Of a stretch of 64,000 bases of DNA, positions 1 to 64,000 are shown piece after piece. The notes beneath the pieces were generated by a model, which saw only the letters and a list, made by a program, of their open reading frames with translations, was not told the origin of the DNA and did no database searches. Position 1 is the first letter of the stretch; the number at the start of each line of letters is the position of its first letter. Position numbers and translations under genes: made by a program. The DNA is from Sphyrna mokarran. Taxonomy: Eukaryota. The stretch is taken from contig JAGIQG010000017.1 of assembly GCA_024679065.1 (NCBI GenBank), forward strand, positions 27,032,001-27,096,000, read 5' to 3'.

Positions 1-149
1 TACCATCTAGTTTCAAAAAAAAGAAGCTTTTGAGAAAGGCTGCACAGAATATTTTGAGTTGGCTTTATTATTCTTGCTGATTGTGGTCAGACTGATTGGG
101 CTCAGGAGGAATCATGCTTTTCTTAGCAATTTTCTTCTTTTAAGGGGAC

Positions 150-315
150 ATTATATTGATGGTACAAAGCACCACCCTGTCTGGCCTCGCGGCTGGGTGT
201 AAAAGATCCTATGGCTTTAATTGATGAAGAACAGGGATTTCTCCCAATGCCTTGGCCAAAATTGTCTAATGCATTTCACTTCAACAACACAAACTACATT
301 ACATAAAGTACTTCA
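150..315 (+). mobile_element. Deu-domain SINE (SacSINE1/AmnSINE1-like), 5' part; continues at 5420-5490
   Basis: gggtgtaaaagatcctatggc...gaagaacaggg...ccttggccaa Deu core. Tail aaagtacttca resumes after the Gypsy element as ctagctgtaaagcattttgggat. Confidence 0.7.
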
Positions 316-545
316 TGTCATGGGTGTTGTAATGACACATGGCTGCATTGGGTAAAGACATTGTGGGCTCGTTTATTAAGAGCAAGCACATGGAGACTTT
401 GTATACATGGATAGAAAGCTCAAGGACATCAGGGCTATGTGTATTTGTATTCTGCTCTACATGAAGTGAAACAGAAGCTGGATCACGTGACACACTTCCA
501 TTAAAATGATGGTGTGTTGCTCTCCCTTAAAGGCATAATGCAACA
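316..545 (-). repeat. 3' LTR of the Gypsy element
   Basis: TG...CA termini; shares blocks such as tatacatggatagaaagct and gaagctggatcac.tgacacacttcc with 5176-5419. Confidence 0.85.
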
Positions 546-1885
546 TTCCCCCCTTTTTTAAAAGAAAAAAGGTGTAGAACTTGCTTGGTCATTCTACATC
601 TGAGAATTACCAATGTCATTGGACCTAGGATAATGAGAAGTAGTGTATTGATGTTCCACTCTTCACACCAGTCTTGAAATGTCTTACCTATACATTTTTT
701 GACGTTGTCAGTAACGATCTCTCTAGGTACACCAAACAATGGCACTTAGAATGTTTGCAACATTTATCTGTGACATATTATGCAATTGTTGAATAAGGTG
801 CTTGGTAAAGTCATTGATCAGATGATGAAGTCAGTGCTATGGTCATGAATGAGATCAGATGTGATTTTGAAACAAGGATGAGTGGGAACTTCATGTAGAA
901 TCAATGGGGCTTTGTGCTGACTTGGCATATGCTCTTGGCTTGCCTTATATTTGTTGATGATTTCAATATCATTGTTCATACTTAGCCAATGGACTGTCTC
1001 TCTTATGAATGAATATCCTTATCTAATCAATGTGAATGATGAAGTTGTTGAAAAATATCAGGTCACAAAGATTCTGGTACGATGATTTGTCTGCCTTTAA
1101 AAATTATTCCTCTGAAGATGCCTAGCTTATCAAGTAAAGCCAAAACACCAAAACAAAGCACTAGGCTGTGCTTTGATGTTTTTCCAGAGGTTCTATGCAG
1201 AATATTTCACTTTTTCTTCTTGTTTCTTCTTTCTTCTGGTGTTTGCATTGTGCAAAATGTACCAGATCAATTAACATACTTGCACTGTCCTGGAAGTGTA
1301 ACATTCCATCTCCCATGAAACTACCAATTCTGTTGAAACATTCTCGATATTTTGATATTGTGATGTGCACTGCACATAATACTCTAGCCATGGCCCCACC
1401 AATACGTATGCAATTGCAGTGAAACATCCCTGTTCCTATACTCAAATCCTCTTGCTATGAAGGCCAACATACCATTTCCCCTCATACCTGTGCACTTGCT
1501 TTCAGCGACTGATGCACAGTTTGGACTGTTTACTTTTAAAATAAGTATCTCAGAAAGTAGCCTACCTTTATATTTTCTTGCATATCACTTCACAGAATCA
1601 AACAGCCTTGAAGGCTACTTGGTCTATCATATCTTTGCTGTCATAGTAATAGACTGTTCAATTTGCCCTACTCCAAATATCTTTCCATTCAGTCTTGTAA
1701 ATCTTCCCTTTTCAGGTATTTACTTAATTCTCTTTTGAAAGCTTTATTCAATATGCTTTTACCAACCCTTTGATAATGTTTGCAGATCATATTGCCCTTT
1801 CACAAGAACCATCCCAGTTTCTCTATTCTCTCCACATAACTGAAGGCTCCCCGCGCCCCAATGCATTCTACTAAATCTCTGATTT

Positions 1886-2199
1886 AAGAGCAAGAGCAAC
1901 ACAGCACGGGAAACAGGCCCTTCGGCCCAACGAGCCCGCTCCGCCGTCATAACTATATAGTAGCAATTCCATTATCCTATTATAGATTTAGGTTATTCCT
2001 AATATGGAAGACTCTCACTATAGGGACAATTTGTTTCTCAATCAGCCTAAGAGCGAATTTTTGGGTTGTGGGAGGAAACCGGAGTGCCCGGAGAAAACCC
2101 ACACAACCACGGGGAGAACGCGCAAACTCCCGCAGACACCGGCCCAATTCCAAGTGTCTGCACAGCTACAGCGATAGTCACTGAGCTGTCATGGTGCCC
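1886..2199 (-). mobile_element. V-domain (HE1-related) SINE variant nested in the Gypsy element
   Basis: gggaggaaaccggagtgcccggagaaaacccac...cacggggagaacg V-core, plus CR1-type tail acaggcccttcggccc. Confidence 0.8.
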
Positions 2200-2339
2200 T
2201 TCAGATGGTCCAGATAAAGCACTCATTTACGACATGAAGTACCAGGCAACCCATGAATCAACATCCAAGAGCTGTACTCGCACCACCTGCCGAATGCATG
2301 CTCAATGTTGGTCAAGTATGGACCTAATTACCTGTGGAA

Positions 2340-3440
2340 AAAAAGCCGTAGTTAAACAGTCCTACTATATCCCTCTATCTGCATACCGCTCATGTGGCTG
2401 TCCAAGAGACCCTTAAACAGCCCCAACGTGCCTGCTCCCACCACCTTACTCGGCAGTGCATTCCACACCCCCACTACCCTTTGTGTGAAAAACTGCCCTC
2501 TAATATTCGTCTTATACATAGCCCCCCTCACCCTAAGGCCATGACCCCTCTTCCTATCCATTTCTGAAGGTGGAAAAAGTTTACCACCATTTACTCTATC
2601 TATACCCCTTGTAATCTTATACACCTCTATTAGATCCCCTCTAAGCCGACGTCTTTCAAGGGAAAACAACCCCAGTCTATTTAATCGTTCCTCATATGAC
2701 AGTCCTTCCATACCAGGCAGCATCCTGGTAAACCTCCTCTGCACTCTCTCCAAGGACTCCACATCCTTCCGATAGTACGGCGACCAGAACTGGACGCAGT
2801 ATTCCAAGTGAGGCCTAACCAACGTTTCTATACAACTGCAACATCAAACTCCTACTCTTGTATTCTATACCCTTTTCTATGAAAGCTAACATACTATACG
2901 CCTTCTTTATCACCTTCTCCACCTGTGAGGACACCTTCAGAGACTTGTGAACCTGCACCCCCAAGTCTCTCTGCGTCTCTATGCTCCGTATAGTTTTACC
3001 TTTTATCCTATAACTCTCTTCTACATTTTTCCGGCCAAAATGCATCACCTCGCATTTATCCGGATTAAATTCCATTTGCCATCTATCTGCCCAGTCTACC
3101 AACCTATCTATGTCCTGTTGTATTGCCTGGCACTGCTCCTCTGTACCCGCCAATCCAAGCATCTTAGTGTCATCAGCAAATTTGCTGATCTCACCACCTA
3201 CCCCAACTTCCAAGTCGTTTATGTAGACCCCAAATAGAAGAGGACCTAGTACTGAGCCTTGTGGCACTCCACTAGTGACAGGCTTCCAGCCGGAAAAAAA
3301 GCCTTCCACTACTACCCTCTGTCTCCTCCTCCCAAGCCAGTTCTCGACCCATCTACATACCCGGCCCTGTATCCCATGCGCCTTCACCTTCTCTATCAGT
3401 CTACCATGAGGAACCTTGTCAAACGCCTTACTGAAATATA
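2340..3440 (-). mobile_element. CR1 LINE 3' fragment (reverse transcriptase), one frameshift
   Basis: ORFs 2815..3387 (SGVPQGSVLGPLLF, KFADDTK) and 2352..2822 (VRPHLEYCVQFWSP, SLERRRLRGDLIEVYK). Confidence 0.95.
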
Positions 3441-5175
3441 CCTTCCTTCAGGTCTGGGCATGCTTCCTAAAATATGGTGCCAAGAGATGGACATATTCCA
3501 GTTAAACTCTAACTAGTGTTTTAAAGGTTTCTGATGTTGATCAGATGCATGTCATCAGTGCAATTTCACCGTGTGCCAAAACAATTAAGATTATCAGGCC
3601 TTTAGTCTCCATAATGTAGAACATCTATGGCACCCAGAAGGATTGATTGCACTTAGACTCCAGGACTATGGATCTTGCATATGGAATTAGTGAACTGTTG
3701 TACACTGAAAGTTGTACGGTAGTAGATTTTACTGTGAGCTTCTATGTCTATGAGTACATGTCTGACAATTCACAGAGGCAGCATGTTGACACCGCCCCCC
3801 TCTTATTCTCCAATAAGGAAAAGTTACCAACTTTCTTCGGACAGATAATTTGAATCTTGGCAAACACAAATGGTGGCAACATCTGTGTTTTCCATGACAT
3901 TGACAATGTAAAATATATTCACTGCTCATTGTTTCTTTGTGCACATTGCTGTCATTTTTTGGTTTGTCAATTGCTTCACCTAATGGGATAATGGATGGTC
4001 ATTCTTATTGCTTGAAAGTACCTGTTGTGTTTGATTGCTGTGGATCAGTGTACAACTTTTTGTAGCTACATAAGCCTTCTCTCTAATGCACTGCCAATGG
4101 CCCTTTCTGCCACATGCCTTTCAGAATTGCTTGGTGTTTCCTTGTTGCATGCAGAAGGCTACACCATCAACATTTCTGCTGGGTTTAGCTGTTCTAATAA
4201 GTGTGCCAACAACTGAGGTTGTATTTAAGACTTGCGGGGATTGCATCATAGTTTTTGAATAATTCTTCAATGCTTTGGGCTTTTGGAACAGATCTTTGTG
4301 GAATGCTTCCATGGGAGTAGATGTTACCGTTGCTTAACAATTCTGTCATCTATCCCTGCATTTGAAAAATCACTGTACATACGCTTTACTGTATATCTGC
4401 TGACAAAGTGGTCTGTGGATTCTGTAGACTTTTGTTGAAATGACATGAGCTCTAGTCAATAAATATAGAAATGGATCACTTGATTCTGAATTGGTTTTTC
4501 AATGTAGTCTATTTTTAATGGCGAATCTTTAATTCTTTTGCCGACGTGTTCAATTTGTGTGGACCTTCCTTTCTAGGTGAATTATTATGACTTGTTTTTC
4601 TGATTCGGGATACTTTTCAGTGTTTAAACATTTTGAATTTGGATATTGGGTCACATCAGGTCCAATTTCAAATTGGGGAACTTTGTGAACATTTTGACAA
4701 TGTCCCTTTGAGCTACCTTCTCCTTTAGTACCTGGGATGAATGCATAACCATTTTCATGTGCTGATTATTTTAAACACAACCATCTCTGACCTGATTTTG
4801 TTTTTATGTTTGACTCCCCCTCACTTGCTACGAAGCCGGCCCATCTCTTTGCCATTCGCTTTTCCTGTCTAAGTTAATCCAGTGCTGTGCCTCTCGATGT
4901 GCCAGCCCACTTACCATGAGGGATTTGACTGCTGACCAGCCCTTTATTTGAGCACTATCCAAAGCTGTGTCTTCAAAAGCCTTTCTGTGCAGTCACCACA
5001 CTGCGGATTCAACACTTTCTCACACTGCAGTTTCATTACCACCTGACCAAAACATCGTGAGTCCATCCCATGCCTGACAGTATGATGTAAAACTGTTCAC
5101 TGTGTTGTACCTGTAATGAATCTTGCTGTCAGACTTAGCAATATGTTGTTTAGAAGGTACCACTACTACACACTA

Positions 5176-5419
5176 TGTCGCATGTGTTATAACGTTATAA
5201 AGGCCTCAATCACTCATAATGGATTGTGGAAACATATTGTAGGTTTATTTATTAAGAACAGGCACATTGAATGTATATACATGGATAGAAAGCTTGAGGA
5301 TATCAGAGCTGCATGTGCTGTATTCTGCTCAAGGCCAAAGTGAAACTGAAGCTGGATCACATGACACACTTCCCTTAAAGTGATGGTGTGCTGCTAACTC
5401 TTAAAGGTACATTACACTA
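5176..5419 (-). repeat. 5' LTR of the Gypsy element
   Basis: Diverged direct repeat of 316-545, followed by the TSD CTTCA. Confidence 0.85.
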
Positions 5420-5658
5420 CTTCACTAGCTGTAAAGCATTTTGGGATCTCCTGACATTTTGCAGGGTATTATATAAAGATCTTTCCTCTGCCCTTATGTC
5501 TTTCTGCCATGTTTTCCCTCCCAGTCTGGAGTGTTTCTTGATATCCCCTTGACACCGTAAAATAATGATGTAGAGATGCCAGCGTTGGACTGGGATAAAC
5601 TCAGTAAGAGTCTGGCAACACCAATTTTAAATCCAACTGATTTATTTCATAGTAAACC

Positions 5659-5692
5659 TGCTAGCTTTTGGCGTTTGTGCCTTCGTCAAGTG
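5659..5692 (-). ncRNA. Mutated copy of the hammerhead motif
   Basis: Reverse complement reads CAC-TTGACGA-AGGCACAAACGCC-AAAA-GCTA; both catalytic boxes are substituted. Confidence 0.55.
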
Positions 5693-7013
5693 AATGAGGT
5701 GTTCTGGTCCCCAAAAGGACACATATCAGCACAGACAGTTTATAGATTGCTGATTAGAATGCAAATCCTTACACCTAACCTGCTATTCAAGTCTTAAAGT
5801 GGCTAACAATGTGAGTGGAAGGAACACTGAGTACTGAGGTTAGAGAGATGTGTATTGTCTCCAGACAGCACAGTAAGTGAGGTTTTTTGCTAACCCAGGC
5901 CAGTCATGGGGGTTATAGATAGTGTGACATGAAACCAAGATCCCTGTTAAGACCGTCCTCATGTGTACGGAACTTGGCTATCAGTCTCTGCTTAGCGGCT
6001 CTGCGCTGTTGTGTGTCATGAAGACCCCCTTGAAATACGTTTACCCGAAGGTCGGAGGCTGAATGCCCGTGACTGCTGAAGTGTTCACCCACAGGATGGG
6101 AACTGTTTTGCCTGGTGATTGTCGAGCGATGTTCATTCATCCGCTGTTGTAGTGTTTGCATGGTCTCCCCAATGTACCATGCTTCAGGACATCCTTTCTT
6201 GCAACGTATTAGGTAGACAACGTTGGCCGAGTTGCAAGAGTATGTACCGTGTACCTGGTGAATGGTATTCTCATGTTTGATGATGTCATCCATGTCGATG
6301 ATCCAGCATGTCTTGCAGAGGTTGCTGTGGCAGGGTTGTGTGGTACTGTGGTCACTGTTCTCCTGAAGGCTGGGTAGTTTGCTGCGAACAATGATCTGTT
6401 TGAGGTTGTGCGGTTATCTGAAGGCAAGAAGTGGGTGGGTGGTGATGGCCCTAGCGAGATGTTCATCATCATCAATGATATGTTGAAGACTCCGGAGGAG
6501 ATGTTGTAGCTTCTCCGCTCGAAGCATGGTACGTTGGGGAGACTATGCAGACACTACGACAGCGGATGAATGAACATCGCTTGACAATCACCAGGCAAAA
6601 CAGTTCCCTTCCTGCAGGCAAACACTTCAGCGGTCACGGGCATTCGGCCTCCGACCTTTGGGTAAATGTTCTTCAAGGGGTTCTTCATGACACACGACAG
6701 CGCAGAGCCACTAAGCAGAGACTGATAGCCAAGTTCCGCACACATGAAGAAGGCCTTAACAGGGATCTTGGCTTCATGTCACACTATCTGTAACCCCCAT
6801 GACTTGCCTGGATTAGCAAAAAACTTCACTTACTGTGCTGTCTGGAGACAATACATATCTCTCTAACCTCAGTGCTCAGTGATCCTTCCACTCACATTGT
6901 TAGCCACTTTAAGACTTGAATAGCAGGTTAGGTGTAAGGATTCGCATTCTAATCAGCAATCTGTAAACTGTCTGTGATTTTATGTGTGCTTTTGGAGACC
7001 AGAACACCTCGTT

Positions 7014-7047
7014 CACCTGACGAAGGCACAAACGCCGAAAGCTACAA
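7014..7047 (+). ncRNA. Minimal type-I hammerhead ribozyme motif in the Penelope pLTR
   Basis: CAC-CTGACGA-AGGC acaaac GCC-GAAA-GCTA: CUGANGA and GAAA cores, stem II GGC/GCC, short palindromic stem III (AGCU), UH site. Stem I pairing is poor in this copy. Confidence 0.65.
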
Positions 7048-8135
7048 GGTTTATCAAATAAATTGGTTGGATTTAAAATTGGTATTGCCAGACTCTTACT
7101 GACCATAAAATAAGTCAGGTGACCTTAGTGGCCTTATTTTCCAGCCTTTTTGTCCAGTTTTTACAAATACATTATTAGAATATTAAGAATGTGACATGTT
7201 AATACGGGGTAAGATGATTTGTTTAAAAATTGTTGAGACCAGTTGCTTTATCTAGAGTTGCCAAAATGCAAAACATTGGAATAGAGTGACCAAGAACATT
7301 GTTTATTGACACTGGTATCTGCAAAATTGGACATTATCGTTCTGTGTGTGGTGATCCTGGTTCAGCCAGCTCTGGCATAAGAATTGGATAGCACCAAATT
7401 AGTGAGCAAGCCTAACAAATTGAGTTTTTCTCTTTGTCCTCATTAGGATAGGATATGGGAACTGTGGCAACCAGTTGATGCCCTAGCGACACCTGATGGC
7501 CCCAAATGAGTTTGAGGCTGCAGTGAGGAGGGGTTTGAGGAGGTGGAAATGGCAGTGATACTGACATATCGACTTTATTTATATTCTAACATTGCTGCTG
7601 ATAATGGCTTGGGAAGTTCTTGTCAAACAGGGCTGAAAGGTAAAAGGACCACTGGTGTCCATGATCTCTGGGTTCCCTCACTGAACCTGCCTTTTTTTAA
7701 TTAAAGGGAAAATGAATAAGTTCTTGTGGATTTTATGCTTGAAAAGGAGATTCATGACAAGGCTCCATGTTGGATATTGTTACTCCAAGTCACAATTAAA
7801 ATGGAGATGGGCAGCCCCCAGAACTTGGGGAAGCATTGCATTTTCAATGGCTTTGCAGAGACAGCTGGGACCTGAATCAGTCCCTGTCTGTGTACAAGAA
7901 AACACAAAAGGTCACCTGACTTCCCTGGAGTCCATCTTGTCAGCATAGGTTGCCCGTGTTCCTTGCTCCCCACCTTGCCATTTCAGTTGAAGTGATTCCA
8001 AGATAGCAATAGCTGACAAACATGCCAGCCTCATAGAGATGCAAATAAAGACATATGGAGATTATTCATGAATGGAAAGTTAACTTGTGTGGTAATAGGG
8101 TACCATTACTATCGTTACATAACAGTTTATCGCAA

Positions 8136-8437
8136 GAATCATGGAATAGAATCCTCACAGTGCACAAGGCTAGTCAGCCTATCAAGCCTGCACTAACAAC
8201 AAACCCACCCAGGTCCGACATAATCCGACATATTTACTCTCAGTCCCCTTAACACTAAAGGACAATTTAACCCAATCACTTTTGGAGTGTGAGATGAAAT
8301 CGAAGCATCCTGTGGAAACCCATGCAGACACGGGGAGAACGTGTAAGTTCCACATAGTCACCCAAGATTAGAATTGAACACCAGTCCCTGGCACTGTGAG
8401 GCAACAGTGCTAACCACAGTATACCATGGTGCTGCCC
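8136..8437 (-). mobile_element. HE1-type V-SINE
   Basis: tRNA-like head (ccctggcactgtgaggcaacagtgctaaccac), V core and CR1-like tail. Confidence 0.88.
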
Positions 8438-8738
8438 AAGAAAACCCATGAACTGAGATCTTGGCAAAAACTTTCAACCTTAATGGTCTTCACTGATTTT
8501 AAAATTTTAAATGTCCATTATCTTTTAGGGTCTCAGGCATATTATATAGATAGACGTCTAGCTGGAGAACAGAGGTGAAATGGAGGTAGATTGCATGGCG
8601 GACTGTATCAGACACAGTTGGGAAAACAAGGAAGACAAGGAGAGATAATGTGTTACTATCACAATCACAGGAAATGTCATTCATGATTTTAGTTACGCCG
8701 ACTTTAGAATTTTGTGCAGAATGGAAGCTGGACTGAAA

Positions 8739-9008
8739 CAGCACAGCGGCACAGTGGTTAGCACTGCTGCCTCACAGTGCCAGGGACCCAGATTCAATTC
8801 CAGCCTTGGCTGTCTGTGTGGAGTTTTTAGATTCTCCCCATGTCTGCGTGGGTTTCCTTTGGCTGCTCAAGTTTCTTCCCTGGTCCAAAGAATCTGTGGA
8901 TTGGCCATAAAAACTTGCCCCTTAATGTAAAGTGAACTGACAGGGTGTGATTTTGTCGGCGCAGTTTCAATGAGCTGATGGACGACTTTTGCATTGTAAG
9001 AATTCTGT
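8739..9008 (+). mobile_element. HE1-type V-SINE
   Basis: ggcacagtggttagcactgctgcctcacagtgccagggaccc head with A/B boxes and V core. Confidence 0.88.
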
Positions 9009-9689
9009 GAAAGGATAGGATTATAGGTTGATGGGAGTGGAGTTAGAAGCAGATAAGCAATATCAGGAACATGAATAGAAAAGGCAAGTTAGCGGTGGGT
9101 TAGCTACTGCAGAAGAGAGGAAGATGACGGCTGTTTGTAAAGGGAGGGAGTTGCCTGAAGACAGGGAGCCATTTGCAATGCGAGCAAGTATGAAGGTGAG
9201 GCATTGCAGTTGAATGAATGCTAATTAAATGAGGATGGGGATCCAGGGAATGAAAAGTGGATGTGTTTTTGGATGGGAAAAATGGGATGAACAGTTCAAA
9301 GTGATAGGATTGGAGTTAGGATGAGTTGATAGAAAAGGAATGTAGTCATTAAAACAACTATAGTCCCAGTCTTAAAAATACATGCAAGTGTTGTACCTAA
9401 TGTTGGAGGTGAACAGGGAGCAGTTGAGTAAAGGGGTTTAAAGAGATGGTTTATTGTGTAGACAAACAGATTTTAAATGTCCTAGCCTTCTGGAATAATG
9501 GTGAGAAATTGAATAGAGAATGAATTTGCTCATCCTTAATTCCGGAAATACTACTAGATAATATTCAGTTTTAAGATTGCCCCATGCCAATATCCATACC
9601 ACTTGCAACAGAATCAGATAATTTGCTCTAATTGGTCTGTGCTGGTGGTGATGCTCCACATCAGCCTCCTCCTACCTTGCTTCATCTTG

Positions 9690-10740
9690 CCCTATCAACA
9701 GAGCTTTCTATTTCTTTCTCCCTCAAGTACTTGCTGCTTTTCCCTGAAATATGCTATTCATCTCAATCACTCCATGCACTTGCTGGTTTGACATTCTTGC
9801 CACTCACTGAGTAAAGAGTTTTCTTCTGAATCCCTCACTGGATATATAAGTGATTGTCTTCTTTTGAGACCTGTAGATCTCAACTGCTCCATAAGTGGAA
9901 ACAATTTATCTGCATCTCGCTTATTCAACCTCTTTACATAATTGTAAGGACCTCTACCAGATAACTTCCTAGCCTTCTCTTTTTTGTAAGAGAATGGTGC
10001 CCCAGCCTGTTTAGTAATTTCTGATCAGTGTGCTCTCACAGTTCTGTTATCATCTTTGTAAATACATTTCTTTATCTTTTTCCAGTACCTCTGTAGCCTT
10101 TTTTTTATTATGGAGACCAGAATTGTGTGCAGTACTCCAAGTGTGGTTTATTCAAATTCTGTGCAAATTCAACATAACTTCAATGCTTTTGAATTCTGTT
10201 CCTTGAGGAATGAACCTCAACTGTTTACGTAGTTTATAGTTTTGATAACCTACTACATTTAATTTATCCCTTTGCACCTCTACCCCTATTGAGACTTAGT
10301 TTCCAAGGGATTCCTCCCTCGAAAATGTGCAACCTCACCCATGTATATTGAAATAAATTTTCCATCTGTACCCACTCACTCTGCAAACTTATTAATGTCC
10401 TCTTGTAGTTTGCCATTTTTTTGCCCAGTGTTAAATGTGATGTCCAATTTGGTGCCACTGGAAATTTTGTGTCTGAGCTTCTAACTCCTCAATTTAAAAT
10501 CCTTTATTTAAAAGATAAAATATTATGGTCCAGAGCCAATTTCTGTGGAACACTTTTTGTCCCACCTGTGTATTTACCTTTCATCCCCAGTGTCTCTGTT
10601 GGTAGCCAGTTTGCCAAAAATTCTTCTACTTGTCTGACCCCCGATTCTGCATGCATTCCTTAATCACCTTTGACCTTAATGAGTCCAGTACATGGTACCT
10701 TACTAAAGGCCTTCTGTAAGTTTATGTATATTAATGAGGC
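9690..10740 (-). mobile_element. Old, highly decayed CR1 LINE 3' fragment
   Basis: ggagaccagaattgtgtgcagtactccaagtgtggt (reverse of PHLEYC.QFWSP); broken RT peptides. Confidence 0.65.
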
Positions 10741-11236
10741 ATTATATTACATGACATGCTCTTCAAATTCGAGCAGCAAAATTTACATCAATTCTCCAGT
10801 GCAATGTAATTAAAACATTTCCCTTACTCTGCTTCTGTTCAGTGAATGGTAGTTGATAATTCAGTCTAATTTGTTTATCCACAATTATTCTGAGCAGAGG
10901 TCAAATGATAAAAAGCCAATGGCTGCAGGTCCAAGATTGCTGTGAAATTTTATTCTGCTGGGAGGGGGATAATATGATTATATTGCTTCCACTTTTGTCA
11001 ATATGTAAAAAGAAAATCACAAATTTACAGGGGAAAACTGAACATTATACAAGAATATCTGATCACAAATGTGGGAGCACAAACTCTCTGGTCACTCGGA
11101 TTTGACTTGGCTCGCGATCAAATGTTAGGATCCCTAAACTGTGCATGGATGATGAAGACAGTAAAATTCTTACCTCTACATTTGGCCAAAATGTAATATA
11201 TATCATAACCACATTCAAGAGTTTGCATTTTAGACT

Positions 11237-11300
11237 GCTATTTAGCTATTTAGCAGCTAAATATAGCTATTTAGCAGCTAAATATAGCTATTTAGCTGCT
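11237..11300. repeat. 21-bp quasi-palindromic tandem repeat with two CTAAATATAG (MEF2-consensus) motifs
   Basis: gctatttagcagctaaatata x2 plus partial units; motifs at 11257-11266 and 11278-11287. Confidence 0.85.
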
Positions 11301-11306
11301 ATTAAG

Positions 11307-11695
11307 GGGAGCTGATGGTGCAATGGTATTGTCACTGGGCTAGTAATCCAGTGACCTCGGTTAATGCCTGGGGACCTGAGTTCAAAACCTACCAGATGGT
11401 GCAATTGGAATTCAATGTAGGAAGAAAAAATTGGAATTAAAAATCCACTGCTGACCATAAAACCATTGTTGATCATCGTTAAAAACCTTTCTGGTTTACT
11501 AATATCTTTCCCGTTAAGGAATTCTGCCATCCTTACTGAGTCTGGTCGACATGTGACTCCAGACCCACAGCAATGTGGTTGACTCCTAAATGCCCTCTGA
11601 ATTGGCTGAGCAAGCCCCTCATTTCAAGGATAATTGGGGATGGCCAATGTTGGCCCAGTCAATGACGCACACATCCCATGAACAAATTAAAAAGA
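11307..11695 (+). mobile_element. tRNA-derived SINE, second family (tail ...cacatcccatgaa)
   Basis: Homologous to 19875-20225(-), 24660-25225(-), 37835-38186(+) and 13600-13790(-); shared core atgtgactccagacccacagcaatgtggttgactc. Confidence 0.8.
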
Positions 11696-11847
11696 AACAG
11701 TTGGTAGTCTACTATCCAGATTGCTAGTTTAACTAACATATTTCTTCCTGTGATATTTTCAATTGTGTGCAATCATTGTAATTTTAACCCAACTCTGATG
11801 CCCTGCATATTTGACATTAGTAGACATTGGTATTGCAGCATACCAAT

Positions 11848-12615
11848 TAGAACATAGAACATAGCAGCGCAGTACAGGATATAAGCCATAATGTTGCGCT
11901 GACCAGTGGAACCAATCCAATGACCCTCTAACCTAAACTATTTCAATATTATCCATATACCTATCCAATGACTATTTGAATGCCCTTAAAGTTGGCGAGT
12001 CCACAACTGCTACAGGCAGGGCATTCCACGCCCTTACTACCTTTTGAGTAAAGAACCTACCTCTGATATCTGCCCTGTAATTATCACCCCTCAATTTAAA
12101 GCCATGGCCCCCATGTTAGCCAGCACCATCCAAGGAAACAGGCTCTCACTGTTCACCCTATCTAATCCTCTGATCATCTTGTATGCCTCAATTTGGTCAC
12201 CTCTTAACCTTCTTCTCTCTAATGAAAACAACCTCAAGTCCCTCAGCCTTTCCCCATAAGACCTTCCCACCATACCAGGCAACATTCTAGTAAACCTTCT
12301 CTGCACCCTTTTCAATGCTTCCACATCCTTCTTATAATGCGGCGACCAGAACTATACGCAATACTCCAAGTGCGGCTGCATCAGAGTTTTGTACAGCTGC
12401 AATATGATCTCATGACTCCAAAATTCAATCCCTCTACCAATAAAAGCTAATATACTGTAAGCCTTCTTAACAACCTTATCAATCTGAGTGCCAACTTTCA
12501 GGGATCTATGCACAAGTATACCAAGATCTCTCTGCTCATCCACACTACCAAGAGTCCTTCCATTAGCCCAATATTCTGTAATCCTGTTACTATTTCCAAA
12601 GTGAATCACCTCAAC
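11848..12615 (-). mobile_element. CR1 LINE 3' fragment
   Basis: ORFs 12091..12324 and 12352..12609 (RT C-terminus); agaacatagaacatag tail. Confidence 0.93.
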
Positions 12616-12884
12616 TTTTCAATTGAGTAGTCTTGAACTAGTGGTGTAGTATGCCTCATATTGATTTTCAAAAACAAGGCAGCTCTCTGTACAGTTAGCT
12701 CTCTGGCTGTTCCCAGGGACACACATTAAGACAAGTATCAATTACAGAGGTAGGAACTTCATTTCAGTGAAATGTGCTCTTTGCTCTGCTCAAAACCTGC
12801 TGGTCTTCCAGTGCAAAGAATGGTCCCTGACCGAGTGTTGCAGACTGACACGTTTCAAGATGCAGGAATACGTGTTGAGGGAGG

Positions 12885-13147
12885 CACTAAAGCTTGGGGC
12901 AATCAATCTAAGGCTTTTTAGCTAATGCACACTGAGGGGCCAGGAACTGTGGAGCACTGCTTGGGCTGTATTCCAGACATTGGATGTATATAATATTACA
13001 TGCTAAGATGCGCAATTAGGCGGATTGGCAAGGTAAATTCATGAGGTTACAGGAAGTACCTGGGTGGAATTCTGTTTTGAAGAGGTGCTGTAGATTCAAT
13101 GGGCTGAATGGCTTCCTTCTGCACTGTAGTGATTCTTTAATTCTATG
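12885..13147 (+). mobile_element. Degenerate HE1-like SINE
   Basis: 3' end gggtggaattctg...tcaatgggctgaatggcttccttctgcactgtag matches other copies. Confidence 0.6.
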
Positions 13148-13479
13148 AATTGTATTGGGACACTTCAGAGTGCAGTATGCTCTGTGAAGAAAAGTTGAAC
13201 ATTATTGCCCTTTTCTGCCATGAGCATTTTGAAATGTTTTAGATTGTTCTTTTAGATGTTTTATGTGTAAAGTATTTTTTTGGAGGGAAAGGTTGAACAC
13301 ATGAAGGAATGTCCTGTCAATTCTTTTCCTAGTACCTCAGATTTCATCAGAGTGAAATGCTCGTATCACTGCTTTCCAGTGAACGAAATTAGTGACCGGA
13401 TGTTTTGAACTCCCAAATTGACAGTAATGTACACTGACAGTGTGACTGCAGCTATGAATGGAATTTTCATTCCACAGTA

Positions 13480-14005
13480 TCACAGAATCACACAATGCAA
13501 AAGAGGCACTTCGGCCCATGGGGTCTCCACCAACACATGAGAAACACCTGACCTCTTCACCTAATCCTGTTTACCAGCACTTGTTCAATAGTCTTGAATG
13601 TTTTTTTTATTCATTTATGGGACATGGGTATCACTGGCTGGCCAGCATTTATTGCCCATCCCTTGTTCAGGGGGCAGTTGAGAGTCAACCATGTTGCAAA
13701 GTGGATCTGGAATCACATGTAGGCCAGACCAGGTAAGGACAGCAGACTTTCTTCTCAAAAGGACATTAATGAACAATGACAATCGACAACATTATTACAT
13801 GCCAAATGCTCATCCAGGTACTTTTTAGAGTATGTCAGGTAACTTCCCTCCACAATTTTCCAAGGCAGTGCATTCCAGACTTCACCAACCTCTGAGTAAA
13901 CTGAGTTCCTCACATCTCCCCTTAAACCTCCTGCCCCTCACCTGAACATGTGTCCATTCGTGACTGACCCTTCAATTAGGAGGACAACCGCTCCTGATCC
14001 ACTTT
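13480..14005 (-). mobile_element. CR1 3' end interrupted by a second-family SINE fragment (13600-13790)
   Basis: CR1 3'UTR motifs (ggcacttcggcccat; ggcagtgcattccagact) flank the SINE tail ttcatttatgggacatggg. Confidence 0.65.
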
Positions 14006-14394
14006 GGACAGAACTCTGATATTGCGATTGTTTCTAGGTTAGGAATGGATATAAATTCATCCATGTAGAGATGCTCAAAGTGCTGCTATTGTAGTATGCA
14101 AAGTGCTTAACTAGCCAGATGTTACCTCTAGCAGCAAATTAGATGTGGTGCATGGGGTAAGAAGATGGGGCCATGCCAGAAGTGAGCTGTTTAATGCTGT
14201 CACCGTGGCAACTATTTGTTCATCCGCATATGGAAGCAGAAACTGGGCAGTGGTGGAGGGTGGTGTCCTTGTGTAACAAATAGGCAGTAGATCCATAAAT
14301 ATCCACAAAGAGAAAAGGCAGATTGACACCTCTTGTGCAGATCTTATCCGTTCTGACAGTAACAAAAGCTTACGTTTTTGCAATAATTCTCCTA

Positions 14395-14583
14395 GTTGCC
14401 ACACTCTGATTTCTGTCCAGGTTAATCCACCTAACCAGACTGTGGGGGGAAACCAGAGCAGCTGGAGGAAACCCTCATAGACACTGGGAGAATGTACAAA
14501 CTTCCCACTGATAGTGACCAAAGCCAGGAATTGAACCCGTGTCCCTGGCACTGTGGGCAGCAGTGCTAGCCACTGTGCCACCC
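14395..14583 (-). mobile_element. HE1-type V-SINE (short-tail variant)
   Basis: Head and V core present; explains the spurious ORF 14111..14731. Confidence 0.85.
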
Positions 14584-16564
14584 TGCATCTGCTCATTATT
14601 TTTACAGATGCTGATAAAGTTGCCAGCATGTTACCAGAATGTAATGTTTTCATTTTGTACTGAATCTCATCACCCCAGTGCAGCTTGGCAACTTGCCATT
14701 TAATAATTCTGCTCATTTCTGCTGCTAACATGATGAGAACTATCTCACAGCCTTCCCCTTCATTGCTATCTTATGATTTTCTCCTGCTGTTGTGAATTGC
14801 TCCTCTTAATGCCTCTCCCATCCTCTTCCATGTTGTGGTTCTGACGATACATCAAACCTCACCCATAAAAAAAAAAAGCTCAAATCCAAATTTCTCTTCT
14901 GAACTTGCTGACAATAAGCTCATTGTGGCCATTTAAGAAGTCAGGCAGGTTATGTCTTCCAGCTCCCAAAAGTATCTTGCATCTGGAAGCCGATGTGCCA
15001 ACTTCCGGGGTGGGGGGCTAAGCAAATGCCTTCCCTCAAACCTGCCCTTCAAACAATCCAAAATCCTACCCTGAGTGTTTGCATAAATGTTGCAGTACTT
15101 GGTATAGTAGTGACCCAAGTTTAGTAATTCAGGGTTCATTTTCAAATGCATAAACTTTACTCAGATAACAACACTGAATTTGGCTGAGTCTTTTTGTTTT
15201 AAGAAATGGTGCACATGTACAGAATCTTCTCATTGTTGTAACAGTGATAATCATTGATAGTTTAAAGTTGGAGTGTTTGTTTCTAATCCCTTTGCTGCAG
15301 AAACATGTGTTTGTATTTTGCTGAACAGTATGGTAACAGAAGAAATGCATGTTTATTTCCTGTGAATCTTGGATCGTCATTTCTCAAGCCCCTAGTGTTT
15401 TCCCACATCCACAGGCTTTCTGTAATTTACAAGGAAAGCGAATATGATTTCACTGGGAAGGAGGAGTGTGTAATAAGCTGAAACAACATGGTTTGGGGCT
15501 CTTCCTGTTGTTTGCCTTGATCCCAAATTACTTTCTCAAATCTAAAATGACACTGCACACAATGAACACAAACTAAGTGATAGCAGATTTTGGATGCAGT
15601 TAAAAGATTGCTGGGAAATTTGATTAAACAGCAGGCTAATGAACAGACTAATGTGATCGCAACTGCTTCTATTTCAACATCAGATGGGAGACTTACAAGG
15701 GTGCACATTATACAAGAAGCATCTGATCTTGGAATCTCTCATTTGATTTGACTGGATTAGATTCCCTGCCACCCCACACGATACCCCACATGACACTTCG
15801 TCCCCACCCTCCACCAAACCACGCAGTGACGGAGAGGAAAATATCATTCTTACACTCATAATTGACTAAACTGTAGGAAGCTTTAAAAATCATAGCCACC
15901 ACATTATGGAGTTAAATTTTTGGAGCATTGCCATTATGACTTGAGTATTGAAGAAGCAGTGAGGCTCCCAAATCTCCAAGTACCTTCATATATCCTTGGG
16001 AAGGAAGGAAACCGGAGATGGATGTATTCCCAGATTTATGCGAGAACTTTTCCAACTGGAGGAGCTCTGATTTAGAATAGACTCACTCCCTGGAGATGTG
16101 CAAGAATTATTCATGGCTGAGCCTATTGTGGATGAGGGGGTGAGATTTCAAATTGGGAAAAATGTACAGAAAATTCTGAATTTTGTTAGGGAAGAATGTT
16201 AAGATATATGGAGTTAAGCTACTGATCATTCATAATCTAACCCTGTGCTACCCAAAAGGACTGTGATGCTCACCAAACTAATACAAAACCTATGCAATAT
16301 TAATAAATTCATCATTTGTTAGGATCTTAATAGAAGAAAAGGATTAACAAATCTCTCCGGTTTCTGACTCATGCCTTGCTTTACTATTTCCAAACACATC
16401 TGGACATTTAATAGACTTCCGGCTCATGGTCAACGTCCTACATAGTCTCCTTTTCTGCCAATAGTGCTTTATTTATTTCAATTGATTATTTCAACAGATT
16501 AAGATCAAGGTTGAACACATTAGATGTTGCTGTAATGCCATAGTTGCACTTTTCAGCCCTCATT

Positions 16565-17620
16565 AACCTTTGATAAGGTTCCCCATGGTAAGCTATTGCA
16601 GAAAATACAGAGGCATGGGATTGAGGATGACTTAGCGGTTTGGTTCAGAAATTGGCTAGCTGCAAGAAGACAGAGGGTGGCGGTTGATGGCGGTTACTAG
16701 TGGTGTACTGCAAGAATCTGTTTTAGGGCCACTGCTGTTTGTAATTTTTATAAACGACCTGAATGAGGGCATAGAAGGATGGGCTAGTAAATTTGCAGAT
16801 GACGTTAAAGTCGGTGGAATTGTGGACAGTGCGGAAGGATGTTGCAGGTTACGAAGGGACATAGATAAGCTGTGGAGCTTGGCTGACAGGTGGCAAATGG
16901 AGCTTAATGCGGAAAAGTGTGAAGTAATTCATTTTGGAAGGAGTAACAAGATTACAGAGTATTGAGCTAATGGTAAGATGCTTGGTAGTGTGGATAAGCA
17001 GAGAGATCTCGGAGTCCATGTGCATAGATTCCTGAAAGTTGGTACCCAGGTTGATAGAGTTGTTAAGGAGGCGTGCAGTATGTTGGCTGTTGGTAGAAGG
17101 ATTGAGTTTAGGAGCCATGAGATCATGTTGCAGCTTTACAAAACTCTGGTGTGGCCGCACTCGGAGTATTATGTACATTCTGGTCGTCGCGTTATAGGCA
17201 GGATGTGGGAGCATTGGAAAAGGCATAGAGGAGATTTACCAGGATGTTGCCTGATATGGTGGGAAGGTCGTGTGAGGAAAGGCTGAGTTGTTAGAGAGAA
17301 GTGACTTAATGGAGGCATACAAGATGATCAGAGAATTCGATAGGGTGGACAGTGAGAGCCTTTTTCCTTGGATGGAGATGGGGATGAGGGGGCATAGCTA
17401 TAAATTGAGGGGTGATGGATATAGGACAGATGTCAGAGGTAGATTCTTTACTTGGAGAGTAGTAAGGGCATGGAATATCCTGCCTGCAACAGTAGTGGAT
17501 TTGCCAACATTAAGGGCATTTAAATGGTCATTGGATAAACATATAGTTGATATTGGAGTAGGCTTTAGATTGGTTTCATAGCAAAGAGCCTGCACTGCGC
17601 TGTAATGTTCCATATTCTAT
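16565..17620 (+). mobile_element. CR1 LINE 3' fragment (RT), decayed
   Basis: SGVLQESVLGPLLF, KFADDVK and later RT peptides with stops and frameshifts; same subfamily as 11848-12615. Confidence 0.93.
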
Positions 17621-19007
17621 GTTTCATTGTTCATTGGCAACCATGCATCACTGTCCATCACTCATGCACCTCAAATGCTTTAGCTACCAATGAAATGAAA
17701 CCCAGTTTTCAGTTAGCATCTACAGTGTCGCTAGATTCCCCAAGAAAAGTATGAGAGGAATCAAACAGTTGTCTTTTTGAAGGCTGCTTCTGTTTTCACA
17801 GCATTTCAGTATGGTCGCACAGATGTAAACATATCGTCATTTCTAAGCACTCTGAGAAAACAGAGAAGGTAGATCGTTTTTCTTGCTCCACTTAGCAAAT
17901 GTTCCTTCAGCTTCCAGGTGGCTAGATACCTGATAACTGAACTAGATTTTGATAAGCATAGTTGTGATCTGACCGAAACGTGACCCCTGGCCAACAGCAA
18001 TGTTACTGATTTGTCCTTGCTCAATTAGGAATCAATAACATATAGTGGCCTGAAGAATTGTTGCCAATACTGTAACTTTAACAAAACTCAATACTGTGTG
18101 GCTCTAAAAATGAACAGTGTGATTTGCTGCATGTGCTGAGCTTATTAGACAACATTGATCTGGTAGAGCAGCTGAATGGTCTATCCTATCCTATCTTGTA
18201 TTTTACTGTGAAACCCTGATGTATCAAAATGTTGGGCAAAATTGGTAGTCAATGATGAAAAATGATGTGCCCTGTGTCTATGAGAGTACTTGACTGACGC
18301 ATCCTGGTGCCCACTATCTTGCCAATCATTTTCTATTATCATTTTACAGCTGTCTTAAATAATGACTTATTGCCAACAACTGAAATGTATACACCACTTT
18401 TTCCATCACAATTTCCTGCGGTTTTGATCAGATACACAATCGTTTGTTGCAAAGAGAAGCTCATTGAGAGTGAAGAGTTAATTAATCATATTTTCCTTAT
18501 GCTAGAAGCAGAACCATTAAAGCACTCAATAACAGAGGTTTAGTACAATAGAGTGAAGGGGTTGTGCTGGTGCAGCAATAAAGGGATCTCTTTGCATGTG
18601 TACGTGTTTCTGCTAATAGAATACCTCCATGCTAGTGGTAGGCTCCAGCCAGTGGCGCTGTTAAAGCGAGAATGGGGTTTGACATCTAATTGAAATTCAG
18701 TGAAAATAACAGAATAGATTCTGGTCAATCAAAGGAATGGTGCTGTCAGATACAACACTGAAGTCCTTCTGCACCAGCCTATGCATTGCCAGCAGTTGGT
18801 TCATGCTGTGAATGGAGAACGATTGATGGAATCGAGTGTACAGGCAGCTACTTTATGCCATACAAGGAGCTTGTGAAAGAACGTCCGCTGCTGGAAGCAT
18901 AAAGGATGCCCTGCCTGCAGTGACTTACATTCACTCAACTGAACAGCAATTTCCCTTCTGCTTTGAGCTTAACTACAGCATTTCTTATAGGTAGAATTAG
19001 GAAAGAA

Positions 19008-19126
19008 ATGGCTTTTAGCCCGTGGCATATCCTGTCTCCAGTACGATGGGTTCGATGGACATGGTCTGCTGTGTGTGGTGGAGGAGACTATAGTCTCCAG
19101 TTCATGCAGAAAATAACTAGAGTTAG
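19008..19126 (+). CDS. TACC2: TACC2 candidate first coding exon (TACC1-like N-terminus MAFSPWHILSPVRWVRWTWSAVCGGGDYSLQFMQKITRV)
   Basis: ATG at 19008 in good Kozak context (gaaATGg). Peptide resembles the recalled human TACC1 start MAFSPWQILSPVQWAKWTWSAVRGG. Ends in phase 2 at AG|GCAAGT (GC donor), matching the phase of the next exon. Confidence 0.75.
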
Positions 19127-19236
19127 GCAAGTGTGTTTGGTGTTATTAATGGCATAAGAGGATCAGAGCGAGTAGGGGGTTAGCATCTCAGTGGGATTGA
19201 ATTCATTTCTTACAGAATGTGTTCATTTTGCTTTAG

Positions 19237-19361
19237 GAGCTCAGACTCAGAGGGAGCGTTTGAGACACCTGAAGAGACAACACCTGTCAAAGTCCCTCCG
19301 CAGATCTCTCCTCCTGCCACTGAGAAGGAAAGCCAGGAACAGCTGCCTTCAGAACAATCAG
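19237..19361 (+). CDS. TACC2: TACC2 exon SSDSEGAFETPEETTPVKVPPQISPPATEKESQEQLPSEQS
   Basis: Acceptor ttttgctttag, donor G|gtaaag. Encodes the conserved TACC1/2 SSDSE.AFETPE motif. Phase 2 in, phase 1 out. Confidence 0.93.
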
Positions 19362-19874
19362 GTAAAGAAAGCTAAAAATGATTAATGGGGGTCGGCTGAA
19401 GATCAGACTGATAAAGTGGTGACACAAAAGCAAAGAGCAGTGCATGCGAAAAGTGGATGTTTTTAAATATGGCACTTGGCACTTCTTATTGTTAGTGTGA
19501 CTTGCTGTATAATTCATGTGCCCAGCCGTTCCAGAATGAAGAGCAGATATCAAGATGTGTAGAATCAAATGAAAATATACCATGGCTTATTTATAGAGAG
19601 CTTGAAAGAAATAAACAGTACCTTTTGATTTTAGTTGTATTACATTGGTGGCTACATGTTTACTACCTGAAAAGTGAATTCATTGTTGCAGCCCATGCCA
19701 CTGATGACCTTGTTTCCACAATAAGACTCCTCCTTTTCTGAGATAATTAGCTCTAAAGTCCTTACCAAGTGCTTTCAAAGTTTGCAATAGTAGCTTTGTT
19801 CTGCAGCTGAGATTTTATGAGAGTTTGCATTTTTTAAAAAAAGACTGCATTTACAGATTTGGTTATTTAATTTA

Positions 19875-20225
19875 TTGTTCATTCATGGGACATGGACTTT
19901 GCTAGCTGGCCAACATTTATTTTCCATTCCTACTTGGCCTTGGAAGGCAGTAGAGAGTCAACCATGTTACTGTGGCTCTGGAGTCACATATAGGCCAAAC
20001 TGGAAAAGGCTGACAGAATTCCTTCCCTGAAGGACATTAGTGAACCAGATAGGTTTTCTTGATAATCGACAATGGTTTCATGGTCATCAATAGACTCTTA
20101 ATTCTAGATATTTTCATTGAATTCAAATTCAACTTCTGTGGCGGGATTCGAACCCAGATCCCCGGAATATTAGCTGAGTTTCCAGATTAATTGTTTGGCA
20201 ATAATACCACTAGGCCATTGCCTCC
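19875..20225 (-). mobile_element. tRNA-derived SINE, second family
   Basis: Reverse-complement homology to 11307-11695. Confidence 0.8.
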
Positions 20226-21180
20226 TTTATGTGGAAAGCAGTAAGTGACAGAATCAGATCAGTGTGGTTTATTTGAATAGATTACCATCAATCTTTAAAT
20301 TAATGTTCATTTTTAAAGGTTGTCTGAACACACTTTTCTCATTTGGATTTCCTTAGTGACTTTCCGCAGTGCAATGTAAGGCTGTGTGAATCCTTAATCA
20401 GGTGCTAAAAATAAATCGCTGAGGCAGCACTCGCCCTAATTAAACATATGCAGCAGCAAACTCCAAAACGGTTTGTTTTTTTAAAATAATAGTTCATATA
20501 GTTGCCTGACATATTAAAATGATATGGAGTCACTTCCAGTTATTAACTTTTGCCAAATTTATGAAGTTTTTACAAAGACAGCAAATGTCACTGTGACAGA
20601 GTGAAGTTGTATTGGATGGATTTGAACCAATTTCAAGTGGGCAGGGGTTAAATGCTCGTACACAAATCTGTTGTTACTCTTTAAAAATGGAATCAAATCA
20701 GATGGATCTTTCTCAAGCGTGTTTTCTTTTAACCACTCCCTCATGTTCATATTTTATTTTTCGGGATGCTAATGGCAGAACATTTGGTTCGAAAATATTC
20801 AGTGTTACGCCTAATATTGGACTGATGGGTTAAAGTAATTCTGGATTGACTAAAGTGCACTTATTTTGTTTGCTAATTGGCCAAAGCAGTGGGTGGAAAT
20901 TTATACACACAATTTATATATGTCCACACTTTGTTAAAGAGATCTTGAATAACTTTCTCTTTTAGAGGTATCATTTTAATCTGACCAAACTTGAAGGAGT
21001 TAGCAATGTAGTTCATCTGTATTTCTTCTGAATTTTGGCAACGATCTAAGAAGCTTATGGTTACCTCAGTGCAACAATATTACCTCATTACATGCTAAAC
21101 TGGAAAACAAAATTATCAAAAGGAAACAGGAGACATCTGGGAAACAGCTGGTTTCAAACTGATGGATTTACATTATCTAA

Positions 21181-21388
21181 GGGCGAGATTCTCCGGCCTC
21201 CCAGTTGCGTGTTTCCCGTGGGAGGTGGTGCGTTGTTTGCTAGTGGCGGGATTCTCTGGCTCCGCTGCTTTCAATGGGAGTTCCTATTGTTCCCATTACC
21301 CCATGTTGCAGAGAAACCTGTGGGTGGGGATACGCTGACGGCAGGACTGGAGAATCTCACCAGTATGAACGGTTGGAGAATTCTGGCC
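21181..21388. mobile_element. Harbinger-like MITE
   Basis: Imperfect terminal inverted repeats GGGCGAGATTCTCC / GGAGAATTCTGGCC, with TAA on both sides. Confidence 0.7.
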
Positions 21389-22094
21389 TAAATTTAAATT
21401 CTTTGAATATGCTGAAAAAAAAGCACTATTAAATCTAAACCACTCAATCCTTTTATTTCCTTCCAACTCAAAAAAAATCCTTCAATTTGGAATCCAATTG
21501 CTGACCAGCATAATAAAGTTGATGCCATTTTAATATTACAATGTCCAGAACTGCGTATGTTTTGTGGATGCAAATTTTATACAGTTATTTACAGATTTTT
21601 TTCATATTTTGAGTCCACATCCATTAAAACATTTAAAGGGTATTTTGGACCCCAACACAAAAAGTTCCTTAACAATTGAACTGTAAACTAATACTCAATG
21701 TATGATGCACAATGGAGATTTTTTCTTAAACCTGTAATGCATTCGACAGAATCTCCAAACGAAGGACAGTAATCTGTCAGGAAAGTGCTTTTTGAATGTT
21801 TCCAGTCAGGATAATGAGTAACAACTCTGACAAAGAGAAGCCTCTGAACTTCCTGGCAACAATTAATTACCGTGCTTTCTAATAAGGTGTCTGATTTCAA
21901 TGAGGGAATATTTGACTCGTGTTTTGGTCTGATTTTTGTTTACTAAATGCCAGCATTAATAAAATTGCATTATGACTTATATGTGAAGAATGTGGAGATA
22001 GTGTTGAGAGTAGACAAGGCTTTCAATTAACTCAGGCTTCAGGCAGGACTGAAACAATCAGTTCATTTTTAACAGTGAAACAACAGAAGGAAAT

Positions 22095-22465
22095 GCAGAG
22101 AAAGAACAAGCTTGAATTTGTAGATGCTTTTGACATCTCTTTCACATTGTAAAACATCAGCCAATGAATTATCATTGATGTGTAACTACTGTTTGGCAGG
22201 CAGAGAAGGCAGCCAGTTTGCAGCAAGGCCCTGCAAGTAGCAATGAAAGAAATGATCTGCTCATCTGTTTTGGGCGATGCTTGTTGAGGGGCAAATTTTA
22301 AACAGGCCGTGGAAAATTTCCCCTGCTGTGTTTGTGTCATGGGATCTTTGGAGCAAATAGACATTTCAAATGAAGGAGGGCTGCTCTGATATTGTAGTGC
22401 ACCCTCAATACTGCCATTTGGCCTCCATCGTGTACTCAAGTTGTGAAGTGAGGCTTAAACCTGAC
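22095..22465 (-). mobile_element. Deu-domain SINE (SacSINE1-like)
   Basis: Reverse homology to 51950-52345 (ggcagccagtttg, ccctgctg...catgggatcttt). Confidence 0.7.
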
Positions 22466-24197
22466 AGATCAGTTACTGTCTGGAAATGAAATATTGGTTT
22501 ACATTTTGGGATGAAACCCTTCATTGGTACTCAACACATCTGGCTATGACCCAACTTATGAAGGATTCCTATTAGAACATTAACCTGTCTTCCTGGTTTA
22601 GATTCTGATGAACATGTTGCACTTTTCTTCGTGTTTGTTTTGGATTTTCTGCCTTGTAATTTTTCTTATTGCTTTTTCTTAACAAAACTATCTGCTTATT
22701 CAAATCTGAACCTCATCAATACATTGTCTCTGTCCCTGCAAATGTTCCCATATGCTGATTTCAGAGCTACTCTTTACTCAGAAGGACTGCACTTGAGCAA
22801 GGTGTTAACAAAAAACTGGCATGTAAAGACACTTGCACAACACAATATTGTATGAATCATTTACTCTGGCTCTCAATGTATCTTTAATTTATTCTGTAAA
22901 AGCAGCCAGGAGTAGAAACACGCTGGCAGTCTCTGCACAATGGCAAACCTTGACTGCATGTTTGTAGGCCATTCACTGTAGGAATATTGTTTGCCAAGAG
23001 AATCGTATCATGGAAGATTTGCAATGCTATTACCAATGAATGCACCAAATGTCACAGCCCTCAATGTACTGACCGTGTTCGACCTGTGCAGCCCCAAGCC
23101 TGGCAACTGGGACTTCAAAATGTACACTATCCCTCCAATTATCTAATTGTTTTAAAGCTGTGTGTGAATTATAGTGCTCAAATCCTATTTCTCAAAGAGA
23201 ATTTGAACATCACTATCTGTCACACAAGGTAGGAAATAAGAAGAGCAACAGCAGTTCTGCACAAGTAAGTGTAAGAGCTATCCCTGAATTTAACGCACTT
23301 GAGTATGCTGAGTAGGGCATATTTGATGAGCAAAGAAAAAGTGGGAGCTGCTAATTAGTTTGCTGAGGTCAGCTACCATTATTATTGAGGTTAACAGCTG
23401 TTGTAGCTGTTAAGAGATCTAGAGATTCATCTTTACAACTCGCTTGCTCTTCTTATTCCCAGTAGAATAGAACCTGGTTCCTGAAATGGACATTTTGACC
23501 ATATAAATAGGTTACAAACTGAAAGCTTGTTAAGATAATAACCAGGATTATGAGCATTGAATATGTTACTTATTTACAAGACACAAACATGTCAAAATAT
23601 TAATTAAATGCTGATCAGTTGAGTTCACCAGATAAAAGCTAAATAGGCATCTTTCAGGAGCCTGTCTCGTGAAATTGATGGTTACAACAGGGAGGCATTT
23701 CTTAATTGGACATTTTGTTGAGAATATTGCGGTGAAATGGTTGAGTTTCTTCCATTGCCTTGGTGGATAAAGATATTATTAACTGGGATGATACTGTTCT
23801 ATTTCTAAATGCAGAAAACCACCTATCCTGGATATTGTAATTGAAGCTGTTGTATAAATCTGCTGTTGAAGCAAATCTTGCTGGAAGGCAACCATTTATG
23901 GAGGACATCTGGTACTCCAGCTGGTGTGCACAGATCTAATTGTTCTTTTCAAAAGGGTGTGTGAAGCAAATCGTACTGTATTGGATTTTAAAAGAAACAT
24001 ACAATGTAGGAACCTGTCTGGTGAAACTCTTGTCACCCAGGCTGCTACATAACTATCATTTTATTCTGGACATTAAAACAATATTGTATATTCTATGTTT
24101 GTGATATTTGACTTGAGTTGTGAAAAGCAGCACCAAGAATAATAACAGTGAATGAAGCAGCTCAGTGTGACTAATGGTCACTTTCCAATTAAAGCAA

Positions 24198-24510
24198 GGC
24201 ATGGTGGCACAGTGGTTAGCACTGCTGCCTCGCAGTGCCAGGGACCTGGTTTCAATTCATGGCTTGGGTCACTCTCTGGTGGAGTCTGCCTGTTCTCCTT
24301 CTGTCTGTGTGGCTTTCCTCTGGGTGCTCTGGTTTCCTACCATGCTGCAAAGATATGCAGGGTAAGTGCTCTGACCATATTAATTTGCCCCCTTGTGTCA
24401 AGGGGTTATCAGAGTAAATACGTGGGGTTACGGCAATAGAACTTGGGTGGCACTGTTTTGATGGAGACTCAATGGGCTGAATGGCCTCTTTCTGCTGTGT
24501 GGGGACTGTG
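24198..24510 (+). mobile_element. HE1-type V-SINE
   Basis: Full head, V core and tail. Confidence 0.88.
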
Positions 24511-24659
24511 TGAAAATGAGTTGTGGGTGGTTTTGTGAGATTATGTAAAATGCCCAAATAAATGATTTCATTGGTGTGGCAAACAGTGAGGGTGATACTA
24601 TTGGCTGTGACAGGGCATGGAATGGCCAAGCAGAATGGGCAATGCAATAAGTACATAGA

Positions 24660-25225
24660 AGGTGGCCAAGTGAGCATTAGTGGCTGGGGCAACTAGTTGC
24701 CATCCTTCATTGTCCTTGAACTGAATTGCCGGCTAAGCCATTTTGAAGGGCATTTAAGAGTCAGTCACATTATTGGATGTGCCTGGAGTCACATGGAGGC
24801 CAAATCAGGTAAAGAAGGCAGATTTCCTTTCCTTAAGAGCAATAGTGGGTAGCAGGGTACCAGGCATTTTGCAGGGGGTTGGGGGGGGGGCTTGGTGGAA
24901 TCGGTTCTGTAGTGGCTTTTAAGGGGCATCTTGACAAATACATGAATAGGATGTGAATAGAGGGATATGGTCCCAGGAAGGCTAGGGGATTTTAGTTCAA
25001 TTGGGCAGCATGGTCAGTGCAGGCTGGGAGTGCTGAAGGGCCTTTAGTGAACCAGATGGGTTTTTACAACAATCGACAACAGTTTCATGGTCATCATTAG
25101 ACCTTTAATTGTAGATTTCTTTTATTATTTGAGTTCAAATTTCACCATCTGCCATGGTAGGATTCAAACCCAGGTCACCAGAGCATTTATTGGGTCTCTG
25201 GATTACTAGTCCACTGTCTCCCCAC
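24660..25225 (-). mobile_element. Second-family SINE interrupted by a + strand CR1 3' tail (about 24845-25043)
   Basis: SINE sequence ...aagagcaatagtg resumes as tagtgaaccagatggg after the CR1 3'UTR. Confidence 0.7.
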
Positions 25226-25234
25226 TTGAGAGAA

Positions 25235-25850
25235 TGGTTTAGAAAGTAAATGGCATCTTGGACATAATAGAAGCATTGAGTACAATTCTGCACCTTTATA
25301 AAGTTCTAATCAGGCTACAACCAGAATATTTTGCCCAGTTCTGCTTACCATATTTCAGGAAGAATGTAAGTGTCCTTAAGAGGCTACAGAGGAAATTTTA
25401 TCAGAGTGGTTGCAGGGCTGTGGAATTTTAGTTACAAGGTTAGGTTGGAGAAATTGGGGTTGTTCCCTCCTGGGGCAGAGGAGAGTAAGGAGAAACTTGG
25501 TGGTGGTGCACAAGAATGTGACAAGTTTCAAAAAGGTTGACAAAGGGAAGCTGTTTGGATTAGCTGATGGTACAAAGCTCAAGACTATGCAGATTGAAGG
25601 TTTTGGATGAAATTCAAAGGTGACATGAGGGAGGACTTCTTTTAAGACTGAGTAGTAATGGCCCAAACTCACTGTCTGTGAGGGCCATGAAAACAGAGAT
25701 GATAAATGATGCAAAAAGGGAATTGGATATGCTATTGAGAGAAATAAATTTTCAATGCTGTGAGGATAGGGTGGAGGATTGAGACTTTACAGAGAACCAT
25801 CATGAATTCAATGGGCCATTTGGCCTCTGCCTGCACATTGTGACTCTCTG
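25235..25850 (+). mobile_element. Old CR1 3' fragment
   Basis: Degenerate RT C-terminus (ccagaatattttgcccagttctg) and 3'UTR. Confidence 0.7.
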
Positions 25851-25909
25851 ATGCTTCATCCCTTTGAACTTTGAACAGTTCCCCAATGACACAAACCAGT
25901 TTCCCATTC

Positions 25910-26282
25910 ATTGACACTGACTACATTTCCTGCTACCTTGGAAAATCAGCCAGCATAATCAAGGACACTCTCTCTCTCTCTCTCTACTGCAACCCCCACC
26001 CCCAATATACTGTCTTCCACCTTCTTTGGTCAGGAAAAAGATACAAAAGTCCAAGGTCACATATCAATTGACTTCTTCCCTGCTGCCATCAGACTTTTGA
26101 ATGGACCTAACTCATTAAGTTAATCTTTCTCTACACCCTAGCTATGACTGTAACACTACACTCTGCACTCTCTCCTTTCCTTCTCTATGAACAGTATGCT
26201 TTGTCTTTATACTGAGCAAGAAAAAGTACTTTTCACAGTATGCCAATATATGTGACAATAATACATTAAACCAAAATCAAAG
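25910..26282 (+). mobile_element. Rex1/Babar-like LINE 3' end
   Basis: Peptides ASIIKD..FHLL.SGKRYKS and FFPAAIRLLNGP; aaatc-type tail. Second copy at 32160-32590(-). Confidence 0.65.
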
Positions 26283-29200
26283 GTGACAACATTTGTATTT
26301 AAATACTGGGGTAGTTACTGTAAACCTGTAGTATTGCTATTGATTTGTAGTGGCCTTGCTGAATATTGCCAAATGATTTCTGGATGGTTGGAGACCAGAT
26401 ATACCCTGGAAGATGTACTGTGGGATCCCTGGGAGGTCCCAGCTTAAGGACTCTGTGGCAATTGCCTGGGAAGTTTGAACTTGTGATGGGCAATTTTCCT
26501 GTTGTCCAGGATCCTCTGAAATAGTTTCCAATCATTAAGAGTTTGTGATTTTGAACAGTTCCGCATTACCTACCTGATTAGTTACCCAGGGAATTTTATA
26601 CAGAAAAGAAAAGCTAAACTAGCTGCTGGAGAACCATTAACTGACCTAATTGGCTTCACTTCCCATCCCATTCCTGCACCCCCAACTGCCCCGATTCCTT
26701 GACTCTCTCTCTGATTGATCTAACCTGACCAGCCCTCACTATCCCACCAGACCCAACCGAATGAGCCTTCAACCTAACCTGACTGATCCCCACTGCCCGA
26801 CTCTTAACCCTGGAAATAACCTTATGAGCCCCCAGCCTGACAATCTCGTCCTACATGTCCTGATTACTCTCAATTCAATCACCCACCTATTCTTCCCAGT
26901 TGCCCCCTTACTCTCTTACTCACTTACCTCATGATCCATCCTATCCCCTTATGCACTTGCCATCTCTCTCTAGTTTTTCAAAGAACTTTAGGATAAGACC
27001 AGGATATTGCAATACAGTGTGCAAAAGGGGGCATGGCCTCTGCATGAATTCACTCCTCTACTCCTGCTGAGGTTTCCTGCAGTGACTGGATTCTGTTGGA
27101 ATATCCATCAGAAGATTGCCCTTGAAAAATCATAGGCAGGAAAGTGAGTATATTTTTGATGGGGGTTGGAAATAGGATTCTGATTGTGAATGGAAGAGTT
27201 GGGGTGTAGTTTTTAATTTTGTCAATGTCAGCAACTGCTCAATGTACAATCAGCTGAGGAGGGGCTGAATTGCTCCCCTCTCTTTCCTCTCTTTAGTAGA
27301 GTCATAAAGGTTTACAGCATAGAAATGGGCCTTTTGGTCCAACTTGTCCATGTCACCCTTTCTTTTAAACTCGTAAGCTCGTCCCAAATGCTCGCATTTG
27401 GTCCATATTCCTTATACCCATCTTGTCCGTGTAACTGTCTAAATGTGTTTTAAAAGACAAAATTGTACCCACCTCTACAGGCACCATGATCTGGCCGCTT
27501 GGACCCTGAGGAGAGCCAAGGAGGTATCTCCAGTGGCCATTTGCCCTTCTACTGCTGCCAGGCTGCGTGGGAACAGTCTATTAAGGATCCTGGAGGTTGG
27601 AAGGGCTCAGTCTGGGGGGAAGGGGCTCACCTCGCCACTCTCCCTGGGTTGCAGGTTTCATGGCTCTACTGCTCCTTTCTACCCTGACAGACCTGACAAT
27701 CACTCATGGCATGGTGATTTCTCACACCCCATTTCTGTGGGAGATCTGGTGAGGCTAGAATATCCCGCCCGAAGTTCTACCACTTAATGGTGAAATTTTA
27801 CATCACCTTCAATTCAATAGTGTCAAAAAGAAATAACACAACAAATGCTGATCGTTGCTCCCATTGAATTCAAGTAGAAAGATGTGCACATGGTTAAACT
27901 GAATGTCTTTAGGGAGAATATTTTGGACGTCCACAGACATGTATGAAAAGATTAAAAAGGGTGATTACAATCAATATGAAATCTGTGTTTTTATATCAAT
28001 ATTATAACCTCAAAAATTCTTGGGGGAAGAAATAATGTGAGCTGGAGAGGTCATCATCCGACATCCACTTCCCAGAATCCAGCTTTTGTTTTCTTTTGGT
28101 ATAGAGAGCATGTTTCCATGCAGATGTTTTAATGTCAGAGTTTCTTTATTTCCTCCCACCCTCTGGCCAAGATTTCTGAATACGCGAAAACACTCCTTCG
28201 GCAATCCAGCTGAAACTTATTTTCGTATGGAACCTTTTCAATTGTGGCTAAAATATCCTAGCTTTGTCAATACAGGTACCATTTTAAGTCTTGCATGGTG
28301 CCCTGGCTAAGAAGTGAAAGTAGAACAACCCTTTGAGTTGCCAGATTTTGTACCGGCAACCTGGCCTGTGCAATTACTGCTATCGACTTCACTTTGTGCA
28401 AACTAAAATTTTTTCCATATTTTTTCCTGCTCTTTTTACTACATGCCCCTGAGTCAATATTCCTTCTGCTGCAGCAGTAACGGGCTTGGAATTGACGTAT
28501 GAAAATGACTAAATTCTCTCACCTCATTATCCACCCCCACTCAGTGATCCTCTTTTCCCACAACACAATAATGTAGTTTGGCAACATTGACATCCATTAG
28601 CAAATGTATTTTGAAGAGTTCCATGAGGACATGGTGGTGATAGCTCTTCATGACTGAAATACATTGCAACCCATTTTTACCACATTGGGAAGTTGTCTGA
28701 CTTGGTTCAAAGCTTTTGGACTGCTTGGAGCTTGAGAACCAGGAAGAGAAGTGATTTTAGACAATATAAATATTTGCCTCCCTCTGTTCTATTTCATTTT
28801 GGACTGGGATGTGTATGCTCAGTGACGATGGATGATGAATCATCAGGAATCATCAGGAGCGCCTCACAGCGCACAGCTGTTGTTTCCTGTCTCCTTTCCT
28901 AGTTGTTCCAGAGAAAACTGGCCCCTGAACCCAGCCCTACATCTGCTGCGATCTGATCAAAATGAGGAAAAGGTGATTTATTTAAGCATTTATATTTGTT
29001 ATAATTTGTAAAAGTTTTGTCAAAGCTTCCAAGAGTGAGAAATCCTGATAGTTACGTAGGCTGTGGAACCAGTGGTGGGAATATTCACAGAGGGGGGAGA
29101 TTTTGCATGGTGCTTGTCTGAAGACCAGCCTCATTGACAGGGACCAGGCCTGTGGTAAAGGTCACATTCAGGAAGCAATGAAGCAGGAGAGCAGAACAGA

Positions 29201-29299
29201 GAAAGTGGCAGTGGAGTGGGAGGAGAGATGGATGAAATCATAGTAGGGTGTGGTTAGATTGTTGAGGTCAGGAGTATTGTGGATGTTTGGGAAAGGATT

Positions 29300-29590
29300 C
29301 CATGGTGGCAAAATGGTTAGCACTGCTGCCTCACAGCCTCGAGTCACTGTCTGTGAAGAGTTTGTATGTTCTCCCTATGTCTGCATGGGTTTCCTCTGGG
29401 TGCTACAGTTTCCTCCAACAGTCTGAAAGATGTGCTGCTTAGGTGGATTGGTCATGCTAAATTGTCTCTTAATATCGGGAGGCTTAGCAGAGCAAATAAA
29501 TGGAGTTATGGGGAATGGACTTGGGTGACATTGTGGTTGATGCAGGTCAATGGGTTGAATGGCCTCCTGCACTGTGGGGATTTTATGATT
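29300..29590 (+). mobile_element. HE1-type V-SINE with internal deletion
   Basis: Head, V core and tail present; B-box region missing. Confidence 0.85.
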
Positions 29591-32159
29591 GAGGACAAAT
29601 TCATAGACGTGGGTGAGCGTGAGCCATTGAGTCTGTAAAAATGTTTGTTCGCTCTGCTGGGAGGAAGCATTTCTGTTGTGCAGTTTCAGCAAGCTGCAAC
29701 TAAACCTTGCTTATGAATTCTACTGATTTAACCCCCTTGAATCTGCTCACTTCCTCGAGTATTGGACAATATCATCTTTTCTAATTTCAAGTGAAGTCAT
29801 GGAAACTGGAGAACTCGGTTTGCAATCTTCTGATAAGAATTTGATGAAGAAATCTGTTTTATGTCTGAGAGTGGCAAACATTTGAGGTGCAATGTTTTGG
29901 AAAATTAGAAGTAGCCGAATGATAATAGGGGTCATTATAAATTTCTCCTTCAAGCCGAGATGATCTTGCCCATTGAGAATTGTAACAGTGTTTATCACAT
30001 AAATTCGATAATAACATGGGATGGAAGAGAGAAAGAAAGGACCATGCATTTTCACCACAGGAGCTGAAACTAGGTGTTGAGATCAACTCTTTCTTTGTTC
30101 ATGATGATGTGTGACTTGCAATTTGAGACACCTGTGATTTGTCATTCATAACTTAGGTTTAGTATGAATTGCTGTTTTAATTGCAGTTTTATATGAGTAA
30201 CTTTTTCAAAAACTTGCTTCTTGCGATTACCATTCCATCATTGAAATAATCTGTCTTTGGATCAGAGAATGTGAATTTACATCAGAAACTCGTGCCTCAT
30301 AGTCTCACACTGCAGGAAATGTGAATGGTCTCGTTGACTGCATTTCAAATTCTGCAAAACGGAAGATCCTCGATTATTTTGCAAGCTTCCATTCCTATGA
30401 CTTGAGATTTTATACTTTGGGAAAGGAAGAGTGTGCTTTTTTTCAACAGAGAAAGATAAAATAAAGGGTACAATAATCTTACTAAGTCCATTCTTCTGTC
30501 ACCCATCACCTCTGTTTGAAATGCCATTCTATGGTTACAGAGTGAAAGTCAAGTCCTGAGTCTTTGACTGCTGCTCATCCCCTCCTTCTGCTGCAGCTTC
30601 TGTTGGGCAAGCCTGCACTTGCCTGTTAGGGGAGCTCATATTGTACAAGGTCCAAAGGGAGATCTGTTGACGACTCCTTGTGGCCGTCATAACAATAGGT
30701 TATTTCTAAGCTTTTTGAGTTTCCCTTTGATGGCAACGTTGCCAAGTTCAGTGGAATGTATTTCCATACCTGACTATTAATCTTTAACGTGTTCCTTGGG
30801 TTAGGCTCATTTGCATATTTCAGGTGGACTTGCTCCATTATTCCCACCTGCAGCTTAGGATCCACCTTTGTTGCCGGGTGGGGTTGTGTGAGATGGTAAT
30901 TGCAACCTTGGGATCCTGCTGAACGGGATCTGCCTGTATCCAAGCAATGCACCGAAAATATGAAAATCATGGGTGGAAGAAATTAATCAATCATCCCATT
31001 ATGGACTCTTTACAATCCCTACTAATTCTGGATGCCAGTAACATGGGCATTGCCAGTGTCTGGTGGTGTTATATCTTGATAAGGGCACAAAATTGGACAT
31101 ATGTCGTCTCTGGTCATTCTGGCTAACTTGAGTAGTCTTATCTGCCCTACATCAAGACTTACCCATGTTCTGCCACCTGACTCCAGGTGGACAATCCTGA
31201 AAGCAACAGGAAGAGCGAGGCTCCCCCTACCTCCACCCCTCCAAGCCCTATTAACCAAACTCAAGTTACAAAATAAAAGCAGAAAATCCTGTTCTATTCA
31301 TGCAGCTATTTGGTGGAGAGATGAGTTTTCCATGAGGAGCAAGCAAAGAAGATTAAAGGTTGATGCAATAACATTAAAGGTTGATGCAATAACTTCAATC
31401 CTTAAATCCAAATATTACTTTTGATCAAATGTAAACAGGATGCTGCAGTCCACTCAATGACTTGATTTGATCTGGGTTGCTTGCTATTAAACAATTAGCT
31501 TCTGCATCCATTCACTAGTTGATCTCTTTGCCATCATCCCTTGACTCTTGCTTTTTGCACCATTCTTGGAACTGCCCATATTGCTATAATTTCTGCAGCC
31601 AAGATTATTTTATGCTCGCTTTCTTTATCTCATTACGCTGTTAGCCTTTTGAGTATCTGGAAGCAAAACAGTTGTTTGTGTTATCCAGCTTTCTTAGTTT
31701 TGACAGAACCATAGAGATGGCAAGTTTGCACCAGGGTTTCCTTTCAGAGTTAATGTTGTTCACAATGTAGAAGCAGTCGAGATTTCCAGAAGCCCTGTTG
31801 TTTTTGTGCCAAGTTTCTTGAGGATTCTAACAATTTTTGATTGTTGGATTGCAACTTCTGTTTATGATTTGAAATTTATTTTGAAGCATGTATTCGTGAA
31901 TTAATTTTCCAATTATAATTTCAGCAAGTTTTCAGGAGGAAGGTATTTAATGCCTGCATTTGTTACCCAAACTTTATCAATCAGTGGTCAAAAACAAGAA
32001 TTAGCCTGGATCTCTTGCATACAAGCAAATTTTGGGTGCGTTTGCGCCCAGCTCCTGATGCAGTGAAGGCAGAGAAATTGGTGGCAAGCCAAATCTCTAT
32101 TCACTTCAGCGAGATGAGAAAATCCCACTAATGTGAATGGTTGGAAAACCCTGGCCAAA

Positions 32160-32590
32160 GGTTTGGTTTGATTTGATTTGATTTATTATCGTTACATGCA
32201 TTAGTATACAGTGAAAAGTATTGTTTCTTGTGCGCTTCATAGAGAAGGAAAGGAGACTGTGCAGAATGTAATGTCGTAGTCATAGCCAGCATGTAGAGAA
32301 AGGTCAATTTAATGCAAGGCAGGACCATTCAAAAGTCTAATGCAGCAGGAAAGAAGCTGTTCTTAAGCTGATTGGTATGTGACCTCAGACTTTTGTCTTT
32401 TTCCCAACAGAAGAAAGTAGAAGAGAGAATGTCTGCAGTGTGTGGGGTCCTTAATTATGTTGGCTGCTTTTCCAAGATAGCAGAAACTGTAGAAGTGTCA
32501 ATGGATGGGAGGCTGGTTTGCATGATAGACTGGGTTTCATTCATGTCCCTTTGTAGTTTCTCTCCTGGGCAGAGCACATACCAAATTTCC
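32160..32590 (-). mobile_element. Rex1/Babar-like LINE 3' end
   Basis: (tttga)n tail and accattcaaaagtctaatgcagcaggaaagaagctgttctt; homologous to 25910-26282. Confidence 0.7.
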
Positions 32591-34875
32591 TTAGTGTTTT
32601 GAGAAAATAGAGGCGTTGGTGGGCTTTCTTAACAATAGTTCGGATGGGAAGGTTGAGGGGGGGGATAGGTTGTCTTTTATCTCAGTCCAAGAATTCCATT
32701 GTGACAAAACAAGCTGGAGGAAGAAAATGAATCTTTTTAGATTGAGAATAAACAATATTCTAAAATAATCCCAACCCAAACACATAACAAAATACAACAT
32801 TAAGTTGAAAGAGGGTGAATTATTCAGTGGCATGTAGGAACATCACAAAGAGTTGGATATTGGAACATGGAATGTTGTGTTCCTATTTATAGGCTTAATG
32901 TAATTACAGAAACAAGTTGGAGCAACATTGTGCTAATATTATATAAATTACTGAAGTTGTTTTGATGCTGCAAAATGAATCCATACACAAAAATATGAAT
33001 GGAACGCAAAGGTTATTATTTTGTAAAGAAGCAATGAACATGAAAAGGCGGCTTGTAAAGAATCAAAACATTTAACTTGCTGCATGTAATGGATAATGGT
33101 TTTAAACTGGTGAGGATTGTGAAAGGAATCAAAATGAGCAATTGTGTGTTTACTCACATGGGTACCAACTATGCAGACGGTAACGGCCTGGAGTTTTGCC
33201 AATTTGGGATGATTCGGGAAACCTTTAAAAATGGACAGTGTGTTCCGATTCTAGGATCTCTGACCTCAATCCTGAGGTTTTTACAATTTTCAAGGGGTGC
33301 CTTATAAGGATGTGAGCTGGTTTGGCTCACAAGCCAACACCCTGCACTCTCCACTCAGCTGGCTTCGATGTGCAAATGGGCATGTTCTAATCCTCCATAA
33401 TTTTCATGGAAGAGGGCAGGAATTTCTGAAGATTGTGACTCCCCAGCACCTCAAAGATGTCATGAACCATAGTTTGGATGAGTGAAAGGCAATTTCCAAA
33501 GGCATCTCACTCACCTCCTATGTCCCCTCATTCCCCCATGGCAAGTAATGTCCCTTGTTCATCTTCTCATGGCCCCTCACACCTCCTATGGCAACCAGTG
33601 GTTCACCCATGTCTAGTCAACCACTATATGCTTTATAAAAGCATTGAATATAACAATGACAGTAAGATGTGTAAAAAAAAAAATCTGCAAGAAGTCATTC
33701 ATTAATAACTTTCCACTTCCTTAAAACAGAACTTTTTTTTACTAGAGCCCAATACAAGTTTCAATTCTTCAAATAATTAAATAATGAGTAGCAGAAAATG
33801 CAGGAACTTGAAGCCTCTATTTTGAATATGAAATTGGCAGTATAATTCAGAAAGCTGGAGGTGTCAATCATACAGTGCTCCCTTAGGGCCTAGGCATTTC
33901 AAAAGATTAATGGATTTCTAGGCTCTCATTCTTGGCTGAAAGCCCAGAGATCAATTAGCCTGGCGAACTCTGTCCCCCTCAAACAACACCTTTCAACCCA
34001 CATGCCTCTTGTGCTAAGATATGCTCCCGCCATTCATAATTTCTTATGCGATTTGACCAAGATGGAAATTTTCCGAACTTCTGCTATTTGTCTTGAGGAT
34101 GAAAATGTAGCCCAATGTTTTAACTAATTATTCCCTTCCTCATTTACTAGTTTTACCCTGATATACCTGCCACCAGTAGATTGGTAGAACAAATGGAATG
34201 AATTTTGGATGAGCTGGGGTTCTGTGGGTAGAGGATGGGATGTCAGCAAAGCTAGGAAATATAGACTTGATAGAGTTATTGCAAACAGCCAGGATCAGCA
34301 TGAAATAGTGGCCAGGAGAGTGGTGGGTGGTTGGGGAGGGGGGCGGTGAAGAGTGTGCAGGGGGTGGAGGGTGGATTTTAGTGGCAGGTGATTAAAAATG
34401 TCAACTTCAATCATCCCAACGTTTAGCTAAAGGAGATGCTAAACAATCAGTATTTTTGAAAGTATAAGCTTATTTGATATTATTCAAGTATGCTTGTTGA
34501 ACAAGAGTTGGAAAGGAATTGTTCTTTGAATGAGTTTGTGATAGATTCAGTTGGGACTGAACGTTGGAGTTGAGCTAATTTCTGCAAATGGCCATGGTGT
34601 TTATATGTTATGAATTTTTTTTAAGATGATTAATGCCATGGTAGATACAATCTTGTTGGTTTCAAAGCCAGAATGAACTAACTTGATAGTTTTTTTTTTA
34701 AGTAGTTTCATTGTAAACTCCTTCATGTTTCCATGAATTTTATAAAATGACTCGGATTATTTAAAAATTGGATATTTGAGGTAGAAAAATGAAGCTGAAT
34801 TTAGAGACAAAAGGTGAATGCAGATTTCTATTGCGCTGATAGTGTACAGTAATCATTGTTTTGTTTCTATTTCAG

Positions 34876-36190
34876 TGTTTTTTCCTGATGATAATCAGAC
34901 TGGTGTTGCCCCTGAGACCGCACTGCAAGAAACTGATTCCTTCAGACCTCTTACTGAGTCAGCTTCAATTGTCTTTGATGAGGATAAACCAATAGCCAGC
35001 AGTGGTGCTTATAAAATAGATTTTGATAGTCTTGATATTTTAGACTCTTTCCAACCTCACTGTCCTTTGGATCCGAGCTCACCTGTGAAGTCGGAAAGTT
35101 CCAAAATTTGCGGACAATCCAGTGAGAATTCTTTGCATTCGACCAACAGTACCAGCTCAGCACTGCCAACATCTCCCCCGTTGGCGCGAAAGTCTGATGG
35201 AACTACAGATGTTGGTCGCACAGAGGAGGTGGCAAAAACATTACAGGCAGAGGCTTTTAGCATAGCCTCAGATAATGCTCACAGTGTCAAGAAAAAGAAA
35301 CCTAGACCACTATCTCTAAAAAAGAAGACCAAGTCTGAGAAACCAGCAGAAACACAAGCAGATAAACCAACAGAGACCTCAACTGTGACAGAAACGCGAG
35401 CAAGGTCCACCATCCCCGAGACTAATAATGAAGTGACTGTGTCTCATTCATCCTGCAACAGTTTACAAAGCGCAGTTGATCAACAGGACTCTCCCATTCC
35501 TCATCAGGCTTCCTGCAGTTTTGATCCAGATAACCTTTCCGAGCGTAATCCACTTGCGAGTGGAGATAAACAACAGAACTTGCCAGTGTCACAGAGTGAG
35601 TGTGAGACTGTTACTGCTGTGTTAAAAGAAGCGGATAACATTGCACCCGAGTCTGCAACGCTTCCTGATACTCCAGCTGTGGGCCATGCAGTGAGGCTGG
35701 AGTTTGATTATTCCGAGGATAAAGACAGTTTTGAAATTGAACAAGAAAAAAAGCCCATTGCTAAGAAATTTGGCAAAAAATCTGGTGGAAAGATGCCACT
35801 TAGAAAGCCAAAGATAGGAATCAAGAAGGTTCCGGCAGTGGAAAAGGTAGACAACGCTCTTGCTGCACCATCTCATTCAACAGTTGATCCCGATGATATC
35901 CCTATTCCAAAGACCACTTATTCATTTGACCCTTCGAAATGGGATGATCCCAATTTCAACCCATTTAGCAGCAATGTACAAGTTCCTAATTCTCCCAAGT
36001 TGCCTCATGCTTCATTCAGTTTTGACGTGGACAACTGTGATAACTCTGTGGACTCATTTAAATCTTCGGCAAAAATCTCAGGATCCCCTTCCCATTCCCC
36101 TGCATCATTTGAAGTGAATGATGACTCTGGTACTAGTGAAGGGGATGTTAACAATAAATCGTCGAAGAAGAAGAGGCTACCTTTAAAGAC
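34876..36190 (+). CDS. TACC2: TACC2 large exon (serine/proline/acidic region with SDP-type repeats)
   Basis: Lies within ORF 34818..36194. Acceptor tttctatttcag, donor AC|gtaagc. Motifs VFDEDKPIASSGAY, KKKPRPLSLKKK, VRLEFDYSEDK, KMPLRKPK, KWDDPNFNPFSS and KKKRLPLKT match recalled TACC2. Confidence 0.97.
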
Positions 36191-36409
36191 GTAAGCACGA
36201 AAGTTGTTAATTTTTCTAAAACGTGCAACAATGTACTATGTCCTAATGATCAATATCGTGTGCTTTTCAGGTTTCCAATCACATGAATTGTTTGTACAGG
36301 TTTTTGTATTTACAAAAAAGAGCAATCAGTGATTTTGACAATATCAGCTTATTTCATATTACTAATGGAGACACTTCGTATTAAAAAATCTGAAGATGGG
36401 TTTGTGGTG

Positions 36410-37250
36410 CATAAGAATATAAGAAATGAGAGCAGAGGTAAAGCATGTGGCTTCTTGAGCCAATCCTGCCATTCGATAGGATTATGGCTAATCTCCAACT
36501 TCAACTCCACTTTCTTACCTTTGCTTCCCTGAGAGAGGGACAATCTATCTCAGCCTTGCGTACACACAATGATGATGCATCCAGAACCTCCTGGAGTCGA
36601 GAATTCAAACTCTGTGGGTAAAATATTAGGACTGATTAAAAGAAAAGAATGAAACATAGAAAATAGGAGTAGACCATTCAGCCCTTCGTGCCTGCTCTGT
36701 CATTCTACATAACTACGGCTGATCCTCTATCTCAACGCTATGCTCCAGCGTGCTCTCTTGACGCTTTTAGAGTCTAGAAATCTATTTCCTACTTGAGTGT
36801 ATGCAGTGAATTGGCCTTCGCAGCTTTCTGTGCTGGAGAATTCCACAGGTTCACCACCTTCTGAGTGAAGAAATTTCTCCTCATCAAAGTCCTAAATGGC
36901 CTATTCTGTATCCTGATACTGTGACTCATTGTATTAGTCCCCCAGCCAGAGGGAACAACCTCCCTGTATCCAGTCCTTCTAACCTTGTCAGAATTTTATA
37001 CATTTCCATTAGATCCCATCTCATTCTTCCAAATTCCAACAAATACAGGCCTAGTCAATGCAATGCCTCCTTGTACAATAATCCTGCCACCCCAGGAATT
37101 AGTCTGGTGAACCTTTGCTGCACCCATTCTATGGCAAATGGATCCTTCCTTGAACAAGGAGACCAAAACTTCACACGATACTAGTCTCAGCAGGTTCTGG
37201 TATGACATCCTTCCTCCTGTATTTAAATCCTTTTGCAATGAAAGCCAACA
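36410..37250 (-). mobile_element. Two tandem CR1 3' fragments
   Basis: cataagaatataagaaat and gaaacatagaaaataggagtag tails; degenerate RT C-terminus. Confidence 0.75.
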
Positions 37251-37834
37251 GTGGACATGGAGATTATACATATTCATTCTTTACTTCTGCTCACCACTTC
37301 CTGACAATCCAGCAATCATCTCACCTTGACATTTAACAGTTTTATCATTGCTGAATCCACCATCATCAGCATTCAAATTCTCATGTACACAGACTGTACC
37401 TACAAATAGAAACCAATGTTAATAGCTCCCTGTATAATTTAAGGTTTCTGACATCAACTGTAGTGCTCGTAATCTCTCCCTGTCAGAAATCAGCAAGCTT
37501 TATTTGTTCATATTAACTCAGGTTTATACAAACTTTGGGGGAGATCTTGTGGCTTAATGAGTAGTCCCAATGCTTCTGAACCAGAAACCTTGGATTTAAG
37601 TCCTACTACAGACCATGGGCACAGGAGGAGTGTTGAAATAGGATCGAATAGCTTGATAATAAACCTACTCATGTTTCTAATATGCTCATGCAAGGTGGTA
37701 AGAGTGGGAGAGACTGCTTGTCAGGTGTGCTTGATGCTGCGGTGTCTCTCGAGTATAAGCACTTGTCTCTTAACAAAGAGAAGTGCCTACATTCCTTTGT
37801 GGACTTGGCTAATTACAAGCAGGACTTATGCGAG

Positions 37835-38186
37835 ACAATTATGTAGTGGTAATGTCACTCTACTAATAATACAGGGACTCAGGGTAATGCTCGAGGTCCT
37901 GAGTTCAAATCCCACCATGGCAGATGGTGAAAATCAATCTGGAATTAAAATACAATGATGACCATGAACCATTGTTAATTTCCTTCCCTAAAGGATATTA
38001 GTGAACTAGATACAAAAATCCATCTAGTTCACTAATATCCTTTAGGGAAGGAAAACTGTCATCCTTATCTGGTTTGGCCAACATATGCTCCAGTTCCACA
38101 GCAATGTGGCTGACTCTTCAATGCCCTAAAAGATGCGCAATAAATGTTGGCCCAGCTGACGATGCCCATGCTCCATGAATGAATGA
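37835..38186 (+). mobile_element. Second-family SINE containing a perfect 33-bp inverted repeat
   Basis: Homology to 11307-11695; hairpin at 37979-38054. Confidence 0.82.
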
Positions 38187-38454
38187 AGGCAATAACCTTT
38201 AAAATTCCACTTTAATTTTGAGCCCCCAGACCATTTCAACTTCACAACTATGATAATATGAAAGCTTTTGTCCCTTAGTAAGTATTAACATTACCTTTGG
38301 AAGGATTAGTATGTTGACCTATTTGGCCCATGTCATGTACACTTCTCCCATGATGAACGAGTGTAGGAGTGGGGCTTGCATGCACAGCTATGATCTTATT
38401 GAATGGCAGCGCAGGCTCGAGGAGCTGGATGGCCTACTCCTGCTCCTATTTCTT

Positions 38455-39075
38455 ATGTTCTTTCCAATGTTATTGTGAAGGAGATCGAGTTATGATCACC
38501 ATCCCCGAAATGCTCTCCTACCAAGAGATCCGACACCTGTCCTGGTTCATTAGCTAGCACCAGGTCAAGTACAGCCTCTGCTCTTATTGGCTTATCTACG
38601 TGCTGTGTCAGGAAACCCTCCTGAACATACGTAACAAACTCTTCCCCGTCCAAATCCCTTACCCTTGGGATATTCCAGTCCATGTTTGGGAAATTAAAAT
38701 CTCCTATCAACTCTGTTATTACTACATCTTTCTAGGATCTGTTTCCCTATCTGCACCTCAACTTCCCTGTCATTATTGAGCGGCCTATAGGAAACACCCA
38801 GCGAAGTTATTGACCCCTTGCTGTTCCTAACTTCCACCCACAGAAACTCTGTAGACAGTCCCTCCACGGCATCCACCGTGAGTCTACAGCCGTGACACTG
38901 TCCCTAATCAACAGTGTCACTTCGCCACCTCTTTTGCCTCCCTCCCTGTCCTTCCTGAAGCATCTAAATCCCGGCACCTAATGTAGCCAGTCCTGTCCCG
39001 GAGACATCCAAGTCTCCGTAATGGCCACCACATCACATTCCCAAGTAGCAATCCATGCCCTAAGCTCATCATTAA
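38455..39075 (-). mobile_element. CR1 ORF2 apurinic-type endonuclease fragment
   Basis: Peptides GDFNFPNMDW, FLTQHVDKP.R.EAVLDLVL, GDGDHNSISF and upstream GVSYRP. Confidence 0.9.
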
Positions 39076-39865
39076 GCTTTGTATAAAGCTGAATTAATAT
39101 GAATAAACTTAACATGCTGGTCTCGGACCAGCAGAGATTACAAGCACTACAATTGATGTCAGCGTTCCTAAATTACATTAGCTAAATTACATTAACTTTG
39201 GCTCCTATTTGTGGGTACAGTCCGTATGTGTCTGTGTGTGTCTGCGTGTGTGAGTTGTTGATAGAAAAGTGTTTGGCACAAAAGAGGAAATTGAATTTCT
39301 TCATGGAAACTGTATCCGATTTCTAAAGTCTTAGAAAAGAGAATATTTGCCTGAACTATTTGTACTTTCAATGCAAAATCGAGATGTAAAATGGTAAAGC
39401 TTTGAATTGATTAGAAATTGGTTTCAAAGTATAATGGAAGCAAGTGAATTCTGGATAAAACCAGATTCTCTTGTATTGTCATGGGAACATGGAGTGGGGA
39501 TGGTGGAGGGATGGTGATTTTTTTTAGGCATCTCTTTCAGTACCTGCTTCTCTGCTTGTGTCCAGATCTTTCTTACATCTATCTGTCTATTTCTTTCCCT
39601 CTCCCATTTTCATCACGAGCAATTTCCAATTTTACTTCATGATATTGAAACCTGTTTTGAAAGACTGCAGCCATTGGTGGTGATCACCGATCTTGGAATA
39701 TCTTTTTTATTCCAGATGTCAGATACCATGTGTTGTGATGTGAGAATGGGCATTGACCAGCTTGGGGGTGGGGATGGGGAGATAATGGCTGGTAAAATAT
39801 TGGTGCAGCTTTTACAGATCTAGGATGTCTGACAAATATAACAATATTCTAATACGTCAATTATT

Positions 39866-40168
39866 TAAAGTTTATTCATTAGTGTCACAAGTAGGCTTAC
39901 ATTAACACTGCAATGAAGTTACTGTGAAAATCCCCAAGTCGCCACAATCCGATGCCTGTTTGAATACACTGGCAGAATTTAGCATGTCTATTGCACCTTA
40001 CCAAGCTGTCTTTGGACTATGGGAGGAAACTGGAGCATCTGGAGGAAATCCATGCAGACACGGGGAGAATGTGCAAACTCCACACAGACAGTGACCCAAA
40101 CCGGGAGTTGAACCCAGGTCCCTGGCAATGTGAGGCAGCAATGCTAACTACTGAGTCACCATGCCTCC
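39866..40168 (-). mobile_element. V-SINE with alternative tail (gtcacaagtaggcttacattaacactgcaatgaag)
   Basis: HE1 head and V core; tail shared with 44925-45030. Confidence 0.87.
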
Positions 40169-40325
40169 CATTTTTTTTGTTTATTTTTATGTCTTTTTTT
40201 AAACGTCTGTAAAAAGCCACACTTGCTTAGAACTTCTATCAGGAAATTGGCCTCGATCCCATGTATTCTAGCTCATCTAGTGATAGATAGCATTCAACTT
40301 GTTTAAGACAGATTATTGAACAACT

Positions 40326-40688
40326 GGGCAGCACAGTGACACAGTAGTTAGCATGGCTACCTCATAGTGTGAAGGACTTGGGTTCAATTCTGGCCTTGGG
40401 TGACTATCTGTGTGGGATTTGCACATTCTCCTAGTGATTGCATGGATTTCCTCTAGGTGCTGCGCTTTCTTCCCACAGTTCAAAACTGTGTGGGTTAGAT
40501 GGTTTGGCCATGTTAAATTGCCCCTTTGTGTCCCAGGATTAGTAATTAAGGGGATTAGCTAGGGTAACTTCATGGGGTTACAGGAATGGGTTTGTGGGTG
40601 GAGAGAGTGGGACAGGGTAAAATGCTTGGTTGAAAAGTCAGTGCAGACTTGAAAGGCCAAATGATCTGCTTCTGTACTGGAGGGATTA
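40326..40688 (+). mobile_element. HE1-type V-SINE
   Basis: Head gggcagcacagtgacacagtagttagc, V core and tail. Confidence 0.85.
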
Positions 40689-42018
40689 AGCCTGAAATTA
40701 TTAAAATTAGGACCTACAGTTAATTAAACTTTTGACTTTAATCATCTTTAATTTAGGTTAACATAATGGGAACCAGACTAGGAAGGAGAATGTTACCATT
40801 TAATAAATAAACATGGAATTGGAATTTTTGTGTCAACCGTGTTCTGAGAAAATTATATTTCAAAAAAATTGTTGAGAGTTAAAGTCCCGGAAGAAGAATT
40901 TGAGTGGCCGATAGTGATGAACTTTAATTTTAACGCTGAAACAATATCAGGAGAAACACTGTCTTCAGAATGTATAAGAAGAAAGTTTTTGGAATCAGAA
41001 ATCCTCAAGCAGTATCATAGCAGATTAAGACTGCTTGCCTTATCAAGTTGTTGTTATTTTGTCTTTAATTAAGAATATGATCTGTAATTGTGAGGTAATG
41101 TGTAAAATATACTTAGAATTAACTGAAGCGATTTTCAGTAGAACAATTTGTCTATTCTGAGAACATCACAGAAAAATCCTGAACAATTAGAAGGAAGTTA
41201 CTTTTTCTGGAATTTTATACGTATGGAGGTAACTCAACCTGGGAGATGAGAACAATTTTAACTCTTTTTTTTTCTGCCAATATCCCATCAATTTCTGCAG
41301 TTTTCCAGGTAGAGGAAGGAACGTTTAAGTCTCCATTCTCCTGGGATTCTGCCAACCAAATCCCCGCTACCAGCTCTTAAGCACAAGGCTCTTTGTGGCT
41401 TTCCTAACACTTCCTGAGGCAATTGATATTATTAATAAAAAAGATAATTCACAATGACAGAAGCAAATATGACAGTCCACCTTACTGGGTACATGTAACT
41501 AACAAGAATCAGCTAGGGATTTTCCTTTATCGATAATCCTCTGTGGTGTGTTGCCATTTTGATTAATTTGTATGAGAATTCATATTTCCTCATTTTTATT
41601 TATGATGCGGCTGATCTTTGATCACTGCAATAGTACAGACCATTTATTAATGCTTTGTTAACAGATTGATCACACTTCAAGTACAATTGTATTTGTGTGT
41701 TTGCACGTTAATTGTGTTCTAAAATGTATAGATCTGAAACATGAGACCATAATGGTTGAACATCATTGCATGAGCATATTTTTGTGTGGAAATGAGGTAG
41801 CTTTTTATATGAGGTGGCCAGTTTTAATTTTTCTTCAGCAGAAAACTTTTGGATTTGGGTAAATCTACTCATTTTGTTAGGTGCTAATTTCAGGTGAATA
41901 TATAGTTAGAATTTGATTAGTGCTTTTAAACTGCTCAGAGAGAATTTCCCAGGCCGTGATAGTGCAGAACTACTTCTATTTGAAGATAAGTATACACCTT
42001 ACTAGATTTTTATATACT

Positions 42019-42209
42019 GGCTTGGATTTTCCCGTGTCCCCCCCCCCCCCCCATGGCAGGTTTTCCAGCAGTGGAGAAGGCACACCACTGGCTGCTAACG
42101 GGATCTTTGGGTCTCAGCAAAGCCAATGACTATTTGTGTTGTTCGCGTGTGCTGCTTGCTGGGGAATCCAACCCTACTGATTGCCAGGAAGAGCCAAAAA
42201 GTCCTGTCC
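42019..42209. mobile_element. Harbinger-like MITE
   Basis: Internal homology to 54549-54734 and 56360-56568; degenerate terminal inverted repeats. Confidence 0.55.
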
Positions 42210-43282
42210 ATTTGCTGCTTAACATGCTAATAAGAAACCTTTAACACTTCAACTACCAATAAATGATTTAATAACTCAGCACGATTTTGAAGTTGCACTT
42301 TGATTCTCAAATCAATATAAACAGTACAAATGTTATGCACAGCAGTATCTCATTTGAAGTTAGATCGTTGCCCTTTGATAAAAGGCATACAAAAGTATAA
42401 ATTATTGGATGTTTAAAATTAATTATCTGTGATTTTATAGCTCCCACCCCTCTTGGTGTTGTTGACTCATGTTGGCTGACAGGACAAATTTGCCTGGCAG
42501 CCCTTATTCTTTGAGTATTATTAGGCTTGTGTTTCATGGAAGCCCCACAATTGCACTGTTCTGTCTTCATCATGTACACAAATCTTCCAATCAGGAGAAT
42601 TAGACAGCAGCAAAAAATAGAAATCTTGGCTGACTTCCTCTTCCCATCATTTCCTAGTCCAGAGAAGTCAAGATTAACTGTTGTGCCCTGACTAGGTTTG
42701 TCAACTGTGATTACTTGTCTTCCTGGAGGTTTCCCACAAGATATTTCCCCACGCTCCAACCATTAGTAAGTCAACACCTCCATCTTTGCAATGAACTGTC
42801 TTCCTACACCAATTGGAAAGCAAAAAGACTCTATCCAATTGAACGATGCTTGTCTGTTAGCTGAACAGTTATAGTTTTTCCTATTTTCAATATTTTTATA
42901 TCTGGTAAAGAGAGATGCTCAAAGAATTTGTTTTTAAATTAGAAAATACTTGTTAACTGTCTGGATGATTTTTCTGCAGGCTCCTGGAGATTAATATTCA
43001 GTTTCTGGAGATCCCAGGCCAGTTGCAGAGGATTGTCAACCATAGCCTCTAATATTAGTTTAGCTGTGTTTAAACAATGGGGTTGAATTGTACGGGCTAG
43101 GAGGACTGGAAACATGGTGTGATTTGGCATTCTCTCTAGCTGCTGGAGCATCTTTTTAGCTTTTTGGTCCCTTGAGAAACCCCAATTTTAGTCTTTCACC
43201 ATTAGCAGCCACTTCTTAGGATACCTCTGGATCCAATGCTCCAGAATTTCCTCTCAAACCTACTCTCCTCACCACTGCATAG

Positions 43283-43607
43283 TATCATAGAATCCTACAG
43301 TGCAGAAGAAGACCATTCAGGCCATTGAATCTGCATTGACCACAATCTCACCCAAGGCCCAATCCCTAAAAACCCATGTGTTTACCATAACTAGTCCCAC
43401 TGACATGAGATTTAACTTAGCATAGCCAATCAACCTAACCAGCATGTCTTTTGGACTGTGGGAGAAAACTGGAGCACCTGGAAGAAACTACACAGACACG
43501 GGGAGAACGTGCAAATTCTCCTCAGAAAGTGACCAAAGCAGGAAATTGAACCCAAATCGCTGGCACCATAAGGCAGCAGTGTTAACCACTGTGTCACCAT
43601 GCTGCTG
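43283..43607 (-). mobile_element. HE1-type V-SINE
   Basis: Full length with atcatagaatcc tail. Confidence 0.88.
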
Positions 43608-43911
43608 CACATTCCACCTTCTATTTACCTCTTAGATGAATCTTTTAATCATTTCTCCCAGTGTCTCATTTAGTTTCGAATTTTTTTGCTAATGCTCCTG
43701 TGACATGCCGTGCAATGTCTCTTTGTTAAACTCTCTATGCAAGTACACACTTCTGTTGAGGGTAGCTATAATACCAGAATATTCACCAATCAACTATGCT
43801 ATGCAATGTTTGAGCAATTCAATAACACTGTTTTAAAATGAAATTTTTTTAAATGTCTGTGTCAGGAAGGATTGACATTTAATTTCCAGAGTCTCTTTAT
43901 GATTGTGTTTT

Positions 43912-44248
43912 GGGTGGTGCAGAGGTGAGCATTGCTGCCAAGCAGCTCCAGGGACTTGGGTCTGATTCTGACCTCGGGTGACTATGTGGAGTTTACACAT
44001 TCTCCCTGTGCCTGTGTGGATTTCCTCTGGCAGCTTTGGTTTCTTCTCTCACTCCAAAGATGTGCAGGTTAGCTGAATCGGCCATGCTAACTTGCCTCTC
44101 AGTGTCCTAAGGGGTGTAGATTAAGGGGATTATCAGGGTAAATACAGGGATAGGGAGAGTTGGGCCTGGGTAAGATGTTCTGTTGAAGGGTCAATGCAGA
44201 CCTGATTGGCCAGATGACCTCTTTCTGTACTGTAGAGTTCTATGATTC
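43912..44248 (+). mobile_element. HE1-type V-SINE
   Basis: Full length; inverted relative to 43283-43607. Confidence 0.85.
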
Positions 44249-44924
44249 GCTAAACTATAAACCTGGTACGACATAGCTTCAGTATTTGATGGAAAATATT
44301 CTAATTTTTGTGCAAGTACATCATTCTCACAGGAGACCTATTAAACTAAAGTATTAGTGTTGAGAACAATGCCGGAAGGAATAAACTGCAGTAAGAATGT
44401 ACATTTGGCATGGTTTCCAGTTCATATTGAAGACATGTTCTGACATTGACAATGATCGTAATAGTACAGAGCTAATATAAACCCTCTATCTTTGAAATGA
44501 TTTCCCTTATTTAGCCTCCCAGTGAAGCAATTATCAGATTGTCACAAAGACATCACAATAGGCTCAGCCTCTAATCGGTGACTTTTACTGTCCTTTTAAC
44601 TTGTATTTCAATTGCTTTGTTACCAACAATAACAAAGGTTTTGTTAAAGCCTTCAGTTTTATTTCTGTGTGTGCTGAGATTCTATAAGGAATCCAATGTT
44701 CATTTTCATGGTTTATGATTTTCAAAGCTCTCAACTAAATTTTAGTTTTATTGCACGATGACTCTAGATTAAGTCTGAATGATTTAACTGGCATTGATCA
44801 TCGTGGGGACAATTTTTGTTTCATTATTGCCAAATTGCACTCAAACAGCAGTAGTACACCAATATCAGGCAGCAGGTAGTCATGACAACCCTACTGCTGA
44901 GTTGACAACCATTCTAATTTTTTT

Positions 44925-45640
44925 TAAGTTTACTTATTATGTCACAAGTAGGTTTATATTAACACTGCAATGAAATTACTGTTAAAATCCCCCAATCGCC
45001 ACACTCTGCGGCCTGTTTGGATACACAGAGACAGAAAAAAGGGGCAGGCATAGGCCATTTGGTCCTTTGAGCCTGCATTCAATATGGTCATGGCTGATCA
45101 TGTATTTTCAATATTCCACTCTCGCTTTCTCTCTATATCCCTTGCCTTTAGCTACAAGGGTTACGTGCAGCTCCCTCCTGAACGTATCTCATGAACTGGC
45201 CACAACAGCTTCCTGTGACAGAGAGTTGTGAACTTATGGAATTCCCTAGTGAAGAAATTATTCCTCATCTCAATCCTGAATGGTTTAGCCCTTATTTTTA
45301 GATTGTGACTCCTAGTTCTGAACTTGCCCAACATCAAGAAAATTCTTCCTGTGTTTAGCCTGGGCAAACCCATCAGGATTTTATGTGTTTCTGTGAGATT
45401 CCCTCTCATTCTTCGAAATTCCAGTGAGTACAAACCCAGTCAATCCAATCTCTCTCTTCATATGTCAGTCCTGCCATTCTGGGAATCAGTCTGGTGAAGG
45501 TAGAAGTTTAGCATGGCCAATGCACCTAACCAGCACGTCTTCCAATTGTGGGAGAAAATTGGAGCACTTGAAGGATACCCATGCAGACATGGGAAGAACA
45601 TGCAGATTTTGACCCAAGCTTGGAATTGAACCCAGGTCAG
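44925..45640 (-). mobile_element. V-SINE split by a nested CR1 3' fragment (about 45030-45497)
   Basis: SINE tail ...tttggatacacagag resumes as tttagcatggccaatgcacctaacc after the CR1 peptide YSLEFRRMRGNLTETHK. Confidence 0.8.
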
Positions 45641-45986
45641 GTGGATAAGCAACCTGTCTCCCAGAACTTCCATCAGAAACTCACTCTAAGTATACAGGGG
45701 TCAAATGATACAATTCAGATTGCAATACTGTAATCCTCTCCACCAACCTAACTATTTCCAGCTTTTATTTCTGTGTTACAAGTGCAGAAGTGACCATTTC
45801 CACTAATGAGGAATCTTGGTCTGCTGTTGGGGAAAGCTTTTGGGGACAGTTGGCATGGGTTTTGCACCTTATTGCAGTTTGAAATGTTACATAGTTGCTG
45901 ATGTCGCTGCTGCAGTCATTGCCAGCTGTTGCTTGTTGATCCTAATGTTCAATATAGCTCCCCTGAACCATTCCTGAAAGCACTTT

Positions 45987-46286
45987 ATCATAGAATCCCT
46001 ACAGTGCAGAAAGAGGCCATTTGGCCCCATTGAGTTTGCACTGACCGCAATCCTACCCAGCCCTATCCCCATAACCGCATACACTTAAACTAGCTAGTCC
46101 CTCTAACACTAAGGGGCAATTTAGCATGGCCAATCCAGCTAACCTGCACATCTTTGGTCGGTGTAAGAAAACCATGCAGACACAGGGAGAATGTGCAGAC
46201 TCCACACAGATTGTGATCCAAGCTGGGAATCGAATTGCGTCCCTGGCGCTGTGAGGCAGCAGTGTTAATTAACCACTGTGCCACTC
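45987..46286 (-). mobile_element. HE1-type V-SINE
   Basis: Full length, low divergence. Confidence 0.88.
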
Positions 46287-47709
46287 TGCTGTCTGCCAGA
46301 GAATGGACTTCTTGCTTGATTTATAAGTGGACTCCTTGCCTGATTTTGGACATATATGTGGCTGAGATCCCTTTTTAGGGGAGTATGTTTGCCAATCTCA
46401 ATGTAAGGAAGATACATCAAAAGACTGATTGTGTCCCACACTGATTCCTTGTGCCTTAAATCCACCCCTCTACCCACCTCCAGCCCAGTTAACAAAAAAA
46501 CTTTAAAGATTCCTCTGAAAGTAGCTGACCACTTTAACTTCTTCGCCAATAGCAGAAGTTTGATCAACACTATAAAAGATCATCAGAATTTTGCAATGGA
46601 GCATTGCTAACTGTCCATGTTTAAAAAGTAATCGCTTTGAGCATTAGTAAGCTTACTGAAGGAGTATTGTGTGTATTTTCATTCCTCATTGTGCCCAGTC
46701 ATATTCGTCCACACAGTCCAGATATGTATCTATCCAACTTCCCAACAAATCTTCCCTTTGCCTGCCCACGTTCTCCCTGTCAGTTTTTTCTGGCTCCTTG
46801 TTTCTTTTCTCCGAGACTAGCTTTGATTCGGGATTGTAGAAGAATGAAGTTTGTATGTTCTCTGTAGGTCCAGTTAAATACCTGTGCCCAGCTTACAGCT
46901 GCTCCATGTGTGCCTTGCCTTTGCTGCAGCTGTTTCAGAGCTGCTGATGCACTTGCTTGTTTTATTACCTAATACTTTCATTGTCTTTTAAACAACATTA
47001 GCGTAAAACAGTTTTTTTAATATCTGCCTCCCGCCCCTCCTCTATTCCTCCCCTGTGCTGTACCTTGGCTAGAAATGATCTTTCAAATTGCCTAATGGCA
47101 CCTGCCAAAAAAACTTTTAAATGTACTTGCATTGTGTGGACCAGGCAAGATGTTATTTGGATCTGATGGTCATTCTGATTTTTATTTATGCTGTGATTCT
47201 GTCCAGCAGTTCCCAATAGTTTCTTAAGATTCAAAACAAGTGGTAACAATATTGCTGCATGTTCATTATTTAAAAGAAAAATAAAAAATGTGGCTAGCTT
47301 TGCTGACAATTTCATTTAAATCCCAGTCGAACTCCTTGACAGACTCAATATACAGAATAGGTTACGATTTTATGATAACTTGTCTCCTCACTAAACTTTT
47401 GGGATAGATCTGGATATACTAGTCAATAGCTGTGAGCTTTGCTATACAAAGTGGTGAGAGAATTCCTTCAGCAATCACAGCTTGTTGATTGCGTTCTGTG
47501 ATGGCCATTAATAAAATGCAGCAATTTATAATGAAAAAAATATGCTCACTGTGTTCCAGTGTCTGTGGAGCTTGAAGCTGTTTTGTGGCACTTTGCCTTG
47601 TTTGTCAGTGTAAAATTCTGCTAATAGGGGCTGAAGCATCTTTGGCTGCTCTCTACGAAGTAATAGCTGATGTAGATGAAGATTTTAAATGCATTATTTC
47701 TATCTGCAG

Positions 47710-47770
47710 AAATACTTTTCGGGTGAAGAGATCCCCAAAGCGTACCTCACTATCTGAAGCATCCTCGCAG
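47710..47770 (+). CDS. TACC2: TACC2 exon NTFRVKRSPKRTSLSEASSQ
   Basis: Acceptor tctgcag, donor CAG|gtcagt. Matches mammalian DTFRVKKSPKRSPLSDPPSQ. Phase 2 in, 0 out. Confidence 0.93.
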
Positions 47771-48232
47771 GTCAGTAAACATGGATTCAAATTAATTCCA
47801 GAACTCCTAACTACAAGAATACATTGACTTGGTAGACAAATGGAAGGGAACAGGAGGTGGGATGTAGAGAGAGAGAGGGTGGGGGAGCGGGGGTGGTGGC
47901 AAAAGTTGGGGGAGGGCTTTCACTGTACTGAAAGTTAATTCAAGAACAATACAATACTCAGTGTATTCACATTTTTGTCTTCTATTTGGCACTGTATCAA
48001 TTTTCATGATGCAGTATACACTATGCTTCTCAGTCCAGATATCCTAGTTTTGGAAGTTATGTTATTAAAGCTTGCTGTAAGCATTTACCTAAGGAACACG
48101 TGTTTGGAAATTAATGCTCGTGTTTATAATGCCATATTATTGTTACTGATGGACTAACTATGCCTTCTTCCAGCTGGCAGTCCTGCCTGAGGGTTTGATT
48201 TCAGGATGAATAATGTGATGCTTACATTTTAG

Positions 48233-48458
48233 GAATCAACGCCGCTTAATACACCTGAGACTCCGCAGGTAATTGGCACGGTGGAACATGCCACTGATGA
48301 AGAGAAACTGGCATCTTCAGTGACAAATCAGAAATGGTCCTACTCTGGAATACAAAGTGAATTGGAAGAAGATAAACCTGATTATCCTCAGCCTTCAGAT
48401 CTTTCCGCGTTCGTCAATGAAAATTCTGAATTTGTAAATGAGAATTATTCTTCAGCGG
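48233..48458 (+). CDS. TACC2: TACC2 exon ESTPLNTPETP...HATDEEKLA...DYPQPSDLSAFVNE
   Basis: Acceptor cattttag, donor G|gtatgt. Contains the TACC1/2 HATDEEKLA motif and the TACC2 DYPQPSDLS motif. Confidence 0.95.
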
Positions 48459-48914
48459 GTATGTTTTTAAAAACTCTGACATACTTTGTAACTGCTGTAC
48501 AAATTTGTAATTTAATTTGTCAACCAGATATTAACCAAAGAACCCCAATAGTGCAGAAGAGGCCATTGATGCAGCACTGACTCTCCAAAAGAGCATCCCA
48601 CCGAGGTCCTTCCCTTCACTCTATCCCTGTAACCCTGAGCATTTACCATGGACCCCGTGCACCTAACCCGCACATGTGTGACTGTTAAGGGGCAATTCAC
48701 CTTAGTGTTAAGTCCCTTGCTTTTTGTGGTATACATCCATGATTTGGATTTGAATGTTGGAAGAGTGATGAAAAATCTTGAAGGAAGCTGTTGACTATGG
48801 GAAGATGAGGAGTGTGAACTAAAGTGTTTAGGGATGGCTAGCAAGGCAAGGGAATGCACGTTTGATTTGATTTATTATTATTGTGTGTTTTAGTACGTGC
48901 TGAAATATATTGTT

Positions 48915-50455
48915 TCTATAAATGGTAGGTTACTGAGATCTATAGGAAAGAATGATCTTGGTGTGAATGTTCGCAGATCCTGATAGTGGTTAAACAGGTA
49001 GCTAAGGTGATGAAGAAGGCAGGTGGGATATTTGCTGTTATCAGCTGAAACACAGAATGTAAAAACAAGGCATTTGTGGCTGAACAGTATAAAACATTTG
49101 TTTAGTCATAGCCTGCAGTTCTGGACACAGCCCTTTCAGAGAGTTATGGTTGTAATGGAGAGAGTAAAAGGAGGTTTATGAGGATGTTGCCTGGAGTGGA
49201 GAATTTTAGTTATGAGGAAAGGTTGGATAGGCTATGGTTATTTTATTTGGAACAAAGAAGGCTGAGGGGAGACCTAACTGAAGCGTATCAAATCATGAGG
49301 GTTCGGAATAGAGTGGATTGGAAAGCCCTACTCCCTACAATTGAGGTCTCCATAACCAATGAGCATAGATGTAAGGTGAGAGATACAAGGATTAAAAGAA
49401 TTATTTTTCTCCCAGCAGGTGGTGAGGAGTTGAAATTCATTGTCAGCAAGGGTGAGAGAGAGAGAAAGAAACTCTCATAACATTTATAAAATACTTGAAT
49501 ATGCATCAGAAGTGTTGAAACCAAGAGCTGGAAAGTGAAATTAGGATGGATGACTATCATCAACATGCGTATAGACTGGCAGTGATTGGCATGTTTTTGT
49601 ACAGTAAATTTCTATGATGAATGATAGAATCCTTTCAGTGCTGAAGGAGACCATTTTGCCCATCAAGACTGCATCAACAATAATCCCACCCAGATCCTAT
49701 CCCCCGTAACCTCACATATTTACCCTGCAAATCCCTCTGGCACTAAGGGGCAATTTAGCATAGCCAATCAACCTAACCCACACATCTTTGGACTGTGAAG
49801 GAAACCGGAGTACCCAGAGGAAATCCATGCAGACACGGGGAGAACATGCAAACTTCACACGGACAGCATCCAAGTTTGGAATTGAACCAGGTCCCCCTGG
49901 TGCTGTGAGGCACTGTGCCAGCATGTCACCCTAATGACAAGATACAGGAAGGATGTAACTGCTTTGTAAAGAGTGCCAAGAAGATTTACAAGAATGTTGC
50001 CAGGCCTAGAAAAGTGCAGTAAGAGAAGAGATTGGATAAATTGGGGTTATTTTCCTTGGAACAAAGGACATTGACGGACGACTTGATTCGGCTGTACAAA
50101 ATTATGAGGGGAAGACATAGAATGGACTGTTAAAAATGTTTCCCAAAGGAGAATTCTAGAACCAGGGGACATAGATTCGGAATAAGTGGCAATAGTGTAG
50201 AGGGGACAAGAGAGAGAACTTTTTTTATGCAAAGGGTGTGTGAGTGCCTGGAATTTGCTGCCTGAGTTTGATGGAGACAGTGGTCCAAATCTCTTTTAAA
50301 ATACATCCGGATCTGCAACTTAAGTGCTGTAAGCTATAGGGCTATGGGTTAGGTGCAGGAAAGTGGGATTAGAAAGGGCACTTGGGTGTCCTCGGATGGA
50401 CAAGATGGGCCAAATGGCCTCCTCCTGTATGCTTTCACTTTTCTATGAGTTGATT
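48915..50455 (+). mobile_element. Two CR1 3' fragments (about 48915-49615 and 49940-50450) separated by an HE1 SINE (49620-49931, -)
   Basis: RMLPGVENFSYEERLDRL..RRLRGDL peptide; second RT C-terminus and 3'UTR; SINE head and V core between them. Confidence 0.82.
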
Positions 50456-50942
50456 GGTGTGTGTTTGTACAGTAAATTTTTATGATGTCCATCATACATC
50501 AAATCTCAACAATGTTTTAAGGCTGTTGAAGTATTTTTGACATAAGAAAGAAAACAAAATTTTAGCAGTGAGTTGTCACTGAAGCATTGCTGCAGTATTA
50601 TTGGTACAAAGCTGAATAAAGTATTGGTGTGGTTATACAGGGAGGAAAGTCAATACAATCTTGTTATCTTAATGGAAAGTTGAAATGAGCCTGGAGACAG
50701 ATTTTAACACATTTGAAATTGAGGGCAATAAACTTGACAAGTGCAAACAAGTCATAAATGTAAAAGATTAGCACAGCTTTATCGCTTAACTTAATCCAGT
50801 GTCAGTATGCTTTCCAAGTTATATGTTCAATTAGAAGAAAAATATTGTTGGAAGTCAAAAATAAAATAGTGATCTCAATTTAAGTAACAAAATGATAGAA
50901 AGGATTCACAAGTAGGCCCAATCAGAATGTTTGAAAGTGTAA

Positions 50943-51727
50943 GGAGGTGATCTTATCAGCTTGTCCCACCAGTCGATGGCATGGCAATGAAAAATTGGGC
51001 TTGTGCCCAATTTCTTACCTTTCACGTTCTTTCCGGCCCTGTTCTGACAGCAAAATCGGCTTTATGCCCATAAAGGATGAAAAGCTGATTTTAATACTCA
51101 TTAGTTCATTTAAATCTAATTAGTGAATTCTGGACTCTATCATCTGGGCTCGCTTGAACATACTTAGTCATCATTTGGGGTCTTCACCAACAAGGGCCAC
51201 ATATGATCCGTGTTGGTTGGGACATGATATGATAGCCTCGACAGTGGGAATACAGGCCGTTGAAGCCCCCAAAGTGGGCGGGAAATAGGCAGTGTCCAAA
51301 TTGGCACTGCCCACTGAGCATTGGGTAGTATCAAGTGGTGGAGCCTAAAGTGGGATGGCCCATGAAGGGGGGGTGGGGCAGAGTCATGGTGGGAGAGGTA
51401 AGGAGGGTGGGGATCAGCCAGAGTGGTGATAAGTAGGTAGGGACAGTAATCAATGAGCGGCGATCGAGATGGGGGGTTGGAGTGATAAATCTCCCAGTGC
51501 ACTATGTACAGTGGCACCCTTAGAGCCCAGTAGCAGGCTTCCCAGTGTGAATAGACTGGCAGTGAATAGACTGCATCCATCCTCTGCCAGTGAGAATCAG
51601 ATTTGGGTTCTTCTCTTTTTTCTAAGTGCCAACAATGGCATCTGGGAGCTTGCCCAAAACAAGGGTGCAATTCTCTCCTGTTTTTATGTTCATTCAGTAC
51701 TCAGAATTTTTTGGTAAGATTGCCCCC
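50943..51727. mobile_element. Non-autonomous Harbinger-like DNA transposon (785 bp)
   Basis: Terminal inverted repeats GGAGGTGATCTTATCA / TGGTAAGATTGCCCCC, flanked by TAA on both sides; no coding capacity. Confidence 0.65.
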
Positions 51728-63670: not shown

Positions 63671-64000
63671 TGAAATAGGTTTTAAGCAAGTATGGAGGCA
63701 GGTAAAGGAAGGTGGGGGTGAAGAAAGAGCAAAGAGAAAGATCTGCGATAGAGTGGGAGGCTGGAAAGATTAATTGACAAAACAAATGGTGCAAGGCCAA
63801 TGGGTTCCTAATGGGACACATCGAGAGGAGCTGTAAATAAAATCATCACTAACAGTGGCTGCCCGAAAAGACGTTATGATCTGAAATTGTTGTAGAGATG
63901 CTGTTCCTCAAGCTTAGGTTGAACAAGGGACAGAGTCGGAGTGGGATGGGAAATTAAAATGAAAGCTCAGGGTCATGCTTACAGGATGAACAGCAGTTAG
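63671..64000 (-). mobile_element. Degenerate second Penelope-type element (other part at about 62830-62935), split by the CR1 insertion
   Basis: gttagagatgaaa | aggttttaagcaagta continuity, plus gttatgatctgaaattgttg...tgctgttcctc recalled from shark Penelope repeats. Confidence 0.5.

Follow-up and report, generated by a model that had tools for sequence, protein, structure and literature searches.

The TACC2 locus and its tryptophan-rich exon

The window, by which we mean the whole 64-kb stretch of DNA analysed here, carries a gene that sequence comparison identifies as TACC2 (Table 1). A preliminary description of this DNA had called the downstream exons TACC2-like, and this was borne out by homologue matches, tblastn and phylogeny. 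When tblastn scores against the window were summed, four TACC2-side proteins (sturgeon, turtle, marmoset and elephant shark) reached 513-745 bits and six TACC1 proteins 114-209 bits. In a gene-body tree (IQ-TREE, last 200 amino acids of the large exon, 18 rows) the window grouped with shark TACC2 with a support of 97/96, its nearest company being epaulette shark and sawshark TACC2, and six TACC1 rows were separated at 100/99. No protein named TACC1 or TACC3 occurred in the best 120 of the 670 large-exon matches (E ≤ 0.001). Window exon sizes of 125, 1315 and 61 nt agree with human TACC2 exons 8-10, given as about 137, 1312 and 61 nt in Table 1 of PMC8087818. The exons of the TACC coiled coil (PF05010) lie past the window end, the coiled coil being found in orthologues, and no neighbouring gene was recognised among the long open reading frames of the window.

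Table 1. Features located in the window, with the evidence on which each placement is based.
Feature	Position	Strand	Basis or remark
Fragments resembling CR1/L2-type LINE reverse transcriptase ends (presumed)	2352-3447, 16660-17581, 49112-49480, 62936-63283		
Two inverted fragments resembling Penelope-type GIY-YIG endonuclease (presumed)	5913-6793		
Conserved upstream block, candidate promoter or 5' leader of the Trp-exon isoform	18490-18926	+	boundaries set post hoc
Trp-rich alternative first exon of TACC2, coding part	19008-19126	+	119 nt = 39 codons + 2 nt; sequence, splice phase, orthologous isoforms
GC-AG intron, 110 nt	19127-19236	+	donor AG/GCAAGT, acceptor TTTAG/; splicing inferred from orthologue proteins
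First common TACC2 exon (SSDSEGAFETPE, SSDSE)	19237-19361	+	covered exactly by 3/3 RNA-like contigs of relatives; acceptor common to at least 3 upstream exon types
Large TACC2 exon, 1315 nt, SDP-repeat region	34876-36190	+	homologue matches, tree; junction from 19361 in loose contig ends
TACC2 exon, 61 nt	47710-47770	+	tblastn, tree
TACC2 exon with HATDEEK motif	48233-48457	+	tblastn; ends approximate
TACC2 exon	52750-52815	+	tblastn; start approximate
TACC2 exon	53100-53231	+	tblastn; ends approximate
TACC2 exon	56775-56936	+	tblastn; ends approximate
Two more TACC2 exons (about 61800-61936, about 62093-62190)	61799-62194	+	tblastn

The feature of interest is the tryptophan-rich (Trp) exon. 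As described previously, an ATG at 19008 opens MAFSPWHILSPVRWVRWTWSAVCGGGDYSLQFMQKITRVR, and an in-frame stop is present upstream. The 110-nt spacing to the SSDSEGAFETPE exon in compatible phase was likewise confirmed, via a non-canonical donor only: the two exons can be joined in frame solely through a GC-AG intron in phase 2, with the junction arginine as residue 40. Among nine GT or GC candidates at 19080-19140, TAG/GCAAGT at 19127 gave the best U1 match (7/9 to the consensus), while the runner-up (6/9) was in the wrong phase and the remaining phase-2 candidates scored 3-4/9. The site has GC at +1/+2 in an otherwise near-consensus donor and is followed by an AG acceptor, as expected of a GC-AG intron. 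Two GT donors at 19122 and 19131 were ruled out, their phase being wrong for the acceptor at 19237 and position 19123 being altered in a relative. Retention of the 110-nt intron would stop the reading frame after 49 residues. The Trp motif occurs once across the six frames of the window; an MGGSQS-type exon and a long upstream exon were looked for in the same 64 kb and not found.

Distribution and age of the exon

The exon is very probably the shark copy of an alternative TACC2 first coding exon conserved across jawed vertebrates. It is real and conserved, and most likely functional. The motif was present in 68 of 263 retrieved proteins. Of these, 23 are TACC2 isoforms with the exon spliced in, contributed by 14 named species (sturgeon, three turtles, fox, pilot whale, right whale, pig, donkey, deer mouse, hamster, marmoset, macaque and bonobo). 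In isoforms such as XP_065408393.1 of Chrysemys, XP_058891682.1 of Acipenser, XP_072596383.1 of Vulpes, XP_054949386.1 of Pan paniscus and XP_073859047.1 of Macaca, the Trp exon directly precedes the SSDSE exon as in the shark, and the Trp pattern and a D-x-S-L tail are shared. The junction arginine lies at position 40, the shark length, in 20 of the 23 isoforms, at 39 in two and at 42 in one. With turtle residues 1-52 as the query, 10 proteins came back from 12 candidates, and all were TACC2. According to the preliminary description, mammalian TACC2 has a different beginning and the module was specially retained in the shark. Neither view stands, as ten mammals including bonobo have spliced RefSeq/UniRef isoforms starting with this exon, and the claim of novelty falls because annotations of sturgeon, turtle and mammalian TACC2 already include the exon. 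Unlike the shark copy, these other isoforms are automatic annotations; the shark copy extends the exon of the bony-vertebrate annotations to cartilaginous fish, which by itself is of little significance.

The Trp exon is a minor choice of TACC2. Among the best 120 of 670 large-exon matches, 9 start with it, compared to 60 with MGGSQS, 12 with MGNE and 39 with other sequences. It was present in none of the 12 human records examined, which is no sign of true absence given that the listing covered 15 members of each large cluster, nor in the 11 shark TACC2 isoforms listed (7 from Hemiscyllium, 4 from Pristiophorus). In Chrysemys isoform X30 the annotated start is an internal methionine of the Trp exon, so that most of the helix is missing. 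A rhino prediction runs through an intron of 198 nt, so that a short intron is also found in a mammal.

The label "TACC1-type" previously given to the exon proved misleading. With a partial bird row left out, residues 1-26, the core, are identical to the shark at 18-21 of 26 positions in TACC1, 17 in lamprey and sturgeon TACC2 and 11-16 in amniote TACC2. At residues 27-37, the tail, turtle TACC2 matches at 7-8 of 11 positions, mammalian TACC2 at 2-5 and TACC1 at 0-1. Shark and turtle peptides are 62% identical over 37 residues. The mammalian copies have kept the Trp pattern with many neighbouring residues changed (11-14/26 identical to shark), and the shark core is nearer to the TACC1 and lamprey state than they are. 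By these comparisons the shark exon is the TACC2 orthologue of the Trp exon; its core has changed slowly, hence the earlier impression of TACC1 likeness. Six columns are invariant in 21 sequences (M1, W6, W14, W17, W19 and V22) and two more nearly so. The peptide is not a chance reading frame: a phmmer search with its 39 residues against 1.84 billion representatives gave 43 matches at E ≤ 0.001, of which 36 carried the motif (32 TACC1-type, two TACC2 and two lamprey proteins) and 7 were unrelated repeat proteins. A weaker word-index search with a 40-residue peptide had given no match. Searches with the peptide returned no Pfam family and no Foldseek match in the PDB, and the best score in the ESM Atlas was an uninformative 0.78.

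TACC1 exon 1, the N-terminus of TACC1-A, shares with the shark TACC2 exon both the core and the phase-2 junction to the SSDSE exon. In TACC1, however, the core is followed by an acidic linker in place of the TACC2 tail, and the Trp exon forms the main N-terminus of the TACC1 records examined. In lamprey TACC (CAM9390124.1 of Lampetra fluviatilis and CAM9474851.1 of L. planeri, both unnamed gene predictions) the exon is one residue shorter and is followed by an R-Q-V read-through. The lamprey coiled coil is equidistant from the two paralogues (99-107 for TACC1 and 103-107 for TACC2, of about 165). A 17-row coiled-coil tree placed lamprey between TACC1 and TACC2, and in the 18-row gene-body tree it fell within TACC2 on a long branch whose support is open, each tree being built without a TACC3 row. 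A TACC3-type Aurora-A-binding segment (Pfam PF25777) is also strongly matched in lamprey TACC, at 56 bits; it scored 21-26 bits in two turtle TACC2 proteins and gave no match in two TACC1 proteins and sturgeon TACC2. Both of the Atlas clusters closest to the lamprey protein bear the name TACC3, and against the solved human TACC3 fragment it scored 95-97 bits, a small margin over TACC2 and TACC1 (90-92 bits). The lamprey protein unites the Trp exon and the SDP-like and ATDEEK segments of TACC1/2 with this TACC3-type segment, and it may show the ancestral TACC architecture. The earlier proposal that the module predates the TACC1/TACC2 split is supported by the presence of the motif in both paralogues and in lamprey. 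That the exon is also older than TACC3 is only possible.

The rare GC donor, too, appears to be kept beyond the shark. Of 61 motif-bearing proteins, 23 are predictions that run past the exon end with R-Q, 22 of them reading R-Q-V and one R-Q-R. R-Q-V is read in lamprey, in turtle-type and rhino TACC2 and in mammal- and bird-type TACC1, and the window reads likewise. After an exon ending in AG, R-Q-V requires an intron starting with GCA(A/G)GT or ACA(A/G)GT and cannot arise from a GT start. The read-throughs imply that a GC donor is common to both paralogues and lamprey, outside sharks as deduced from proteins and not from DNA. Five frog-type TACC1 proteins end exactly at the end of exon 1, as a GT donor would give, and are a probable exception. 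Among the introns of coding genes about 0.8% are of the GC-AG type; they are over-represented at the first-intron position, and some are conserved to fish, according to sections of PMC7242645. That study includes ABI3BP-type first introns, in which a GC donor in a short first intron is likewise kept across vertebrates; TACC was not found in two small supplement files of the same study. A conserved GC donor is unusual, yet with precedent, but unlike the ABI3BP-type sites the TACC donor appears common to two paralogues and a jawless fish.

The predicted N-terminal helix and its proposed role

AlphaFold predicted a helix at residues 6-24, with a mean pLDDT of 82 at residues 11-20 (66.6 for the whole model, pTM 0.33). 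The preliminary description had proposed an amphipathic targeting or binding helix. The helical part agrees with this prediction, but the amphipathic part is not supported: the hydrophobic moment (100 degrees) was 0.04-0.37, and all 27 tests left it no higher than composition shuffles (p 0.17-0.97). Mean hydrophobicity over residues 6-23 and 11-23 was 0.65-0.99 in nine family members, and the segment is hydrophobic on most helix faces.

The best overall explanation, to which we assign a probability of roughly 0.8, is that the conserved exon probably gives rise to a short TACC2 isoform with a predicted Trp-rich hydrophobic helix at its N-terminus. A more tentative step is that this helix would dock TACC2 on a membrane. 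Transcription would start from an internal promoter close upstream, as suggested by the conserved block and by the lack of upstream exons in the orthologous isoforms. The weak GC-AG intron would be spliced so as to join the Trp exon to the common SSDSE exon, a junction seen in the orthologous isoforms and presumed for the shark. Residues 6-24, with four invariant tryptophans, are predicted to fold as a helix that would anchor the N-terminus, while the C-terminal TACC domain, described in passages of PMC5063610 and PMC4520305 as tracking or binding microtubule plus ends, would hold these ends. The docking helix would then stand at the tip of a long disordered arm, with the TACC domain at the opposite end.

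A start of the type MGxxxS is the consensus for N-myristoylation. Other TACC2 first exons begin in this way (MGGSQS or MGNE in 72 of the best 120 matches), and the first-exon slot would exchange one membrane anchor for another. It is because of these starts that we give the membrane-anchor step some credit, though tentatively and at somewhat less than even odds. Several observations weigh against it: the moment did not exceed that of shuffled sequences, a specific binding surface is the likelier look of the near-invariant TACC1 core, and some copies from mammals have lost the charge (net -1 in fox). Moreover, a Xenopus TACC1 N-terminal GFP construct stays cytoplasmic in the account of PMC4520305, where the tag may mask the N-terminus.

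The helix of the conserved exon could instead be a protein-binding surface, for LSm7/SmG or another partner, linking the isoform to RNA-processing or other complexes. We consider this possible, at odds clearly below even, because TACC1 exon 1 is cited as including an LSm7/SmG binding site in a passage of PMC8665927 that refers to Conte et al.; the same report speaks against the membrane step. The invariant and nearly invariant columns and the position of the tryptophans on two helix faces, with a low moment, also fit a binding surface. However, the LSm7/SmG report comes to us as a secondary citation, Trp-rich peptides may be sticky in two-hybrid tests, and the residues around the tryptophans diverge in mammalian TACC2. 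It is unlikely that the helix folds back on the coiled coil of the same protein, or on that of a second copy, so limiting binding to the microtubule lattice, by autoinhibition or oligomerisation. TACC1 and TACC2 constructs without the N-terminal part showed extra lattice binding in passages of PMC4520305 and PMC5063610, and the broad hydrophobic surface would suit such contacts, but these deletions span hundreds of residues, the first exon of the TACC2 clone is not given in those passages, and the helix is missing from 111 of the best 120 TACC2 matches.

If docking of the helix on a membrane is combined with the lamprey data, a broader reading can be drawn, which we regard as rather unlikely as a whole. 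A single pre-vertebrate TACC would have had the Trp-helix exon, the GC donor and the Aurora-A segment; after the genome duplications the helix would have stayed in TACC1 and TACC2, and the Aurora-A site in TACC3. This would make the helix a so far undescribed membrane anchor interchangeable with myristoylated N-termini, tying plus-end adaptors to membranes, the weak GC intron would act as an on/off switch, and humans would likely have such a TACC2 isoform.

The general interest lies in a 26-residue motif with four invariant tryptophans that extends from lamprey to apes in two paralogues and has no Pfam model. We found no description of the TACC2 Trp exon, of a tested role for the motif in TACC2, of the TACC1 GC donor or of TACC2 myristoylation in the portions of the literature searched (including PMC2822774, PMC5193094, PMC1175095 and PMC3237596), and earlier TACC work may already mention the shared N-terminus. 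TACC2 is reported both as tumour suppressor and as tumour promoter, a contradiction ascribed to isoform complexity in sections of PMC8087818. For these contradictory cancer reports, an N-terminus that has been overlooked and that bonobo and macaque possess provides a cheap testable variable.

Transcription and constraint in sharks

RNA-like contigs of three related organisms all cover exactly the SSDSE exon and continue into the exon at 34876. At 19237, two of them come in from a long upstream exon, and the third from an exon of the MGGSQS type, as read from loose contig ends set against proteins. None of these three contig sets covers the Trp exon, but such contigs drop rare variants and are thus uninformative on a minor isoform. 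A sequencing-run search returned no matching run listed as RNA on record.

The DNA contig of a relative differs at three positions of the 119-nt Trp exon, all residue-changing and none synonymous; the open frame is kept and no difference is listed at the GC donor. Two of the changes, R13Q and R38G, bring the peptide closer to that of turtle. Compared to the downstream intron, conservation of the exon is only modestly higher (3/119 vs about 32/437, p 0.057, the intron count assuming that 29 unlisted differences fall after 19394). The upstream block, with 5/437 differences, is about six times more conserved than this intron (p 5e-6, boundaries post hoc). It contains a TATA-like CATAAA at 18898 and several upstream ATGs (18737-18906), and fits a candidate promoter. 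The p10 promoter of TACC2 is placed far upstream, at a different exon, in the relevant part of PMC8087818. The supplement of PMC7430845 gives one SOX10-dependent start site each for rat Tacc1 and Tacc2, with log2 fold changes of -2.2 and -6.9, respectively. This lead was dropped, as no first exon could be assigned to the rat start sites and a scan of the conserved block for dimeric SOX motifs gave none.

It is very unlikely that the exon is a silent relic in this shark, with transcription or splicing lost. Its absence from the listed shark isoforms and the exclusively non-synonymous differences to the relative would agree with a relic, but ATG, frame, length, donor and acceptor have all remained intact since the split from bony fish, more than 400 million years ago, and the identity to turtle and the conservation of the upstream block argue likewise for a working exon. 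It is scarcely credible that the gene is TACC1, or that gene conversion transferred the exon from TACC1 into shark TACC2: the core is indeed nearer to TACC1 (18-21 identical residues) than to amniote TACC2 (11-16), but the gene body clusters with TACC2, tail and length are TACC2-type, the acidic TACC1 insert is missing, and the 17/26 of lamprey and sturgeon TACC2 suggest that the TACC1 likeness is a retained ancestral state.

In one relative's RNA-like contig, an exon whose end resembles that of the MGGSQS first exon of turtles and sturgeon is joined to the SSDSE exon at 19237. From this junction, cartilaginous fish also appear to have an MGGSQS first exon, located outside the window.
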